Source of the DNA: Chitinophaga pinensis
Lineage (GTDB): Bacteria; Bacteroidota; Bacteroidia; Flavobacteriales_D; Crocinitomicaceae
Length of the DNA: 64,000 bases
Direction: 5' to 3'
NCBI GenBank assembly: GCA_943324745.2
Contig: CALPMT020000008.1
Coordinates: 27,715-91,714 of the forward strand
Positions 1-64,000 of this stretch are shown here, in pieces (the first letter of the stretch is position 1; every line of letters starts with the position of its first letter). The translations under genes and the position numbers were made by a program. The notes beneath the pieces are model-generated. The model was not told the DNA's origin, did no database searches, and saw only the letters and a list, made by a program, of their open reading frames with translations.

Positions 1-56
1 GTATAATTTAAATTTCCATAGTACAAAGGATAGGCATTTGAAGGGTAAATAAAATT

Positions 57-97
57 AAACTCCACTAAAAACAATTCGAGTGGAGTTTGTTTTTTTT
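57..97 (+). terminator. Rho-independent terminator-like hairpin, probably closing a + strand gene upstream of the window; it abuts the stop of the minus-strand gene at 96
   Basis: AAACTCCAC (57-65), 14-nt loop, GTGGAGTTT (80-88), then G plus a T8 run (90-97). Confidence 0.55.
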
Positions 98-680
98 ATT
101 TCTTTAAAATTATCTCATAATACTTATGCTTATTCGAAACCGGAGAAGTCTCAGGAAAAGGAACGACGTACACTTTCATTGTTCGTCCTAGGAAATTTGT
201 TTCACCTAAATAGTCGTATGCAATCTCATCATCTTCATTTTTTCTAGACTTCCAAATTTGCTTTAAGGTTTCGTCCATTTTTAAAAATTCATCGGTAACA
301 CGTTTTCCCATTAACACAATCTTATCTGGGTCAGCATTTTTCAAGCGGTCTTTCAAACTTTCCAAATGCGATGATTCTACCTTCACAGAATTCGAATTTT
401 TACTTGTTATAGCGTTATCATCAATCATATCTGTAAACCCCAAACCATCCGGGTATGCAGATAAGTTTCCGGAAATAAAAACTTCACTGGCCATGTGTTC
501 GAATGGATAGGTGTTTTCTGTACGCGTACATTCACTTATTAACCCAGCATCCTTAAGTATTTTCCAAAAATGAACGCGCGTACAAAAAACGGAACCGATA
601 TTTAGCGCTTCTTCAGTTGCATTTAATCCTATAAAAACAATTCCATTTTTACCTGCTAAAAATTTTGTGTGTATTGACAT
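96..680 (-). CDS. Uracil-DNA glycosylase superfamily protein, family-2 (MUG/TDG)-like, divergent
   Basis: By-eye alignment to E. coli Mug: IVFIGLNATEEALNIGSVFCTRVHFWKILKDAGLI vs [42 protein letters not shown] vs GVTKLVD; IVLMGKRVTDEF vs LAILGKQAYEQGF; VYVVPFPETSPVS vs IWVLPNPSGLS. The Asn of GINPG is retained (GLNAT). Confidence 0.6.
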   Translation of the reverse strand: MSIHTKFLAGKNGIVFIGLNATEEALNIGSVFCTRVHFWKILKDAGLISECTRTENTYPFEHMASEVFISGNLSAYPDGLGFTDMIDDNAITSKNSNSVKVESSHLESLKDRLKNADPDKIVLMGKRVTDEFLKMDETLKQIWKSRKNEDDEIAYDYLGETNFLGRTMKVYVVPFPETSPVSNKHKYYEIILKK

Positions 681-740
681 AATAGTATAGATTTTAAAAT
701 TAATTAATGAAAAAATATTTGATAATAAACGAGTTAAATA

Positions 741-1193
741 TTATTCAAAAGTACCTAACTCTTTTAAATAATTCCTTAGTAAAATCGTGAGATAATTTAA
801 TACAAAATCACATTCAAGGATTGGTTCTTGGTAATTGAATAGTACTTCATCTACTATTTCGTAGTCATCTAATTCTGTTAAATTAGAGGAAGGATTAAAG
901 ATGTTGTAAATGTGTTTTTCAAGTAGGAATCGTCGTGTGTAATTTAGTTTCAGTGCAAGTTGATTATCGACTACTTCAAAATATAAATTAATAATGAATG
1001 GTTTATGAATTGATTTTGAGATTTTAAAAACATAGCAATCGACTTTTCTGTCAAATTTTACATGCAATTGCTCTTTTTCAATTTCTTTTCTCCAGGAGGA
1101 GATCCATAAAAACAATTGATGATTCCATTCAGAGACTAAAAAAAATCCATTTTCAGCATGTAATTTTTCGACATTTTTTTTCCAACTTTCCAT
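741..1193 (-). CDS. Hypothetical cytoplasmic protein, paralogue A of a two-member family (immunity-protein-like)
   Basis: 150 aa, ATG start, no signal peptide. Shares the MESWKKN/MENWKRN start, a W-x3-L-x2-W-x3-W motif and C-terminal DFVLNYLTIL/EFVLSYLNIL with 2031..2450. Confidence 0.6.
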   Translation of the reverse strand: MESWKKNVEKLHAENGFFLVSEWNHQLFLWISSWRKEIEKEQLHVKFDRKVDCYVFKISKSIHKPFIINLYFEVVDNQLALKLNYTRRFLLEKHIYNIFNPSSNLTELDDYEIVDEVLFNYQEPILECDFVLNYLTILLRNYLKELGTFE

Positions 1194-1291
1194 ATTCTTT
1201 TAGATTAAGTGTTACATATAAATAAGGAATGATTTATTTCAAATGTGACATTATCACTCAAAATAAATTTTTAATTAAAATTAAAACAGTA

Positions 1292-2008
1292 TTATAGATA
1301 GTAATAATTGTGTCGGAATCTCTTTTTTACCAATATAACAACATTAATACTTTGACTATTTTTATGGGTAAAGACACAAATTTGAAGATTTCTCAAACGC
1401 TTACTTCCTAAATCTTTTTTTAGTTTTTTGTTTTCAGAAATACCAACAACTATGTTTTTTAAAATCAGATCATCACATATATAGTTTAAGTGTCGCATCA
1501 TCAAACTTTTTTTGGAATAGTAGACATACGCCTTAGCGAAGTCTTCAAGAAATTCATCTTGCCACAAAGTATCCAATTTTAAATGATTATTGAACTTTAC
1601 ATTGTTTATTAAATACAACGTATCTATTAAAGCATAATTAAATGGGATAAAAGTTCCTAGTGTATCTATGGAGGAAACATTAACTCCCCAAGATTTTAAA
1701 AATTCGAATTCTACTTTCGTTGGATTGATTTTAAAATCAATGTGATCTTCGGAAGTGTATTTTAAATTACCATTTTCATCATATGCAGTTTCATCGTAAT
1801 AGTAAAAATGATATGGGTTTTGTTCCAATTCTAACGCTCTTTCTTTTTCTGCTTTTGCGATAGAGTCTTGCATCCTTTTTTCTTTGAAAATTTGGAGAAT
1901 GGCCTTTATTTTTTTTGTGTCTCGTATATTTACGGTTACGGATTTATCTGTTTGACCAAGTAAACAAAAACTTGTAAAAATTAAAAATGTCATCGTTAAA
2001 AGTTTCAT
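1292..2008 (-). CDS. Hypothetical secreted protein or lipoprotein
   Basis: 238 aa; N-terminal hydrophobic segment MKLLTMTFLIFTSFCLLGQ (signal peptide, possible lipobox Cys); no recognisable domain. Confidence 0.55.
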   Translation of the reverse strand: MKLLTMTFLIFTSFCLLGQTDKSVTVNIRDTKKIKAILQIFKEKRMQDSIAKAEKERALELEQNPYHFYYYDETAYDENGNLKYTSEDHIDFKINPTKVEFEFLKSWGVNVSSIDTLGTFIPFNYALIDTLYLINNVKFNNHLKLDTLWQDEFLEDFAKAYVYYSKKSLMMRHLNYICDDLILKNIVVGISENKKLKKDLGSKRLRNLQICVFTHKNSQSINVVILVKKRFRHNYYYL

Positions 2009-2030
2009 AGTATTTAGTTTTAAAGGTGAA

Positions 2031-2450
2031 TTATAAATGATTGTATTTTGTATAATAGTTTATAAACAAAATGTTAAGGTAGGATAGCACAAATTCTTTT
2101 TCATGAATTGGGTCTGTTTTTCTGGATATTTCTTCAATGGTATTTGTATATGTTTCAGTTTGATGATCGTAATGTAGCGTATATTCTATCCATAAAATTT
2201 GATCATAAAGAGCCGTTTGTTCATCAAACTTTAAAAAATAGTATAAACTAATTGTTTGTTCGATATCATTTGAAAGTGAGATTTCAATATCCTTTCCATT
2301 ATTTTTTACTTGAATATTACCAAGCTTAATTTGTCCCATAAACTCCCCCCATTCTTCGACCCATTCTTCTAGTAGTTTATTCCATCCTATGTAGAGGATT
2401 AACTCTTCTTTATGAAGGAATTCCAAAATGTTTCTTTTCCAATTTTCCAT
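2031..2450 (-). CDS. Hypothetical cytoplasmic protein, paralogue B of 741..1193 (immunity-protein-like)
   Basis: 139 aa; same N- and C-terminal signatures as 741..1193; only 22 nt upstream of the secreted-protein gene. Confidence 0.6.
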   Translation of the reverse strand: MENWKRNILEFLHKEELILYIGWNKLLEEWVEEWGEFMGQIKLGNIQVKNNGKDIEISLSNDIEQTISLYYFLKFDEQTALYDQILWIEYTLHYDHQTETYTNTIEEISRKTDPIHEKEFVLSYLNILFINYYTKYNHL

Positions 2451-2487
2451 GGTTATTTTTTTTTAATAATTAGTGAAAAATGGTGAT

Positions 2488-2850
2488 TCAATCGGCATAA
2501 GCCAATTGAATCTGAAGTTTAGATATGAGGTAAGTAGAAAGCATATCTTTTAAGTAGTTGACACCTTTTAAACGAAGTGATTCTCTCAAATTTTCATCTG
2601 AACGGATTAATGAAATTGTTGTAGGTTTTTGAAGGTGAGAGGGAAGTGTTGAAATAATTAGAGTGCCAGAAGATTTAGGTATCTTTTTTAATAATTGATT
2701 AAAAGACTCTCTTATGTGATTTTCATTTTCAATGAATGCATAATCAAAACCAGACTTTTTTTGAGAATTTGGATTTGTTTTAATGCGATTTTTGGTAATT
2801 GAAAAAGTTAAATTGTTTGTGGAATTAATTTGAATAGTTTTCATAATCAT
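2488..2850 (-). CDS. Hypothetical protein
   Basis: 120-aa ORF with ATG at 2850 and 2844, co-directional, 37 nt from the next gene; no motif recognised. Confidence 0.45.
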   Translation of the reverse strand: MIMKTIQINSTNNLTFSITKNRIKTNPNSQKKSGFDYAFIENENHIRESFNQLLKKIPKSSGTLIISTLPSHLQKPTTISLIRSDENLRESLRLKGVNYLKDMLSTYLISKLQIQLAYAD

Positions 2851-3036
2851 AAAAGTTTTAAGTAAATATTAGTTATATATTTAATTAAGCTGTGTGACTA
2901 TGATTATGTGACAATAAATTTTAATAAATTTTAATAAAATTTATAATAACCTCAAATACATTATTTTATTTTTAAATTTTATCTCAAATGAAATTTAAAT
3001 GAACTCAATTCTCAATGCAAATAGAAATAGTACGTA

Positions 3037-3681
3037 TCAATAAAACATATCTCGTCGGTAAATAAACTCGCTTCGAGCTCCTAATGGAAAATCTTGTTTA
3101 TCTTCATTAAAATAGAGATACCTTCTTGTATAAATTTTTGTGATGTTTAGTTCTTTTCGATATTCAGCTATTTGTTTTTTTATCTCTTTATTTTCTCTAC
3201 CATGTAGGGAAATAGAGTGATTTCTACCCTTTATTTTATCTTTTCCAGACACAACTACATACATCTTTTTAATGTAAAACACATCTAATACTTCAAATAA
3301 ATCCATAGCGTATTTGGGTATACGACTTTCAGTTGCAATATAATCTTGGTTATCTTCCATATACTCTTTTGGTCCATTTTTCATATTTGGATCAATATAC
3401 CAGTCTGCGTCGAACAAGGTGGTGTCAATGCGCCAATAATCATATTTAATTAGATTCTCATTACGAAAGGTATCATTGTAAATCTCGAGACAAAACGGGT
3501 AGAATAATGTGATTTTTTTTCCGTGATTATTTGCGAAGACGCAATTATGTTCACTTTTATCAGGTCGTAAGCCAAATTTAAAAATTGTATCTCTATTCTC
3601 TCGTAATGTTACATGCCAAACAAACATCTGAGGGATGATTTTTTTGATACCAGGTACATCGGCTAAATTTTTGTAATTCAT
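3037..3681 (-). CDS. Hypothetical protein (214 aa)
   Basis: Long ORF with ATG start and coding-like composition; no confident domain assignment. Confidence 0.55.
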   Translation of the reverse strand: MNYKNLADVPGIKKIIPQMFVWHVTLRENRDTIFKFGLRPDKSEHNCVFANNHGKKITLFYPFCLEIYNDTFRNENLIKYDYWRIDTTLFDADWYIDPNMKNGPKEYMEDNQDYIATESRIPKYAMDLFEVLDVFYIKKMYVVVSGKDKIKGRNHSISLHGRENKEIKKQIAEYRKELNITKIYTRRYLYFNEDKQDFPLGARSEFIYRRDMFY

Positions 3682-3782
3682 AGTTATAGATTTTAATTAT
3701 TAAACATTAAGAAACCACTATTAAGGAACTATATCACTATTTCATTCAATTCATAGATTATACTATTATTAAACAATTAGAT

Positions 3783-4337
3783 TTACTTTTTTATAAGCAC
3801 TCCAAAATCAACATTAACCGAATAAACATAATCATTATCTATTTTTTTAGCACTTTTCACTATTGCTACACCTACTATATTGGTGAATTCTGAAGATAGA
3901 TCTTCGCAAAGCATTATTTCTTTATGCTTTGGGGAACTGTCAAAAGCTGTAATCATCCTATTAGCAATTTCAGTGATAGTTGCAATATTTTTTATAGGTT
4001 AATATGCTATTTGAATCTCACTCCAAATATTTTTATTTGGAAGCATTTCAATCCTTTGACCGAAAGTTAGTTCAATATGATCTTTTATATCAAATTGCTC
4101 GTCATGTGGTAATTTATCATAATGCACTACATGAATTAAATTGGAGCATTGAACAAGATACTTGGCATGATATCGGGCTACTTGGGAAACTTGCGAGTCA
4201 TATTTAACGGGACCTAATTTATGTTGTTTACGATAAACATTAAGTTGTTTAATAAATTCGGTTTCTAAAGTAGATTGTGCGTTTGACTTTTCTGCAAAAA
4301 GTGACAGTATACAAATCACATAAAATAATTTTTTCAT
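3783..4337 (-). pseudogene. CAP/SCP (YkwD-like) secreted protein gene interrupted by one in-frame TAA
   Basis: The track ORF (4337-3999) has a signal peptide plus a CAP N-terminal half (LNVYRKQHKLGPVKYDSQVSQVARYHAKYL). After the TAA at 4001-3999 the same frame stays open to a TAA at 3785-3783. It encodes the CAP C-terminal half (AFDSSPKHKEIML...IVGVAIVKS...YVYSVNVDFG). Confidence 0.7.
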
Positions 4338-4433
4338 AATAATTTGATTTTAAATGATTAATGATTTTATTAATTCTCATTTGACCAATATTTCGTAAAA
4401 ATTTCATTAGTATATTTTGAAGAAAACAAAATT

Positions 4434-4916
4434 TCATATAGAAAAACATTTTTCTAAAATTTCCATCGTTTTGTTTTCAATACCAGGGTATTTTGACTCT
4501 CTATTTCCAGCCACATTTAAAATTATTTTTCTAGATTTTTTGTTAAAAATTTCTTGCACAAAATTCACTATTTTTTCGGAAGCATCTAGATCGTTAATAT
4601 CCACTAATACATACTCTTTCTCGAATTTTTCACAGATTTTTTTAGTTAAATCAGAACCTCTAGATTTTACCCCAGTTAGTATAACAGTAGCATCTGTTTT
4701 ACGTACATTTTGTTCCGTTCTATCTTTATAATCAGATTTAGTAGACTCATACATACTATATCTAACTTTAAGACTAAGATCTATTCCGTCTTCAGTTTTA
4801 CACCCTTTAGGTAAACAACCACCAGTAGCGATTCCTGCTTTTTTTGCTGCTTTTAGAGCACCTAGATCTACACCAGTTTGACCGCCTGATACAATTTTTA
4901 ATGTTAAATTTTTCAT
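4434..4916 (-). CDS. SLOG-superfamily protein, putative molybdenum-carrier / YpsA-like family
   Basis: N-terminal KIVSGGQTGVDLGALKAAKKAGIATGGCLPKG matches the SGGQTGVD..AL...GG..P.G signature of that family (from memory, Pfam PF12694-like); 160 aa stand-alone. Confidence 0.6.
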   Translation of the reverse strand: MKNLTLKIVSGGQTGVDLGALKAAKKAGIATGGCLPKGCKTEDGIDLSLKVRYSMYESTKSDYKDRTEQNVRKTDATVILTGVKSRGSDLTKKICEKFEKEYVLVDINDLDASEKIVNFVQEIFNKKSRKIILNVAGNRESKYPGIENKTMEILEKCFSI

Positions 4917-5251
4917 AAATAATGTTTAAGAGTTTATATTTCCTTATCATTATTTATAAGTGTAGTTTCATTAAAATTGTGTCAAAAAAAAGTGTAAATT
5001 AATTTATATTTTGAAAATAAATTATTAACTATCATTTGTTGAGTTAGTTAACTTATTTCTTTTTTATCTGAATATTTGTTAAAACATCAATAGTTAATGT
5101 TTCATTATGGTGTTTGATTGATTTCAAAGGAAAATATACTCTTGTAAAAAATAATACTTACTTGATTAGAAATTCTATAAAAGGCGAGTAATAATATATG
5201 CGTGATATATTATTAAAATCTAAAAGTTTATTTTTTTCAATTTTTCATACA

Positions 5252-5286
5252 AATAAAAAACGCTCCTACAATAAGTAAGAGCGTTT
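5252..5286 (-). terminator. Rho-independent terminator closing the 11187-5313 operon
   Basis: On the minus strand: AAACGCTC, 13-nt loop, GAGCGTTT, then TTTATTTG; it starts 26 nt after the stop at 5313. Confidence 0.7.
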
Positions 5287-5312
5287 GTTTTATTTAGTTG
5301 TTTTATTAAAGT

Positions 5313-6395
5313 TTAAGGTAAATCAAAAGCATTTCTAATGAATAGTTCATGGGGATTTTGATTGGTAGCATCATAAGTACAACATAGAAAATATGGTTGT
5401 TGGGTGGGGGGAGGTAAACTCCCTTTTAAACTTAGACTATTAGGAATTGTATGACAAATTAAACTATGTAATAAAGGTAAAGTACCTATATTAATTTTAT
5501 ACGCAAGATAATGATGCACGGTTGGTGGACCACTGAATGCAACTTTTATATTAGTATTTATATCAGCATTTTGATCCTCTTTTAAACCTATTAAAATATC
5601 ACCAATTTTAGTTTGAAGTCGTTTATAAAAAAAGTCTGATACACCTTTAGATTTAATTTTTTCCTTATATTACTTGTAAATTTTAAAGAAAATGGAAATA
5701 AATCAATTAATAAATATCCTTCTTTTGCAAGTTCTAATAATAGATTTATTTTTTCATTTGAATTTGTAGGTTTAGCGTAAGCAATTCTTGTTGGCTTTGA
5801 ATCACGAAAAGCCTTTACTGGAGCACTTAACCAAGATGTAGAATCCAAATGATTTATATTATAGAAATAAGTTTCTCCAGAACTAGGTGCAGCTTCACCG
5901 ATCATAACGTATTTAAGAGTTTGCTTAGTCAATTTGTTTCCATCACTATCTATTAGTTCTCCAATTTCATTAAAAAACGGATGTGGATAATACCAATCAC
6001 TACATAATTTAGGACCTCTGGTTTTTCGTGTGTCCTTACCTCTAAAAATGTCTAAATAATCTTCAAACATATTTTCTCTAATTAAATAGTCATAATTGTC
6101 GTCAGGGCAATTATTTGGGTTGTCATTTTCTTTTAGAGTTCTTCTAATAGCTAGACTTTTAAAATGATCGTCCCACAATTCTTTATACATATTCCTTTGT
6201 AACATGAATCCAGGGGTTTGCTGAAGTTTCTCTCTTAATCTAGATAATATTTTACGACCAAATTCTTCACTAATTACCAAGTTCAACCCATTTTTGTTGA
6301 ATAAGTGCAATAAACTTGTAGGATTCATCTTCGGAATAGGAACAATTAATTAATAGTTCAAAATATTCTTTTTCTTTTTTTGTTAAGTTATACAT
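5313..6395 (-). pseudogene. Frameshifted gene (two frame changes): sigma-70 region-4-like HTH module plus a C-terminal domain with UDG-like motifs
   Basis: ATG 6395 gives MYNLTKKEKEYFELLINCSYSEDES...WVELGN, then TAG at 6272-6270. The paralogue alignment continues in track ORF 6328-5591. A third frame is open 5669-5313 and overlaps across an A6 run (5657-5662). Motifs: YVMIGEAAPSSG, LIDLFPF, CHTIPNSLS. Confidence 0.6.
6210..6384. repeat. Direct repeat copy 1 (HTH-encoding module shared with 7875..8065)
   Basis: Aligns with 7875-8065 apart from one 21-nt indel; the 48-nt core 6321-6368 vs 8006-8053 is 45/48 identical. Confidence 0.8.
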
Positions 6396-6412
6396 GATTA
6401 TGAAATTGTTAA

Positions 6413-8896
6413 TTAAAAACCTAAATCCCCCATATCAGCAGATAATTTTGCAGTACTACTGTCACCATAAATATATTTATATATTAACTTTGCTTGAGCT
6501 CTAAACTTTGATTTAGCTTTAAAATTTTCATTAGCTACCCAATCTGAAAATAGTTCATCTGTCTCTTTGTTAAATTTCAAAACTTTATCTCCCTCATATT
6601 TCCATACTACATAATTCCTGTCTTCACCTTCTACTGGATTTGGATTTGGTACTATGAGTTTATATAAAGTTTTATCTTCAAATTTTTCAAAAGCAATATT
6701 ATCATATTTCCCTGTAAATATTAGTTCTTCTTTTTCGCTAATATTTAAATCATTTAAACATTCTTTTAATGATTCTAAATCTTCCTTTTTTACTCCTTCT
6801 TTTAACTCTTTTTTTATTTCATCTTGTATCAGTTGAATAGTCTCTGGATCTAATGTACAATCAGATATAGCTTCAAGCGAGTCATTAAAAATTAGACAAG
6901 TTTTTAAGTGCATTAGCATAGGATTATCTATGTAATTTAAAGATGAATCCGCTAAATAACGATATTGAGCAGAATCATTTAAATAATGATGTTTTCTTAA
7001 ATCTACAATCTTATTTAAGATTTCAGAAATATGTTGAGATATTAAATTTTCATATAATCGATACGGACTATTTTTCTTTGTAGGGTTCATTAATTCAAAT
7101 GCTTTCTCCAAATCTTCATCGCCTTTTATCATCCAATATGCAATAATTTGAGCAATTGCTTCTTGTGTTTTTTTATGCCCCGTATTGTAACCGATTCTCC
7201 AATTGGCATTATTAGCAATAGGCCAATGAGAAACCCAATGCCCTAATTCGTGCATCAATACAATTAATCGAACATCTTTTTCATCGATGTTATCATGGTT
7301 TTTAACATATGCTTCAATAACATCTTTATACAATATAATTTTACCTTCATTTGTTACATTAAGACAACCTAATTTAGTTTTTGTAGATCTATAAACACCT
7401 AATCTATTTATGTTAAAAGATTCAGAGTTTACATACTTATCCAAATCAAACAAATCTTTTTTCTCAACACCTGTTAAAGTTTCGTGATTTGCTATTTTAT
7501 CTTTAATATTTTTGGGAAGGTCTGTTTTTATGCAATTTTCATATCGGAATATACCTTCTTCTTTATCAGAATTTTTCGTATGTAATTCGTTAATTAATGA
7601 TTCATTTAACTCTTCCAATTTGTTTTTAAAATAAACTTTTGGGAAACGATCTATTTCAAACTTGAAATTTGGTTTTTTAGTATCATTTTTATCTTCATTT
7701 TGAAGTATCTTTTTTAATTCAAGCATTTTCTCCAACTCTTCAGGTGAAAACTGATATGCTACTAATTTATTTGAGTTAGTTTTTGTATACATATTAGCTA
7801 AAAGAAAATCTAAAGCTTCAATACCTTCTGTATTGTCTGTGTCTAGGGTAATAAAATGAAGTCCTTCCTTTATACCAGGAACACTTAGAAGTTTTTCCCG
7901 TAATCGAGATAATAATTTTCGACCATTAACTTCTTTATTACCAAGTTCAACCCATCGTTTTTGAACAAGTGCTAAAAATGATTTTTTTTTATCGATAGGC
8001 TCATTGGATTCATCTTCGAAATAGGAACAATTAATTAATAATTCAAAATATTTTTTTTCTTGTGGTGATAATCTGATTGAAGAAGAATATACTTTTCGGG
8101 CAAAATCTCTAATTTTTTCTACGTGGTCTTTCGTGTCAAAGTCTTCATACATTTCATCCGATAACTCAGGAAGACCATTCAAGTTTTCTATATTCGTGAA
8201 TGCAGATTTTTGTGTACTGTCATATGCTTCATCTGCTATACCATCTAAAAGAGAATTCCATTTTTTTTGTGCCTTTATAATATTTGCATCTTCTTTAAAT
8301 TCATCTTCCAAGACATTAATTGACCAAAGACTATTCATCATTCGAATAAAATATCCTGGACTTATGTCATTTATGGATTGTTTCGGAATCCGAGTATATC
8401 CCTCCACTAATCGATCATAGGCTGCATTTTCATCTTGTTTTATTAATAATCTAAAATAATTTTCATATATTCTTATTATTGAATTTCGTTCTTTTTTTGT
8501 CCAATGAGGAAATGTTTTTTCTAAAAATTCGTCGGATAATGTTAAATAACTTCTGATATCATTAGAATTATAAAAAAGATGGTTTAATTGATTTTGTATA
8601 TTTTTTAAGGTATTTCTTTTGTATTTAATTATTTCAGGCTCAACTATTACTGCTTTTTTATCTGTGTCATCTTCTTTAATCTTCTTTTTAGGAACGTATT
8701 TTTTAATTACTTCTATATTAATTATTGCATATCTTGCTTTTTCAATAATTTCTTCATTGGTGATATCCGGATAATATTCTTTGCATTTTTCGTTGAACCA
8801 GTTAGCTAATTTTTTAGCGGATTCCTTTTTTTTATCGGATATTTTCCCTTTTTCAATTGTTAAATTTTCGAATATTCTTGTTAAATCGTTTAACAT
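6413..8896 (-). CDS. Large multidomain protein: helical N-terminal region, sigma-70 region-4-like HTH (about aa 276-340), HExxH Zn-metallopeptidase site (ImmA/IrrE-like spacing)
   Basis: 827 aa, ATG start. LSPQEKKYFELL...GRKLLSRLREKLLS resembles a sigma r4/LuxR-type HTH. VLMHELGHWVSHW (H549-E550-x-x-H553, nt 7252-7235) has Glu 26 residues downstream (QEAIAQIIAYW). Confidence 0.85.
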   Translation of the reverse strand: MLNDLTRIFENLTIEKGKISDKKKESAKKLANWFNEKCKEYYPDITNEEIIEKARYAIINIEVIKKYVPKKKIKEDDTDKKAVIVEPEIIKYKRNTLKNIQNQLNHLFYNSNDIRSYLTLSDEFLEKTFPHWTKKERNSIIRIYENYFRLLIKQDENAAYDRLVEGYTRIPKQSINDISPGYFIRMMNSLWSINVLEDEFKEDANIIKAQKKWNSLLDGIADEAYDSTQKSAFTNIENLNGLPELSDEMYEDFDTKDHVEKIRDFARKVYSSSIRLSPQEKKYFELLINCSYFEDESNEPIDKKKSFLALVQKRWVELGNKEVNGRKLLSRLREKLLSVPGIKEGLHFITLDTDNTEGIEALDFLLANMYTKTNSNKLVAYQFSPEELEKMLELKKILQNEDKNDTKKPNFKFEIDRFPKVYFKNKLEELNESLINELHTKNSDKEEGIFRYENCIKTDLPKNIKDKIANHETLTGVEKKDLFDLDKYVNSESFNINRLGVYRSTKTKLGCLNVTNEGKIILYKDVIEAYVKNHDNIDEKDVRLIVLMHELGHWVSHWPIANNANWRIGYNTGHKKTQEAIAQIIAYWMIKGDEDLEKAFELMNPTKKNSPYRLYENLISQHISEILNKIVDLRKHHYLNDSAQYRYLADSSLNYIDNPMLMHLKTCLIFNDSLEAISDCTLDPETIQLIQDEIKKELKEGVKKEDLESLKECLNDLNISEKEELIFTGKYDNIAFEKFEDKTLYKLIVPNPNPVEGEDRNYVVWKYEGDKVLKFNKETDELFSDWVANENFKAKSKFRAQAKLIYKYIYGDSSTAKLSADMGDLGF
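7875..8065. repeat. Direct repeat copy 2 (inside the 827-aa gene)
   Basis: See 6210..6384. Confidence 0.8.
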
Positions 8897-8960
8897 ATTT
8901 AAAATTTTTAATTTTTATATTTCAAACCTAAATATTATATTCCGATATAAAAAATGAAAA

Positions 8961-9242
8961 TCATCTAAACCAGTTAATTAGTATTTCAATCTCTATTTTA
9001 TCTTCTTCAAAATCCTCATTTAGAAGACGTTTAATAGCATTGTACTTGATTTCAATCTGCTTTAATTGGTCATATAATTCTTTTGTTTTTACAGTATGCG
9101 CAGTAAGTAAATCATATCTCTGGTCCTTAATTAAAGTCTTGACTTTTTCAGTTTCTTCTTGTAACAAAATAAAAGCGGACTGTAGGTTTTTTAGACCATT
9201 CATTATTTCTTGTAATTCATTTTTTAAAAATTCGTTTGTCAT
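8961..9242 (-). CDS. Small coiled-coil protein (93 aa)
   Basis: ATG at 9242-9240 overlaps the TGA (9241-9239) of the upstream gene as ATGA. The sequence MTNEFLKNELQEIMNGLKNLQSAFILLQEETEKVKTLIKDQ... is heptad-like and charged. Confidence 0.6.
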   Translation of the reverse strand: MTNEFLKNELQEIMNGLKNLQSAFILLQEETEKVKTLIKDQRYDLLTAHTVKTKELYDQLKQIEIKYNAIKRLLNEDFEEDKIEIEILINWFR

Positions 9243-9736
9243 CGTAAATAAAAGTTTAGTAAATAAAATAGTCCATAAAACAAAGCACTTAATCCGAGAG
9301 AACAAAGTAAAAATGGGTAACTATTTTTTAGATAATACCAAAAAGGTGTAATTCGATACCAATCTAAAGAATCATCGAAGATAGAATCTCTATCCTCATT
9401 TATCACACGATTTGGACCCCATTCTTTTTCATCCATCGGATTACATTCGATATCTTCTTCTAAAATATCTTCTTGAATCAGGCATCGATCTATCACTAAT
9501 TTTCGTGTTTGAACAATATAATAAACATCCATTATATACAAATTTGCAAGTATTGGTAGTATGAAATAGGTTCCTATATTGACTTCGATGAAGAAAACTA
9601 CAAAAAATAGAAATAATTGAAAATAAAAAGGAACTCCGTTTGGTAATGGAATCTTTCCAAAGACTTTCCCAAATCGTTGGTGTAATTCTAACTTTCTTAA
9701 GTAATAAACTGTTTTATCTAATTCATTTTCTGTCAT
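9239..9736 (-). CDS. Small integral membrane protein (165 aa)
   Basis: Hydrophobic hairpin FYFQLFLFFVVFFIEVNIGTYFILPILANLYIM and C-terminal TM PFLLCSLGLSALFYGLFYLLNFY, with an acidic loop between them; 29 nt downstream of the AAA+ gene. Confidence 0.7.
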   Translation of the reverse strand: MTENELDKTVYYLRKLELHQRFGKVFGKIPLPNGVPFYFQLFLFFVVFFIEVNIGTYFILPILANLYIMDVYYIVQTRKLVIDRCLIQEDILEEDIECNPMDEKEWGPNRVINEDRDSIFDDSLDWYRITPFWYYLKNSYPFLLCSLGLSALFYGLFYLLNFYLR

Positions 9737-9765
9737 AAGAGTTGAGTTTTTGATAATTATTATTC

Positions 9766-11187
9766 CTAACAGCGAAATCCAATTTTCCCATTGGATTTTA
9801 ATAAACCATCTTCTTGCAATATCGTTTCAATTTCATTTTGATTTAGTTCGCCTAATTCGCTTAATAATTCCATTTTAAGTTCGCAGTTTACTAATTGTGC
9901 AGGAGTCCAGTCGGATTGAATAATTTGTTTAGAAAATACTTTTGAAATTCGTTGATTGATTGGGGAAGCATGCATTAATAGTTCTCTTACTTCTACAGAT
10001 GGAAAATCAATTTTTGATTTAAATAAAAATCTTCGTTCGAATGCTTTATCCATATTTTTCTCCATATTGGTTGTCGCAATTAATATCCCTTTGAAGTTTT
10101 CTAATAATTCTAAAATCTGCGCTTGTAGTTGATTTGAGAAGATGTCATTACTTTGGTTAACAGCAACGCGTTTATTCATTAAACCATCCGCTTCATTCAA
10201 AAGAAGTATTACAGGACGGTCTGTTTCTCGTGCTAAAGTATGATATGCTTTAAAAAGTTGTTTAATGTTTTTTTCTGATTCACCAATCCATTTTGAAACA
10301 ATTTTAGTGTAATCTGCATGCATCAAAATTGCATTTGTGTTTTTTGTCAATTGATATACAAATTCTGTTTTCCCAGTGCCCGAAGGACCAAATAATAAAG
10401 TAGTCAATGAATGCTGCAAGTGTTTTTTAGCGTGAATGATTCCTTCTAGCGAATCGAAAAGTTTTCTGTTTGAAGCATTGTAATGTAAAGTGATTGGTTT
10501 GATGTCGTTTGAATCGATTAAAGAATAAAAATCATACTGTTTTGTTTTTATTTCTTCTAAAATTGGCACATCCAATCCGTTCATTAACATGACACATCTT
10601 TTAGTCGGAGCAATTCTAGCACAAATTCCATTCTCAATTTTTACGTTTAACAATTCTTGCTCCATGTTTTTCGCTTCTTGGTCTATAAACAATTGTGTTA
10701 TTTGATAATGTTCAGTAGGGGATAATTTAATTTCACTTAAGAAAACAGGATGATCATTTTCTAAAAAATGACTAACAACATAAAGTAAAATTTTTATTTC
10801 TAGATCATTTATTTTGTTGCTAATTATAAAGTCTAAAAATGTGTTTTGAAAGTTTTTTCCAAAAAATGCATGCTTAAAATCAAGAAATTTTTTCGCATTG
10901 GTGTTTGCTAAAAAGAAATTGAAAAGTAGATATCCTTCCTTATAAAAGAGGTTTAGTTCACTTTCCTCAACATTGGAGGATTGATTTAATTCAACCGATA
11001 AGGAGGAACTATTTCTCCCAATTTTGAGTTTTATTTTACCCGATTTTAAATTTAAAAACAAACATTTTAGATTGGTTAAAGAATGACCATTAAAAAAGTT
11101 TTCGTTTAAACAAATGGTTTCTTGGTTTGCCAGTTTTTGAATTGCTAACTTTAAACTTGACACACTATTTTTCTGGATACTATTCAT
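9766..11187 (-). CDS. Classic-clade AAA+ ATPase with an unassigned N-terminal region of about 230 aa
   Basis: Walker A LLFGPSGTGKTE, Walker B VILLLNEADGL, sensor-1 ILIATTNM, arginine pair AFERRF, then IDFPS. Confidence 0.9.
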   Translation of the reverse strand: MNSIQKNSVSSLKLAIQKLANQETICLNENFFNGHSLTNLKCLFLNLKSGKIKLKIGRNSSSLSVELNQSSNVEESELNLFYKEGYLLFNFFLANTNAKKFLDFKHAFFGKNFQNTFLDFIISNKINDLEIKILLYVVSHFLENDHPVFLSEIKLSPTEHYQITQLFIDQEAKNMEQELLNVKIENGICARIAPTKRCVMLMNGLDVPILEEIKTKQYDFYSLIDSNDIKPITLHYNASNRKLFDSLEGIIHAKKHLQHSLTTLLFGPSGTGKTEFVYQLTKNTNAILMHADYTKIVSKWIGESEKNIKQLFKAYHTLARETDRPVILLLNEADGLMNKRVAVNQSNDIFSNQLQAQILELLENFKGILIATTNMEKNMDKAFERRFLFKSKIDFPSVEVRELLMHASPINQRISKVFSKQIIQSDWTPAQLVNCELKMELLSELGELNQNEIETILQEDGLLKSNGKIGFRC

Positions 11188-11342
11188 AGAGTTGGATTTA
11201 TATATGATTAATATTGAGTAAATTACTAATGATTTTGTATTCTTTTAAAACCGTTAGAATCGGTTTAATCTATTATTTTAGATAAATCAGGAAATAGAAT
11301 ACGATTTTTGAACTTAAATAAGTCTAATATATATTTGCACTA

Positions 11343-11804
11343 TTAATCTATACTATATATTCCATACGGATTACTAATACCTTTAAAACTTAAATTACCT
11401 CGTTCATCAACGCTAAAAGTAATTTGCCAAGGGATTAATGCATCCCCAGTTTCGGGATCTGTAGTCTGATATTGAAATCCAAGAACGTCTTTATCGTCAA
11501 GTATGTTTTTTAAACCGTGCTCTAAAATATAAATAGCAAATTCATATTCCTCAAAAGAAGATCCTTTAGAAATGGAATCAAATTTTACTTTATCTAATGT
11601 CGTTTTACACTTTGTCTTTAAAGTGTCTATTTCAACAACAAGAGTAACGATGGAATCATTTTTTATTTCTTGACTTAATCCAGTGAATAGGATACTTGAA
11701 GAAAGTATGATTAAAACTAACATATACTTGCATTTGTTAGACTGATTGTTTTTGACATTAAAATCTAATGGGACTTTTGTTGACATTATCAACTTACTTT
11801 TCAT
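11343..11804 (-). CDS. Hypothetical membrane-anchored or secreted protein
   Basis: 153-aa ORF; hydrophobic segment MLVLIILSSSILFTGLS after a basic N-terminus (an internal start at 11723 is possible); no domain recognised. Confidence 0.5.
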   Translation of the reverse strand: MKSKLIMSTKVPLDFNVKNNQSNKCKYMLVLIILSSSILFTGLSQEIKNDSIVTLVVEIDTLKTKCKTTLDKVKFDSISKGSSFEEYEFAIYILEHGLKNILDDKDVLGFQYQTTDPETGDALIPWQITFSVDERGNLSFKGISNPYGIYSID

Positions 11805-12266
11805 AATCTTTTATTTTAAGAGTGAATATTCGCTTCTTAAATAGATAACTAACAAAAGATAATTTTTGTGACAGAATTTTTAATGTTTTTAAAAACTATT
11901 TTAATAACGTGTAATTCTTTAATATATTGATTGTGATTTTGAATTTCAGAAAGGAGCAGAAATTAAATGGATTTCTTTAATACAGAGGGAGGGTTTAATT
12001 TATTAAATCAGAATGTTTCAATTTTTACTTTGTTAAAATCAACTTATAATCTTCTGCGTAAATCTGTATGTAATCCCCCTTTTTTTCCTCCACTAATATA
12101 TTATCCTTTTATTATTTTCTAAAATAATTGAAATTTTCTCATCAAACATTTATTCAGTTTGTTACGTTTCAATACCAAACATTACCTCTTTGCGAAAAAA
12201 TTATTTAATAGAATAAGTTTTCAATTGTGGGCTAGATGTGGGCTAGTTCTTAACTTTGCCCTAAAC

Positions 12267-12325
12267 AAAAAAACGAGTTTTAACTAAATTTCTCTTTACG
12301 ATACTCTTCATTTAAAACTCGTTTT
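12267..12325 (-). terminator. Hairpin plus T-run downstream of ssrA (large-loop terminator candidate)
   Basis: On the minus strand: AAAACGAGTTTTAA (12325-12312), 28-nt loop, TTAAAACTCGTTTT (12283-12270), then a T-run; about 50 nt past the tmRNA 3' end. Confidence 0.5.
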
Positions 12326-12373
12326 CTTTATCTCTGATTCGTCACGCGTAACTAAATACTCGTCACTTCCTTG

Positions 12374-12774
12374 TGGAGCTGGAGGGGGTTGAACCCTCGT
12401 CCAAACATAGAATTTTCAAGGCTTCTACATGTTTAGTTTTTGGTTAATTTTCGATTGTACAACGGACAAAAACACCCAATATACAACTTATCTTCTGTTG
12501 TCTTATGCCTTCCACGAAGTAAGGTTGGCACCAGTCTTAAATGAATGATTCTCCCGAGTTCCATGCCTAAAAGACGGAGGCAGCGGAGGGAGAACTTGTT
12601 CCGCCTACTATGATTCAGCTGGAATTAAGCTTTATCTATCTAATAGATTAAGCAGCAAGTGCGTATGACGTGTTGTCAATTATAGTTCGAGACAGGATAT
12701 TAAAGAGCTCCACCTCAACGCTCTACATGCTTACACTTGACTATCGCTTATGCTGTCAAATCCAATACAGCCCC
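12374..12774 (-). ncRNA. ssrA: tmRNA (transfer-messenger RNA)
   Basis: 5' GGGGCTGTATTGGATTTGACAGC. 3' GGACGAGGGTTCAACCCCCTCCAGCTCCA forms a T-arm plus a 7-bp acceptor stem with a G3-U pair. Tag frame 12677-12648 reads GAC AAC ACG TCA TAC GCA CTT GCT GCT TAA (...DNTSYALAA stop). The terminal CCA is not fully encoded. Confidence 0.95.
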
Positions 12775-12795
12775 TGTATTGTGATGTAAAGGTAC

Positions 12796-12875
12796 GATAA
12801 AAGACTTTTAGATAAAAGACTTTTAGACAAAAGAACTAGTAGATAAAAGAAAAAAGACTATTAGATCAAAGACTT
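12796..12875. repeat. Degenerate tandem array of a 15-nt unit (GATAAAAGACTTTTA)
   Basis: Two perfect copies at 12796-12810 and 12811-12825, followed by about 3 degenerate copies. Inverted AAAGAC copies occur at 12921-12927 and 12944-12950. Confidence 0.75.
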
Positions 12876-13031
12876 TAAAAAAAATAATTAATAACATCCC
12901 CTTACATCGTTCCTCTTTTAAGTCTTTGCTCTTTGTTCTTTCTGTCTTTCTTCTAATAAAATACCTAATTTGCGGTACAACTTACCAAAAGAATAGTTGG
13001 TATATTTACAATACTAATTCAAATTACGGTT

Positions 13032-13814
13032 ATGGAAATTTTTGATATCCAACAATTAAATGAACGTTTACCTGAAATTAAAGCGTCATTTCAAGCCAAG
13101 AAACCATTTCGCTATGTGGCAATTGATCATTTTTTACCAGAAGCAATTGCAAATCAGATTCATGATAACTATCCTGCTGTAAATTTGGGGGAATGGGATG
13201 GTACAACCTATTTGGATCAAAAAAATAAATTTCAGAAGTCAAAATTTGAAGCAGGTTCATTCATGCAAGAAGTATTTGATCAATTGAATGGCCCTATATT
13301 TTGCGAATGGCTGGATCGATTAGCAACATTGGAAGAACCATTAATGGGCGATCCCGATTTATTTGGGGGTGGATTACACCAATCCATAAATGGAGCATTT
13401 TTGAATGTACATGTGGATTATAATATTCATCCTAAAACACAATACCACCGACGCTTAAATGCGATTATCTATTTGAATAAAGATTGGAAAGAGGAATACC
13501 AAGGACATAATGAATTGTGGGACTTCACCAATGGAAAAAAAGTGATGCTCGATAGAGTTGCGCCAATTTTTAATCGTTGTGTGATTTTTGAAACCAACGA
13601 AATTTCTTTTCATGGTCACCCAACACCTTTAAATACACCCGAAGGTATAACGCGTAAATCTTTGGCAACTTACTATTACACCAAAGATCGTCCGGAACAT
13701 GAAAAAGTATCCGACCATAATACGATTTATGTAAATACGGAAGGTTCTTTTGGTCAATGGAAACGCTTTGTAGCTGGAGTAAAAGCTTTTGCAGAACGTA
13801 CTTTTAAGAAATGA
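13032..13814 (+). CDS. 2OG-Fe(II) oxygenase (prolyl-hydroxylase-like)
   Basis: GGGLHQSINGAFLNVHVDYN (HxD), ISFHGHP (distal His), RKSLATYYY; paralogue of 49945..50787. Confidence 0.75.
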   Translation: MEIFDIQQLNERLPEIKASFQAKKPFRYVAIDHFLPEAIANQIHDNYPAVNLGEWDGTTYLDQKNKFQKSKFEAGSFMQEVFDQLNGPIFCEWLDRLATLEEPLMGDPDLFGGGLHQSINGAFLNVHVDYNIHPKTQYHRRLNAIIYLNKDWKEEYQGHNELWDFTNGKKVMLDRVAPIFNRCVIFETNEISFHGHPTPLNTPEGITRKSLATYYYTKDRPEHEKVSDHNTIYVNTEGSFGQWKRFVAGVKAFAERTFKK

Positions 13815-13927
13815 CGGAATTTCAGTAATGAGTGAAGGAAGAGACGAGTGACGATATGAGGCTTAGGAAATGAAGTAATTTTTAGATTCAATTTTCAATT
13901 AATCTCATTTTCAAATTTTCAAATTTG

Positions 13928-13935
13928 TACTTTTG
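13928..13935 (+). promoter_or_regulatory. Bacteroidota -7 box candidate (TACTTTTG fits TAnnTTTG)
   Basis: The motif ends 5 nt before ATG 13941, implying a near-leaderless mRNA; no clear -33 TTTG. Confidence 0.3.
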
Positions 13936-13940
13936 CAGTC

Positions 13941-15197
13941 ATGCAGAAAAAACATATCCTTTTTGTTTCCTATGATGGGATGACCGATTCTTTGGGGCAA
14001 TCGCAAGTGTTGCCGTATATCCGTGAAATTTCAAAAAAAGACTATCGATATACCCTGATTAGTTTTGAAAAAGAAGCGCGTTACCAACAACATCATACGA
14101 CGATTGAAAAAATATGTGCTGCTGCAGAAATTGACTGGATTCCGATATCCTATGCTGGAAGTATTCCAATTATATCCACCATTTGGAATGTATATCGTTT
14201 AAAGAAAGCGGTCTTTAAATTACATAAACGTCGTCCGATTGATTTATTTCACAGCCGTAGTCATGTTCCATCATTAGCTGCACATGCTCTATTTCAGAAG
14301 AAGAATGTACCATTTTTGTTTGATATGCGCGGTTTTTGGGCAGATGAAAGAGTGGATGGTAAAGTGTGGGATTTAGCGAACCCTATATTCAAAAAGGTGT
14401 ATACTTTTTTTAAGCGTAAAGAAATTGAATTTCTCATCGATGCGGGTGCGGTTATTTCCTTGACTGAGAATGGAAAAGATGAAATTTTATCCTGGCAAAC
14501 AAAACAAACTACGCCTCTAGCATTGCGCGATAAACAATTAGATATTTCGGTAATTCCCTGTTGTGTGGATACAGAACTTTTTAACCCAGAGAAAATTAAG
14601 ATTGATCAACAATCGGAGTTAAGATCCAATTTAAAAATTCAAGCAGATCAATTTGTGCTTGGATATGTTGGCTCCATCGGAACTTGGTATATGTTACCCG
14701 AAATGCTTGATTTCTTTCAAGTATTAGAAAAATCGAATCCAACTGCTATCTTTTTATTTATTAGTAATGAAGGAGATAAGGTGAAAGAACTCGCTGCGCA
14801 AAAAGGAATTTCGCAAGATAAAATTCGAGTTGTTGCTTGTTTGCATAGTCAGGTAGCAAGTTATATTTCGCTATTTACCGCTTCTATTTATTTTATTATT
14901 CCTGCCTATTCTAAAAAAGCGTCGTCACCAACAAAACAAGCAGAGTTAATGTCTATGGGAATTCCTGTAATTTGTAACGCAGGGGTGGGCGACTCCGACC
15001 TCATCGTTCAAAAACACCATGCAGGTTGGGTCGTAGAAGATTTTACATCTGAAAATTACCAAAAGGTAATTGCTCAAATAACGAAAAGTGATTTCTCTGA
15101 ATTTGAACATTTATCACAAAGTTGCAAAGCGATTTTTCAATTAGAAAAGGGTGCTGAGATTTTTGAAGAAACGTATCGAAGAGTTATAAATTCTTAG
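13941..15197 (+). CDS. Glycosyltransferase family 4 (GT-B)
   Basis: HILFVSYDGMTDSLGQSQVLPY N-terminus; C-terminal E-x7-E-like region PTKQAELMSMGIPVICN. Confidence 0.75.
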   Translation: MQKKHILFVSYDGMTDSLGQSQVLPYIREISKKDYRYTLISFEKEARYQQHHTTIEKICAAAEIDWIPISYAGSIPIISTIWNVYRLKKAVFKLHKRRPIDLFHSRSHVPSLAAHALFQKKNVPFLFDMRGFWADERVDGKVWDLANPIFKKVYTFFKRKEIEFLIDAGAVISLTENGKDEILSWQTKQTTPLALRDKQLDISVIPCCVDTELFNPEKIKIDQQSELRSNLKIQADQFVLGYVGSIGTWYMLPEMLDFFQVLEKSNPTAIFLFISNEGDKVKELAAQKGISQDKIRVVACLHSQVASYISLFTASIYFIIPAYSKKASSPTKQAELMSMGIPVICNAGVGDSDLIVQKHHAGWVVEDFTSENYQKVIAQITKSDFSEFEHLSQSCKAIFQLEKGAEIFEETYRRVINS

Positions 15198-16122
15198 TCT
15201 TTAAGATTTTTCTTGTTTTTTTGAACAAATAACCTAGTACAGGAATTTGATCCATAAAAATAACAAACATTGTTCTATTTGCATTTTTATTATAACCTTC
15301 TATACACAAAAAGTAAGCCTTCAATATAAGATAATGAATCAAAAAGGGTTTGAATTTTAAACTGTAAGAAATAGAAAGCTTGTAATAACACATACTTAAC
15401 AATCTATTTTTACTTTTTGAAGGTAATACCGTTTTCAATTCCTCCTTATCAAAAACATATCGAAACATTTTTAATTCTCGTTCAAACCTTTGATGAGAAT
15501 CCATGGAATAAGATGCATCATGTATATTGTAAAGTATTGTTCGTTCTGTAATTTGGAATACTGGGTAGCTAGTTGCAATGCGTAACCAAAGATCTAAATC
15601 TTCCAAACCTGGAATTTTCTCATCGTATTGATATTCATTTAAAATAGAACGATGAACTGCAACTCGAGCGGGATTGAAAGTATAAGTCAAGATATAATGA
15701 AATAAATTATAATTTTCTAAATCTGGACATACTCTTTCTTTTCTATCTGTAAAATTAAAAGTTTCAAAGGCATTTGTAAAGTAGAGACCTTTTGTGTTTT
15801 TACGTTGAATTTCTGTATATATCGTTTGTAAATGATTTTCTAAATATGCGTCATCGCTATCCAAAAAACACACGTAGTCACCTTTTGAAGCGTTAATTCC
15901 TCTGTTTCTAGCAAAACATCTTTCTTTGTCAACTTCATTTCGAAGGTAGGTAATTCTAGAATCATTATACGACTTCACAACTTCTTCCGTATTATCTTCG
16001 GAAGCATTATCAACGATTATTAATTCGAAATCAACGAAAGTTTGATTTAGTATACTATCAATAGGAGTCGTAATTAAATTGGCTCTATTTTTAGTTGAAA
16101 TAACAATGGAAAAAAAAGGCAT
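15184..16122 (-). CDS. Glycosyltransferase family 2
   Basis: FFSIVISTKNR...LIIVDNASEDNT...FLDSDD. Confidence 0.85.
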   Translation of the reverse strand: MPFFSIVISTKNRANLITTPIDSILNQTFVDFELIIVDNASEDNTEEVVKSYNDSRITYLRNEVDKERCFARNRGINASKGDYVCFLDSDDAYLENHLQTIYTEIQRKNTKGLYFTNAFETFNFTDRKERVCPDLENYNLFHYILTYTFNPARVAVHRSILNEYQYDEKIPGLEDLDLWLRIATSYPVFQITERTILYNIHDASYSMDSHQRFERELKMFRYVFDKEELKTVLPSKSKNRLLSMCYYKLSISYSLKFKPFLIHYLILKAYFLCIEGYNKNANRTMFVIFMDQIPVLGYLFKKTRKILKTKNL

Positions 16123-16124
16123 AG

Positions 16125-17186
16125 TTAGATGGTTATTTCTGAAGTATAGGCATGAATCTGAGAAATAGTTATTTGTTTGGCGTCTTTATTATTCTTAAAA
16201 TCAACATACCAATCAACCGTTTTTTGAATCAATTTCTCTTGATTCCATTGTAATTTCCAATCTAATTTTGAAAATGCTAAATCAACGTTTAATTTTAGAT
16301 AATTTGCTTCGTGATACAATTTTTCACCAATATTTTCATAACTCCCTTTTCCATAATTAGCAATCATTTGTTGTACTAATTCTTCAACAGTTGTCACATC
16401 ATTTTCAGAAGGTCCAAAATTCCACGCAGGTATAGTATCTTTAGAATTAAAACTAAAATTAGCAACTTTTAAATAGGCATAACTGGCATCAAGTACGTGT
16501 TGCCATGGTCTTACCGCGGATGGATCTCTTAACAAGATAGTTTTATTGTTTTCGATAGAATTAATACAATCCACAACAATTCTGTCTTTTGACCAATCTC
16601 CTCCGCCCAAAATATTACCAGCTCGTACAGAAACAATTTTTGTTGAATTATCTTGAGAAAAGAAAGATTTTCGATAAGAACTGATAACGAGCTCTGCACA
16701 CGCTTTACTTGCGCTGTATGGGTCATCTCCACCCATTGCATCCGATTCTACAAAACCAAATTTCTTCTCTTCGTTTTTGTAACATTTATCACTTGTTACC
16801 AAAACAGCAACTTTTACGGAGTCAACAGATCGAATTGCCTCGAGTACATTTGCAGTTCCAATAACATTCGTTTGAAAAGTTTCGATTGGGTTTTCATAGG
16901 ATGTTTTTACGATGGCTTGCGCTGCTAAATGAAAAACTATCTCAGGCTGATGTTTGACAAAAACTTCTTTTAAATCATCAACATTATTTATATTGTAAGG
17001 ATAATGGTTGATTTGATTTTTCAAGTCCAACTCTTCAAATAATTTTGTATTATCAGTATCTTCAAGTGCATAGCCTATCACATCTGCTCCTAGTAATAGC
17101 AACCATTGAACCAACCAAGCTCCTTTAAAGCCAGTATGACCTGTTACAAGAACTTTTTTACCTTTATAAAACTTTAAATCGTTCAT
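16125..17186 (-). CDS. rfbG: CDP-glucose 4,6-dehydratase
   Basis: FYKGKKVLVTGHTGFKGAWLVQWLLLLGADVIGYAL N-terminus typical of RfbG/DdhB; YSASK catalytic motif; 353 aa. Confidence 0.85.
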   Translation of the reverse strand: MNDLKFYKGKKVLVTGHTGFKGAWLVQWLLLLGADVIGYALEDTDNTKLFEELDLKNQINHYPYNINNVDDLKEVFVKHQPEIVFHLAAQAIVKTSYENPIETFQTNVIGTANVLEAIRSVDSVKVAVLVTSDKCYKNEEKKFGFVESDAMGGDDPYSASKACAELVISSYRKSFFSQDNSTKIVSVRAGNILGGGDWSKDRIVVDCINSIENNKTILLRDPSAVRPWQHVLDASYAYLKVANFSFNSKDTIPAWNFGPSENDVTTVEELVQQMIANYGKGSYENIGEKLYHEANYLKLNVDLAFSKLDWKLQWNQEKLIQKTVDWYVDFKNNKDAKQITISQIHAYTSEITI

Positions 17187-17192
17187 TTAACT

Positions 17193-18050
17193 TTATTTCA
17201 TTGATAAAATTCCTTCATTTAACTTTATTTCTGCTTTCCAAAACGAATTCAAATGGACAGGGGCAACGTTTATTAATTTTTCATTAGTACGATATGGAAT
17301 ACCTCCCCAAGTTATATTTGGTTTTACACCCATTTCATTCTCAACTATAACAGCTAATTGCCTGAGAGATGTAGATATACCAGTTCCAACATGAATACGT
17401 GAGAAAGATTCGAATCCATCCATCGAATCGATACAAAAACCACATAATTTAATTACATCATCCACATGAATGAAATCTAGTTGTTGATTTCCTGGCGACA
17501 TTAATAAAGGCTCAGTAGATTCAATAGAATCAATTACATAATTAATTGCTCTTTTTGTTGTATCTCCCTTACCATAAACAGCATAAAGAACTAAATCTAC
17601 AACTTTAAACCTAGATTTTGAATGAAAATAGTTTAAGACCTCAGTAAAAGCTAATTTAGTTGATGCATAAAAATTAGTTGCGTGTTTTTCATTTTCCAGA
17701 AAAGATAAACTAGACGAAAAATTCACAAAAAGTTTCATGTTTGAATTGGATAATCCTTGTAAAAGAAGCGTCCCAAATTGGATATTGTCTTCAATTAACT
17801 GTTGACAAACTTCCGATGTTTCGTTAAAACTTGAATTTCCAGCAAGATGAAAAACAACATCCACCTTTAAACTTTTTAGTTCATCTGAAAAACTAGAAGA
17901 ATTAGTCGATAAATACTTAACCGAATTACCAAACGTATTTCTAGCTTTCGCTTCATCTCTTACTACAACTGTTACAACATGATTCGAACAGAGAGATTTT
18001 GTCAAATACTTCCCTATAAATCCTGTTGCACCTGTAATAAGAATATTCAT
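17193..18050 (-). CDS. NAD(P)-dependent SDR epimerase/reductase, likely acting on CDP-4-keto-6-deoxyhexose
   Basis: ILITGATGFIGKYL Rossmann motif and YASTK; lies between rfbG and rfbF. Confidence 0.7.
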   Translation of the reverse strand: MNILITGATGFIGKYLTKSLCSNHVVTVVVRDEAKARNTFGNSVKYLSTNSSSFSDELKSLKVDVVFHLAGNSSFNETSEVCQQLIEDNIQFGTLLLQGLSNSNMKLFVNFSSSLSFLENEKHATNFYASTKLAFTEVLNYFHSKSRFKVVDLVLYAVYGKGDTTKRAINYVIDSIESTEPLLMSPGNQQLDFIHVDDVIKLCGFCIDSMDGFESFSRIHVGTGISTSLRQLAVIVENEMGVKPNITWGGIPYRTNEKLINVAPVHLNSFWKAEIKLNEGILSMK

Positions 18051-18062
18051 ACTAAAAATTGA

Positions 18063-18833
18063 TTACCATACTTTCCAAGCAGCTGTACTTGTATTCCAAT
18101 ATTCTTCTAACACATTCTTATCATTTAATGAATCCATGGCTCTCCAAAATCCATCATGTTTAAATGCATTCAATTCTCCTTCTTGGGTTAATTTTTCAAG
18201 AGGCTCTTTTTCAAAAACAGTTGAATCTCCTTCAATATAATCAAATACGCTAGGTTCTAACACGAAAAATCCACCATTAATCCATGAAACATCCTCTTTG
18301 TCTTTTTCCTTGAAAGAGGTAATCTGACCATTATCGGTAATATCAATAACACCAAATCTACCGAAAGGTTTTGTCGCTGTCAAAGTAGCTTTTTTGCCAT
18401 GGGATTTATGAAATTTAAGTAAATCACTAATATTTATATCTCCAACACCATCGCCGTAGGTCAAAAAGAAAGTTTCATTCCCGACATATTCTTGAATACG
18501 TTTAATTCTGCCTCCTGTCATTGTCAATTCACCTGTATTTATCAAGGAAACATTCCAATTTTCAGAATTTGAATTATGGAAGGTCAAATCATTCGTAGAA
18601 GTATTTATAGTAACGTCACTTTCATGTAACAAATAATTTGCAAAATACTCTTTAATAACATGCCCTTTATACCCACAACAAATCACAAAATCATTGAAAC
18701 CATAAGAAGAATATATTTTCATAATATGCCATAGTATAGGCTTATCACCTATCAATACCATTGGCTTTGGTTTAAAGACAGTTTCTTCACTAATTCGAGT
18801 ACCTAAGCCTCCTGCTAAAATTACAACTTTCAT
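18063..18833 (-). CDS. rfbF: Glucose-1-phosphate cytidylyltransferase
   Basis: MKVVILAGGLGTRISEETVFKPKPMVLIGDKPILWHIMKIYSSYGFNDFVICCGYKG; 256 aa. Confidence 0.9.
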   Translation of the reverse strand: MKVVILAGGLGTRISEETVFKPKPMVLIGDKPILWHIMKIYSSYGFNDFVICCGYKGHVIKEYFANYLLHESDVTINTSTNDLTFHNSNSENWNVSLINTGELTMTGGRIKRIQEYVGNETFFLTYGDGVGDINISDLLKFHKSHGKKATLTATKPFGRFGVIDITDNGQITSFKEKDKEDVSWINGGFFVLEPSVFDYIEGDSTVFEKEPLEKLTQEGELNAFKHDGFWRAMDSLNDKNVLEEYWNTSTAAWKVW

Positions 18834-18866
18834 AATCTACAAAATTAACTTTTTGTATTAATTAAT

Positions 18867-19868
18867 TTAAACATCTATGGAGTTATCTCTAAATGACAAT
18901 AGCTGATTCACATAACCATCATATTTTGCACGATAATGTATGAGCATCTTTATATTACTTCGATTACGTTTAATTTCACCTATAAAATAGTGCTTGTTAA
19001 ACTTAAAATTCTTGAAGTAATTCACGAATATATACAGTAATTCTTTGACCCAAAATTTGTCAACCCTAGAATTAGGCATCGTAAGCACACGATAATATAA
19101 GGAAGCAAACAAGGTGCATTGTGTCTTTCGCGCTTTAATAGACGTGTAATAGTCCGTTGATAATTTATACGACTCTATATGATGTACAAATTGTAGGTCC
19201 GCATGATAATGTACGTCATACCCTTGGTACTTAATAGCCCAACACAACTCACCATCTTCACCACCATTCGACATGTCGCGCATACGGGGATTATCTCTTA
19301 CATAGTTAAAAATAAATCGAAATCCATTTTTTACCGCTCGATCATATGCGGATTTACGAAAGCATAATCCTGCTCCATAAACCACATTACGTTCTGGCTG
19401 TACATTGCCTGTTTTTGTAGCTTGCGCCCCACATGCATAATTGTATTTTACTGCCTCAAACCAGTTTGGCAATTCAACCGAAGCCTGTGGAATTCCATGT
19501 CCTCCTAATACACCTACCGTTGGATGTTGCTCCATATAGTTACATCCAATTTGCAAATAGTTAGAAGCTAATTCATTATCGTCATCACAAATTACTACAT
19601 ATTTTCCACGAACTGCGGTAAGACCTTGCAATAGTGCGGAAACTTTACCTGATTTTTTTTCGGTAAATGTGTGTAGAGCAAATGGTGCATGGTACGTTTT
19701 CCACAGTGACTGAACCAACCCTTCCATATTCTCTGTAGAACCATTGTCTACAAAAATGAGTTCAACACCTTGTAATTCGGATATATCCAAGGAGGCAATA
19801 GCTCGAATAGAACCTGCTATGTTCGATTGACCGTTATAACTGCACATGAGTATGGAAACATCCAGCAT
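18867..19868 (-). CDS. Glycosyltransferase family 2
   Basis: VSILMCSYNG...LIFVDNGSTEN...VVICDDDN. Confidence 0.8.
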   Translation of the reverse strand: MLDVSILMCSYNGQSNIAGSIRAIASLDISELQGVELIFVDNGSTENMEGLVQSLWKTYHAPFALHTFTEKKSGKVSALLQGLTAVRGKYVVICDDDNELASNYLQIGCNYMEQHPTVGVLGGHGIPQASVELPNWFEAVKYNYACGAQATKTGNVQPERNVVYGAGLCFRKSAYDRAVKNGFRFIFNYVRDNPRMRDMSNGGEDGELCWAIKYQGYDVHYHADLQFVHHIESYKLSTDYYTSIKARKTQCTLFASLYYRVLTMPNSRVDKFWVKELLYIFVNYFKNFKFNKHYFIGEIKRNRSNIKMLIHYRAKYDGYVNQLLSFRDNSIDV

Positions 19869-19870
19869 AC

Positions 19871-20698
19871 CTATTTTATTTTTGTTTTCAATTTCGAAAC
19901 CTCAAAATTAATTTTATCCTGTAAAACACGAAAAAAATAGTGCACACGAGGGTACTGTTTTTTTTTCATTAGATATAGCCACACCTGTAATTGAACATAA
20001 TAAGATGTCTTTTTTATATAGCTAGACAATAACGCATGTTTACGAATTTCAAGTTGCTTAGTGCTTTGATCTGAAAAAGTTTTACTGTTAGGTAACATGC
20101 GAAAATTACCCCAGATACGATCCACATAGGTAATTTTATACTGTAGTACCGTTTGAATTATAAACTCCAAATCCATATTGTAATGGTTCTTTTCGTTATA
20201 AAACCCTACTTTTTCATGGATGGATTTACTGTAAAAATAAGCGGTAGGATTCACAGGAAAATGATAACCGCTCAACACATGGTGTTTTTCTATGGGAGTT
20301 GGTTTATTTATATAGATTAGTTCTCCTTGTGCATCCCAAACATTACAATTTCCAGTTATGAAATTAATGGAAGCATCCGCGTGCAAAAGGCCTACAACTT
20401 CATTTAAAACCCCTTCTGAATAATAGTCGTCCACATTCAAAAAACTAACAAATTCACCGTTAGCTAATCGCAATCCTTTATTCATGGCATCCGATTGACC
20501 AGCATCTTTTTCAGAAACATAACGAATATTGGAAAATCGCCTTGCATAGTCTTGAATGATCGAAAGTGTTCCATCTGTACTAGCACCGTCCATCACCAAC
20601 AATTCTGCATCCGGACAAGACTGTGCTACAAAATTATCCATCGCTTGAGCGATAAATGCTTTGTTATTGAGTACGACAAGTAGTATGCTTAATTTCAT
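19871..20698 (-). CDS. Glycosyltransferase family 2
   Basis: LSILLVVLNN...LLVMDGASTDGT...GQSDAMNKG...FLNVDD. Confidence 0.85.
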   Translation of the reverse strand: MKLSILLVVLNNKAFIAQAMDNFVAQSCPDAELLVMDGASTDGTLSIIQDYARRFSNIRYVSEKDAGQSDAMNKGLRLANGEFVSFLNVDDYYSEGVLNEVVGLLHADASINFITGNCNVWDAQGELIYINKPTPIEKHHVLSGYHFPVNPTAYFYSKSIHEKVGFYNEKNHYNMDLEFIIQTVLQYKITYVDRIWGNFRMLPNSKTFSDQSTKQLEIRKHALLSSYIKKTSYYVQLQVWLYLMKKKQYPRVHYFFRVLQDKINFEVSKLKTKIK

Positions 20699-22033
20699 TT
20701 ATTTCGAATTCAAAAGCGAACGATAAAGTGCCTGATAATTTTCCAACATCAGCGATAAACTGTATTTTTCTAAAACGGTTTCGCGAGATTTATGCATTAT
20801 TTCTAGAAATTTAGGTGTGTCTCGTAGTTCAAAAACGTGTTGCAACACATTTTCATACTTAGAAACCTCTGAATATCCTTCAACCAAAAATCCATTTTTA
20901 TTGTCTTGAATAATCTCCGGAATTCCTGCGATAGCCGAAGCAATCACTGGTAATCCACAAGCCATCGCTTCCAAAACAACTAATGGAAAATTATCCGCAT
21001 TAGTAGGATAAAATAACACATCACAAGCAGCATACAATTTCGCTAATTCTCTTTCATCCGAAATATACGGAAACTCCAGATGATGTGGATGGACAGATTT
21101 ATGTTCAGCGCCAATCGTAATAAAACAAATAGACTCATTTGTGGTCTTTCGAATCACCTCACGTACAATCTCCCCACCTTTAAATGGATTATCAGTGGAG
21201 AATTCAGCAACAAACAACACTAAAAACTTGTCCTTAGGCAGATGTAACTCCTCTCTTAATTGATTTTTATCCCCTGGTACAAATATATCTGTATCGATTC
21301 CATTGTTTATGACACGTATGTCTGTCAAATTAGGATAACTAAGCTTAACACGATCTGCTAACCATTGAGAAGGAGAAACAATAATTGGATTCAATTGGTT
21401 TATCCATTTTTTCTTCCAATACAATAATTCCTTGGTCGTATCTTTTTGTATCGCTGGATACACCTCCAAACTAGGGCAAGATCCACACCCTACTTTCCAA
21501 CGTGCACATTGCATAGTAAAGGAACAATGTCCTGTGATAGCATGATCATCATGCAAAGTCCAAACCACTTTTTTCCCTTTACCTAAAACTGGTAATAGTG
21601 CATACGAAAAATAATAGCCATGTAAATTATGAAAATGAACAATACTCGCCTTTTTAAATAAGTTGTTTTTTCGTAATTGTAGGGCACCCAACTTCGAAAA
21701 ATCCAACCACCCGCCTTCTTTCTCGTGGTGATTTAATACAGAAGTTAGTGCATTCTCCCTCATTGCTGGAAGCGCATAAATCCAAGCTTCTTTTCTTTTT
21801 TTAATCCCGACAAAAAAAGAGCTTTGAAAAAAGTTACGTGAATTATTGGCAATTTGATATGCTATTTTGGACGCTCCTCCTGATTGGTCGTGAGTGTTGA
21901 TTGTGATGATTGACTCATTCCTTTCTCGATAAAAAACTGGTAAATAAGACAATAACGCGAGTAATCTCGGGAAATCTTCAGGTCGAATTCGATATATAAT
22001 CTTTGAAAATAATTTTTGAAAAAAGACTTTCAT
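20699..22033 (-). CDS. Glycosyltransferase family 4
   Basis: NFPLVVLEAMACGLPVIASAIAGIPEIIQDNKNGFLVE. Confidence 0.85.
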   Translation of the reverse strand: MKVFFQKLFSKIIYRIRPEDFPRLLALLSYLPVFYRERNESIITINTHDQSGGASKIAYQIANNSRNFFQSSFFVGIKKRKEAWIYALPAMRENALTSVLNHHEKEGGWLDFSKLGALQLRKNNLFKKASIVHFHNLHGYYFSYALLPVLGKGKKVVWTLHDDHAITGHCSFTMQCARWKVGCGSCPSLEVYPAIQKDTTKELLYWKKKWINQLNPIIVSPSQWLADRVKLSYPNLTDIRVINNGIDTDIFVPGDKNQLREELHLPKDKFLVLFVAEFSTDNPFKGGEIVREVIRKTTNESICFITIGAEHKSVHPHHLEFPYISDERELAKLYAACDVLFYPTNADNFPLVVLEAMACGLPVIASAIAGIPEIIQDNKNGFLVEGYSEVSKYENVLQHVFELRDTPKFLEIMHKSRETVLEKYSLSLMLENYQALYRSLLNSK

Positions 22034-22131
22034 TCAGTGGATGCAATATGACTTAATACAGTTTTTGTAATATTAATAAAAAAATGTAAGTATACAACGT
22101 GAAGATTATTCTTGATTTAAGTTTAAAGTCC

Positions 22132-22139
22132 TATTTTTG
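22132..22139 (+). promoter_or_regulatory. Bacteroidota -7 box candidate (TATTTTTG)
   Basis: TAnnTTTG match 15 nt upstream of ATG 22154 in the divergent intergenic region. Confidence 0.4.
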
Positions 22140-22153
22140 CACAAATTCAATTG

Positions 22154-23431
22154 ATGAAATCTGTTCTTATATTAGCTAACGACTTTCCTCCCAAAAACTC
22201 TGTTGGTGCTGAAAGGCCATATAGTTGGTATAAATATTTTAAAAAACAAGGTGTCAAACCAATAGTCATCACTAAAAACTGGAATATAGATTTTTTAAAT
22301 AACATAAATGATTTTGAACTAGATTTTACCGAAATATTTCAAGCACCTATTTCAAATGATCGATCATCTAAATTATTAAGAAAATATGGCAAAGAAAAAT
22401 TTTCATTTCTAAGGAAAATTTTCACGGTATTCTATCATTATTGTCAGTATTTTCTCCCTGTCGGTATACATTATTCTCTATACCAAGAAGCTAATCAATA
22501 TTTAAACAATAACAAGGTAGATTTTATTATTGCTACTGGAGAACCCTTTATATTATTTAAATACGCATCAAAACTATCAAGAAAACATAATGTAAATTGG
22601 CTCGCAGACTACCGAGATGACTGGATACAGAATCATGGCAGGACCTATAATAACAATATTTTCACAAAAGCTTTCATGCTTTATGATCGTTTTTGGGAGA
22701 AAAAATATTTAAAAAATGTTTTTGGGATAACTTCTGTTTCTGACTACTTAGTTAATCAAATTTCCAGAAGAAATTCTGAGATTAAATGTGAAACAATTGA
22801 AAATGGAGTAGATTTAGATGTGTTTAATAATACTATTTCTCCGTTTAAAGCAAATGAATTTTCTATCGTCTATTCAGGAGTTTTATATGATCAAGATTAT
22901 CTATCCGATTTTTCAAAAGGATTTACAAATTTCATTTCAATTTTAAACGCTACTGAAAAGGTGCATGTTTATTTTATAGGTATTGAAGTTTTAGTCAATC
23001 AAGCTACAAAAGCAGTCGAATTGCTTAAACTAAAATTTCCAAATAATGTACATGTTTTACCTAAAATGTCCCAAAAAAAAGTTGCAAATTATCAAATAAA
23101 CGCAAATATATTACTGAATTTCATTGCTGGGGATCCATCAAAAGGATTGATTGGAGCAAAATCATATGTTTATGCAGCTACAAAAAAACCAATACTTACA
23201 ATTCCTTCAATAAAAAATTCGAACAGCCCTTTTTTCCCTGGAAGAAAAATACAATATGTAGCAACATCAAGTGTAGATGTTGAAAATTTCATTCGTGAAA
23301 TTTATATAGAATTTTCAAATGGAATCATTAGAAAATCGGATATCACAGAACAAGAAATATTTATGTTATCAAGGGAATTTAATGCAAATAAAATGACTAA
23401 CTTTATTTTTAATTATGCAAATCAAATGTAA
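22154..23431 (+). CDS. Putative GT-B fold glycosyltransferase (GT4-like N-terminus)
   Basis: SVLILANDFPPKNSVGAERPYSW N-terminus. The track start 22151 is TTG, so ATG 22154 is preferred; the C-terminal half is poorly diagnostic. Confidence 0.5.
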   Translation: MKSVLILANDFPPKNSVGAERPYSWYKYFKKQGVKPIVITKNWNIDFLNNINDFELDFTEIFQAPISNDRSSKLLRKYGKEKFSFLRKIFTVFYHYCQYFLPVGIHYSLYQEANQYLNNNKVDFIIATGEPFILFKYASKLSRKHNVNWLADYRDDWIQNHGRTYNNNIFTKAFMLYDRFWEKKYLKNVFGITSVSDYLVNQISRRNSEIKCETIENGVDLDVFNNTISPFKANEFSIVYSGVLYDQDYLSDFSKGFTNFISILNATEKVHVYFIGIEVLVNQATKAVELLKLKFPNNVHVLPKMSQKKVANYQINANILLNFIAGDPSKGLIGAKSYVYAATKKPILTIPSIKNSNSPFFPGRKIQYVATSSVDVENFIREIYIEFSNGIIRKSDITEQEIFMLSREFNANKMTNFIFNYANQM

Positions 23432-24053
23432 ACGTATATTAATACTTGCTCCACATACGGATGATGGAGAATTTGGCTGTGGAGGTACAATTTCAAAATA
23501 TATTGAAGAAGGAGTAGAAGTATTTTACGCAGCATTTTCTGCATGTCAACAATCAGTATTAAAAGAATTTCCTTCAGATATTTTAATAACTGAAGTTAAG
23601 GCTGCAACTAATGTTCTAGGAATCAAAAAAGAAAATCTAATATTATTTGATTACGATGTTAGAACATTTAATTTTCATCGACAGTCTATCCTTGATAATT
23701 TAATCAAATTAAGAACCGAAATTAAACCAGATTTAGTTTTTATGCCTTCTAAAAATGATATTCATCAAGACCATCTAACAATTGCTGAAGAAGGATTACG
23801 AGCTTTTAAATTTTCAAGTATTTTAGCATATGAAATACCTTGGAATAACATTACTTTTAATACAACAGCATTTTTCCATCTTGAAGAAAGACATATACAA
23901 GCAAAAATAAAAGCATTAGAAGAATATAAATCCCAAGCCCACAGGCCTTATGCGAATGAAGAATTTATTAGATCACTTGCTAGAACGAGAGGTGTTCAAG
24001 TTAGTGAGAAATATGCAGAAACATTTGAAGTGCTAAGATTAAACATAGTATAA
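23415..24053 (+). CDS. PIG-L/LmbE family N-acetylglucosaminyl deacetylase
   Basis: ILILAPHTDDGEFGCGGTISKY and PSKNDIHQDH motifs. Confidence 0.8.
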   Translation: MQIKCKRILILAPHTDDGEFGCGGTISKYIEEGVEVFYAAFSACQQSVLKEFPSDILITEVKAATNVLGIKKENLILFDYDVRTFNFHRQSILDNLIKLRTEIKPDLVFMPSKNDIHQDHLTIAEEGLRAFKFSSILAYEIPWNNITFNTTAFFHLEERHIQAKIKALEEYKSQAHRPYANEEFIRSLARTRGVQVSEKYAETFEVLRLNIV

Positions 24054-24976
24054 TGATTAAAATTACAGATCTACTGTCGACAATAGAACATGTGAGATTT
24101 AGTGGTAAAAAATCCGACTCGATAACTGAAATAATTGCAATTAAAGATTTAGCGGGAGTTACTGAAAAAAAAAATTTTTTAACTTGGTGTTCATCAAAAA
24201 ACAGTGAATTATTAAAAAAAATACAATACGGCACAGTAATTTGTGATGTCAATACAGATAACACTAATTTAAATTTCGATTCTTGCAATTATATATTTGT
24301 TGATAATCCAAGAAAAAAATTCAAAGATGTACTTGAACATTTTTTTTATAATGAAAAAATCGAATATATAATCGAAAAGTCAGCAATTATTGACCCTTCT
24401 GCTAAACTTAATGAAAATGTAAAAATTGGGCATAATGTCGTAATTGAAAAAAATGTTGTCATTGGCAAAAACACCCAAATAAATCATAACTCTGTCATTC
24501 TAAAAAATACAATAATAGGTGAAAATGTAAAGATTGGTTGTAATTGTACAATTGGAGGCGATGGTTTCGGGTTTGAAAAAAATGATTTCGGTAATAACGA
24601 ATTCATTCCACATATTGGAAATGTTGTCATTTCAAACTATGTGGAAATAGGTAATAATAACACTATCGATAGGGCTGTTTTAGGCTCTACGACAATTGAA
24701 GAATTTGTTAAAACAGATAATCAAGTGCATATTGGCCATGGTGTAAAAATTGGTAGGAATACCTTAATTGCTGCTAATGCTACTTTTTCAGGAAGTGTTA
24801 AAATGGGGCAAAATGTATGGGTTGCTCCGTCTACTACAATAATAAACGATATTTCAATTGGTGATAATGCATTTTTTGGAATCGGTACAATAGTATTAAA
24901 AAATGTAGAACCAAATAAGATTATTGTTGGGAATCCAGGAAAAGAATTGATTAAAAAAAATGAAACTAATATTTAA
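24053..24976 (+). CDS. LpxD-like hexapeptide-repeat (LbH) N-acyltransferase
   Basis: LpxD-type N-terminal domain followed by many hexapeptide repeats (IGHNVVIEKNVVIGKNTQINHNSVI...); TAATG start/stop overlap with the PIG-L gene. Confidence 0.7.
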   Translation: MIKITDLLSTIEHVRFSGKKSDSITEIIAIKDLAGVTEKKNFLTWCSSKNSELLKKIQYGTVICDVNTDNTNLNFDSCNYIFVDNPRKKFKDVLEHFFYNEKIEYIIEKSAIIDPSAKLNENVKIGHNVVIEKNVVIGKNTQINHNSVILKNTIIGENVKIGCNCTIGGDGFGFEKNDFGNNEFIPHIGNVVISNYVEIGNNNTIDRAVLGSTTIEEFVKTDNQVHIGHGVKIGRNTLIAANATFSGSVKMGQNVWVAPSTTIINDISIGDNAFFGIGTIVLKNVEPNKIIVGNPGKELIKKNETNI

Positions 24977-25943
24977 AATTTTAAGAATTCTCAGTTATAA
25001 TTATAAACCTTTTCGTAAGAAAAATGAATTATTAACGGTGCTATTCCACCAAGTTAACGACAACCCATTAACTTTTTACCCTGCCGTTCCAACAAAAGTA
25101 TACCAAGAAACTTGTTTGTTTTTAGCTAAGTACTATGAAATCATTCACTTCTCTGAGGTAGAACAATACTATGAATCAAATCCCACCAAACCTGCAGCGA
25201 TTATAACATTTGATGATGGCATGTATGACATTGTAGAGCATGTACTACCTTTTATGGAGAAACACCAGTTAAAATTTAACATCAACATAGATACGGAAAT
25301 ATTGGAAACAAAATTACCGCAAGATTTTTTACGCGTATATGATATCTTAAATTCCACTAAAAAAATCTGTTCCTACTTGGATGCTGATTTTATAGAAAAA
25401 CCGATAAAAATTAATTACGACTTACCCATTGAAACCGAAAACGAATTTACAGAAGTCCTATCGAAGTTATCAAATGATAAAAAACGAGTATTCACTATGA
25501 CTATGCAGGAGAAATTAGGCATGAAAACGGAAAACTATTCACGGGTCATTTCTAAGGAAGAACTCGGAGAACTTGCAAATAACAAGCTCATTGAAATAGG
25601 TTCACATTCGCATACACATGCTGTTTTGACGCAAATTCCGACGCAAGAAGTACATTTTGAACTCACACATTCAAAAAAACAATTGGAGAACATCATGAAT
25701 AAAAACATAGAGGTCATTGCATACCCGAATGGTGCTTCAAATACACAAATTGATCAAATGGCAATTAAAAATGGCTATCATTATTTACTGAAAACCGAAG
25801 ATAAACCAACAGTAATTAAGGACAGTTTCAATTTTAAATCTGGAAGTTATTATCGCATCAATCAATACCACCAACATACCGAGCTAGTTTTAGCACATAC
25901 ATTTGGAATTATTGGAAAGATCAAAAATGTAATCAAAAGATAA
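24960..25943 (+). CDS. Polysaccharide deacetylase (NodB homology domain)
   Basis: AAIITFDDGMYD and IEIGSHSHTH motifs. Confidence 0.8.
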   Translation: MKLIFKILRILSYNYKPFRKKNELLTVLFHQVNDNPLTFYPAVPTKVYQETCLFLAKYYEIIHFSEVEQYYESNPTKPAAIITFDDGMYDIVEHVLPFMEKHQLKFNINIDTEILETKLPQDFLRVYDILNSTKKICSYLDADFIEKPIKINYDLPIETENEFTEVLSKLSNDKKRVFTMTMQEKLGMKTENYSRVISKEELGELANNKLIEIGSHSHTHAVLTQIPTQEVHFELTHSKKQLENIMNKNIEVIAYPNGASNTQIDQMAIKNGYHYLLKTEDKPTVIKDSFNFKSGSYYRINQYHQHTELVLAHTFGIIGKIKNVIKR

Positions 25944-25948
25944 AACGT

Positions 25949-26920
25949 ATGGAAAACTATACCATTCATCGCTTAGAACAAGTTGATTTTGATTGCCTCA
26001 TTCCCTTGATGCAAGATTGTTTCGGTATGGAAGTAGATATTTCCTACTTTAAATGGAAATACATCGACAATCCAGATGGTTTTGTAAGAGGATATTATGC
26101 GAAATCCGAATCCGATGAAATTGCGGCATATTATGGTGTGATCCCCCAAATGATTTCCTATTTCGGTGACGATAAATTGATTTATCAATCGTGCGATACC
26201 ATGACTCATTCCAAACATCGTCGCAAAGGATTGTTTCAATTATTAGCAAAACATTGTTACAGTGAACTCGAACAAGAAAATCAATTATTTATCATCGGCT
26301 TTGGAGGGAGTGAATCCACCCCTGGATTTTTAAAATTTGGCTGGAAACACCTCTTTAATTGTAAAAATCTGTTTTACCCTGCTTTTTTTAAAAATTTTAT
26401 CCTAAAAAACAATAGCTATACCATAAGTGATTGCTCCATCCATGATGTAACCGAAATGAAACATTTAATAGAATCGGATACAACGAATAGTATACATACA
26501 AAACGTACAATAGATAAATATGCTTGGCGATTAAAAAATCCCTTACGTGCTTATAAAATGATAACCTTAGCAACAAAACAACAAAATCCGACTTCATTCC
26601 TAGTGTATTATGTAGAAAATAATACCATCCAATTAATTGATCATCATTTCAATACTATTTCGGAAGGAAAGCAACTCCTAAAAAATATATTAACAAATGA
26701 AAAAAGGACACAATACATCAAAGGAATACTAGCATTTTCGCAGGAAAACGGTAATTGGAGCTTATCCTTACAAAAAATTGGTTTTATGTCAAACCCTTTT
26801 TCGAAAGGTCCCTTGTCGTATCGAACTCCTTTTATTACATTTACAAAGGAAGAGGATTACCAAATCGTAAAAAATTATACCTATTGGAATATCAGTCCCT
26901 ATGATCACGATTCACTATAA
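25949..26920 (+). CDS. GNAT-type acyltransferase
   Basis: HSKHRRKGLFQLLAKH resembles the acyl-CoA binding motif A (R-x-x-G); 323 aa, two-domain size. Confidence 0.55.
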   Translation: MENYTIHRLEQVDFDCLIPLMQDCFGMEVDISYFKWKYIDNPDGFVRGYYAKSESDEIAAYYGVIPQMISYFGDDKLIYQSCDTMTHSKHRRKGLFQLLAKHCYSELEQENQLFIIGFGGSESTPGFLKFGWKHLFNCKNLFYPAFFKNFILKNNSYTISDCSIHDVTEMKHLIESDTTNSIHTKRTIDKYAWRLKNPLRAYKMITLATKQQNPTSFLVYYVENNTIQLIDHHFNTISEGKQLLKNILTNEKRTQYIKGILAFSQENGNWSLSLQKIGFMSNPFSKGPLSYRTPFITFTKEEDYQIVKNYTYWNISPYDHDSL

Positions 26921-26926
26921 AAGAAT

Positions 26927-28117
26927 TTAACTATTCTTTTGAATATAATTCACCTTATCTTTTAATAACGAGAATACCCAATTTATCCATTTTGTGATAA
27001 GGATAATGAATCCGGTAATGGTAAAAAATGAAAAAGCAATATAACGAGACCAATGTTCTTCGGTATGTCCTGTAGTTATTCGAGAACCAACACTATTCCC
27101 AATTAATACCAAACCGATAATTAATAATACGAGTGCAAGTATTGTTGAAAAGGTAGATTTGAAAAAAGTTACGACAATTCCTGCTATTTTCTCTTTCTCA
27201 ATAGAATTAGACAGGGAAAGCCAAACTGTATTGTGCAAAACAAAGGAACTACTTAACAATATCATTGCAGTGACTGCAAAGGTTTCAGAAACAATAAATC
27301 GATAAATCATCCATTCAGCTACTTTATGGTTTGAAAAATAAAAACCTATCGGTTGAACCATAAGTATTCCTGCAACAAGTAACAAAAATACCGCAGCAGT
27401 ATTAAAAATAACTTGAGGACGATACAAAAAGGCAGCAGTAAATATTACGCGTAAAAAACGAATCCCGTCTTTCAATACATGCAATTTAGACTCTCCATCT
27501 CTTTCATTATATGGCATATCGATCTCTGCGATTGTTACATTTTCATTCATCAGAGCCTTTGCACTCATTGCAGGTGTAAAATGTAACCCGTCCGGTAAAG
27601 GATATAGTTTAACTAAACTTGACCTACGTACAACACGCATTCCACTCGCTGTATCTTTTACTTTAGCGGAAGATAAAAAGGTCAATAGCGTAGCAAACAT
27701 AAAATTACCTACTCTACGAATCAATGGCATTTTAGATTCCTTATTGAGACGACAACCTAAAACTACATCCGCATTTTCAGTTTTTAATAGATTACATAAA
27801 TTTTCAAAAAACAAGGGGTCACAAGTTCCATCAGCATCTAAAAACGCAACTAACTCTCCTTTAGACTCATTCCATCCTTGTTTGATAGCCGCACCATACC
27901 CTTTATTTTTTTCAAAAATGATTAAATTAATTTTTGGTAAATAACTTTGTGCGATCTTTACGGTATTATCTGTAGAACCATCACTTACTACTGTGATTTC
28001 AACTTCTGAAACATCTGTATTTGAAATAATTATAGGAGTTGCAGCTAAAGTTCTTTCAATAATCGAAGCAATACTGTCTTCTTCGTTGAGAGCAGGTATA
28101 ACAATGGATAGTATCAT
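26927..28117 (-). CDS. GT2 polyprenyl-phosphate glycosyltransferase (DPM1/ArnC-like) with a C-terminal multi-TM domain
   Basis: ILSIVIPALNEEDSI...VVSDGSTDNT...NKGYGAAIKQG...FLDADG; four hydrophobic segments in the last 170 aa. Confidence 0.75.
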   Translation of the reverse strand: MILSIVIPALNEEDSIASIIERTLAATPIIISNTDVSEVEITVVSDGSTDNTVKIAQSYLPKINLIIFEKNKGYGAAIKQGWNESKGELVAFLDADGTCDPLFFENLCNLLKTENADVVLGCRLNKESKMPLIRRVGNFMFATLLTFLSSAKVKDTASGMRVVRRSSLVKLYPLPDGLHFTPAMSAKALMNENVTIAEIDMPYNERDGESKLHVLKDGIRFLRVIFTAAFLYRPQVIFNTAAVFLLLVAGILMVQPIGFYFSNHKVAEWMIYRFIVSETFAVTAMILLSSSFVLHNTVWLSLSNSIEKEKIAGIVVTFFKSTFSTILALVLLIIGLVLIGNSVGSRITTGHTEEHWSRYIAFSFFTITGFIILITKWINWVFSLLKDKVNYIQKNS

Positions 28118-28218
28118 AAATCAAATTCGGTAAAAACAATATGTATTGTAAAATTAGTATATTTTCATGTTATTTGAATAATCGAAAACAAATAACTGCA
28201 TGTTATTGTAATAATAAT

Positions 28219-28226
28219 TAATTTTG
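28219..28226 (+). promoter_or_regulatory. Bacteroidota -7 box candidate (TAATTTTG)
   Basis: TAnnTTTG match 22 nt upstream of ATG 28248. Confidence 0.4.
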
Positions 28227-28247
28227 TGAATTGAAACAATCCAAAAT

Positions 28248-30197
28248 ATGGCTGTACTACTGTTGTTTTTTATTCTTAATTTATTCATTACAGTACACTC
28301 CGAAAAAAAAGATCTTTTATATTCTTTTATTACTACAATCCTCTATTTCTCTTGTACCGTATTAATTTCTAATGAATTACTAAGTGTTTTTCATGCAATA
28401 AACGTATATTCTATTTCAACACTTTGGATTGGATTAAACCTTCTTCTTGTTTTCATGAACATGAAAAACAATAAAATAAATAGTTCGAATGTACAATGGA
28501 TACTAAAAGAAAAATGGATGAATTTCCAAATAGGCTTTCGTATCCTTTTAATATTAACTGTCCTTATTTTTATTTTGCTTTTCGTTCAGGGTGTAATTTA
28601 CCCACCAAACAACTGGGATTCTATGGCCTATCATATGCCTAGAATTTCAGAATGGATAGCGCATGGTTCATTTAATAATTTTCAAACGCATATTCTCCGT
28701 CAATTATATCAGCCGTGTTTTTCAGAGTATGTAATGATGCAACTTCAAATTCTAACTGGTTCCGATGTATTTAATAATTCTGCACAATTATTCTTTCATC
28801 TTTTTGCTGCTATTACTGCCTATGCAATTTGTAAAGAACTTGGATTTTCAAAAAAACAACAGGTTTTTGCTTTCATTTTAACTTTTTTACTCCCTGAAGG
28901 TCTACTAGAAGCAACAAGCACACAAAACGACATTTTTCATGGGTTCTTTTTATTAACTACCATATATTTTACGGTAAAAATAATTAAAGAAAATAACACT
29001 AAAGATTATCTATTTCTTGGAATATCGGTTGGACTTGCATTTTTATCGAAAGCAATTGCCTTCCTCTACTTTCCTATAACAGGAGCATTTATTGCATCTT
29101 ACATTATTTACAAATACGTTCAAACCAAAAAAAATCAATATATCACAAATGCACTACTTACACTTTCCGTAATAGTAATCATTAACGCCCCGCATTCCTT
29201 TCGGAATTTTGATTTTAGTGGCGATATAAGAGGAACCTCCAAAGAGGAAAGTAAAGATTATATAAACGAAGAAGTTACGTTTTCAAATACGATTTCTATT
29301 GCAGTCAAAAACATTGGATTACATCTAGATCCATTATTTATTGGTAATACTGGCAATATTTTGATTGAAAAATTTCATGTAATAACCGGAATAGATATTA
29401 ATAAAAAAGGAACAAATGTCTTTGATTCAAAATTTACGTGTAATCCAGGATGGAAAAACCACGAAGATACACAACCAAATTTTCTGCATTTATTGCTTAT
29501 CATTGGTTCCATAGGACTAATCATAGGGATGTTAATGAAAAAAGATAAATTTAAGACGGATAAATTAGTTATTGTACTTCTGGTTCATACGATGCTACAA
29601 TTTATTTTATTTTGTGCTTTACTCTCATGGGAACCTTGGAACACCCGTTTACATATACCTCTTTTTTACGCTATAGTACCTGTTATCGTGATAGGTTTCC
29701 AGTTCAAATTCTTTTCGAAAATCTACACTGGAATTATTTTTCTATTATTTATACAAGCTTTCTATATCATAGTAACGAATTATTCACGTGAATTCATTCA
29801 CATCGACAAACAAAACTCTGAAATAGGCATTACCGAAAATCGTTACAAAAAATATTTTACAAATCAACCTCAATTATATACTGAATACAACTATTTGACA
29901 GAACAATTACGTAGAAACAAAATACATAAAATCGGATTAATTATACATAATGATTCTTGGGAGTATCCGCTTTATACAAAATTAAATATGTTTGAGATTC
30001 AACCAGTTCATTTATTTGTTGAAAACTATACTAAATCAATCGCTCCAGCCAAAATCAAGCCTGAATGTATTATCAGCAACACAAAAAATCACACATCAAT
30101 TAATTACAAGAAAAAAGAGTATGTAAATAGTACTCCAACAAATCAATTCATTTGGCTTTACTTACCAAAAAATCAATCGAATAAAATAAAATGTTAA
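28248..30197 (+). CDS. Polytopic membrane protein, GT-C (ArnT/PMT-like) glycosyltransferase candidate
   Basis: 649 aa with more than 10 hydrophobic segments; first loop YPPNNWDSMAYHMPRISEW carries acidic residues as in GT-C enzymes. Confidence 0.5.
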   Translation: MAVLLLFFILNLFITVHSEKKDLLYSFITTILYFSCTVLISNELLSVFHAINVYSISTLWIGLNLLLVFMNMKNNKINSSNVQWILKEKWMNFQIGFRILLILTVLIFILLFVQGVIYPPNNWDSMAYHMPRISEWIAHGSFNNFQTHILRQLYQPCFSEYVMMQLQILTGSDVFNNSAQLFFHLFAAITAYAICKELGFSKKQQVFAFILTFLLPEGLLEATSTQNDIFHGFFLLTTIYFTVKIIKENNTKDYLFLGISVGLAFLSKAIAFLYFPITGAFIASYIIYKYVQTKKNQYITNALLTLSVIVIINAPHSFRNFDFSGDIRGTSKEESKDYINEEVTFSNTISIAVKNIGLHLDPLFIGNTGNILIEKFHVITGIDINKKGTNVFDSKFTCNPGWKNHEDTQPNFLHLLLIIGSIGLIIGMLMKKDKFKTDKLVIVLLVHTMLQFILFCALLSWEPWNTRLHIPLFYAIVPVIVIGFQFKFFSKIYTGIIFLLFIQAFYIIVTNYSREFIHIDKQNSEIGITENRYKKYFTNQPQLYTEYNYLTEQLRRNKIHKIGLIIHNDSWEYPLYTKLNMFEIQPVHLFVENYTKSIAPAKIKPECIISNTKNHTSINYKKKEYVNSTPTNQFIWLYLPKNQSNKIKC

Positions 30198-31099
30198 CCA
30201 AACCATTTTTCTCAATCGTAATACCTACGTACAACCGATGTGAATTGGTGAAAAAATGCATTTTATCTATACAAGATCAAACATTTAAAGACTGGGAATG
30301 TATCGTAATTAATGATGGATCGACAGACAATACACACACTGAAATCGCAGATTTTATAAAAAGTGATGCAAGAATTACATTAATAAATCAACTAAATTCA
30401 GAACGTGCAATTTCGAGAAACAATGGGGCAAAAATAGCAAAAGGGGAATATTTTATATTTATTGATAGCGACGACTCTTTTGAAAAAGAACATCTGCAAA
30501 ATTTACACATATCCATACAAGCAGAAGATCAAATCCATGAGATGTATTTCACGAATGGCAAGTATTTAAGAGCTAATAATACACAAGAACTCATCATTAA
30601 AGATACAATACCATCTCCAATTCCAATTGATTTTTTTCTTTCAAACTCCGTTGTTCCAGCTAGAGTATGTTTACACCATTCCATATTCAACACCCATTCA
30701 TTTGACCCAAGAACAATTATAGTGGAAGACACAGTACTTTGGACTGAAATACTGGATAACCATCGCGTAAAATACCTCCCAGTAACAAGTGTCATGTATC
30801 ACCTTCATGAAAACAACTCCGTAAATATTGAAAAACACAATGCGTATTTACAACGATTAAATGGGCTAAAGGTTTTATTCTACAAAAAAAATGTAGGAGA
30901 TAAAATACCAAACGCTACAAAACGAAAACATTTAAACAGATGTTATTTTGGCATTTCTGATTATTATGCCTTTCAAGACAAAAAAATAAAATCAATCTAC
31001 TGGATTTTAAAATCAATCATTCTATTCCCTGAATTAGACTTAAAACACAAGTTTGTTAGCTTGCTTTTTTTACTTAAATTTGTAAAAAGTAAACCATAA
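30191..31099 (+). CDS. Glycosyltransferase family 2
   Basis: FFSIVIPTYNR...VINDGSTDNT...FIDSDD. Confidence 0.85.
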   Translation: MLTKPFFSIVIPTYNRCELVKKCILSIQDQTFKDWECIVINDGSTDNTHTEIADFIKSDARITLINQLNSERAISRNNGAKIAKGEYFIFIDSDDSFEKEHLQNLHISIQAEDQIHEMYFTNGKYLRANNTQELIIKDTIPSPIPIDFFLSNSVVPARVCLHHSIFNTHSFDPRTIIVEDTVLWTEILDNHRVKYLPVTSVMYHLHENNSVNIEKHNAYLQRLNGLKVLFYKKNVGDKIPNATKRKHLNRCYFGISDYYAFQDKKIKSIYWILKSIILFPELDLKHKFVSLLFLLKFVKSKP

Positions 31100-31120
31100 A
31101 GAATTCGAAATTCATACCTA

Positions 31121-31891
31121 ATGATTAAAATCTTAAAAAAAGCTTTTTGGTTTCCTTTTTCTTCTAAAATTCAAATAGAAAAATACCAAAAAGAAATTCG
31201 TGATATTGAATGGGATTCTTTCAAACAATACATTACCCCTAACGTATCTTTTTTAGATGTAGGATGTGGCTCGGGGGATAACATGAATCGTGCGAATCAA
31301 GAATTAGGTTGCAAAGTTAAAGGAATTGATCCATCTCCAGGAAGTCATGGTGTAGGTAGATTTTCAACTGAAATGACTGCTTATCCAAACATAGTAAAAG
31401 GCAGTGCAGAACATATCCCTTTTAAAGACAAAGAATTTGATGTCGTATTTTGTTCACACGTACTTGAACATGTAGAAAGTGAATCGAAAAGTCTTAGTGA
31501 AATAAATAGAGTATTAAAAGACAATGGAACAATGATTATTGGTATGCCAACAGCATCCATGGCGATTATTGCGGTTTTATCACATTACCTATTTACTACG
31601 CATGTAAACTTTTTGTTTTTTCTAAAAAGTATAGGTAAAAAAGAAATGTTAAATAGATTAATACATCTTTTTATACCTGCCTCTCACAGTATGCCTAATC
31701 ACAAATATATTAGCTACGATTTATGGAATTATCGAATTTCAAAATGGAGGAAAATTGTAAGTTCGGAATTTTCAATCGAAGAAACGATAACACCTTGCTT
31801 ATATCCCTACCCTGATTATATTCAATGGTTCCCAAAATTGAAGTTAAGAGGCAACAGTAGTTCAGTCTTTTTTATTTGTAAGAAAAGATGA
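31121..31891 (+). CDS. Class I SAM-dependent methyltransferase
   Basis: FLDVGCGSGDNM motif I and DVVFCSHVLEHV. Confidence 0.7.
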   Translation: MIKILKKAFWFPFSSKIQIEKYQKEIRDIEWDSFKQYITPNVSFLDVGCGSGDNMNRANQELGCKVKGIDPSPGSHGVGRFSTEMTAYPNIVKGSAEHIPFKDKEFDVVFCSHVLEHVESESKSLSEINRVLKDNGTMIIGMPTASMAIIAVLSHYLFTTHVNFLFFLKSIGKKEMLNRLIHLFIPASHSMPNHKYISYDLWNYRISKWRKIVSSEFSIEETITPCLYPYPDYIQWFPKLKLRGNSSSVFFICKKR

Positions 31892-33009
31892 ATTCTGAAT
31901 TACGTATTATACATGTAATTACAAACCTTAAAATGGGTGGAGCAGAAAGATTAACCATTGACATCTGCACAAAATTAGCTGAAAATCCGAATATCAAAGT
32001 TGCGCTAGTTCTACTTGAGAATGAAATTGAATACGAACTACCCGATACATTTCCTATCTACATTTTAAAAAATAAATGTCAATTATCAATAAAAAAAAGG
32101 AACCGATTTGACAATAGTGAATTTGAAAGGATTATACTAGATTTCAAGCCAGAAATAATCCACTCTCATCTATTCGAATCAGAGATCATAAGCCGCTTCA
32201 CCATATACAACAATATTCGTTATTTCACACATATTCACGACAATATTCGTCAATTCAAACCTAAGTTTGATCTTTCAAAAAAGAGAAATATTACGGAACT
32301 TTATGAAAGGAATTGGATTTATAAACGCTATAAGAAAACGAACAATAAATTCATATCGATATCCAAAGATACTACCAATTTCAGTGTAAAATACCTACCA
32401 AATAAAATTGCTGAAAACATTTTTTACTTACCTAATGCCATTGATACCAAAAAATTTATATCTCATACTAAATCCTCAAATGAAAAATTAAAACTACTAT
32501 CCATTGGTAGTCTTGTTCACAAAAAAAATCATCGTTTTTTAATTGAGGTTGTATCCCGATTAATCCAACAAAATCAAGAAGTTGAGCTTATCATTATCGG
32601 GGAAGGTAAATTAAAAGCAGAATTACAAGCACAAATAGATAAACTCAATTTAAACGAACACATTCATTTAATAGGAAATCAAAAAAATATACCGGGCTAT
32701 TTAAATAATTCAGATATTTATGTTCATTCCGCAACCTACGAACCTTTCGGATTAGTTTTATTGGAAGCAATGGCTAGTGGCACTCCTGTTGTCTCTCTAA
32801 ATGGTCAAGGCAACAAAGAGCTAATCACAAATTATGAAAATGGATTTATTTTAGATGAACCAAATGTTGAATCATTCATCGAAAAAATATTGGAATTGCA
32901 CAAAGACCCTAATCTATATGCTCAATTTCAAAAAAACGGGATAGAATTCAGCCAACAATTTGATATAAAGAACTATGCTGTCAAATTAATTAACATTTAT
33001 AAATCTTAA
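31888..33009 (+). CDS. Glycosyltransferase family 4
   Basis: YEPFGLVLLEAMASGTPVVSLNGQGNKELITNYENGFIL. Confidence 0.85.
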   Translation: MNSELRIIHVITNLKMGGAERLTIDICTKLAENPNIKVALVLLENEIEYELPDTFPIYILKNKCQLSIKKRNRFDNSEFERIILDFKPEIIHSHLFESEIISRFTIYNNIRYFTHIHDNIRQFKPKFDLSKKRNITELYERNWIYKRYKKTNNKFISISKDTTNFSVKYLPNKIAENIFYLPNAIDTKKFISHTKSSNEKLKLLSIGSLVHKKNHRFLIEVVSRLIQQNQEVELIIIGEGKLKAELQAQIDKLNLNEHIHLIGNQKNIPGYLNNSDIYVHSATYEPFGLVLLEAMASGTPVVSLNGQGNKELITNYENGFILDEPNVESFIEKILELHKDPNLYAQFQKNGIEFSQQFDIKNYAVKLINIYKS

Positions 33010-34605
33010 TTATTTTAATCTATAAAATAGAATAGGACCATAAAAAGGAAAATATTTCCTTAATACGAGTTTATGAATTTTACTTACTTTTAATTGTTTT
33101 CTTAATTTAATTCGAATACTCTTTGCCATAGGCAATATATAAGGGTCTGTTTCCAATTCATTTATAACGATTAAATCTGCCTTTTTAACTTGATCAACAT
33201 AGTGTGTTAAACATGCTTGAAAAGTCCTACAACTAAAGCGTAAATAAACATCATTCGTTACAAAGGAACCTGTATATGGTATCATTATTTTTCTTTCATT
33301 GTACAATGCAGTGTTGATTGGAATGTCTAACATAGCATCATAACAATTAAACATAGACTTGATGGTATGTTTCTTTAGGTAATTAACGGTAAATCGTTGA
33401 GTTTCGTATTGACTTTCTAACTTGCGTTCAGAATTATTACGTTTTGTATTAATAAATGAAGTGCAACAAAAAACAATTGTAAAAAAACTAATAAAAATTT
33501 GAAGATTTCTCAAATTTTTATTTTTTGTTTTGAAAAAACCAACGGATATAATAGGAATAATCAATATCCCAAAAAATAAAGAAATTGACATAATATGTGG
33601 TGTATTCGTAGAATTCATCACAAACAATACAAAAATACTATAAATCAAATAAGGCGCGAGGAATATACATGCAAACCAAAAAGAAGATAAAAATTTCACT
33701 TCCTTTTCATTTTTAAATAATGAATTTCCAATTATTGCAATAAAAAATAAAACTAAAAATGGAGTTGAATATAACTCCTTTATATTCTGACCATAATAAA
33801 TAAGAGACGCCTCTAAATTTCCAATTGCATAACAAACCGTAGTATAATAACTATAAAAAACTTTAAAATGATAGAAAAAGTTAATCAAAAATATTCCTAT
33901 AATCAAAATACCTATCACCAAAAAATTGCGTAGAATTCTTCTGGTAAACTTAGAATACTCTCGAATGAATAATACTATAAGTGGTAGTGAGAGTAGAAAA
34001 GCATATGCAAAAAAATTAAACCTAAAAGCAAGCGGAAAAAGAAAACTAATAAGTCCTATGGAAAAGAATATTATTTTTTTTGTTTTAAGGAAATGTATTA
34101 ATAATAAATAACCACCTAATAGATATACCGCTCCTATTAATTCTGGTGTATAAGACCCTAAACCTATTCTATAATGATAGAGTAAAGGTAATTGAGACAA
34201 CATTAACAAAATACAATATGCCCACCAATTGGAATATTTCTTTCGTAGGATTAAAAAAAGTGACACATTAAAAATAAACAACCCTAAAAAAGACCTAAGC
34301 AAGAGATCTATGTCATTTTGAAGGAAAGAGGGAGCAAAAAAAGTTAACAATACGGTATACAACCCACCGACTGGATTTCCCTGATATTCATAAATACTTT
34401 GGCTTATTCGGTTTTTTAAACCAAAATCACCTTCAAATTTTTGATACCTTTTTAGTTGTTGAAATTCATACAAAACACCATCATATACAGGAATGTTAGT
34501 ATTATCAAATGACTTACGATTATCAATAGCAGTATGAACGACTACAAAAGATAAACATGCTATTAAAAACAAATAAATGAGGGATGACTTTGATATACTT
34601 GGCAT
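33010..34605 (-). CDS. Polytopic membrane protein (GT-C-like or polymerase-like)
   Basis: 531 aa with more than 10 hydrophobic segments; its stop abuts the stop of the convergent gene (33009/33010). Confidence 0.4.
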   Translation of the reverse strand: MPSISKSSLIYLFLIACLSFVVVHTAIDNRKSFDNTNIPVYDGVLYEFQQLKRYQKFEGDFGLKNRISQSIYEYQGNPVGGLYTVLLTFFAPSFLQNDIDLLLRSFLGLFIFNVSLFLILRKKYSNWWAYCILLMLSQLPLLYHYRIGLGSYTPELIGAVYLLGGYLLLIHFLKTKKIIFFSIGLISFLFPLAFRFNFFAYAFLLSLPLIVLFIREYSKFTRRILRNFLVIGILIIGIFLINFFYHFKVFYSYYTTVCYAIGNLEASLIYYGQNIKELYSTPFLVLFFIAIIGNSLFKNEKEVKFLSSFWFACIFLAPYLIYSIFVLFVMNSTNTPHIMSISLFFGILIIPIISVGFFKTKNKNLRNLQIFISFFTIVFCCTSFINTKRNNSERKLESQYETQRFTVNYLKKHTIKSMFNCYDAMLDIPINTALYNERKIMIPYTGSFVTNDVYLRFSCRTFQACLTHYVDQVKKADLIVINELETDPYILPMAKSIRIKLRKQLKVSKIHKLVLRKYFPFYGPILFYRLK

Positions 34606-34626
34606 ATAAAAGAAAATTGGAATATT

Positions 34627-35580
34627 CTAAATTATTTCATCAATAATAAATCTTGGCCTTTTTTTAACTTCTTGATATATTTTACCTATATATTCTCCAA
34701 TAATTCCCAAACAGATCATATTAATTCCAGAAAAAATTAGATTTACAAGTAAGGTGGAAGACCAACCTTTAATAGCATTTCCACTTAATGCAGAGATAGT
34801 AACCCAAACTCCAAAAAATAAGGATAATAAAAACATTACTATGCCGACATAAAAAATAAAGCGAAGAGGAGCGGTAGAGAATGATGTAATTCCATTCCAT
34901 GCAAAATTCAGCATTTTGCGAACAGGATACTTTGTTTCTCCAGCAAGTCTTGGAGTTCTTGCATAATACACATTCGACGATTTAAATCCAATTAAAGGAA
35001 ATATACCTCTTAAAAATAAAGATACCTCGTTAAATTTTTCTAATTCAGTAATTACGCGAGAATCAATGAAACGAAAATCTGCATGATTATACACCGACTT
35101 AACTTTCATCCATTGCATCAATTTATAAAAAGATTGAGCTGTAAATTTCTTAAAAAAAGTGTCACTATCTCTGTTATCTCTAACACCATACACAATTAAA
35201 TTCCCTTCATGATACGCGTGAATCATCTTATCAAAAACATCAATGTCATCTTGTAAATCCGCATCTATTGTAATAATACAATCTGCCATCGTTTTACAGG
35301 TAAACATTCCTGCTAAGATTGCATTTTGATGACCAAAATTGGTCGCCAATTTAATCCCTTTATATAAGGGGTCTTTCGTTAAATTTTCAATAATTTCCCA
35401 AGTAGCATCTCTACTTCCATCGTCCACAAAACATACAAAACTATCCTCAGATATTAAATTCGCTGACCTTAAATCATTAAATTTCTTGCGAAGTTGCTCA
35501 GCACTTAACTGTAACACTTCTTCTTCGTTGTAGCAAGGTAATACAACACCTAATTTAATTGGTAAAACCGATTTACTCAT
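34627..35580 (-). CDS. GT2 polyprenyl-phosphate glycosyltransferase (GtrB/ArnC-like)
   Basis: LGVVLPCYNEEE...FVDDGSRDAT...IDADLQDD and two C-terminal TM helices; 317 aa, typical GtrB size. Confidence 0.8.
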   Translation of the reverse strand: MSKSVLPIKLGVVLPCYNEEEVLQLSAEQLRKKFNDLRSANLISEDSFVCFVDDGSRDATWEIIENLTKDPLYKGIKLATNFGHQNAILAGMFTCKTMADCIITIDADLQDDIDVFDKMIHAYHEGNLIVYGVRDNRDSDTFFKKFTAQSFYKLMQWMKVKSVYNHADFRFIDSRVITELEKFNEVSLFLRGIFPLIGFKSSNVYYARTPRLAGETKYPVRKMLNFAWNGITSFSTAPLRFIFYVGIVMFLLSLFFGVWVTISALSGNAIKGWSSTLLVNLIFSGINMICLGIIGEYIGKIYQEVKKRPRFIIDEII

Positions 35581-35609
35581 TGGAGATTTTGATTATCTAG
35601 ATATTGTAA

Positions 35610-35617
35610 CAAAAATA
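35610..35617 (-). promoter_or_regulatory. Bacteroidota -7 box candidate (TATTTTTG on the minus strand)
   Basis: CAAAAATA on the + strand, 29 nt upstream of ATG 35580. Confidence 0.35.
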
Positions 35618-35656
35618 GTATATTTCTTTTTGTAAATTCGTAACAAATTTCATTTC

Positions 35657-37591
35657 ATGCAATTATTATTTGATCATCCTCAGTTACCCTACCTAATTTA
35701 TTTTTTTGCAGGGCTGAATTTGTTGTATTTTATCGGTCACTTTATATTTAATGCCATTCACAAGACCAAACAAACTAATAGCTTAGAAATATTCACTAAG
35801 CTAACTTTTGGATCGCTTGCAATACTAATCGCTTCTTCTATTTATTGGACTAAAGGTAATACCATTTTTTTAGGTTTAATTTTCCCTATCTATTTCTTGA
35901 TGAGGGGAAACACAGTTAAACCTTCATTTGAGTTACCAACTCTAAAACAAATTGGTTCCCTTAATCTAATCGCAATACCAATTATAATTTGCCAACTGAT
36001 ATTATATAGCAAATGGGGAGAATGGAACTTACTACCTATTGATGTAAACAACCATGCTGAATTAAGTTATTTCTTCAAACAAGGTTTTGAAAGTAAATAT
36101 GCAGCGTTAAATAGTTTAGACGCCTTGCATGTCCCAACAAAGAGTCCTTACCATTATTGCGACAATTGGCTTACCACTTTCTTTCATACAATATTTCCTA
36201 AAACGTATATTGGTTTCACTATGATGTATGTTGTTTACCCAATTTTGTTTACAGTATTATTGAGTGGCATAATGAGTATCTTAAATTCATTGAAACTAAA
36301 TCCTTTCAAAGCATTATTATTTAGTCTTTTACTATTGTTTTTAGGGCCTATTGACACAGATTTCACACGTAAAATATTTGATTCAGGAAATTTACTAACT
36401 TCAAATACTGTGATTTTCGAAAATGCTGGTTTTTTCTTTAACACACTAGCCTTCAGTTATCACGGGCAAAAACATATTCCATTCTATATTTTAGCTTGTT
36501 GGATTGTAATTTTATTTATGAAATCCAGTGACAAAAAAGCTATTTACCTACTCGCATTTGCACCACTTATTAATATTGGATTGGCACCTGGAATAATAGG
36601 TGGTCTTGGATTTTATACTTTATTTCAAATTTGGAAAACAAAACACGTAATTCCTCCATTATTAAATGCGCTTCCAGTATTTTTTTCAACCCTATTTCTA
36701 ATCGTTTTTTACAAAATAAATGGCGGTTATGACATTGAACATCAAACTGTAATTAATACATTTTCTTCCGATCTTAATATAAAAGGAGAATTTTTAAAAG
36801 TTGCTTTCAAACTAGGATATGCACTGATTTTTTTAGGCTTGATATATATGGTATATCTGTTCATGTTTACTTCTGAAAAACGAAGATTAATTTCTAACCC
36901 TTTAACTTTACTTATTCTTTTTACAATAATGAGTGGATTAGCAACAAGAATTGTATTTGAAGGTTTTAATACCCCACAATTTTTGTCCTATATTTTACCT
37001 TTAGTGAATATGTATTTGATTTACGTATTTGTTGTTACGTATAACGCTAATTTAATCAGCAAGATTAGTCTAGCTTTCATCGTTTTAATTTGCATAAATA
37101 ACATGTACCAAACCTATTTTCATGCTACAACACGACGAGAAATTTCAATAGCTAAAATGCATAGTAAAGATTTTTTGAAAAAAGTAACTAGTTTATTAGC
37201 AAAAAACCCTAACCCAAAATTTGGATACCTTTTAAGTGATATAGATTATAAATCGATTCCTCCAGGATTTTGGTATGGATACTATCCTTGCGAATTTCTA
37301 TTAACGAAAGATTGTTTTCAATTCTATTCGCTGAATTTTCCAAATCAACACTACGCTAAAAATTCACAACAGAGCAACAATTTCAGTCCAAACCATCTAC
37401 GTTATATTTTTCCACATGCAATGAATCGAAAAGAATATGAAAATGCGTTACTAAAATTGATAGAAAAGACTAAAATTGAGTATGTGTTAGCAAAACAAAA
37501 AACGACAATCCCAGCCTCTTTTCAAAAAATAGTGATCGACTCTATCGTAGATTCTAAAACAGGGGATAGAATTTTATTTGTAAAAAGATAA
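35657..37591 (+). CDS. Polytopic membrane protein (GT-C-like candidate)
   Basis: 644 aa, about 12 or more hydrophobic segments plus a soluble C-terminal region of about 150 aa. Confidence 0.4.
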   Translation: MQLLFDHPQLPYLIYFFAGLNLLYFIGHFIFNAIHKTKQTNSLEIFTKLTFGSLAILIASSIYWTKGNTIFLGLIFPIYFLMRGNTVKPSFELPTLKQIGSLNLIAIPIIICQLILYSKWGEWNLLPIDVNNHAELSYFFKQGFESKYAALNSLDALHVPTKSPYHYCDNWLTTFFHTIFPKTYIGFTMMYVVYPILFTVLLSGIMSILNSLKLNPFKALLFSLLLLFLGPIDTDFTRKIFDSGNLLTSNTVIFENAGFFFNTLAFSYHGQKHIPFYILACWIVILFMKSSDKKAIYLLAFAPLINIGLAPGIIGGLGFYTLFQIWKTKHVIPPLLNALPVFFSTLFLIVFYKINGGYDIEHQTVINTFSSDLNIKGEFLKVAFKLGYALIFLGLIYMVYLFMFTSEKRRLISNPLTLLILFTIMSGLATRIVFEGFNTPQFLSYILPLVNMYLIYVFVVTYNANLISKISLAFIVLICINNMYQTYFHATTRREISIAKMHSKDFLKKVTSLLAKNPNPKFGYLLSDIDYKSIPPGFWYGYYPCEFLLTKDCFQFYSLNFPNQHYAKNSQQSNNFSPNHLRYIFPHAMNRKEYENALLKLIEKTKIEYVLAKQKTTIPASFQKIVIDSIVDSKTGDRILFVKR

Positions 37592-39931
37592 TTTCCTTTT
37601 CAATTTTATCAACCTATGGATAATGTTTACGTAGGAAGTAAACTTTAAATGACTTACTGGATTCTTCGCCATTATTTCATCAAATTCAACTTCAGTCAAT
37701 CCGATTTTTTTGCAGAAAAACAGTTTATCATCCATATATTCCGCTTCTTTATATGCAGGTTCTTTCATAAGTTCTATAGCTTCCGTTTTAGTCAATTGTC
37801 CAGAACTAATCAATACAGACAAATGAGAAATACGTTTATCAAAATGAAATTTTTGAGGTAAAATAACTCCTTGGTAAAATTTAGTGAATACATTCTCGTA
37901 ATGTTTTCCTCCATAATCGCGCCATCCAAATTGACGAATCAATGTAGACTTAGCCTCATTTTTGTTATAATCTAAATAATCTAGTGGTGCACAAAACTGA
38001 ATTTTTCGAATGCGCGTATGCCAAAAAAAAGAGATCGGACTTACGGTAGGAAAAGTAGATAACTTTACAGATCCAAACTTTCGTTGGATGGACCGTATAT
38101 TTAAGGCATCCAATTTGTAATGACTAAAATCAGTTGGCATCCAACCTTCCGTTGCGGTATTTACACCGGATAATATATGCTTAATCCCAAATTTATTTGC
38201 GATTTTAAATTGAACAGCATTGATTGCATTATCCATGGGTAAATCAATATCAACTACAGACGATTTTAAGAAGGACAACTGTAAATCCCTCATTTCAGAC
38301 CAATTAATCACATAGGTATACAAATCAAATCCCATTTTCTTCACTATGTTTTCTATGTTCATAGATGCCAATTCTGAATTCCATCCATTATCAATATGAA
38401 GAATCAAAGGATTTAATCCCCATTCTTTTGCTTTGTAAACTACATAAGAACTATCTACTCCCCCACTTAACCCAATCAAACAATCGTATTTTTTATGCCT
38501 CCGTTTACGAATTTCCGCTAATAATTCATTTAATTTTTCAGTTTTCAATTCGTCCGAAAAAATCGTTTTTTTCTTTAATTTTTCATTCGCTAAACAAACA
38601 TTACATACCCCTTGATCATCAAAAACAATGTTGACATACATTTCATTATCAAACAAACATCTAACACATTGTTTTTTTGGTTGTAGAAGAGTAGATTTTA
38701 ATGCTTTTAAATTATCCAATCCATGAAACTTAGTCTTCCAAGTAGTTATAGCTAGCATTTGAAAACGTTTTCTTTCTTCTTCTTTTAATTCGAAAAATTT
38801 GCTAAGTGTATTTGCTAAATCAATTGGTGAAAAATCTACAGGCAACAAAAAACCATTCTTTTGATCCTCAATAATTTCTGAAACACCTCCAACATCTGTT
38901 CCTATGCATGGAATTCCATAAGCCATAGCCTCCATCATACTTATAGGTAAACCTTCATATTGACTTGTATTTACAAATAAATCCACCGGATTATGAGCAT
39001 AATATTTTTTTATTTCTTGATTTAAAACAAATCCTTTAAATTCAAACCGAATAGTCGAATTTCCTAAACGTGATTTGGCAAGTGCAATCAATTCTTGCTC
39101 AAGCACTCCATTACCAAAATGAACCCAATAAATGGGTGGATGCTTTATCTCCGAAAGCGCTTCGATAATTAAATGAATCCGCTTTAAAGGGATAAGAGAA
39201 CTACAGCTAACGATTACAAATTCTTTTTTGTCTTTTGCTGTCGGCGAATAAATTTCTTCCTGTTCTTTAAATACGCCTAGGCGTCCTACAATACAGTTTT
39301 TTTGGTCAAAACCTTCTACAAAATTATACTTCGATGTAAAATAATGCATCCCTTGCTCTGAAACAAACACAATATTATTCAATGTATTACCTATTAAACT
39401 TCTAAAAGGCAAGTAATTAGGAGTATGTCTTTCTTCGTATAAATCAAAAGCATGCATACGAGAAATCACGCTTAAATTAGGCTGATTGGATTTTATTAAA
39501 CTTGCAGCTAAGGTTGCTTCGGTACACCAATAACTATAAAAAAAGAAAGAAGTAAACTCAGAGGCATATTCGTCTAGGTGTGATTGAATATTTTTTTTAT
39601 TTTTTGTAGCAATGGTAAAATAATTAAATAAAACCTTTAAAAATTGAATACTAATTTTAATACCTCGCTGCTTGGATACGCTTATTTCATCTAAAACATG
39701 TCGATTGAACAAATGCTTCAGACCATTTAGTTTTTCAAGAATGGTTAACGAATCTTCTAAATGGACAAAAGATACATTATCAGGTAATTCATACAATAAA
39801 GGCGCTGAAATTGGAGTTGGTTGTAATATAACAACTTGATCAAAATCCGAAGTGAATTTAATTAAGTCTGCTAATAATGGCTCCGAATAACCAAATGGAA
39901 AAGATGTCGTTGACAAAAATAATACTTTCAT
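37574..39931 (-). CDS. Fusion protein: N-terminal GT4 glycosyltransferase plus C-terminal N-acetyl-sugar amidotransferase (WbuX/PP-loop family)
   Basis: EGLPISMMEAMAYGIPCIGTDVGGVSEIIEDQKNGFLL (GT4). Then CVRCLFDNEMYVNIVFDDQGVCNVC zinc ribbon and LIGLSGGVDSSY PP-loop. Start set at MKVLFL (39931) because a -7 box lies inside the longer track ORF. Confidence 0.8.
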   Translation of the reverse strand: MKVLFLSTTSFPFGYSEPLLADLIKFTSDFDQVVILQPTPISAPLLYELPDNVSFVHLEDSLTILEKLNGLKHLFNRHVLDEISVSKQRGIKISIQFLKVLFNYFTIATKNKKNIQSHLDEYASEFTSFFFYSYWCTEATLAASLIKSNQPNLSVISRMHAFDLYEERHTPNYLPFRSLIGNTLNNIVFVSEQGMHYFTSKYNFVEGFDQKNCIVGRLGVFKEQEEIYSPTAKDKKEFVIVSCSSLIPLKRIHLIIEALSEIKHPPIYWVHFGNGVLEQELIALAKSRLGNSTIRFEFKGFVLNQEIKKYYAHNPVDLFVNTSQYEGLPISMMEAMAYGIPCIGTDVGGVSEIIEDQKNGFLLPVDFSPIDLANTLSKFFELKEEERKRFQMLAITTWKTKFHGLDNLKALKSTLLQPKKQCVRCLFDNEMYVNIVFDDQGVCNVCLANEKLKKKTIFSDELKTEKLNELLAEIRKRRHKKYDCLIGLSGGVDSSYVVYKAKEWGLNPLILHIDNGWNSELASMNIENIVKKMGFDLYTYVINWSEMRDLQLSFLKSSVVDIDLPMDNAINAVQFKIANKFGIKHILSGVNTATEGWMPTDFSHYKLDALNIRSIQRKFGSVKLSTFPTVSPISFFWHTRIRKIQFCAPLDYLDYNKNEAKSTLIRQFGWRDYGGKHYENVFTKFYQGVILPQKFHFDKRISHLSVLISSGQLTKTEAIELMKEPAYKEAEYMDDKLFFCKKIGLTEVEFDEIMAKNPVSHLKFTSYVNIIHRLIKLKRKLSFYK

Positions 39932-39951
39932 ATTTTGCAAAAAAAGGTAAA

Positions 39952-39959
39952 CAAAACTA
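39952..39959 (-). promoter_or_regulatory. Bacteroidota -7 box candidate (TAGTTTTG on the minus strand)
   Basis: CAAAACTA on the + strand, 21 nt upstream of ATG 39931. Confidence 0.4.
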
Positions 39960-40080
39960 CATAAAAAGTAAGTTAATAGTTGAATCACTGTCAAATTACT
40001 TAGTCATCGGACAAAAAAATAATTAATTGTGGGTATAAATACTTGATTCTTGCTTATTTTTACAAGTTAAACACAAAATT

Positions 40081-40695
40081 ATGATTGTTATCATAGATTA
40101 TGGAATGGGAAACCTCGGTTCTATAAAAAACATAGTTAAAAAAGCAGGACATAAATCAATCATATCTAAAGATTCAGACGTTATTTCCAATGCCAGTAAA
40201 TTAATATTGCCTGGAGTTGGTAATTTCAAAGAAGCGATGAATAATTTAGAACATCTCAATCTAATAGAAATACTCAACAATAAAGTTTTAATTGAAAAGA
40301 CTCCCATATTAGGAATTTGTCTAGGCATGCAATTAATGACCAGCTTCAGTGAAGAAGGAAATGTGCGTGGATTAGATTGGATTAAAGGTAAGACCACCAA
40401 ATTTACGTTCTCCAATCAACCCGAAATAAAAATTCCACACATGGGTTGGAATGAAATTATTCCATCCAAAAGTCATAAGATCAATACAGATTTTGAAATA
40501 CCTAGCCGATTCTATTTTGTGCATTCCTATTTTGTAACCTGCGAGGATAAGAAAGATATTTTATACGAAACAGATTACAAAGGAGTTTTTACTTCTGCAT
40601 TTAATAAAGAAAATATTTATGGCGTTCAATTCCATCCTGAAAAAAGCCACGTTTTTGGACTGCAACTTATAAAAAACTTTATTGAGCTATGTTAA
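40081..40695 (+). CDS. HisH-like glutamine amidotransferase (WbuY-type, glycan-locus paralogue)
   Basis: IIDYGMGNLGS, PGVGNF, ILGICLGMQL, HMGWN, GVQFHPEKS. Confidence 0.9.
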   Translation: MIVIIDYGMGNLGSIKNIVKKAGHKSIISKDSDVISNASKLILPGVGNFKEAMNNLEHLNLIEILNNKVLIEKTPILGICLGMQLMTSFSEEGNVRGLDWIKGKTTKFTFSNQPEIKIPHMGWNEIIPSKSHKINTDFEIPSRFYFVHSYFVTCEDKKDILYETDYKGVFTSAFNKENIYGVQFHPEKSHVFGLQLIKNFIELC

Positions 40696-41459
40696 GAACG
40701 AGAGTTATTCCGATACTACAAATCAGTAGTCGTGCATTGGTTAAAACAGTAAAGTACAAAAACCCAAAGTATCTAGGGGATCCATTAAATGCAATTAAAA
40801 TATTTAATGAAAAACGCGTAGATGAATTACTGATTATCGATATCAATGCGGCGAAAAGAAAATCAAAAATTGACTTTGCATACATCGAAGAATTATGTGC
40901 TGAATGTTTTATGCCAATCGGGTATGGAGGAGGAATTGAAACAATGGAAGATATAAAGCGTCTTTTTACTTTAGGTGTTGAAAAAATCATTGTAAATTCT
41001 TTAATTTACACCAATCCTGCGTTGATTGAAAATGCAATAAAACTATATGGTGCGCAAAGCATAGTCGCAAGTATAGATATTAATAAACACTGGTTGACTA
41101 AAAAAATAGCACCATATATACATTCGGCAACCCAAAGAATTAACATGGAAGTAGATGGATATATCAAGCTCTGTTTGGAACTAGGGGTTGGAGAAATTAT
41201 TTTTAACGATATAGAACGGGAGGGTGCATTTAAAGGCTATGATTTAGATCTGATAAATAAATATATCCAAGATTTAAATATTCCGACAGTGATTAACGGA
41301 GGAGCAAATAATTTCCGGAATTTAATTGCAGCAAAAAAAGCTGGAGCTGACGCTCTCGCTGCAGGGAGTTTTTTCAGTTTACAACAACCCCATCTTGCAG
41401 TTTTGATAACCTACTTGTCGAAGGAAGAAATTATGGAAATAAACAATCTTAATAAATGA
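40689..41459 (+). CDS. HisF-like cyclase subunit (WbuZ-type, glycan-locus paralogue)
   Basis: RVIPILQI...KYLGDPLNAIKIFNEKRVDELLIIDI; overlaps the hisH-like gene by 7 nt. Confidence 0.9.
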   Translation: MLRTRVIPILQISSRALVKTVKYKNPKYLGDPLNAIKIFNEKRVDELLIIDINAAKRKSKIDFAYIEELCAECFMPIGYGGGIETMEDIKRLFTLGVEKIIVNSLIYTNPALIENAIKLYGAQSIVASIDINKHWLTKKIAPYIHSATQRINMEVDGYIKLCLELGVGEIIFNDIEREGAFKGYDLDLINKYIQDLNIPTVINGGANNFRNLIAAKKAGADALAAGSFFSLQQPHLAVLITYLSKEEIMEINNLNK

Positions 41460-42793
41460 TACAAGAAGGAACGTATCAATTTTTAGGAATTTTCGATGGA
41501 TTAGCAATTGTGATGTGGTTGATTATTCTATTAAGTATTGTCTCAAATACTTATAACAAAAACAAGGATAAATCTTACTATAAATACTACAAAACAGGAT
41601 TTTACGTAAAAATTTTAGCAGCTATTTCTTTTTCCATCATCTATATTTATAAATACGATGGAGGAGACACCGCAGCCTACTGGGATACTGCTCAAAAATT
41701 CAATAATCTTTTCTATATTAAACCATTGAAATTTTTCGAAGAGATGTTTAGTTCGATGCCATTTTCTAGTAGGTATTACAGTTTTGATATGACAACAGGC
41801 GTTCCTCCGGAATGGATTTACAACGAAAAGGAAGGATTATTCACTTCCAAACTATACGCATTACTAACGTTTTTAACGTTTAGAAGTTATTTTGCCATGA
41901 CATTTTTATGTGCCTATTTTTCGTTTAGAGCGAGCTGGAAATTATTTGAAATGGGAATAAAATACAACGCGAGTAGTGAACGAAATTTAGCAATTGGCAC
42001 TTTACTTCTACCTTCCACTGCATTTTGGTGTACAGGTATTTCTAAAGATACAATTGTATATTGTTGCGTAATTTATGCTCTAGATTTATTATTTTGTTTC
42101 TTCGACAAATCGATTAAAAAAGGATTCGTTTTTTATTTCAAACTCTTTATTATCTATTTTTTACTCTCCAACATTCGGGATTTCATGCTTTTAACCGCAG
42201 TGGCACCTTTCATCTTTGCATTTGGTATCAAATACAGTAATCGGCCAGGAAATTCAAATTTTTCAAGATTTTTCATTCAATTTATGTTGATCTTATTGAT
42301 TTTAACTGGTATGGCTATCTTTTTTAGTTCATCGAAGGCAGTTGAAATCACGCAAGAAGCGCAGGTAATTCAATCAGACCTTAAAAACAACTCGGAATAC
42401 GGAGGCGCCAAATACGACCTTGGAATAACGGACTTTACTCCTTTAGGGATGTTAAAAGCAATGCCAATGTCCATTTTCACGTCATTTTACAGACCATTTA
42501 TATGGGAAGCTGGAAGTATATTCATATTAATTAGTGCTTTGGAAACGCTAATATTATTACTTCTAACGTTTAATCTCATTTTTCGTAGTGGAATTATACT
42601 ATTTATCAAACGTATAAGAGAAAATGAATTTTTGATTATGGCAGCAGTATTTTCATTAATACTTGGTTTTTTTGCAGGCTATACTTCTGGATTATTTGGC
42701 GTATTAGTTCGTTTCAAAGCCCCTCTTTTACCTTTTTTGTTTATTTTGTTAACCATGAAACTAAATAAAGAAGATATACTAAAGCAAAGTTAA
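41456..42793 (+). CDS. Polytopic membrane protein, possible O-antigen/EPS polymerase-like
   Basis: 445 aa, about 10 hydrophobic segments with one large loop; no diagnostic motif. Confidence 0.3.
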   Translation: MIQEGTYQFLGIFDGLAIVMWLIILLSIVSNTYNKNKDKSYYKYYKTGFYVKILAAISFSIIYIYKYDGGDTAAYWDTAQKFNNLFYIKPLKFFEEMFSSMPFSSRYYSFDMTTGVPPEWIYNEKEGLFTSKLYALLTFLTFRSYFAMTFLCAYFSFRASWKLFEMGIKYNASSERNLAIGTLLLPSTAFWCTGISKDTIVYCCVIYALDLLFCFFDKSIKKGFVFYFKLFIIYFLLSNIRDFMLLTAVAPFIFAFGIKYSNRPGNSNFSRFFIQFMLILLILTGMAIFFSSSKAVEITQEAQVIQSDLKNNSEYGGAKYDLGITDFTPLGMLKAMPMSIFTSFYRPFIWEAGSIFILISALETLILLLLTFNLIFRSGIILFIKRIRENEFLIMAAVFSLILGFFAGYTSGLFGVLVRFKAPLLPFLFILLTMKLNKEDILKQS

Positions 42794-42806
42794 GAGTAAT
42801 AAAAAA

Positions 42807-43901
42807 ATGAAAATTATAACGAAATATCCTATTAACATAATTGAAAAAGATAAGCATTTATTTGATCAAGTAAAAGACTATAAGATAAACATACCGCAAA
42901 TAAAAAAAATTAAAAATGTTTTCGTAACAAATAATGGATTTGTCCTAAAAAATGGAATTTTAAATGCAAAGAGCGGATTAAATTTAATTTCAAAACACGA
43001 CCACACATTCTATTTTAATTATTGGAAAACCGCACTCGAACAAAATATCGTTTGTAAATTTGGAAAAAGTCTCCCATCTATCGAACTTAAAGACAAAACC
43101 TATTTATTAATCCATTCCAAATGGTTAAACTATAGTTTTTGGATTACAGAATACCTTCAAAGACTGACGCGAGTAGAACATGAAATAGGATTGAAAAATC
43201 TAATTTTATTGTATCCAGAAGAATGGGATAACATTCCATACATCTCTGAAAGTCTCAAAGCCTTCCAAATCGAACATTTTAGAATCCCTGCAGGACATCA
43301 TTTATTTATTAGCAATCTTATTTTTCCAGAAGTCAGAGAAATAACCGCTTATTTTTATCCAGAACATATCAAACTCGTTAGAGATCGATTATTGGATGAA
43401 GCTAAACAAAGAAGTCAAGTAACACATACACCTAAAAAAATCTACTTAACAAGAGGAATAAATGTAAAAAGAGCGATTGCAAACGAATCTGAACTTCAAG
43501 AATGTTTTAGAAAGCATGGTTTTGAAATCGTTTCTTTCGAAAGACTAAGTATTTGGGATCAAATCAGATATATGAACAATGCAGACATTCTCTTTACAAA
43601 TCATGGTGCAGGATTTTCCAATGTCATTTTTATGGAACCCAACAAAATAGCCTTAGAATTTTTAGAAAAAGATTTTGCACACTATGCTAATCCTTTCCCC
43701 CATTGGAAATTAGCATCTGCGGTTGACGTTAACTATGCCTATCAATTATGTTTGAGCGAAAAAACAAAAAATATAAGCTATCAACCTTTAAAAAAAACTA
43801 CTGGTGAAAAAAGAATTGAACATGTAGATAGAATAATCACTGTAAATTTAGAACTACTCGAAAAAAACATAAAATTCTGTGAAGATTATCTAAAAAAATA
43901 A
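42807..43901 (+). CDS. Glycosyltransferase family 61 (DUF563)-like
   Basis: IYLTRGINVKRAIANESELQECFRKHGFEIVSFERLSIWDQIRYMNNADILFTNHGAGFSNVIFM matches the DUF563 C-terminal signature. Confidence 0.6.
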   Translation: MKIITKYPINIIEKDKHLFDQVKDYKINIPQIKKIKNVFVTNNGFVLKNGILNAKSGLNLISKHDHTFYFNYWKTALEQNIVCKFGKSLPSIELKDKTYLLIHSKWLNYSFWITEYLQRLTRVEHEIGLKNLILLYPEEWDNIPYISESLKAFQIEHFRIPAGHHLFISNLIFPEVREITAYFYPEHIKLVRDRLLDEAKQRSQVTHTPKKIYLTRGINVKRAIANESELQECFRKHGFEIVSFERLSIWDQIRYMNNADILFTNHGAGFSNVIFMEPNKIALEFLEKDFAHYANPFPHWKLASAVDVNYAYQLCLSEKTKNISYQPLKKTTGEKRIEHVDRIITVNLELLEKNIKFCEDYLKK

Positions 43902-43929
43902 TCACTACTTTTGATAGTCAACTTATACC

Positions 43930-44781
43930 ATGGAGAAATATAAAAATATAACTGCTAAAGAGATTATTATCGGTAATAATTGCCAAATCGCAGACGATGT
44001 GCAAATTAACGTGAGAGGTCGCTTTGAAATTGGTGATTGTTCCATCATAAAAAATGGAACTACCATCCAATGTGAAGAATTTTTGGCTGGAGAATACCTA
44101 TACATGTCAAAATCGGTAGAAATTGGTAGAGGTGGTTTTACAAACAAAGAAGCAATCGTACATATCGGTCAACATGTTGGAATTTTTGAAAATACACTCA
44201 TTAACCCGAATAGTCCTGTAACCATTGGGGATGAAGTAGGCATCGGAACGGAAGTGATGATTTGGACACATGGCGCATGGTTAGATGTGACGCAAGGGTT
44301 TCCTTCCGATTTTGGTCCAGTTACTATTGGAAACAATGTATGGTTACCCGCAAGAACAATTATGCTACCAAATACTTCCATCGGGGACAATTGTGTGATT
44401 GGTATTGGTAGTATTATTACCAAGCCTATCCCATCCAATTCCATGGCCGCTGGTTCTCCATGCAGAGTACTTCGCGAAAATTATTACCCAAGACCCTTAG
44501 ATAAACAAGCCCTTGAAAAACTAATCGTTCCAATGATAGAATATTGGAAACAAAGTACGGAAGAGAAAAAAGGAGTTGAAAATATTTCAGTAGAATACAA
44601 TAGTGAGAATCAAATTATTCTTCTATCACACTCAAACAATAAAACACAATTCGACATACTAAATAAAAAAATTACTGGAGACAAAAGTCCACTAAGTGAA
44701 GATTTAAGAGATTATTTACGTAGAAAGGGAATCAAAATATTCACAGGTCTACCTTTTGTTTCATTAAAATCAATAATATGA
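43930..44781 (+). CDS. Hexapeptide-repeat (LbH) acetyltransferase with an extra C-terminal domain
   Basis: Hexapeptide repeats IGDEVGIGTEVMIW...IGNNVWLPARTIMLPNTSIGDNCVIGIGSII. Confidence 0.7.
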   Translation: MEKYKNITAKEIIIGNNCQIADDVQINVRGRFEIGDCSIIKNGTTIQCEEFLAGEYLYMSKSVEIGRGGFTNKEAIVHIGQHVGIFENTLINPNSPVTIGDEVGIGTEVMIWTHGAWLDVTQGFPSDFGPVTIGNNVWLPARTIMLPNTSIGDNCVIGIGSIITKPIPSNSMAAGSPCRVLRENYYPRPLDKQALEKLIVPMIEYWKQSTEEKKGVENISVEYNSENQIILLSHSNNKTQFDILNKKITGDKSPLSEDLRDYLRRKGIKIFTGLPFVSLKSII

Positions 44782-45413
44782 CGCCAAGTACCCGTTTTCT
44801 TAATTTTACAAAGGTCTTAGGGTTAAGCCCACATCCAGATGATATCGAATACGGTATGTCGGGCACAATTCTAAAATATCCGGATACGCATTTTGATTTA
44901 GTATGTATGACCAAAGGTGGACATTGTGACGAGACTACTTCGAGAAATAGACACCAAGAAATGATAAATTTCTGGGAAGGTGTTCCAAACGTAACGATAC
45001 ACATCATAGATTTCGACGCTATAGATGAAGGAGAAGATGTTATCATAAATTATTTAGAGAAAAATATTCTAACGAATCATGAACTTATTTTAACCCCAAG
45101 TAATCACGACAACCATTTTTTTCATAAGAAAATCAACAACCTTGGTCCAGCATTATGTAGAATTAAACCGATGAGTTTGATGGAGTATTTCACTCCTTCC
45201 ACTTCGTTAGATTGGGTGCCAAATTTGGTAGTGAATCTAGAAAATGAAATTTATGCATCTAAAAAACAAAGACTGCAAGAATTCAAGTCACAAATTAACA
45301 AAACCTACTTCTCCGATTTTTGTTTGGATTCCTTTCACAGCAGTTTAGAATTCACCAAAAAAGGACTTCATTGGGTAGAAAAATTCAAAAGTAACGCAAC
45401 TATTCTCTTTTAA
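44778..45413 (+). CDS. PIG-L/LmbE family deacetylase
   Basis: VLGLSPHPDDIEYGMSGTILKY and PSNHDNHFFH; ATGA overlap with the upstream gene. Confidence 0.7.
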   Translation: MTPSTRFLNFTKVLGLSPHPDDIEYGMSGTILKYPDTHFDLVCMTKGGHCDETTSRNRHQEMINFWEGVPNVTIHIIDFDAIDEGEDVIINYLEKNILTNHELILTPSNHDNHFFHKKINNLGPALCRIKPMSLMEYFTPSTSLDWVPNLVVNLENEIYASKKQRLQEFKSQINKTYFSDFCLDSFHSSLEFTKKGLHWVEKFKSNATILF

Positions 45414-45415
45414 GC

Positions 45416-46147
45416 ATGGAAAAACCAGAAATCACCATATTTTTCCCCGTTTACAATGATGAAAATACCATTGCGAACATGACTGAAAAATGCATACATA
45501 TATTAAAAGAAGTCGCTTCTAACTATGAAGTGATAATAATCAATGATGGTAGCCCAGATAACAGTGGTGCTGTTGCGGATGAAATGACAAATAAATATGA
45601 GTATGTTCGTGTAATTCACCACCCTCAAAATAAAGGGTATGGTGCCGCCATTAAATCTGGACTTGAAAATGCGCAATATGAATGGGTGTGTTTTACGGAT
45701 GGAGATGATGAATATGATATTGAAGATCTTCGGAAAATGATTCGCCTAAAAGACTATTATGATTTAATTATCACCTTTAGGTATGTAAAATTATACTCTA
45801 CGTTACGTGTGTTTATATCTGGTATGTATAATAAAATATTTCGTGTATTATTTAGAACGAATTATAGAGACATTAGTACTGGTTTAAGATTAATGAGAAA
45901 ATCCGTGTATGATGACTTAACAATAATTTCAGACAGTCCATTTATAGGTGCTGAAATCACATTACGAACGATGTTAAAAGGATACAGAGTAGGTGAAATG
46001 GGGATACAAACGTTTCCTAGAGAATTTGGGAAAGGTGCATCTGTTTCACCAAAAAATATCATGAGAACAATAAAAGATATGCGTAAAGTGTATCAAAACA
46101 TTTTTTCATCCACCTACGAATTACCTAAAAATAGAGAACGTAAATAA
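45416..46147 (+). CDS. GT2 polyprenyl-phosphate glycosyltransferase (DPM1-like, no TM)
   Basis: ITIFFPVYNDENTI...IIINDGSPDNS...NKGYGAAIKSG...FTDGDDEYD. Confidence 0.75.
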   Translation: MEKPEITIFFPVYNDENTIANMTEKCIHILKEVASNYEVIIINDGSPDNSGAVADEMTNKYEYVRVIHHPQNKGYGAAIKSGLENAQYEWVCFTDGDDEYDIEDLRKMIRLKDYYDLIITFRYVKLYSTLRVFISGMYNKIFRVLFRTNYRDISTGLRLMRKSVYDDLTIISDSPFIGAEITLRTMLKGYRVGEMGIQTFPREFGKGASVSPKNIMRTIKDMRKVYQNIFSSTYELPKNRERK

Positions 46148-46149
46148 GC

Positions 46150-47631
46150 ATGTTTCAAATTAAACAAGGAATTTCATCAAGGTGGTTTAAACTAATATTC
46201 GCTTTATGGTTAACGATATTACTAATTTATCGTATTACAATTTGTTTTAGTTACCTCCCTGAATTATCGAACGGGGAGTCCAATAATATTTGGAAAGCAG
46301 TAAATGTAGCAAATGGGAAACCAATCTATACGGATCCCGAACAAATTCCATTAGAAGTCTTTCAATATACGCCTATTTCTCAATTCCCTATCATTGGAAT
46401 CGCTAAATTGGTAAATAAAGATAACGTGGATTATGTATACCTAGTAACAGCGTACGGAAGGTTGTATGAACTATTCGCGAATATCTTACTTGTGATACTC
46501 ATCTACCACATTTCAATCAAATACTTAGGGAATTCTAAACATACTTCTATAACTAGTGCATTGCTTATTCTGTCACTATTTACAAATCCAGCATTTACCG
46601 TTCGACCGGATGCTACGCTCCTATTACTTTTAGGTATTTCCATATGGTCCTATCTAAAAATGGAACAAAGTAATCAGGTCAAATGGACCTTTATAACTTC
46701 GTTTCTTATTATTGCATGTTTTTACACCAAACAAGATGGCATTCTTATCGCTGGTCCTATGGTAATCAGACTCATTTCTCTTAAAAAATGGAAACAGTTT
46801 TTCAACTTAAGTTTAATTTCTGTAGGATTATTAATCGGATCAGTAGCAATCAGTCCATATGTTTTTGGAGAACACTTTTTTACCTGTGTTTTTAAAGGAT
46901 TAAAAAACACCTCATCCATAAAACAAATCATTGGGGTATTTGATAGAGCCTATGGATTTTACATGATTCATTTTGTCTTAGGACTTATCTGCTCTATTTA
47001 TTTTTTAATTAAAAATCGCAAAGATACCATTGCTTTGTTTGCAATAGCTAGTATCTTTTATTTCTTTGTTGCATTTGCTACATCTTCGAAATCTGGATCT
47101 TGGGTAAACTATTACACACCTTACATTATTTTTTCTACAATTGTTATCTTTTATTTTTTAACATCCCTTAGTTTCAAGAAAGAAATGTTGCCTACATTAT
47201 TAACAACTTCAATTGCAATTATAATCGCCAGTTTATTTATTTTCAAACAGATTTATGTATACACTTCTCCATTTGTTAAACCGAATAATGGTAAAACTGA
47301 ATATTTTACTCATTATAAATTCATTCAAAAAATAAAATCAAAGTTAAAGATTAGTAAACATGACAAAGTTCTTACTATAAATCAATTGGACAGAAATTTT
47401 CTAGCTGAAAATTCTATTATGATCAATACGGAATATTATAATTACGCTAGTTATAGTTATCAAACATTCAAAAAACAATCAGATAAAAACATCGACTATA
47501 TCATTTACAACCTAAAAGACAAACCAACAGTAGATTATTTAATCAACTTTTTCAATGTCTCAACATTAAGATATGATACCACCAAAATAAATGATTTTAG
47601 AGTATTAATTAATCATCATAACAAAAGATAA
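46150..47631 (+). CDS. Polytopic membrane protein, GT-C-like glycosyltransferase candidate
   Basis: 493 aa, about 11 hydrophobic segments; starts 2 nt after the DPM1-like GT2. Confidence 0.45.
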   Translation: MFQIKQGISSRWFKLIFALWLTILLIYRITICFSYLPELSNGESNNIWKAVNVANGKPIYTDPEQIPLEVFQYTPISQFPIIGIAKLVNKDNVDYVYLVTAYGRLYELFANILLVILIYHISIKYLGNSKHTSITSALLILSLFTNPAFTVRPDATLLLLLGISIWSYLKMEQSNQVKWTFITSFLIIACFYTKQDGILIAGPMVIRLISLKKWKQFFNLSLISVGLLIGSVAISPYVFGEHFFTCVFKGLKNTSSIKQIIGVFDRAYGFYMIHFVLGLICSIYFLIKNRKDTIALFAIASIFYFFVAFATSSKSGSWVNYYTPYIIFSTIVIFYFLTSLSFKKEMLPTLLTTSIAIIIASLFIFKQIYVYTSPFVKPNNGKTEYFTHYKFIQKIKSKLKISKHDKVLTINQLDRNFLAENSIMINTEYYNYASYSYQTFKKQSDKNIDYIIYNLKDKPTVDYLINFFNVSTLRYDTTKINDFRVLINHHNKR

Positions 47632-47786
47632 AAAAATTTTCAGATATTCAACTTACTTGAAATTATTTAAAATTTGAAAAGAACAATTTCATACTTACCT
47701 ATGAAAAAACAAGTGATTAATACTCATCTATATTTCGAAAACTGTATATTCAAATTGATTAATGGAAATTAAAAGAAAAAAATTAT

Positions 47787-48869
47787 ATGAATTATAGAAT
47801 TAAAAATTTAGATGGGATTCGTGCTTATTCAGTAATTATTGTTGTACTAAATCATTTAATTTTAAATAATAAAATTAAACTAAACCTTGAAAATAATTAT
47901 ATCGAATCATTTGTCATGTTTATTTTAGATGGGCAATTTGGTGTGTCAATATTTTTTGTATTATCAGGTTTTTTAATCAATACCTTACTAATAAGAGAAG
48001 AAAAGAAGAAAAATAATATTAATATTAAAAATTTCTATTATAGAAGAGGATTAAGGATTATACCGCCATTTTTACTACTCCTTTTATTCTATCTAACCTT
48101 GGATATTTATTCTTACGTCGAAATTAGTTACGATTCGTGGCTATCAATGATTACATACACCAAATGGTTAAATTGGAAATTAGACCAAATTACTGCCCAT
48201 ATTTGGTCGTTAGGAATTGAACAATTTTTTTATCTTTTTTGGCCCATAATTTTTATCCTATTCAAAAAAAACAGAGTAAAAATTACAATTGTCTTAATTA
48301 TTTTACCCACACTATTTAGAATATATAACTTTATTTATCCGAATTCTTGTATTTTTTTAAACGAATTAAGTCTATTTATAAGAGTTGATTCTATTTTGAT
48401 TGGATGTTTTTTAGCACTAAAATTTGAACGTATTAATGAAATCATCACAAAAAATAAAATAACAATACTTTTACTACTTATTTGTTTAGTAAGTATTGTT
48501 TCCTGGATTCCTTTTATACAATGCAATACTAGAATAATCAATCAACTTTCTAAGTTTTTAAGCTTGGTTATTTTTAATCACTCTGGAATTGCAGTAAATT
48601 TGATTATTTTACTTATTATTACCTTAACCATAGATAGTGCTAATAAATTATTTTTATTGGATAATGTTTTTGTAAATTACATCGCTAAAATTTCATATGG
48701 TATATATTTATGGCAACAATTTTTTACATGTTCTAATAATACCTGGTATTCAAACATTTGGATAAGTTTAATATTTATTATTCTAATACCTACTATTTCT
48801 TATTTTTTACTCGAAAAAAATATTTTAAAGTTGAAGAATAAATTTGATACAGATAAAACCACACTTTAA
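47787..48869 (+). CDS. Acyltransferase family 3 (OafA/WecH-like O-acetyltransferase)
   Basis: NLDGIRAYSVIIVVLNHL N-terminus, about 10 TM segments, 360 aa. Confidence 0.8.
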   Translation: MNYRIKNLDGIRAYSVIIVVLNHLILNNKIKLNLENNYIESFVMFILDGQFGVSIFFVLSGFLINTLLIREEKKKNNINIKNFYYRRGLRIIPPFLLLLLFYLTLDIYSYVEISYDSWLSMITYTKWLNWKLDQITAHIWSLGIEQFFYLFWPIIFILFKKNRVKITIVLIILPTLFRIYNFIYPNSCIFLNELSLFIRVDSILIGCFLALKFERINEIITKNKITILLLLICLVSIVSWIPFIQCNTRIINQLSKFLSLVIFNHSGIAVNLIILLIITLTIDSANKLFLLDNVFVNYIAKISYGIYLWQQFFTCSNNTWYSNIWISLIFIILIPTISYFLLEKNILKLKNKFDTDKTTL

Positions 48870-48965
48870 TTAAACTGACTCAACAATCTCAAAAACAACT
48901 AAATTTAGTGATATATACAAAACGAACTATACATAATTCCTATTTACAATTAATAGATAAACATA

Positions 48966-49886
48966 ATGAAACTAAAAATATACCGGCTGACAATCCGTTT
49001 TTTAACATCGATTCCGTTTAAAAATAGTGTTTTTTCAATTATTAAACTAAGTAAATGGTTAACCAAAAAAATTTATCTAGATGTAAAATTTAGTGGCGAT
49101 TTTAAAGTTAAAATTGACAATGAAAATACATTTAAAATGATAAACTATGGAGGGACTATCGAAAAGGAAACCTATTGGTTTGGATTATTTAAAACTTTTG
49201 AAAAAGAAACAGGGTGGTTGTGGATAAAATTATCTGAAAATGCTCGTGTAATATTTGACATTGGAGCGAACACAGGAATATATAGTCTAGTCACAAAATC
49301 GATTAACAAAACTTCAATTATACATGCTTTTGAACCTTCAAAAAATACGTACAATAAATTGCTCGAAAACAACAAAATAAATAACTACAATATCATTTGT
49401 AACGAAATTGCATTGTCAAATACAAATGGTTTCTCTACTTTTTTTGACAGTTTTGATTCAAATCAAACAAGTGCAAGTATGTCCATTGAAATGTCTAACA
49501 ACTGGACGGATTATCAAATCAATAAATATTCAGTTCAAACAATGACCTTTAAAAATTACATCAATAAAAACAAAATTAATTTAGAGGAGATTGATTTAAT
49601 AAAAATTGATGTGGAGATGTTTGAACCTGAAGTAATGGAAGGATTTGAAGAAGTATTATTTAATTTGACTGCATTTATTTTTATAGAAGTTTTAAACGAT
49701 GAAGTAGCTGATAAATTAAATGTAATATTTAATAATAAATTTACATTTTATCATTTACAAGAAAATGAAACGTTGTTAAAACGTAAATCATTACAAGTTG
49801 TGCCTTTAAAATGGAATTATTTAGCATGCCCTAATAATCTAGTTCAAAATTTTGAGGAGAGATTTATGGATCACTTACAAAAATAG
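48966..49886 (+). CDS. FkbM family methyltransferase
   Basis: VIFDIGANTGIYSL ... IHAFEPSKNTY ... LIKIDVEMFEPEVMEG. Confidence 0.7.
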   Translation: MKLKIYRLTIRFLTSIPFKNSVFSIIKLSKWLTKKIYLDVKFSGDFKVKIDNENTFKMINYGGTIEKETYWFGLFKTFEKETGWLWIKLSENARVIFDIGANTGIYSLVTKSINKTSIIHAFEPSKNTYNKLLENNKINNYNIICNEIALSNTNGFSTFFDSFDSNQTSASMSIEMSNNWTDYQINKYSVQTMTFKNYINKNKINLEEIDLIKIDVEMFEPEVMEGFEEVLFNLTAFIFIEVLNDEVADKLNVIFNNKFTFYHLQENETLLKRKSLQVVPLKWNYLACPNNLVQNFEERFMDHLQK

Positions 49887-49944
49887 CTATAACAATCTTT
49901 GAACTTAAAGATCAAGAAAAATGAAGAGTTAAACTGAAGTATCT

Positions 49945-50787
49945 CTATTTTAACTTCTTATTAAATAAACCTAATACTTTACTCACAAAAGTATCACTTA
50001 TCCCTGTTTTCACTTTTACATAGTGATAAATAGCAAGTGCTTTTTTATCCAAAAAAACTAAAAATCGCTTAACACTACTATCTTGTGGTCTTGATTTATA
50101 ATCAGTACCTTTCACTTTTAAATCCTCTTTTTCATCTGTAAAATAATACAAGGCGATCGATTTCCTGCTCTCTCCTTCAGGGCAATTAAATGGATCTGGA
50201 TGTCCATGATACGTATCAGAATCTGTATTAAAAATAACACAACGATTATAAATAGGAGAGATTTTGTGCACACACTTACTCATATCTTTTTCCCAAATCT
50301 CTAATTCTCCACCCCACTCAGGTTGAAGTTCTTTATTTAGATAAATCAAAAGATTTACGCGTCTTCTCCAACTCTTATGATGGGGGTGCGCAGTAAAATC
50401 AGCATGGATATTTAAAAAACCATTTCTAGGTGTTTGGTGTAATCCTCCTCCCTCTAATAATGGATCTGAAATTAACCCAGCTATACCTGTAAATTCGGAT
50501 AATTTACGGGTAAATACCTCTGAATTAAGGTAGGTAATTAACTCTTTGATTTTTGGTGGAAAGGAATCAATTTTTGTATTCCCAAACTTATTTTCATTAA
50601 AATGCTTGTAATTAATCCATTTTGAAGAATTGAGCTTTGGAAATTCAGCATAAATTTGATCTAAAAAATCATTGTCTAAAAAATTATCTATTTGAGCAAA
50701 AGGATAAGGATGTTGGTCAAAATATTTATATTTTGTAGTGTCCAAAATGACATCCATTTGATTAGACAAAAAACGATTGTGTTCCAT
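49945..50787 (-). CDS. 2OG-Fe(II) oxygenase (paralogue of 13032..13814)
   Basis: GGGLHQTPRNGFLNIHADFT, NRCVIFNT, TYHGHPDPF, SRKSIALYYF. Confidence 0.75.
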   Translation of the reverse strand: MEHNRFLSNQMDVILDTTKYKYFDQHPYPFAQIDNFLDNDFLDQIYAEFPKLNSSKWINYKHFNENKFGNTKIDSFPPKIKELITYLNSEVFTRKLSEFTGIAGLISDPLLEGGGLHQTPRNGFLNIHADFTAHPHHKSWRRRVNLLIYLNKELQPEWGGELEIWEKDMSKCVHKISPIYNRCVIFNTDSDTYHGHPDPFNCPEGESRKSIALYYFTDEKEDLKVKGTDYKSRPQDSSVKRFLVFLDKKALAIYHYVKVKTGISDTFVSKVLGLFNKKLK

Positions 50788-50850
50788 AATTCCTACATTT
50801 GAATATTTTTCAAATATAAGGATTCAAAAGACAAAAGACAATGATTTTAA

Positions 50851-52866
50851 TCATGCTAATTTAGATACAATAAAACGGGGCGAAAACTTAACGATCATTG
50901 CTATACACCTCCAAATAAAGGATGGATATACTTGAAATTTCTTTCTATGAGAGTAAATAACGTTTGCCACTTCTTCAGGAGTACTTGCAAAAAAGGGAAG
51001 TTTTAAATGGGAAGTCATTTTAGTTTTAACAGAACCTGGTGCTAATGACTGTACTACTATTCCTCTTTCTTTTAATTGTTGACTTAATCCAAATAAATAA
51101 GAAATAAACCCGGATTTAGTTGAACCATACATATAATTAGACTTTCTTCCTTTAACACCTGCAATGGAAGTAATACCAATGATTCGCTTCAAAAAAGGAT
51201 TGTCATCATCCACTAATGCATTTAATATGGAAATTGGACCTAAATAATTTACATGCACCATTTTTTGTGTGATTTCAATCGAATTAAAACAAGCATCATT
51301 CGTTGGACAAAAACCTGCTGCATACATAATCTCTGTTGGTTTATATTCCGCTACCGATTTTACAAAATCTACATGACTTTCAAACTTTTCAGCATCAAAA
51401 CAAACAAATTTCGCCCTTTCTTCAAGTTTATTTTTTTGTATAAAGTCATCGACTTGATTTTGATTCCGAGATGCTAACAAAACAAACGCAGTTGGATTAT
51501 TTGATACATATTTTAAAACATAAGCCTTAGCAATATCGCTGTTTGCACCTAGTACTAGCAATACATTTTGATGGATTTGACGTATACGTTGCATTTGATG
51601 GGATTGAAAAATAGAACTTTTAAAATCATTAGGATATTGTTTTTCAAAATTGATTTTATTAATTCTTGCATCTTTTGCTAAATAAGTTTTCCCTCCGTAT
51701 TCAGCGACCAACTCATCGAGTTCATCTAATAAGACCCATACTCTTTTACTGATTTTCAAATCCAAACCTAAGGTAATTCCTTCGATTGGATAGTTTAAAT
51801 AGTCTGTAGGACTTTTATCCCCAAATGCTTTAATTACACTTAAAAAAGAGGCCGAGTTATAGTTAGTCAATAATTCTAATGCACTTTTTATGCCAATTTC
51901 GGCATGGATCTTTGGAAATACCATTTGGTATTCTAAAAAGCCTTTTTTTCCATAAATCCGATTCCAATTATTTACAATATCTAAAGGAAAAAAATAAGAA
52001 TCATAATGAACAATTTTACTTGTTGATTGGATGGATTTATGATAATACAGAAAGTTAAAAATTCGAACAAATAAATTATTAATGACAAATGATGGAAAGT
52101 AGAAGAATAAAGAAAATTTTGTCTTTTTGTGGATTTCAAGGGGATTTTTAATTTTAGTAGAGAGATCTTCTAATGCAGCATGTTCTCCCAATAAAAGTAC
52201 CGATCTACCCATGTTTTTATTAGACGCCAAACAATCTATCCATGCTACAGAGTAAGTGGAATTTTTATTTGATTCCATTAGTTGAATCACTTCTGCATAA
52301 TTTTTTGCTTGAATCGTCCGCAACTTGATATAACTAGTTTTAATTTTTTTTAATTGAAACTCAATGGAAACAATAATTCCTGTTTTACCCATTCCTCCAG
52401 CTGTTTTTTTAAACAACTCATCCGTAGGCATCAAATGATGAATTTCACCAAATTCATCGACTAATTTAATGGATGTTACAAAATTACTAAAGCAACCATC
52501 AACATGATGATTTTTACCGTGTATATTGGAAGAAAAAGCACCTCCTAAAGTAATTAACTTTGTTCCCGGAGTAACTGGTAGAAAATAACCGAAAGGTACG
52601 ATTAACTCTAAAATAGCTTTTAACAATATCCCAGATTCACATGCTAAAGTTCCATTTTCTTTATCAAAATGAATTACTTTTGTCAACCTCAATGTGGAAA
52701 CAATATTCTTAGCAAGGGATGAATCTCCATAACATCTGCCATTTCCTCTTGCTATTAAATGTTTTTTTTTGAGAACAATTGTTCTTAATTCTTCAACATT
52801 AGTAGGAGAAAAAATAGTTGAGTTCGTAATAGGATAATTCCCCCAATTAGCAACTTCTTGCATCAT
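50851..52866 (-). CDS. Fusion of a DprE1-like FAD oxidase and a DprE2-like SDR reductase
   Basis: IARGNGRCYGDSSL and GGAFSSNIHGKNHH (DprE1 family). C-terminal VLLVLGANSDIAKAY plus YMYGSTK (SDR). The start is taken at ATGATG 52866 because the track start is a non-ATG codon. Confidence 0.8.
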   Translation of the reverse strand: MMQEVANWGNYPITNSTIFSPTNVEELRTIVLKKKHLIARGNGRCYGDSSLAKNIVSTLRLTKVIHFDKENGTLACESGILLKAILELIVPFGYFLPVTPGTKLITLGGAFSSNIHGKNHHVDGCFSNFVTSIKLVDEFGEIHHLMPTDELFKKTAGGMGKTGIIVSIEFQLKKIKTSYIKLRTIQAKNYAEVIQLMESNKNSTYSVAWIDCLASNKNMGRSVLLLGEHAALEDLSTKIKNPLEIHKKTKFSLFFYFPSFVINNLFVRIFNFLYYHKSIQSTSKIVHYDSYFFPLDIVNNWNRIYGKKGFLEYQMVFPKIHAEIGIKSALELLTNYNSASFLSVIKAFGDKSPTDYLNYPIEGITLGLDLKISKRVWVLLDELDELVAEYGGKTYLAKDARINKINFEKQYPNDFKSSIFQSHQMQRIRQIHQNVLLVLGANSDIAKAYVLKYVSNNPTAFVLLASRNQNQVDDFIQKNKLEERAKFVCFDAEKFESHVDFVKSVAEYKPTEIMYAAGFCPTNDACFNSIEITQKMVHVNYLGPISILNALVDDDNPFLKRIIGITSIAGVKGRKSNYMYGSTKSGFISYLFGLSQQLKERGIVVQSLAPGSVKTKMTSHLKLPFFASTPEEVANVIYSHRKKFQVYPSFIWRCIAMIVKFSPRFIVSKLA

Positions 52867-52933
52867 TTCGTTTTGATTGATTAAAATTAAAAAAACCAAT
52901 TAATGTTGGCATAAAACATGTATTAAGAACTAA

Positions 52934-53923
52934 CTATTTAAATGTTTTAACAAAAACAGAAATCAGCTGCTTTAGTGTCCACGTAGACCTATATGTAATA
53001 GAACTAGAAACAAAGTAAAAATACGTTTTTAAAGTAAGTTTCTCAGATTCTAGAAATAAATCTTTCCAACGTTTGATTAAATATCTATTCAGATTATCTC
53101 CACCAAAAACATTGTTCACTTCATCTAACTGATATAAACGTAATAATTCTAAAAGTTTATTTTCTAGTGTTTGTTTTTGTGATAACAAATTAAAAACAAA
53201 TGAATAGTTATCTATCTTATTATGGAAGTAATATTTTAGATAATTTGCTCTTATTGTATTTGCTAATTCAATTTGAGTCAATGAATTTAGACTACTAATT
53301 TGCGCATCATGAATCCGATAATCCAACAAATATTCAGGAAGATTAGCCATTTTAGTAATAAATGAAAGACGTGTCCACAATTCATAATCTTCTGCATGGA
53401 CATAATTTGAATCAAAAACTGCATCCATACCTTTAATGACTTCTTTGCGAAGCATTATACTTGGATGTATAAATGGACAATAAAAAGCCAGTGCAAATTT
53501 TAAGGATGCATGATCTGTATGGTATAACAATTGACTTTTATTAGCTCCATGTAAAAGATTAACGCCTGTACCAACCAAGCCATAATCTTCGTTTACATCT
53601 AAAAATTGAACTTGTTTATATAAACGATCTGGATGAGAAATATCATCTGCATCCATACGGGCAATATACCGCCCATTTGCCAGTGAAAACCCAATATTTA
53701 GTGTTTGGATTAATTTATAATTCTCAGGATTTTTGATATACACAATGCGAGAATCGTCATAGGACAAAATAATTTCTTCAGATGTATCCGTGGACCCATC
53801 ATTGATAATAATAAATTCAAAATTAGTATACGTCTGATTTAAAACGCTTTCGATAGCTTCATTTAAATATTTCTCGCCATTGTAGACAGGCATTAAAACA
53901 GATACAAGTGGAAAATCACTCAT
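52934..53923 (-). CDS. Glycosyltransferase family 2
   Basis: VSVLMPVYNGEKYL...IIINDGSTDTS...ARMDADD. Confidence 0.85.
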   Translation of the reverse strand: MSDFPLVSVLMPVYNGEKYLNEAIESVLNQTYTNFEFIIINDGSTDTSEEIILSYDDSRIVYIKNPENYKLIQTLNIGFSLANGRYIARMDADDISHPDRLYKQVQFLDVNEDYGLVGTGVNLLHGANKSQLLYHTDHASLKFALAFYCPFIHPSIMLRKEVIKGMDAVFDSNYVHAEDYELWTRLSFITKMANLPEYLLDYRIHDAQISSLNSLTQIELANTIRANYLKYYFHNKIDNYSFVFNLLSQKQTLENKLLELLRLYQLDEVNNVFGGDNLNRYLIKRWKDLFLESEKLTLKTYFYFVSSSITYRSTWTLKQLISVFVKTFK

Positions 53924-53934
53924 TTAGCCAAATA

Positions 53935-54453
53935 TTAATACCCAAGTTCTTTTGCTTTTTCTACGATTAGACTTCCATCAATTTTTTTAACCAAAACAGC
54001 TGGATTACCTTTATACACCCCCCATTCCTCAGTGTCTCCCATCAATAAACTTCCTGCCGTTAAAAGCACTCCTTTTCGTAAAATAGACCCCGGTAATACA
54101 ATGGAGTTCGTCCCAATATTTGAAAATTCCTCCATAATGACAGGTTGTATTATTTGCTTTCCTTTTAGATTATTTGGAATCATGGCTCCAAATAAACCAG
54201 AGGCATCAAATCGATCTGAGCCACAAATGATTCTTGCTCCACTCATAACATTAGAAAAACCGGATATTTGAAAAAATCCATCCTTACCACCTATACAAGT
54301 TACATACGGACTTATATGTACATAGTTACCTATATCTAACTTAGTGGTACAATAGAATCCTTTATCTATTGCAACGTGATCACCTATTTTAACAAATTCT
54401 GGTCGTTTGAAAACAGTATCATTATCTATTAATACATCTTCTCCTATAATCAT
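53935..54453 (-). CDS. Hexapeptide-repeat (LbH) N/O-acyltransferase
   Basis: 172 aa with hexapeptide repeats (IGEDVLIDNDTVF...IGDHVAIDKG...). Confidence 0.7.
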   Translation of the reverse strand: MIIGEDVLIDNDTVFKRPEFVKIGDHVAIDKGFYCTTKLDIGNYVHISPYVTCIGGKDGFFQISGFSNVMSGARIICGSDRFDASGLFGAMIPNNLKGKQIIQPVIMEEFSNIGTNSIVLPGSILRKGVLLTAGSLLMGDTEEWGVYKGNPAVLVKKIDGSLIVEKAKELGY

Positions 54454-54462
54454 GATACAATT

Positions 54463-55398
54463 TTAATATGGAAGTTGATTTTTATAATAATCAACCGTAG
54501 TTTTTAAACCCTCACTTAATGGCGTAAATACAAAATTTGGAATATTTTTTTTAAACCTAGTGTCTGCCATTACTTTTCTTGGAGCCCCATCAGGCATAGA
54601 GCGATTCCAATTTATAGATCCTGTAAAATTACATTCCGTTGTTATTATTTTTAACAAATCAGAAATAGATAAACCGAAATTTTGAGCGATATTAAAGGGT
54701 TCGCTATAAAAAGGTTGATTTAAATTACGAATAATCTCATCTAATATTCGTCCAAAATCTGGTGCGTATAACCATTCTCTAATAGCTACACCACTTCCCC
54801 AAACTTCAATTTCATCCAGCTTTTCATGATTTGCTTTAACAACTTTACCTACCAATGCATTTAATGCATGTGCTTTATTTGGATCTACTGAATCGAATGG
54901 ACCATACATATTTGGCACATATAACTGAATACTCTTTATTCCGTACTGCATTTTATAACATTCTGCAAAAATATCAAGCATTCTTCTAGTACTTCCATAA
55001 GCTAATACGGATTGATGCACTTTCCCAGACCATAAAAATTCTTCGTTATATTCTGTTAAATTTCCAGGAAAAGCACAATTAGCAACTGGATTTATTATAA
55101 TAGAAGATGGAGATGTTTGTTGGATCGCCTTATATAAATTTAAGATCATGCGAAGATTATCGTCTAAAATATCAGCTGCAATTTGAGTGACAAAATTCAA
55201 ACTTCCAACATGAGCAGCACAATTTACAATTATATTAGGTTGTTCTTCTGCTAAAATTGAACATACGTTTTCTAAGTTAAATAAATCTAATCCATTACTT
55301 CTAGACTTACCCACAACTTCATTGTGCTTATTTTTTTTTAATTCGTTAAAAACATTTTGACCTACAAATCCAGTATGTCCGAGTAATAAAATTTTCAT
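54463..55398 (-). CDS. GDP-L-fucose synthase (Fcl/GMER)-like SDR with an altered catalytic triad
   Basis: Gap-free by-eye alignment to E. coli Fcl (YGPFDSV/YGPHDNF, VWGSGVAIREWL/VWGSGTPMREFL, MPDGAPRKV/KPDGTPRKL). YGSTR replaces YAIAK and VANC replaces GSSC. Confidence 0.7.
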   Translation of the reverse strand: MKILLLGHTGFVGQNVFNELKKNKHNEVVGKSRSNGLDLFNLENVCSILAEEQPNIIVNCAAHVGSLNFVTQIAADILDDNLRMILNLYKAIQQTSPSSIIINPVANCAFPGNLTEYNEEFLWSGKVHQSVLAYGSTRRMLDIFAECYKMQYGIKSIQLYVPNMYGPFDSVDPNKAHALNALVGKVVKANHEKLDEIEVWGSGVAIREWLYAPDFGRILDEIIRNLNQPFYSEPFNIAQNFGLSISDLLKIITTECNFTGSINWNRSMPDGAPRKVMADTRFKKNIPNFVFTPLSEGLKTTVDYYKNQLPY

Positions 55399-55467
55399 TA
55401 TTTTGAAATAATTACACTAAAAAAACTTTATTTTTAGTATGTGAATATACTTTTTATCTTTTATACT

Positions 55468-56568
55468 TTACCAACCTTCTTTTATTGACTTGATAATATG
55501 TTCAACCATCTCCTCAGAAAGTGCTGAATGAAGTGGAATAGATATTTGATTTTGGTCAAAAAGATTTTGATTTTCAAGAATTTGCTTATTCTTAAATACT
55601 TTATTTTTGTGGATACCTACATGAACTACAGAGGATGGTATACCTTTTGACTTTAATTTTTGGATAAATTTTTTCCGTTGTTCTACCTTAAATGTATATA
55701 ACCACCAAGCACATTTGTTTTCAGGTTTATAATCTAATAATTCAATCCCAGAAAATGTTGAAAATGCGTTTGTATATGTATTAGCTATATTTGTTCGAGC
55801 ATTGATAATATGATCTAAGTCTTCTAAATTAGCATTACCCAATGCTGCAGAAAAATTATTCATATGATATTTATATCCTATCACGTCAAGATCATATTCT
55901 CTTTCTCCAAGATTGGACATAGGTGAATTTGCTCTGTCGATCCCAAACCATCTTAGCTTTCTTGCTTCGTTATAACTTTGAGGATTTTCACATGTAATTG
56001 CACCACCATCTCCTGTAGTAATATGCTTAATCGCTTGAAATGAAAAGCAAGTAAAATCTGAAATTGATCCTATGGGTTTATTTTTATAATAAGCACCTAA
56101 AGCATGTGCAGCGTCTTCAATAATTTTTAAATCAAACTCACTTGCTATGTTTAAAATTTCATCCATATCACATGGATAACCTGCCCAATGTACAGGTATT
56201 ATAGCTTTAGTTTTATGCGTAACTTTTGCTCGTATATCAGATGTAGATATATTGCCTGTAGTATAATCTATATCCGCAAAGACTGGCGTCGCTTTTACCA
56301 TTAAAACGGATAAACCAGTTGCTACAAATGTCTGAGAGGGGATGATTACCTCGTCTCCTTCTTTAATGCCTGCTAATAAAAGGGACAAATGCAACGCAGT
56401 TGTACCGCTATTAACTGTTACAACATGATTGAGACTAAGTTTTTTTTCAAGCTGATTTTCAAACTCTTGAACTACATGACCTTCACTTAACAACGTTGAA
56501 TTTAACACATCAAAAACATACTTTTGTGCATTTTTGGATATATGGGTATGAAAAAAATCTATCTGCAT
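55468..56568 (-). CDS. DegT/DnrJ/EryC1/StrS family PLP-dependent sugar aminotransferase
   Basis: VNSGTTALHLSL, EVIIPSQTFVAT, FSFQAIKHITTGDGGAI (PLP lysine). Confidence 0.85.
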   Translation of the reverse strand: MQIDFFHTHISKNAQKYVFDVLNSTLLSEGHVVQEFENQLEKKLSLNHVVTVNSGTTALHLSLLLAGIKEGDEVIIPSQTFVATGLSVLMVKATPVFADIDYTTGNISTSDIRAKVTHKTKAIIPVHWAGYPCDMDEILNIASEFDLKIIEDAAHALGAYYKNKPIGSISDFTCFSFQAIKHITTGDGGAITCENPQSYNEARKLRWFGIDRANSPMSNLGEREYDLDVIGYKYHMNNFSAALGNANLEDLDHIINARTNIANTYTNAFSTFSGIELLDYKPENKCAWWLYTFKVEQRKKFIQKLKSKGIPSSVVHVGIHKNKVFKNKQILENQNLFDQNQISIPLHSALSEEMVEHIIKSIKEGW

Positions 56569-56604
56569 TTGATTTATAAAATATAAAGATGTTTTTTTAA
56601 TTGA

Positions 56605-57399
56605 TTATAGTGTAATCCAACTTTCAGGAATTATATCAACAGAACTAAGTTCGTTCGTTTTAAACCAATTTTTAGGAGCTATAATTTTTCTGTTTTTATG
56701 CGCATTCATCCAAGCGCCCCACCAAGAGAATGTTGAGTTGCAAATAATATTATTAGTACATCTTGACATTAAAAATAACTCGATATAATCTTTTTCATTT
56801 TCAATAAAAACAAACTTTTCTCCAATAAAAGTTTCTTTACACCAAGCTATATCATCGCTGAAAACAATAAATTTTTCAGTTATAGCATCCAATTTTTTTA
56901 TGGACGCATCATAGTAATCCATACTTTGATTATAGTGAATCGGGGATATTAAATACTCTCCTCTTCTTACATGTATAGATGTTAAATTACCCTTCAGAAA
57001 AAACGGGTACTTAAAATAAGACATAAGTCTTATTTTAAGTGGGAGTTTAAATTGAGTTAATATACGATCTCTGTTTTTTATAAAATATTTTTCAGACTGA
57101 AAATAACCATCAATTACACAATTAGTACTTAAGCTAGAATCTTCAAAATAAGTAAAAGGATAGCTTAAAACAGTTAAATTTTCTGGACTTTTATTTTTAA
57201 TGAGATTCTTAAAATAAAACGCATATTCATCTGCATGATTTAGCACCGGATTTCTTTCCTTTTCGACATTTAAATAATGAATATGCCATTCATAATTAGA
57301 GACAGAAAAATCAGTTTTTTTTTCTATCGCAAAAGAAATACCTGTTGCTAGTTGAAATAAAATATTACCAAGGCCTCCTTTTACATTACAATAAATCAT
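56605..57399 (-). CDS. Glycosyltransferase family 11 (alpha-1,2-fucosyltransferase-like)
   Basis: KGGLGNILFQLATG (GGLGNQMFQYA motif), IHVRRGEYL (HxRRGDY), NSTFSWWGAW. Confidence 0.8.
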   Translation of the reverse strand: MIYCNVKGGLGNILFQLATGISFAIEKKTDFSVSNYEWHIHYLNVEKERNPVLNHADEYAFYFKNLIKNKSPENLTVLSYPFTYFEDSSLSTNCVIDGYFQSEKYFIKNRDRILTQFKLPLKIRLMSYFKYPFFLKGNLTSIHVRRGEYLISPIHYNQSMDYYDASIKKLDAITEKFIVFSDDIAWCKETFIGEKFVFIENEKDYIELFLMSRCTNNIICNSTFSWWGAWMNAHKNRKIIAPKNWFKTNELSSVDIIPESWITL

Positions 57400-58283
57400 A
57401 TTTTTCTTATTTTACAGATCAACCTTTTTACAAATATCATAAACAATAATGAAATTGGCACTTTATTTTCGTAACCACATAACCTAATATCTTTTAAAGA
57501 CAAGACATCTAATTTAAAAAATAAATTAGCAGTATGTTTAATAACAGGATAAAAAATTATTTTATTTTTTTGGATACAATGCAAATATTCTGGTACTTCT
57601 ACATATTTATTCATCAAACAAGAATTAGTAACTCTTGATTCTGGTAAATAACTTTCTATTAAACATTCAGAAGAATAATTTATTTTGGATGTCTCTTTCA
57701 AAAAATTATAATAAAAATCAATATCTACTAACCATTTTAAACATTTATCAAAATAAATACCTTTGTTTTTAAACATTACTGCACTAGGAGGGCCAATTAA
57801 ATTACCGGAAAACAATGTAACTGGATTCTTTTGAATTTGTTGAAACGTTTCATGATCAATGGAATGCTCTATTTTTTCATCTATTTTATTACGATAAAAT
57901 GACCCGGAAAAAACAAATGAAATCTCCACCTCGTTATCAAGTAAATCAACAAATTTTTGAAGTGATTCTGAATCTGAAAAACAATCATCGTGATGCATCA
58001 TCTTTATCCAGTCTCCTTTAGCATTACGTATTGAGGCATTCCAATTTTCTGGCGTGCCAAGAGATGGTGAATTTTTAAAATAATGAATTTGAATGTTTGA
58101 ATTTCTTAATCCATAATCTTTAATTAATAATTCAACATCCGTGGTACTACTATCATCTGTAATTACAACTTCATAATTTGTATAGGTTTGAATTAATACC
58201 GAATCTATTACTTTTTTTAAAAAAAAAGTTTGATTATAGGTAGGAATACAAATACTAATAAACGGAAATGAATCTTTCATCAT
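57396..58283 (-). CDS. Glycosyltransferase family 2
   Basis: ISICIPTYNQTFFL...VVITDDSST. Confidence 0.8.
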   Translation of the reverse strand: MMKDSFPFISICIPTYNQTFFLKKVIDSVLIQTYTNYEVVITDDSSTTDVELLIKDYGLRNSNIQIHYFKNSPSLGTPENWNASIRNAKGDWIKMMHHDDCFSDSESLQKFVDLLDNEVEISFVFSGSFYRNKIDEKIEHSIDHETFQQIQKNPVTLFSGNLIGPPSAVMFKNKGIYFDKCLKWLVDIDFYYNFLKETSKINYSSECLIESYLPESRVTNSCLMNKYVEVPEYLHCIQKNKIIFYPVIKHTANLFFKLDVLSLKDIRLCGYENKVPISLLFMIFVKRLICKIRKI

Positions 58284-58508
58284 ACTACATTGGGCACAAT
58301 TTATTCAAAAGGTTGCATCCAAAGTTAAGATGTTTTTTTAAACTCAGAAACATTGTTATTGTAAAATAATTGATGTGGAAATAATACAATGTTTAGTCTG
58401 GTAACAATTTAGTAAAAAACATGTATGGATCTAAAAAAATAAAATATAAGGATTTACTCAAATAATTTATTGACAATTACGAGTAACTCAAAGGTTACAT
58501 GACACTTG

Positions 58509-59651
58509 TTATTTTAACAAATTTGATAGGATAATGTCTATCTCCTTAGAAATGACATCCGGTTTACAACGTTGAAACAATTCTTTCACTTCCAATCCAA
58601 ACTTCGCTCTTAACTCGTCACTCGTCACTAATCTAATAATTGCATCTGCCATTTTTTGAATATCCAAATAGGGAACAACCTCTCCCCCACCAAGTGTGAT
58701 AATTTCTTGAATACCGGATGCTTTTTCAAAACATACTATCGGCACTCCTAGTAATCCTGCCTCTATGGCAGCCAAAGGAAAAGAATCTGAACGAGAAGTC
58801 AAGGCAAAAACATCCATCACTTTTACGATATCATGAGGTGTATGCGTATGGGCTAAAAAATGAACATTTGAACCAATCTCTAATTTATCAATATCTCCCT
58901 GATTAACTGTTTTACGCTCTAAAGATTGGCTTCCCAACCAATAAAAGTGAATGGAAGGATCCCGCGAAACAACTTCTTTAGCAACCAATAAAAAGATATC
59001 ATCTCCCTTAGCCCAATAAGCACCTCCAACCATAATCACACGTTTCGCAGACACTGGCTCAATAATTGGTTTATTTGCTGTTATTGAAATGTCCGAACAT
59101 TCATATACCCGCTGAATCATCGCTTCATCACACCCAAAATAGCGAACTAAATGTTCTTTCACCAATTCCGAAGCGGCTATAAAACAATCAACATTGGAAA
59201 TATAACTTTCAAAATCAGGAACTAATTGCTGTATTGCTGTTGCCATTTCATGCACGTGTAACAGTAATTTTGCAGAACTCAGCTGCTTTTTTAGCTGTAA
59301 TGCAATAGGCAAGGCAACAACGGTATTTGCATATATAAGTGCATATTTATTTTTAAAAATGACTTGTAGTAGCTGTTCTTTTGGTGATGTAAATGCTACA
59401 CCCCTTAATTTTCGATTAATCCTATTTTTGAAACTATAATCAATTTTATCACTTACATTGCTTAAATCAAAATAGACATCTGAAACTGTTTTGAACGCGT
59501 TATCTAGAGGGTTTTCAGATTTCAATGACAACACATGAATCTCATAATCCTTTCGATTAGAACTTAACCATTCGATGAAATACAATAAGGAACGTGGTGC
59601 ACCGGAAAGTACTGATTCGTGTGTAATAAATAACAGTTTTTGCTTACTCAT
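58509..59651 (-). CDS. Glycosyltransferase family 4
   Basis: SDSFPLAAIEAGLLGVPIVCFEKASGIQEII. Confidence 0.8.
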   Translation of the reverse strand: MSKQKLLFITHESVLSGAPRSLLYFIEWLSSNRKDYEIHVLSLKSENPLDNAFKTVSDVYFDLSNVSDKIDYSFKNRINRKLRGVAFTSPKEQLLQVIFKNKYALIYANTVVALPIALQLKKQLSSAKLLLHVHEMATAIQQLVPDFESYISNVDCFIAASELVKEHLVRYFGCDEAMIQRVYECSDISITANKPIIEPVSAKRVIMVGGAYWAKGDDIFLLVAKEVVSRDPSIHFYWLGSQSLERKTVNQGDIDKLEIGSNVHFLAHTHTPHDIVKVMDVFALTSRSDSFPLAAIEAGLLGVPIVCFEKASGIQEIITLGGGEVVPYLDIQKMADAIIRLVTSDELRAKFGLEVKELFQRCKPDVISKEIDIILSNLLK

Positions 59652-60382
59652 GGTTTAATGTAATATCTTTTACGCAGACTAATCACTGGTAAAACTACAT
59701 ATTTATTTAAGAAAAAAGCAAGAAAATGATGTCGAAGTAAATACAAGCGTCGCTCTTTAAAAACTTCCTTTTCGGTCACATTCGAAACGCCAGCTTCTTC
59801 TGCGATACAAATATCCAAAGAAATTTTCTGCAATCGTGCATGCATGCGCATTGAATCAAGCAACACTCCCCAATCTGCAATAATTTTATAGTTAGTTTTA
59901 AATCCACCAACTTTTTCAAGTTGAGCCTTTTTGATAAAGGTAGCTTGGTGTGAGATAGGGGTATGATTTAGTACTTCTCGAAACCTAAATTCTTTTTTAG
60001 GATTCCAACGTTCTCCGGAATTAGTACCCCATAAATGACACCCATAAACAATATCAGCAGATAGATCAATTACTTTATTTACATTTTCTAGAACGGATAC
60101 ATCTGCAAAAACATCGCCAGAATTCAAAAACAAAACATATTCACCCCTTGCAAGTTTCCAACCTTTATTCATAGCATCATAAACTCCATGATCAGGTTCT
60201 GAAATATACGTTGAAATCGTATTTTTAAAATGCGCTAGCACTTCAATACTATGATCTAAAGAAACTCCGTCAATAACAATATACTCAAAGTCTTGACATG
60301 ACTGTGAAACAACACTTTCAATAGTCTTTTTCAGACCATCTGCATTATTATAATTAATTGTAACGATGGAAAAAAAAATCAA
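59648..60382 (-). CDS. Glycosyltransferase family 2
   Basis: [11 protein letters not shown]...[12 protein letters not shown]...GVYDAMNKG...FLNSGD; TTG start overlapping the upstream TGA. Confidence 0.8.
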
Positions 60383-61473
60383 GGTTTGAAACGATTTATT
60401 ACATCACAGACAAAAAGAATTTCTTCTTCAGAGTGTGCAAAAGAAATAGGTAAACTTAATAAATGTGCATGTAAATATTCTGAAATAGGATAGCTACCAA
60501 ATAACATTTTTTGATATCCTTCTTGATTATGAGGAGCTACAGGATAATGAATCTCAGTTTGAATATTATTTTCAAATAAAAACTTTTTCAATGCATCTCT
60601 ATGTTCTGTTTGAATAGGGTAAATATGAAAAACATTTGTATTTATATCATCTCCAAGCAAAGGTTTTATTAGTAATGGATTGGTTATATTTTCTTCATAA
60701 ATTTTAGATAACCTAATTTTATGAGCATTGATTTCCTTAAGCTTAGGAAGTTTTAAATTTAAAAAAAGGGCTTGAATTTCATCCAATCGTGAATTCAATC
60801 CTACATATTTGTTATAATATTTTTTTTCCGATCCATAATTACGAAGTGCTTTTATCTTATCAAAGAGAGCATGGTCATTTACAAGTATAGCACCTGCATC
60901 TCCCAAAGCTCCTAAATTCTTGGTAGGATAAAAACTAAAAGCACCAATATCACCAAACGTACCTGCTAATTGACCTTTATGTGTCGCACCATGCGCTTGA
61001 GCACAGTCTTCAATTATTTTCAGATTATATTTCTTAGCAAGCTCCAAAATTGATGTCATATCACACACTTTTCCGTATAAATGTACAGGCATGATAGCTA
61101 CTGTAGTAGGAGTAATTTTAGATTCAATTTGTGTAACGTCTATTAAGTAATCTTTAATGCTTGGCTCGACTAATACTGGAGTTAAGCCGCATTGAACGAT
61201 ACTCAATATAGTAGCTATATAAGTATTACTAGGAACGACAACTTCTGAACCCTCCGGAAAATCAAATACTTTTAGTCCTAAAATGAGTGCGTCCAAACCA
61301 TTAGCAACCCCTACACAAAAAGGAACATGATGATAGTTTGCATAATTTGTTTCAAAAGCTTTTACCTGCGAACCTAGTATATACCAACCTTTTTGTAATT
61401 CTTCTGATAATAAAGAAATATATTCGGGGATTAAAGTTTGATTTACTTTTTTTAAATCTTCATACTGTATCAT
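60379..61473 (-). CDS. fdtB: DegT-family NDP-3-keto-6-deoxyhexose 3-aminotransferase (FdtB/QdtB-like)
   Basis: [42 protein letters not shown]; immediately downstream of the FdtA-like gene. Confidence 0.75.
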
Positions 61474-61841
61474 AAAGATGCGTAGGGGGTGTAAATATAA
61501 TCGTTAGGATCAAAATCTTCAGAGGCTACAACTAATAAAATTGACCCTTCAGAAAAATCATACATGGTATGCCAATCTTGCGTCTCAAGAATTAAACATT
61601 GATTAGGTGAATTTAAATGAAATACTTCTTCATCTACTGAATCATTTGAATAAATTTTACATTCACCAGAGATACAAATTGCTGCTTGAATAGTTTTATG
61701 ATGCCTATGACCACCTCGTTCAGAATCTTTTACATGATAAATATAGAAGATACGCTTAATTGAAAATGGAAGTACTTTCTCAATAACTGACAAAGATCCC
61801 CTATCGTCTGAAAATGTTGGTAAATTTATCAAATAAGCCAT
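61470..61841 (-). CDS. fdtA: WxcM/FdtA-like cupin sugar 3,4-ketoisomerase
   Basis: [29 protein letters not shown]...[18 protein letters not shown]; 123 aa. Confidence 0.8.
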
Positions 61842-62823
61842 TCTTCAATCTTTGAAATTTTAGATAATTATTAAACTGGAAAATTCTACCAAATTTAATT
61901 TTAAATACGAAATCAGCTTTGTCTACCATAAAATCGTAATCAAATTTACGATTATTTCTACTAAAAGCGTCAACTCCAACGGTAAATTTTATGAGAGATT
62001 TAATGATTGGTTTATATATTAACTGATTGATTACAAAAATATTTTTTAATGTATAATTATCTAAAAAACTATAAACATAACCATCACCTATTATTTTTAA
62101 ACCTTGATAATGATATAAAATAAGGGGGGTCTTGTCAACGTAAACCTGATTGAATCTTTTGACAATAGTTACATCTTCAATGTTCCAAGGAGCCAAACCC
62201 AATCCTTTGTGATCAATCACATGAATTTGATTGCCGAATTCATTTTGCCAAGTATCTAGATATTTTTGATCTGCGTACCAATTACCCTCTCCTTTATCAA
62301 AACACCAATTTGAACATTGCTCTCTCCATAACTTAAGACATGCAATACCAATTGCATTTCTTTTAAAAATTTGAAAACTTACATTGTATTTTCCAAACCT
62401 TTCAAAATCTAAATTCACTAATTTTTGAGAAAAACGATGGGGGGTTATAAGTACGGAATATTCATTTAGTAAATCAAAAATAGATTTTGGGGAAGAAAAA
62501 AAATACTGGTCTGAATCTAATGAACAGATATGCTCTAAATCAACATATTTCTCAAGAAGATAGGAAGGATAATAAGGACTTAATGTGAAAATATAACTAA
62601 CCCGATCTCGCTCTTGTTCGATTCTATCTAGTTCTGGATAAAAGGCATGAATTTCTTTAATTGAAATAGATATACAATTCTCAACATCCTTGAAATAATT
62701 ATACGTTTCATCATCTAATGCTATAACATAAAAATTAAATGTTAATTCATATGTTTTTAACGAATAAAGTAATGTATTTAAACGGGGAATATAATTTTTA
62801 TCAAGAATTGCAGAAAAATTCAT
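61801..62823 (-). CDS. Putative nucleotide-diphospho-sugar transferase (GT8-like)
   Basis: N-terminal FSAILDKNYIPRLNTLLYSLK and a DxD-like LDSDQYFF; weak. Confidence 0.4.
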   Translation of the reverse strand: MNFSAILDKNYIPRLNTLLYSLKTYELTFNFYVIALDDETYNYFKDVENCISISIKEIHAFYPELDRIEQERDRVSYIFTLSPYYPSYLLEKYVDLEHICSLDSDQYFFSSPKSIFDLLNEYSVLITPHRFSQKLVNLDFERFGKYNVSFQIFKRNAIGIACLKLWREQCSNWCFDKGEGNWYADQKYLDTWQNEFGNQIHVIDHKGLGLAPWNIEDVTIVKRFNQVYVDKTPLILYHYQGLKIIGDGYVYSFLDNYTLKNIFVINQLIYKPIIKSLIKFTVGVDAFSRNNRKFDYDFMVDKADFVFKIKFGRIFQFNNYLKFQRLKNGLFDKFTNIFRR

Positions 62824-62832
62824 GAAGTGCTA

Positions 62833-64000
62833 TTAAATTAATTCTAGAGTAATACCCTTCCATTGAACTAATAAACCATCATTAATTAGTTGATCACCAT
62901 CACAATAACTTGGAAAATCAAACACTACTTTATAATTAGTTAATTGACTTAACAACCAATCATGGTTAAAAATCCAACACGGATAAGAAGCTTCATAAAT
63001 TGAGGGGGGGACAGTTTGAATGGTTATTATGTTTTCAGATTCTGAAAAAGGAATTCTATCAAAAACAACATATTTAATTTTATTATCATTAATTTTCTTT
63101 AGTATGTCACAAGGATTGTTTATATACTGTAATGAGCTACTTATTAAAAACACATTTGGAGATTTTTGTATTAATACCCTTTCTATTGTTTCAAAAAAAA
63201 ATAAATTTTCATTTTCAAAAAAATCTTTTCCAAGAGTGAACATTTTATTTTGTTCAACTATTGACCATTCAAATTTTTTAAAATATTTTGAAAATTCAAT
63301 ATTTTGAAAAAATGAAGTGCCAAAACTTCCTCCAAAATCCAATACAGAAATTTGGTAATCATTTGTCATTCCTGCAATAAATAAACTTGCTAATAAACCT
63401 GTACTATATTCTTTTTTATCAAAAAGTACAGAATCCCTCTCATAAATTGCATCACCATTCTTAACTTTTATTAGAGAATTGAAACATTTTTCGATTATTT
63501 GATCAAAATCATAACCATTACATTTTTCAGCAGCTATATCCCACGAATTGTAATTACCATCCCAATATTCATTTTTAGGCTTTTGATAAAAAATAGTATC
63601 ATGATGAACAATTTTATTCTTTTCTTCAATTTTTAGAAAATAAAAACCCTTTTTAATAAATGTTAAAAAAAGATTTCGAATAATTCGAATTATTGAAAAT
63701 AATCTAGATTTTTTTTTAATATTTATTTTATTCATTACGTTGAAAGTATAGGTATCCCAAAGTGAATTAATCCTATAGTTAATTTTAGGATGTGTTATTT
63801 TTGTCATTTCTTTCCCTACCATGCCTTTTGCAAAGTCTTCAAGTACAGTGGTATGAGTAGCTAATTCATCAAACCCAATATTCTGTATTAAATTTACAGA
63901 AGGATTTATACAGATACCTTCATTTAAATAGATTGCAATTACCCACTGAAAATCCCACGTGTCAATATCGTTATTCAACGCTAGAAACAAATTTTTTTTC
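62833..64000 (-). CDS. Partial CDS (N-terminus beyond the window): GT2-tail segment fused to a TIGR04325/LIC12133-like methyltransferase
   Basis: The frame is open to the window edge (the track start is a TTG). DTWDFQWVIAIYLNEGICINPSVNLIQNIGF resembles a GT2 C-terminal tail. VLDFGGSFGTSF...LISSSLQYINNP...VVFDRIPF resembles the methyltransferase. Confidence 0.6.
   Translation of the reverse strand, partial: KKNLFLALNNDIDTWDFQWVIAIYLNEGICINPSVNLIQNIGFDELATHTTVLEDFAKGMVGKEMTKITHPKINYRINSLWDTYTFNVMNKINIKKKSRLFSIIRIIRNLFLTFIKKGFYFLKIEEKNKIVHHDTIFYQKPKNEYWDGNYNSWDIAAEKCNGYDFDQIIEKCFNSLIKVKNGDAIYERDSVLFDKKEYSTGLLASLFIAGMTNDYQISVLDFGGSFGTSFFQNIEFSKYFKKFEWSIVEQNKMFTLGKDFFENENLFFFETIERVLIQKSPNVFLISSSLQYINNPCDILKKINDNKIKYVVFDRIPFSESENIITIQTVPPSIYEASYPCWIFNHDWLLSQLTNYKVVFDFPSYCDGDQLINDGLLVQWKGITLELI

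Follow-up and report, generated by a model that had tools for sequence, protein, structure and literature searches.

IetAS, a toxin-antitoxin and defence pair that combines an ATPase with a protease, initially became known as a toxin-antitoxin pair stabilising plasmids (PMC13069673). Divergent UDG-family proteins have been described as immune effectors, namely Brig1 (PMC11078745) and Brig2 (bioRxiv 10.1101/2025.10.29.685425). The locus analyzed in this study brings an AAA+ ATPase, a zincin-like protein and UDG-fold-like proteins together on one genomic island. It lies within a window of 64,000 nt (contig CALPMT020000008.1 of assembly GCA_943324745.2, positions 27,715 to 91,714 of the forward strand), to which the coordinates below refer; all features given here are located on the minus strand.

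The five-gene operon beside the tmRNA gene is real, and its genes were found where the original prediction had placed them. ORF calls delimit the genes of the AAA+ ATPase (11187-9766, 473 aa), a membrane protein (9736-9239, 165 aa), a coiled-coil-like protein (9242-8961, 93 aa) and the zincin-like protein (8896-6413, 827 aa), and a broken last gene of the GEAAP family (6395-5313) was delimited by sequence and alignment. From the ORF coordinates, the gaps amount to 29 nt between the AAA+ and 165-aa genes, 64 nt between the 93-aa and 827-aa genes, and 17 nt between the 827-aa gene and the last gene, while the start of the 93-aa gene overlaps the stop of the 165-aa gene (ATGA). The predicted terminator was also seen, as an intrinsic-terminator-like hairpin with T-run at the operon end (5286-5258; 12-bp stem with five GC pairs). 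The surrounding island begins some 250 nt away from the 3' end of the tmRNA gene (ssrA, 12774-12371), and about 1.2 kb containing a single gene (11804-11343) separate ssrA from the operon start.

The AAA+ ATPase scored 80.2 bits against PF00004 (2.5e-22; cut-off 21.2), in agreement with its predicted classic-clade membership. A family-specific N-terminal domain (aa 1-250) is followed by a Vps4-like classic-clade core (aa 255-410), in which the anticipated motifs GPSGTGKT, ILLLNEAD, ATTN and FERRF, together with the pore-loop motif SKWIGESEK, are essentially invariant among 71 family members. The Walker B motif reads hhhhNEAD, featuring Asn instead of Asp in all 71 sequences, a substitution that may entail weak ATPase activity. 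The best PDB matches were VAT, Cdc48 and Vps4. Walker A, the KWxG pore loop 1, the sensor-1 Asn and the double Arg finger are shared with Vps4 and Cdc48, whereas the single ATPase domain, the Walker B Asn and the unrelated 250-aa N-domain are not; searches of the PDB and Pfam returned no relative of aa 1-250, a region already regarded as unassignable.

Comparison of 15 island proteins, a zincin-UDG fusion protein encoded at another locus (L011) and an intact orthologue of the last gene with PADLOC-DB v2.0, a release that predates Brig1 and Brig2, yielded matches for the AAA+ only, namely IetA as the best one (5e-21, ATPase core alone) and TRIP13 (core region); as expected, no defence model was matched beyond this core. 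In NCBIfam, IteA (NF042959) matched at 3e-20 over the core only, its 72.6 bits staying far below the cut-off of 510. Membership in IetAS was rejected on this score and on the lack of a subtilisin-like IetS nearby, since no PADLOC or Pfam protease match was obtained for any operon or island protein. The pairing of an ATPase with a protease and the carriage on mobile islands are features common to both systems. In contrast to IetAS, the operon AAA+ aligns over its core only, with an unrelated N-terminal domain and a Walker B motif of the NE type, its partner is a zincin-like metalloprotein instead of a subtilisin-like serine protease, and additional UDG-like, membrane and coiled-coil genes are present. 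In these comparisons, the operon matches no named system.

The 827-aa protein comprises N-terminal helical modules, a zincin-like core (6797-7765; aa ~378-700) and a variable C-terminal tail (6416-6694; aa ~735-827), and had no match in Pfam, NCBIfam, PHROG or PADLOC. Its core features the motif string EGxIILFKDRIE…VLMHELGHWxxHW…THEALAQ. The HELGH motif occupies aa 549-553 (7252-7238) and is followed by His557 and by the conserved Glu579 (7162-7160), so that both parts of the predicted site are present, but with a spacing of 25 residues and not 26. Among 99 zincin-family sequences, H549, E550, H553, W554, H557, W566 and E579 are nearly invariant (H549, E550, H553 and E579 being conserved in at least 90%, and H557 being conserved too), and a gluzincin-type active site, i.e., HExxH plus a downstream Glu, is predicted for the protein. 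The core (~aa 380-700) was modelled by AF2 with a pLDDT above 90, and a Foldseek search with the whole model gave no PDB match. The only detectable remote relative of the family is Zincin_1 (PF06262/3E11). The family profile matched 3E11, annotated as 'predicted zincin-like metalloprotease', at E=0.004 over the LLGxY…IIL(F/Y)…VxHExxH block, and PF06262 matched 6 of the 99 members weakly (best 6.3e-5; individual scores of 13-18 bits against a gathering score of 22.4 bits), the 827-aa protein itself giving no match. These values indicate a relation at the superfamily level only. Unlike Zincin_1 (~100 aa), the family possesses a helical shell of ~320 aa and the motifs AYRFSxxE, RFPEVY, HWxxHW, NWxxGY and THEALAQLIAYW. 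On these comparisons, the zincin-like domain is new and previously undescribed.

A helical HTH-like module of the same protein (7862-8134; aa ~255-345; LSPQEKKYFELL…NGRKLLSRLREKL) had been proposed to represent a sigma-70 region-4-like HTH. Four confident helices were modelled at aa 258-337 by AF2, and an NFRKxxxRLRxxL helix is conserved across 23 N-terminal modules. A Pfam search of the N-terminus for sigma and HTH domains gave no HTH match, the type-B module reached HTH_28 (E=0.008) and Sigma70_r4_2 (E=0.16) below their respective cut-offs, and a PDB profile search with the module returned no sigma or HTH protein. The sigma-70 assignment thus lacks statistical support; from its sequence pattern, the module may be termed HTH-like and possibly DNA-binding. 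The C-terminal tail was modelled with low pLDDT, is encoded by a separate ORF at two loci (L005 and L008), and includes a segment that is replaced relative to locus L001 (74% DNA identity or no match).

Membership of the 827-aa protein in ImmA/IrrE (COG2856, Peptidase_M78), to which its site spacing had been likened, was not borne out either. No match to PF06114 was obtained at E<=0.1, this family was also missing from those matching the 99 homologues, and no HTH_3/XRE match representing an XRE-type repressor partner was found by Pfam among the island proteins. Similarities include the minimal HExxH followed by a Glu some 25 residues later, the association with a helical DNA-binding-type module and the association with mobile elements or stress responses. 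In contrast, the 827-aa protein features an additional conserved His in its site (HExxHWxxHW), is much larger and carries different flanking domains. A regulatory repair module, in which an IrrE/ImmA-like metalloprotease would sense DNA damage or stress and control BER glycosylases with the AAA+ serving as a chaperone, could draw on the combination of such a helical module with HExxH…E, on the two UDG-fold-like genes of the island, and on cpYpsA/SLOG and NADAR neighbours, which point to nucleotide or ADP-ribose chemistry. However, besides the missing PF06114 and XRE matches, the patchy, island-borne, strain-variable and pseudogenised distribution is unlike that of housekeeping repair, and the RM systems and integrase found in flanks speak for a role in conflict; we consider the repair explanation very unlikely.

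The last gene encodes a short helical module fused to the GEAAP domain and is, as had been noticed, frameshifted: it represents a double-frameshift pseudogene with a +1 insertion near 6272 and the loss of one T at 5651/5650. Since a truncated 245-aa product recurs on 23 contigs, an assembly error does not account for the frameshifts; a close relative encodes an intact, uninterrupted allele (P0316), and one frameshift is present in the allele P0434. The helical module (6273-6386) is a duplicate of the one in the 827-aa gene, sharing 84-86% DNA identity with positions 7937-8071. For the GEAAP family, comprising 188 homologues, neither a Pfam model nor a Pfam or PDB sequence match was found, and hhalign detected no similarity to the family of UDG194, the second UDG-like protein of the island. 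The AF2 model of an intact orthologue (pLDDT 89.7) retrieved UDGs as the top four Foldseek matches in BFVD (best E=0.078) and as about 9 of the 50 best matches in the PDB (TM up to 0.47), none of them being significant. Furthermore, the GEAAP and PHxLFIR motifs and a four-stranded alpha/beta core fit the UDG fold (motif A GEAPG-like, motif B HPxxLLR-like). The UDG-like character claimed for the last gene is thus suggested by motifs and weak structural matches but not by sequence searches.

UDG194 is a MUG-like UDG-superfamily protein of 194 aa encoded at the distal end of the island (96-680). It scored 30.1 bits against PF03167 (gathering score 24.3), placing it in the UDG superfamily, and Asn20 of its GLNAT motif (the motif-A Asn) is invariant in its family; MUG was the only UDG-family chain returned by the family profile at E<=1 (E=0.35). 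UDG194 shares 59% identity with the C-terminal domain of the 721-aa fusion protein of locus L011, in which zincin and UDG194-like domains are joined, and homologues are encoded directly downstream of the zincin gene at L023, L028 and L033. By this gene fusion and adjacency elsewhere, UDG194 is predicted to be functionally linked to the zincin protein. To our knowledge, glycosylase effectors have so far been found only as stand-alone genes (Brig1, Brig2 and Dag). Compared by description, the proteins analyzed here share with Brig1 and Brig2 a UDG or UDG-like fold, the AT-rich islands and the proximity to mobile-element and defence genes. Brig1 and Brig2 act as single genes, in contrast to the coupling or fusion of the UDG-like genes of this study with a zincin protein and an AAA+.

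A word-index search with the 827-aa protein yielded nine close homologues, and the operon gene order was kept in eight related contigs. By exhaustive profile search, the zincin domain was detected in about 176 representative clusters, mostly from freshwater Bacteroidota. In distant Bacteroidota and two Proteobacteria, the synteny was limited to a recurring unit of the family-specific AAA+ (with its invariant Walker B 'NE'), a helical-module/zincin protein and a UDG-fold-like protein, the third being either of the GEAAP family or a MUG-like UDG. The five genes originally listed do not form the conserved unit, the coiled-coil gene being restricted to close relatives. The AAA+ gene is located directly upstream of the zincin gene at L011, L015-17, L022, L023, L026, L028, L038, L042, L044 and L076, with AAA+ identities down to 33-43%; at L009 and L049, it is followed by a protein consisting of the helical module only. 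GEAAP is the gene after the zincin gene at L017, L036, L038, L040, L044, L076 and L083.

A chance cluster, i.e., unrelated island genes co-transcribed through tight packing only and lacking a joint function, would account for the many zincin and GEAAP genes standing alone and for the island content, which varies between strains. Among the 16 long zincin genes whose upstream region is covered by sequence, about 6 have no AAA+ gene within 10 kb, as is the case for nearly all short (~300-aa) zincin genes, and most of the 48 metagenomic GEAAP genes have neither a zincin nor an AAA+ partner. The proposed co-occurrence of the AAA+ and 827-aa genes in defence-type islands is borne out as a recurring adjacency with RM and conflict genes in the flanks, but not as an obligate association. 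Nevertheless, the zincin-UDG fusion, the order retained down to the AAA+ identities given above across families and phyla, and the translational overlap and short intergenic gaps of the operon argue against coincidence, which is held to be highly improbable.

The whole island (47-12122, ~12 kb) was delimited by comparison with L008, where the equivalent block lies between rpmA/transposase fragments and serS. Further members are a cpYpsA/SLOG gene (4916-4434), a split CAP gene (4337-3783) and genes without assignment (3681-3037, 2850-2488, 2450-2031, 2008-1292 and 1193-741). Within one genome pair, the AAA+ genes share 97% identity, the 827-aa genes 72% and the last genes 65%; the latter two are mosaic, hypervariable and fast-evolving, and the ATPase is conserved. 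A type I HsdR gene adjoins the window island, and an Eco57I-type RM system and an integrase surround one AAA+/GEAAP locus. By raw count, NADAR was encoded by 8 of 108 flanking ORFs across loci, and SIR2, ADP-ribosylglycohydrolase, RtcR, PglZ, WYL, MzaA and HipA represent other conflict genes in a raw listing of the flanks.

A module for maintenance, transfer or addiction of a mobile element was also considered, whose genes would benefit the island (by replication, mobilisation, exclusion or post-segregational killing) and not the immunity of the host; this explanation is regarded as unlikely. The island occurs at different chromosomal sites, in four lineages at tmRNA or tRNA genes, and L003 and L004, from separate samples, are circular permutations of a ~10.6-kb unit equal to window positions 11200-1696. 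However, a gene is interrupted on one side of the junction that suggests a circle (window ~1696), and the other side stops 13 nt short of the AAA+ start codon; a tandem duplication would explain this arrangement equally well. An integrase is present at the AAA+/GEAAP locus mentioned above, and PcfJ (three times, in distant neighbourhoods) and DUF3987 were found in flanks, but no integrase, relaxase, replication initiator or coupling-protein gene was detected in the window island or the circular unit. eCIS sheath, tube and baseplate genes were likewise not found in the window island by Pfam, NCBIfam and PHROG searches, so that neither an eCIS nor a conjugation machine, as was to be checked, is encoded there. 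The helical 93-aa protein is weakly similar to MobC_2 (6e-4; 19.9 bits, with the cut-off at 27.5) and to MobA (1e-3), but these similarities are sub-threshold and fall within the coiled-coil segment. Finally, IetAS provides the precedent of a plasmid-stabilising pair, but the zincin and GEAAP families were absent from 72,556 PLSDB plasmids; none of their members was found on IMG/VR viral contigs either.

A secreted-effector or polymorphic-toxin cassette was considered as well. In this case, the AAA+ would serve exported proteins, among them those with a CAP domain, as a secretion or chaperone ATPase, and small paralogous proteins (741-1193 and 2031-2450) would act as immunity proteins. Many operon copies carry a secreted CAP-like gene between the AAA+ and membrane genes, and such genes also occur beside copies; signal-peptide or TM proteins are encoded at 11804-11343 and 2008-1292, p139/p150 paralogues recur beside distant AAA+ and zincin genes, and a 120-aa protein matched Imm64 weakly. 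The protein encoded at 11804-11343 (153 aa, one N-terminal TM segment or signal anchor) is the first island gene product, and its gene is kept upstream of the AAA+ in related loci. The 165-aa protein features hydropathy peaks at aa 31-75 and 141-162, corresponding to about three TM segments and in line with its prediction as a membrane protein; it is 86-97% conserved across related loci, and distant homologues were found near zincin or GEAAP genes at L028, L035, L036 and L084. Nevertheless, secretion-system, Rhs/PAAR and eCIS structural genes were not found, the zincin and UDG-like proteins are devoid of signal peptides and TM segments by hydropathy, the Imm64 match lies far below threshold, and the conserved adjacency is that of AAA+, zincin and UDG-like genes and not of AAA+ and CAP. 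The toxin cassette is the least probable of the explanations considered.

The reading we favour, though tentatively and at somewhat less than an even chance, is that the operon forms the core of an unnamed conflict module, most likely directed against phages or other mobile elements, on a ~12-kb horizontally mobile island. Of the original proposal of a candidate conflict or defence system, the missing match to a named system, the recurring gene order and the RM and conflict flanks were recovered, with the defence role itself being plausible. The absence of the zincin and GEAAP families from viral contigs and plasmids, the mosaic divergence, and the occurrence of the block at different loci, including tmRNA or tRNA genes, also speak for this reading. 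In such a conflict module, the UDG-fold proteins would act as base-excising effectors. Their target would be invader DNA, perhaps with modified bases as in the case of Brig1 and Brig2, or, in the manner of an abortive-infection toxin, the DNA of the host. A role as sensor or regulator would fall to the helical-module/zincin protein, which may bind nucleic acids through its basic helix and may undergo self-cleavage or cleave a partner; the C-terminal tail, being swappable, is a candidate for determining specificity or for a pro-peptide. The AAA+, acting as a slow, switch-like unfoldase, might keep protease and effector inactive, similar to the antitoxin-like IetA in IetAS, or alternatively deliver substrate to the protease. 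The 3-TM and small coiled-coil proteins may represent lineage-restricted accessories, serving as a membrane anchor or second effector. In the window strain, two fixed frameshifts and the split CAP gene indicate that the module is decaying and cannot be essential; as the last gene is dead, whatever activity is left would rely on the MUG-like UDG (96-680).

A bolder extension, which is doubtful at present, is that an AAA+ switch and a zincin protease family gate UDG-fold glycosylase effectors and thereby constitute a new class of regulated, glycosylase-based immunity. These effectors would excise bases from invading DNA, which may be hypermodified, or would abort infection by doing so in host DNA, and specificity would be supplied by the zincin C-terminal tail and interchangeable UDG-like cassettes. 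The zincin-UDG fusion and the cassette-like swapping lead to testable hypotheses on which parts sense and which act. If functional, the module would represent a multi-gene immunity system with DNA glycosylase-type effectors under the control of an ATPase and a protease. Three protein families without a database model would likewise be defined, namely the zincin-like domain, the GEAAP family of UDG-like proteins and the Walker B-Asn AAA+ subfamily with its novel N-domain; the host range is that of freshwater Bacteroidota, whose defence repertoire has been sampled only sparsely.

All five minus-strand genes of the original prediction were found as open reading frames, namely the genes for the AAA+ ATPase (11187-9766), a 165-aa membrane protein (9736-9239; hydrophobic segments at aa 31-75 and 141-162 according to hydropathy), a 93-aa coiled-coil protein (9242-8961) and an 827-aa protein (8896-6413), followed by a broken last gene (6395-5313, called as an ORF with two frameshifts). 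The proposed intergenic gaps of 29, 64 and 17 nt agree with these coordinates, the ATGA stop/start overlap between the 165-aa and 93-aa genes is present, and so is the terminator past the last gene, a hairpin with a 12-bp stem and a T-run behind it on the minus strand (5286-5258). The operon lies, as described, beside the tmRNA gene, being part of an approximately 12-kb block (window ~47-12122) near ssrA (12774-12371), which shares the minus strand with the operon; an Rfam search of the window found no family other than ssrA.

The last gene had been described as frameshifted with a start at 6395, and this gene model is right for the present lineage, since an intact in-frame allele is known. 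An additional base near 6272 produces a TAG, and further on one T is missing at 5651/5650 when the orthologue in the related genome L001 is taken as the reference. Both sites are uninterrupted in a near-identical metagenomic protein (P0316), a second metagenomic protein (P0434) carries the first lesion only, and the truncated 245-aa product is on record in 23 contigs; the frameshifts are thus biological. As the orthologue in L001 begins only at what corresponds to position 6205, the 190 nt upstream of it were also considered as a recombination scar outside the gene, a reading overturned by the in-frame P0316. Codons 1 to ~65 of the last gene duplicate codons ~276-345 of the 827-aa gene with 84-86% DNA identity.

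The AAA+ protein matched PF00004 (2.5e-22, Pfam), and its closest solved structures in the PDB search were VAT, Cdc48 and Vps4. Over 71 homologues of 440-510 aa, the predicted Walker A, sensor-1 Asn and RR fingers were invariant, as was a Vps4-like pore loop (S-K-W-[IV]-G-E-[TS]-E-K). The Walker B motif reads hhhhNEAD in 71 out of 71 family members, with Asn, unusually, replacing Asp at codon 331; Mg2+ may therefore be coordinated differently, and the ATPase may be a slow one of the switch type. The first ~250 residues, left unassigned in the original prediction, are conserved inside the family and yielded no relative in Pfam and PDB searches. The name 'enamine deaminase RidA' that IMG gives to several homologues of full length is probably wrong, as the searches with the N-terminal domain in Pfam and the PDB gave it no support. 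Matches to IetA/IteA (PADLOC, NCBIfam) were confined to the ATPase core and stayed far under the family cut-off, and phages and plasmids likewise returned core-level matches only.

The 827-aa protein matched nothing in Pfam, NCBIfam, PHROGs and PADLOC. A word-index search retrieved only 9 close relatives, which have a common core but come with either of two N-terminal architectures. When 1.84 billion representatives were searched exhaustively with a profile, 176 related proteins were obtained at E<=1e-3. Common to all 176 is a block of ~165 positions (EGxIILFKDRIE … VRFVVLMHELGHW(L/F)(S/T)HW … NWxxG(Y/F) … (K)THE(A/S)LAQLIAYW), with AYRFSxxE…RFPEVY standing N-terminal to it. The postulated gluzincin-type site is part of the conserved repertoire, H549, E550, H553 and E579, and also H557, being retained in at least 90% of the members. 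The family profile matched PDB 3E11, a 'predicted zincin-like metalloprotease', with E=0.004 over the strand-strand-HExxH block, and weak matches to Pfam Zincin_1 were obtained for 6/99 members. In the AlphaFold2 model, the core (aa ~380-700) reached a pLDDT >90 and the N-terminal helices (120-200 and 258-337) ~85-94, the last 100 residues being poorly modelled; Foldseek found no match for the whole model in the PDB. We conclude that the protein represents a new family of zincin-like proteins, its site being of the gluzincin type, and from its sequence it is predicted to act as a peptidase. Its N-terminal module, with the conserved basic helix NFRKxxxRLRxxL, is common to 43 of the 52 long family members. 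The sigma-70 region-4-like HTH proposed for this module was not upheld, since neither Pfam nor PDB profile searches supported this or another HTH identity for the N-terminal modules.

The last gene belongs to a family of 188 homologues (GEAAP), for which no sequence match was found in Pfam or the PDB and which features the near-invariant motifs KYIMIGEAAP, G-x-LL-x-D-x-FPF, SGPP and PHxLFIRNAF. In the AlphaFold2 model of the intact L001 orthologue (pLDDT 89.7), each of four parallel-sheet strands is followed by one of these motifs. Foldseek gave no significant match to this model; the weak matches were dominated by UDG-superfamily proteins, which took the first four places in BFVD (best E=0.078) and ~9 of the first 50 in the PDB (MUG at TM 0.47). 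Furthermore, hhalign found no similarity to the family of the MUG-like 194-aa protein encoded at 96-680 (minus strand), which itself scores above the Pfam UDG threshold (30.1 vs 24.3 bits) and contains GLNAT, a MUG-like motif in which the Asn is invariant. The UDG-like character ascribed to the last gene therefore stands as far as UDGs dominate the weak structural matches, but not as a significant structure, Pfam or PDB sequence match; for the modelled family, it is reasonable but unproven.

The gene order, whose recurrence in other genomes was in question, was found again in related contigs and in distant loci. Using a 12-sequence core alignment as the query, 30 genome loci encoding the zincin-like core were collected, with the gene for the family-specific AAA+ directly upstream in L015-17, L022, L023, L026, L028, L038, L042 and L044; in L035 it lies downstream. 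The gene after the zincin-like one encodes a relative of the MUG-like 194-aa protein in L023, L028 and L033, and a GEAAP protein in L017, L036, L038, L040 and L044. In L011, a 35%-identical AAA+ protein is followed by a 721-aa protein (9522-11687), 30% identical to the 827-aa core, in which the helical module and the zincin-like core are fused to a C-terminal MUG-like UDG with 59% identity to the protein at 96-680; two NADAR genes follow. The associations vary: the AAA+ gene precedes a helical module without zincin in L009 and L049, and other proteins stand between AAA+ and GEAAP genes in L045 and L046 (DUF2779 in L046, which at its edges also has RM (Eco57I-type) and integrase genes). For ~6 long zincin genes, and for nearly all of those encoding ~300 aa, no AAA+ gene was found within 10 kb, and most of 48 metagenomic GEAAP genes lack both AAA+ and zincin neighbours. 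A strain-level variant with a large protein of 871 aa and no last gene was observed in L015 (8531-11146) and L016 (GTDB representative MAG Flavobacteriia RE-26jul17-249).

The ~12-kb block is collinear in L001 at the same ssrA site; in L008 it sits between rpmA/transposase fragments and serS, and in L005-L007 its operon part (from a 155-aa gene to the last gene) adjoins a gene of the histone-deacetylase family. Islands with the distant AAA+/zincin pair adjoin tmRNA (L044), tRNA-Ser (L038) and tRNA-Cys (L028). Directly past the left edge of the window, the contig continues with a fragment of an Endonuclease_NS gene and with HsdR of a type I restriction system (L095 18979-22484), the position being taken in L001 by a beta-lactamase-family gene. 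When both ends of the island were searched for direct repeats of the att type, the sole find was a hairpin at the distal end in L001 (18555-18620). It is much like the window's post-ssrA terminator (12265-12325), L001's own ssrA being followed by a different hairpin, and may be a trace of the island's insertion route.

Two contigs from different samples, L003 (1-10574) and L004 (1-10254), contain the same ~10.6-kb unit (window 11200-1696) in circularly permuted order, the middle of a 238-aa gene being joined to a site 13 nt before the start codon of the AAA+ gene. Either part of the island has a circular form or the unit is duplicated in tandem. Such permuted contigs, together with PcfJ and DUF3987 among the neighbours and a weak similarity of the 93-aa protein to MobC/MobA, speak for the main rival explanation, in which the module serves the island's own maintenance or transfer; however, the unit contains no recombinase, relaxase or replication gene, and it is absent from plasmids. 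Less likely readings are a secreted-effector cassette and a module for damage response or repair. Relatives of the zincin and GEAAP families were found neither in 2.9 million viral contigs (IMG/VR) nor in 72,556 plasmids (PLSDB).

Between the window and L001, identity is 97% for the AAA+ protein, 95% for the 165-aa protein, and 95% and 86% for the flanking 2OG oxygenase and glycosyltransferase; the values of 72% for the 827-aa protein and 65% for the last gene are low because discrete segments were replaced, in the former aa ~425-482 and the C-terminal tail. In L005 and L008 the tail is encoded by an ORF of its own. A secreted CAP-like gene stands between the AAA+ and membrane genes in L001 and L005-L008 and is absent there in the window and L003. 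Elsewhere in the island, a CAP-domain gene (3783-4337, minus) is broken up into two ORFs of 112 and 57 aa (orthologues 183-184 aa) and is probably its second pseudogene. Two minus-strand paralogues of 150 and 139 aa (741-1193 and 2031-2450; MExWKxN…), with no database match, recur beside distant AAA+, zincin and GEAAP genes (L009 5647-6108, L036, L076) and could have an immunity-like or adaptor role. A 214-aa protein (3037-3681, minus), also without a database match, recurs in distant islands (L024, L057, L063, and L038 with 405 aa).

Among 108 ORFs surveyed around 14 AAA+-linked loci, Pfam identified NADAR with striking frequency (8/108), PcfJ (3), Eco57I (2) and one each of SIR2, ADP-ribosylglycohydrolase, HipA and DUF3987, and PADLOC reported RtcR, type IIG RM, PglZ, WYL, MzaA, QatD, mad2 and candidate systems; those matches to the candidate PDC-M42C that were checked correspond to a NADAR protein. 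The presence of NADAR, cpYpsA/SLOG, SIR2 and ADP-ribosylglycohydrolase in the islands hints at ADP-ribose or NAD chemistry.

A joint action of the AAA+ protein, the helical-module/zincin protein and a UDG-fold-like protein is supported by the fusion, by a gene order kept down to ~35% identity and by the tight packing. Several traits seen here are those by which conflict systems are usually recognised: a mobile setting that is linked to tRNA/tmRNA genes, flanked by RM genes and rich in NADAR; families that are absent from viruses; a zincin tail and a downstream gene that diversify like cassettes; and gain, loss and decay between strains. UDG-family proteins are established as stand-alone anti-phage effectors, namely Brig1 (PMC11078745) and Brig2 (bioRxiv 10.1101/2025.10.29.685425). 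The operon would also share the pairing logic of IetAS, consisting of an AAA+ ATPase and a protease, in which the ATPase acts as antitoxin (PMC13069673). For a conflict system, we infer that UDG-fold proteins would be the effectors, that the zincin protein would serve as sensor or regulator via its helical module and proteolysis, and that the Asn-Walker-B AAA+ protein would be a slow, switch-like remodeller restraining or feeding the protease, the membrane and coiled-coil proteins being putative lineage-specific accessories.

As anticipated, the gene set corresponds to no named system: no PADLOC, Pfam, NCBIfam or PHROG model describes it, and no description was found in the literature on cpYpsA, SLOG/NADAR and NTP-dependent conflict systems. 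An NTPase, a protease and an effector on a defence island is a familiar logic; the components and their combination are not. The associations are non-obligate and the copy of the window strain is partly degraded; what would set the module apart are three protein families without models and a possible regulated glycosylase immunity.

What the first reader, a model, noticed from the sequence alone, without database searches (positions are those of the whole stretch)
6210..8065. Direct repeat of about 180 nt encoding the same HTH module in two adjacent genes (main gene plus orphan-cassette layout)
Segments 6210-6384 and 7875-8065, both coding on the minus strand, align end to end except for one 21-nt indel. 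A 48-nt core (6321-6368 vs 8006-8053) is 45/48 identical. The protein alignment is LSPQEKKYFELLINCSYFEDES..SFLALVQKRWVELGNKEVNGRKLLSRLREKLLSVPG versus MYNLTKKEKEYFELLINCSYSEDES..KFIALIQQKWVELGN(S)EEFGRKILSRLREKLQQTPG. Similarity stops abruptly at both ends. The two genes therefore share one module but have unrelated C-terminal parts, a Zn-peptidase region in one and a UDG-like domain in the other. This resembles polymorphic loci (Rhs/CDI type), where a downstream orphan cassette shares a constant segment with the main gene. Recombination between these direct repeats would delete about 1.67 kb and fuse the first 340 or so aa of the 827-aa protein to the UDG-like domain.
Basis: partly seen in the sequence, partly recalled or inferred. 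Interest (0 to 1): 0.65.

Follow-up and report, generated by a model that had tools for sequence, protein, structure and literature searches.

The report
Duplicated HTH segment, dead fusion gene
A 180-base piece of one gene, coding for a probable DNA-binding module, was copied onto the front of the next gene in one lineage of a freshwater Flavobacteriia bacterium. That fused gene is now broken in this genome, so the repeat is an ordinary domain-shuffling scar and not a gene-switching device.

Summary
The repeat is real. Copy A (7874-8071) lies inside an 827-aa gene. Copy B (6209-6386) lies 1.67 kb downstream on the same strand. They share 140/177 nt, with a 45/48 core, a 21-nt indel and one extra T; the next-best 48-mer match in the window is 28/48.

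Copy B sits between the stop codon of the 827-aa gene and the ancestral start codon of the next gene. That gene belongs to a ~300-aa family with no Pfam match and only a weak UDG-like fold signal. Eight related loci, and all but one of the 120 listed database homologues, lack copy B.

Copy B is therefore a lineage-specific addition that created an HTH-plus-X fusion gene. In this genome the fusion is a pseudogene with two 1-nt frameshifts, at 6272 and after 5650. Four independent run assemblies reproduce both frameshifts. Near-identical contigs from other lakes carry the unshifted base at each site, and one 1,044-nt contig (P0010/L014) is in frame across both.

The Rhs/CDI orphan-cassette reading is not supported:
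- Homology is short and only 79% identical.
- Copy B has its own start codon.
- No immunity gene is present.
- No recombinant junction appears in any relative or contig.
- Recombination would delete the conserved peptidase region rather than swap a variable tip.

The finding is ordinary, although both gene families are uncharacterised and highly mosaic.

The parts
6413..8896 (-). Large gene of 827 aa: an N-terminal helical region, the HTH module, a zincin-like HExxH domain, and a variable C-terminal region. It has no Pfam, NCBIfam, PADLOC or PHROG match.
   Evidence: ORF. Family scans. Nine close homologues and 144 distant ones whose conserved core is aa ~485-660. AlphaFold model.
7874..8071 (-). 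Copy A of the repeat. It codes for aa 276-341 (LSPQEKKYFELLINCSYFEDESNEPIDKKKSFLALVQKRWVELGNKEVNGRKLLSRLREKLLSVPG), a three-helix sigma-r4/LuxR-like HTH module.
   Evidence: Helices 278-291, 307-317 and 322-337. RpoH region 4 as top PDB profile hit. The module is conserved in distant relatives (alignment A5).
7238..7252 (-). HELGH (aa 549-553), the putative zinc-binding motif of the conserved domain.
   Evidence: HELGH is identical in the nine close homologues (A3). H549, H553 and E579 are conserved in at least 90% of the 70 aligned sequences (A4). Sub-threshold Zincin_1 (PF06262) hits in three homologues.
6209..6386 (-). Copy B of the repeat, a second and diverged copy of the HTH-coding segment (LTKKEKEYFELLINCSYSEDESYKFIALIQQKWVELGN/SEEFGRKILSRLREKLQQTPG). 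It shares 79% nt with copy A and lacks 21 nt.
6393..6395 (-). Start codon of the copy-B ORF, 17 nt after the stop of the 827-aa gene. Relatives have an 18-nt spacer before the start of their downstream gene.
6272..6272 (-). Frameshift 1: an extra T inside copy B creates a TAG, ending the ORF after 41 codons. The base is absent in near-identical contigs from other lakes.
   Evidence: '6272 left out' in runs X6, X10 and X8. In frame in P0010/L014. Present in X1-X4 contigs with 0 differences.
6203..6205 (-). Ancestral start codon of the downstream gene (MLQRNMYKELW...). It corresponds to the ML..Y.DLW start of all relatives and marks the right-hand boundary of the inserted segment.
5313..6395 (-). 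The whole downstream gene as it would read if repaired: about 360 aa, the HTH module plus a ~300-aa domain of an uncharacterised family (weak UDG-fold echo). In this genome it is a pseudogene split into 41-aa, 245-aa and 68-aa reading frames.
   Evidence: Three-frame translation. Orthologues of 284-316 aa. 154 homologues. AlphaFold model with pLDDT 87.7.
5650..5651 (-). Frameshift 2: one base is missing. Relatives read KKLNSKGVSDFFYKRLQ. Contigs from two other lakes have an extra A here on the + strand.
   Evidence: 'A put in behind 5650' in X6 and X7. In frame in P0010.
5258..5286 (-). Terminator-like hairpin with a T tail, 27 nt after the stop (5313) of the restored downstream gene. It is the likely end of the operon.
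   Evidence: The same hairpin follows the big gene in L016, which lacks the downstream gene.

Best explanation
The repeat is the scar of a domain-shuffling event in a fast-recombining island.

Shown:
- A ~190-nt segment encoding the HTH module of the large HTH-zincin gene is present a second time, in the same orientation, exactly between that gene's stop codon and the original ATG of the next gene.
- This gave the next gene, a ~300-aa protein of an uncharacterised and possibly UDG-fold family, a new start codon and an N-terminal HTH.
- The fusion exists only in this narrow lineage.
- In near-identical populations from other lakes each frameshift site carries the unshifted base, and one 1,044-nt contig (P0010/L014) is in frame across both.
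- In this genome the fusion gene has been inactivated by two 1-nt frameshifts.

Inferred:
- Copy B is as far from copy A (79%) as allelic versions of the module are from each other. It therefore came from a diverged allele of the big gene, or from an old duplication carried on a divergent allele of the downstream slot. It is not a recent in-place copy.
- In the intact form the HTH would tether or co-target the downstream protein to the same DNA or partner as the big protein.
- In this genome copy B has no function, and the repeat is not used for switching.
For: - The repeat is real and far beyond chance.
- Position: 17-nt spacer, then ATG, then the module, then the ancestral ATG.
- Eight related loci lack copy B. 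In L002/L003, L004, L005-8, L009 and L010/11 the downstream gene starts ML..Y.DLW 18 nt after the big gene's stop. L015 has a different downstream gene 106 nt after the stop, and L016 has none.
- Of the 120 listed homologues of the downstream family (154 found), every one except P0010 aligns to at most 83% of the 360-aa query. The seven sequences read include four that start ML at the ancestral start and two with unrelated N-terminal extensions.
- Both frameshifts are reproduced with 0 differences in four independent run assemblies at 23-39x word depth.
- Contigs 97-99% identical to the window, from four runs of three other studies plus an ENA contig, carry the in-frame base at 6272 and/or 5650.
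- Nucleotide identities: copy A vs L009 copy A 97%, copy A vs L002 copy A 79%, copy A vs copy B 79%, L009 copy A vs copy B 80%.
- 18 nonsynonymous against 6 synonymous codon differences between the copies.
- A second pseudogene lies in the same island: the CAP-like gene has an in-frame stop.
- The big-gene family is a mosaic of alternative N-terminal, middle and C-terminal segments, which shows frequent recombination among alleles.
Against: - The donor allele of copy B was not found; the closest sampled module is 80% identical.
- The steps that produced the structure are not reconstructed. They could be a tandem duplication followed by an internal deletion, a template switch, or import of a ready-made fusion.
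- The intact form is seen only in short, low-depth contigs of 3.5-6x, and P0010 diverges from the family at its last 12 residues near the contig end. No complete intact fusion gene is in hand.
- The function of the HTH, and of either protein, is untested.
- The 48-nt core is much better conserved than the rest (3 vs 34 differences, Fisher p = 0.003, window chosen after the fact). This could reflect a short gene-conversion tract or a DNA-level constraint.
Confidence: 0.75

Rival explanations
1. The locus is a polymorphic main-gene plus orphan-cassette system of the Rhs/CDI type. Homologous recombination between the two copies deletes 1.67 kb and puts the downstream domain onto the N-terminal 340 aa of the big protein, switching its C-terminal activity.
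For: - The repeats are direct and would be in frame if the extra T were absent.
- Both gene families are highly mosaic between strains, and the downstream slot holds very different alleles.
- The 45/48 core could serve as a crossover point.
Against: - No junction appears in four full-coverage run assemblies, in eight related loci, or in partial contigs of eight other runs.
- Seven independent relatives have no second copy at all.
- Copy B has its own ATG at the normal spacing and is in frame with the downstream domain in sister populations. Rhs orphans lack initiation signals (PMC3967940).
- Identity is 79% over 177 nt, with a longest exact run of 21 nt. The working Rhs case has 95% over 522 bp.
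- No immunity-like gene follows; a ~26-nt gap and a terminator-like hairpin follow the stop.
- The shared segment is not at a constant/variable boundary. What follows it in the big gene, the HExxH domain, is the most conserved part of the family.
- There are no RHS, CdiA or secretion-related domains.
- In this genome any recombinant would still hit the second frameshift.
Confidence: 0.04
2. The fusion is ancestral. The downstream family originally carried the HTH module, from an old tandem domain duplication, and the relatives lost it.
For: - The two copies are 21% diverged, which suggests age.
- The first residues of the downstream family (MLTRREYEDLW) faintly resemble the start of the module (LTKKEKEYFELL).
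Against: - It would need many independent, precise losses that each restore an ATG 18 nt after the upstream stop.
- The listed family members from distant Bacteroidota, other than P0010, do not cover the module. Those read start at ML or carry unrelated N-terminal extensions.
- L009, whose copy A is 97% identical to the window's, lacks copy B.
Confidence: 0.08
3. Copy B is kept for a DNA-level or small-peptide role. For example, the 20-nt near-palindrome in the conserved core could be a protein-binding site present twice in the operon, or the 41-aa truncated product could act as a decoy of the big protein's HTH.
For: - The 48-nt core is 94% identical against 74% for the rest.
- The core contains GAACAATTAATTAATAGTTC, which occurs only at the two copies. 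About 0.08 matches are expected by chance in the window.
- The 41-aa ORF is seen on 26 contigs.
Against: - The palindrome spells ELLINCS with the AT-rich preferred codons and is not kept in the L002-type allele.
- There are no further sites in promoters of the window.
- The 41-aa product lacks the third (recognition) helix.
- Sister populations carry the in-frame base instead.
Confidence: 0.06
4. The repeat or the frameshifts are assembly or sequencing artefacts.
For: The genome is a metagenome-assembled genome, and the first frameshift (6272) lies in a TT doublet.
Against: Four separately assembled runs reproduce 4900-9000 with no difference or gap at 23-39x. The repeat is also present in independent ENA and Logan contigs from other lakes. 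The two copies are too diverged to be a collapse or duplication error.
Confidence: 0.02

Closest known systems
Gene fusion or domain accretion by partial intra-locus duplication (domain shuffling), followed by pseudogenisation
   Same: A short coding segment of one gene is found again, in frame, at the 5' end of a neighbouring gene, giving a new two-domain architecture. It is restricted to one tip lineage and is later inactivated by frameshifts.
   Different: The copy is 21% diverged from its neighbour, so the donor was probably another allele. The exact rearrangement steps are not recovered.
Rhs/CDI main gene plus orphan toxin cassettes (Poole 2011, PMC3150448; Koskiniemi 2014, PMC3967940)
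   Same: A downstream reading frame shares a direct-repeat segment with an upstream larger gene. The locus is polymorphic between strains. Recombination would make a chimera.
   Different: There are no Rhs, CdiA or secretion features and no DPxGL/VENN boundary. The shared segment is followed by the conserved part of the big gene, not the variable part. Copy B has a start codon, there is no immunity gene, homology is 177 nt at 79% rather than 522 bp at 95%, and no chimeras occur in relatives.
HTH repressor plus metallopeptidase regulator pairs of mobile elements and defence operons (ImmR/ImmA, DdrO/IrrE, CapH/CapP; bioRxiv 10.1101/2022.04.27.489752)
   Same: An HTH and a zinc-peptidase-type domain are encoded directly upstream of a putative effector in a variable island. 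In a distant locus the equivalent upstream gene is a WYL-domain protein, which I recall as another regulator type of defence operons.
   Different: Here the HTH and the HExxH domain are in one 827-aa polypeptide. The HTH looks like the sigma-r4/LuxR type, not XRE. The peptidase domain is not M78/COG2856 by any scan. No regulatory role was tested.
Uracil-DNA glycosylase superfamily (PF03167), including family 4/MUG-like enzymes
   Same: A three-layer alpha/beta model with parallel strands. A G-E-A-A-P motif follows strand 1, where I recall UDGs carrying GQDPY, GINPG or GEAPG. UDG, TDG and MUG proteins dominate the weak Foldseek hits in two libraries.
   Different: There is no significant match: best E is 0.15 (BFVD) and 0.65 (first UDG-type hit in PDB), with TM at most 0.42. 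Pfam is negative. hhalign against the island's own true UDG is negative.
IetA/IteA-type AAA+ ATPases of the IetAS anti-phage system
   Same: The 473-aa AAA+ protein four genes upstream matches IetA models (PADLOC 5e-21, NCBIfam IteA 3e-20) over the ATPase core.
   Different: Scores are far below the NCBIfam equivalog cut-off (72.6 vs 510 bits). The partner is not an S8 protease. The match may only reflect the shared AAA+ fold.

Membership tests
Rhs/CDI-type main gene + orphan cassette locus | The orphan shares the constant region that lies immediately upstream of a variable C-terminal toxin, at a conserved demarcation motif (DPxGL / VENN). | tested here: not met
   The shared segment is aa 276-341 of 827. 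It is followed in the big gene by the family's most conserved domain, aa ~485-660. No such motif and no RHS or CdiA domains were found.
Rhs/CDI-type main gene + orphan cassette locus | The orphan lacks translation initiation signals and depends on recombination for expression. | tested here: not met
   Copy B has an ATG 17 nt after the upstream stop, the same spacing as the normal start in relatives. It is in frame with the downstream domain in sister populations.
Rhs/CDI-type main gene + orphan cassette locus | Each toxin cassette is followed by a cognate small immunity gene. | tested here: not met
   After the restored stop at 5313 come ~26 nt and a terminator-like hairpin at 5258-5286. The next gene is a cpYpsA SLOG protein ~400 nt away.
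Rhs/CDI-type main gene + orphan cassette locus | A long, near-identical homology tract, and chimeric (recombined) forms in other strains. | tested here: not met
   177 nt at 79% with a longest exact run of 21 nt, against 522 bp at 95% in the Rhs case. No chimera in eight related loci or in contigs of 12 DNA runs. Contigs cannot exclude rare variants.
Sigma-70 region 4 / LuxR-GerE type helix-turn-helix (the shared module) | A compact three-helix unit with helix 2, a turn and the recognition helix, and sequence-profile similarity to known members. | tested here: inconclusive
   AlphaFold helices at 278-291, 307-317 and 322-337, with pLDDT 87-94 in the helical blocks. The profile of 13 module sequences hits RpoH (region 4 and region 3 stretches) at E = 0.0067 and GerE at E = 0.23; the other hits are designed helical proteins. 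Pfam gives no hit even at E <= 10. DNA binding was not tested.
Zincin metallopeptidase (the big protein's conserved domain) | An HExxH motif plus a downstream third ligand in a conserved alpha/beta domain. | tested here: inconclusive
   HELGH at 549-553 is identical in the nine close homologues. H549, H553 and E579 are conserved in at least 90% of the 70 aligned sequences. Domain pLDDT is above 90. Only sub-threshold Zincin_1 hits (E = 1e-3 to 6e-3) in three homologues. Foldseek with the whole multi-domain model was uninformative.
Uracil-DNA glycosylase superfamily (the downstream gene) | The UDG fold with motif A after strand 1 and motif B (HPS-like), plus significant profile or structure similarity. 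| tested here: inconclusive
   A good model (pLDDT 87.7). The top weak Foldseek hits are enriched in TDG, UNG and MUG proteins but none is significant (E >= 0.15, TM <= 0.42). Pfam, the PDB profile search and hhalign against the island's PF03167 protein are all negative. GEAAP and SGPPxxHH motifs lie at the analogous positions (alignment A2); this is inference.
ImmR/ImmA-, CapH/CapP-type HTH + metallopeptidase regulators | A separate XRE-family repressor and an M78/COG2856 peptidase that cleaves it. | tested here: not met
   Here there is a single polypeptide with no XRE or Peptidase_M78 match in Pfam, NCBIfam or PADLOC. This is a functional analogy only.

The most novel reading that the evidence does not exclude
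The operon is an uncharacterised, hypervariable conflict or anti-phage module of freshwater Bacteroidota. It consists of an IetA-like AAA+ ATPase, two small proteins, the HTH-zincin protein and the UDG-fold-like protein, and it sits in an island next to the tmRNA gene. Under this reading, alleles diversify by swapping segments, and moving the sensor/regulator's HTH onto the effector was a functional innovation that re-targets the effector. It would not be a neutral accident, and it was later lost in this population.
Probability: 0.15. Interest if true: 0.5.

Novelty: new member of a known kind. Interest (0 to 1): 0.25.

Why it matters
The repeat itself matters little. It is a dated example of how a DNA-binding module can hop onto a neighbouring gene and how quickly such fusions decay.

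The surroundings have more value. Two co-transcribed gene families have no database annotation, and they show cassette-like mosaicism between strains. They sit with an IetA-like ATPase, a SLOG protein and a true UDG in an island beside the tmRNA gene. If that island is a defence system, the natural series could guide experiments on what the HTH contributes. The series comprises the no-module form, the in-frame fusion, the broken fusion and the form with no downstream gene.

Tried and rejected
- A protein search with the 63-aa copy-B peptide returned only the 41-aa ORF itself, because the word index is too sparse for short queries.
- A metagenome-contig scan with a degenerate 24-nt core pattern gave 5 unrelated chance hits.
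- Viral contigs, the phage collection and the plasmid collection hold no relatives of either gene. The island is therefore not obviously phage- or plasmid-borne.
- Foldseek with the whole 827-aa model was uninformative, because it is multi-domain with pTM 0.50. The model could not be cropped.
- A PDB profile search with the downstream family found nothing. With the big family it found only two E ~ 0.6 nuclease hits, which I dismissed.
- Programmed frameshifting was considered and rejected. There is no slippery motif at either site, the stop follows immediately, and sister populations simply carry the in-frame base.
- An X5 contig 'joint' from 8063 to 6357 at depth 2.7 was examined. It comes from a 190-nt low-depth contig of a relative that aligns partly to each copy, so it is not evidence of rearrangement.
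- A 72-aa ORF upstream of a distant family member (L012) was checked as a possible free-standing module. It is unrelated.
- A search for an att-type repeat of the tmRNA 3' end within 22 kb found none.
- A literature search for cpYpsA gave nothing relevant.


Full report
**Observation**

The region carries five co-directional minus-strand genes in series:
- an AAA+ ATPase (9766-11187);
- a 165-aa ORF;
- a roughly 93-aa ORF;
- an 827-aa ORF (6413-8896);
- a broken reading frame that runs down to 5313.

The repeat finder reports two adjoining direct-repeat blocks. These are 6310-6386 vs 7995-8071 (77 nt, 84%) and 6273-6314 vs 7937-7978 (42 nt, 86%).

In codon register, copy A is 7874-8071 (aa 276-341 of the 827-aa protein) and copy B is 6209-6386. 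They share 140/177 nt and 41/59 aa. The 48-nt core is 45/48 identical, and the next-best 48-mer match in the whole window is 28/48. At protein level the match is E = 3e-20.

Copy B is not part of an intact gene here. It starts with an ATG at 6393-6395, 17 nt after the big gene's stop. It runs 41 codons and then hits a TAG created by an extra T at 6272.

The frame that continues through the rest of the module and the downstream domain is offset by one base. A second frameshift, a missing base after 5650, breaks that domain again. The true C-terminus lies in a third ORF that ends at 5313. A terminator-like hairpin follows at 5258-5286.

**Are the frameshifts real?**

Logan contigs of four separate lake-water runs (X1-X4, one study) reproduce 4900-9000 with zero differences and zero gaps at 23-39x word depth. 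The public MAG contig (GCA_943323335.2) shows the same gene calls.

In runs from three other studies, contigs 97-99% identical to the window differ precisely at the two sites:
- one base is left out at 6272 in X6, X10 and X8;
- an A is put in behind 5650 in X6 and X7.

An ENA contig (L014) is 97% identical to window 5552-6527. It encodes P0010, a continuous MYNLTKKEKEYF...WVELGNSEELGRK...TPGFMLQRNMYKELW...KKLNSKGVSDFFYKRLQ protein. So the fusion ORF is in frame in sister populations and is a pseudogene in this one.

**Comparative anatomy**

The 827-aa protein has only nine close database homologues. Their contigs, plus two GTDB genomes, gave eight independent related loci.

In L002/L003, L004, L005-8, L009 and L010/11 the downstream gene begins ML(K/T)..Y.DLW exactly 18 nt after the big gene's stop. 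None of these has a module. L009 is among them although its copy A is 97% identical to the window's.

L015, a Flavobacteriia MAG, has a quite different 246-aa gene in that slot. L016 is 98.7% identical to the window from 12000 down to 6731. It then switches to another C-terminal type, lacks the downstream gene, and runs into an IS3-like orfA.

A search with the repaired 360-aa protein found 154 homologues of about 300 aa. Of the 120 listed, all except P0010 align to at most 83% of the query. Four of the seven sequences read start at the ancestral ML, and two longer ones carry unrelated N-terminal extensions. Copy B is therefore a lineage-specific insertion that converted the neighbour into an HTH-X fusion.

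**Origin of copy B**

Copy B is 79-80% identical to the window/L009 type of copy A and 72% identical to the L002 type. The window and L002 alleles of copy A are themselves 79% identical. Codon differences are mostly nonsynonymous, 18 against 6.

Copy B thus behaves like a third allele of the module and not like a fresh copy of its neighbour. It shares CTTAACAAAA at its 5' edge with the L015-type allele, and its 3' edge abuts the ancestral ATG.

The preserved 17-18-nt spacer plus ATG fits a tandem duplication of the interval from module start to next-gene start, followed by an internal deletion. It also fits import of a ready-made fusion allele. I cannot tell these apart, and the donor was not found.

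**What the parts are**

Module:
- Distant relatives conserve the pattern L-t-x-x-E/Q-r-x-L-f-x-l-l-i ... F-i-x-E-V ... G-v-t-x-x-N-f-R-x-L-x-x-R-L.
- AlphaFold predicts three helices with pLDDT around 90.
- The module profile's best PDB hit is RpoH sigma region 4 (E = 0.0067), with GerE at 0.23.
- Pfam is silent.
- Sigma-r4/LuxR-like HTH is the best reading, but it is not proven.

Big protein's conserved core (aa ~485-660):
- It carries HELGH, with H549, H553 and E579 conserved in at least 90% of the 70 aligned sequences.
- Three homologues give sub-threshold Zincin_1 hits.

Downstream family:
- The model is good (pLDDT 87.7).
- Its weak Foldseek hits in both PDB and BFVD are dominated by UDG, TDG and MUG proteins, but none is significant.
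- hhalign against the island's own genuine UDG (96-680, PF03167 E = 5.8e-7) is negative.
- 'UDG-like' remains a lead only.

**Testing the orphan-cassette model**

In the benchmark Rhs case the main and orphan genes share 522 bp at 95% identity. The orphan lacks initiation signals and is followed by an immunity gene, and the same orphan CT is found fused to full-length Rhs in other strains (PMC3967940).

Here the situation differs on every point:
- The tract is 177 nt at 79%, with a longest exact run of 21 nt.
- Copy B has its own ATG.
- No immunity-type gene follows.
- The segment after copy A in the big gene is the conserved domain, not a variable tip.
- No chimera occurs in eight relatives or in contigs of twelve DNA runs.

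That criterion is met. Contig data cannot exclude rare recombinants, so deep raw reads would be needed for that.

**Context**

The island (window ~96-11800) lies at the 3' side of the tmRNA gene (12373-12774). Its far flank differs between genomes.

The island contains:
- an AAA+ ATPase with IetA/IteA-like similarity;
- a cpYpsA SLOG protein;
- a CAP-like gene that carries an in-frame stop in this genome;
- a true UDG.

The big gene family is a patchwork of two N-terminal, two middle and two C-terminal types in different combinations. The downstream slot is equally variable. Distant members of the downstream family follow a DUF2779 or a WYL-domain gene, near AAA+ ATPases, an integrase and a restriction enzyme. 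All this suggests an uncharacterised conflict-type module. PADLOC, PHROGs and NCBIfam do not recognise it, and no function was tested.

**Verdict**

The repeat is real, and the explanation is ordinary. It is a lineage-specific domain duplication and fusion in a recombination-prone island, and in this genome it is already a pseudogene. The switching interpretation is not supported. Interest is low for the finding itself and modest for the unannotated operon around it.

Noticed in passing
window 12373-12774 (-): A tmRNA gene (tag DNTSYALAA) has its 3' end facing the ~12-kb island that holds the finding. tmRNA genes are, from my own knowledge, classic integration sites for islands. No integrase was found, and no repeat of the tmRNA 3' end within 22 kb of L001.
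   Followed up: partly
window 3783-4337 (-): The CAP/SCP-like secreted protein gene has an in-frame stop (…EIQIAY*PIKNIATI…), giving 112-aa and 57-aa ORFs. Relatives have one 183-184-aa gene. This is a second pseudogene in the same island of this genome.
   Followed up: yes
window 96-680 (-) and 4434-4916 (-): The island also carries a genuine UDG-superfamily gene (PF03167, E = 5.8e-7, above the cut-off) and a cpYpsA SLOG-family gene (PF12694, E = 2e-39). Both are conserved in the related islands.
   Followed up: partly
window 9766-11187 (-): The 473-aa AAA+ ATPase at the head of the operon matches IetA/IteA anti-phage ATPase models (PADLOC 5e-21, NCBIfam 3e-20) over the ATPase core only, far below the equivalog cut-off.
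   Followed up: partly
window 6413-8896 vs P0002-P0009 (alignment A3): The big-gene family is a mosaic. It has two unrelated N-terminal types (MLNDLTRIF… and MSYIDDLLGK…, each ending in an HTH-like segment), two middle segments and two C-terminal types, in different combinations in different strains.
   Followed up: partly
L016 (CANCJF010000114.1) 3361-9300; window 6731-12000: A GTDB MAG is 98.7% identical to the window down to position 6731, inside the big gene. It then carries the other C-terminal type, has no downstream gene, keeps the same terminator hairpin, and is followed by an IS3-like orfA.
   Followed up: partly
L004 10001-12171; L005 9053-11085: In two related loci the big gene is itself split into two overlapping ORFs (630+93 aa and 542+138 aa). 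Frameshifts or decay of this gene therefore recur among relatives, unless these are metagenome assembly errors.
   Followed up: no
L015 3091-3831; L004 12190-13077; L005 11104-11772: The slot after the big gene holds very different alleles. One is a 246-aa protein with a GMESAPGG motif, and others are chimeras whose N-terminal halves (…LWVNPAPAGFGMPLH…) differ from the window type. This slot is the most polymorphic part of the operon.
   Followed up: partly
window 6340-6359 and 8025-8044: The best-conserved 48-nt core of the repeat contains a 20-nt near-palindrome, GAACAATTAATTAATAGTTC. It occurs nowhere else in the window. It coincides with codons for ELLINCS and is not kept in the L002-type allele, so it is probably a by-product of AT-rich codon use.
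   Followed up: yes
L012 6302-11937; L013 8909-10897: Distant members of the downstream family sit directly after a DUF2779 protein (with an AAA+ ATPase, an integrase and an Eco57I-type enzyme nearby) or after a WYL-domain protein. These are defence-island-like neighbourhoods.
   Followed up: no
window 6203-6240 vs 6360-6390; L009 5142-5175: The first residues of the downstream family (MLTRREYEDLW; ATGTTAACAAGAAGAGAATATGAAGA) resemble the start of the module (LTKKEKEYFELL; TTAACAAAAAAAGAAAAAGAATATTTTGAA). This purine-rich microhomology could have mediated the rearrangement.
   Followed up: no
window 5357-5646 and 6843-7373: Two freshwater metatranscriptome runs (X21, X22) hold short contigs 95-98% identical to parts of the big gene and of the 3' part of the downstream gene. 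Related alleles are therefore transcribed at least at trace level.
   Followed up: partly
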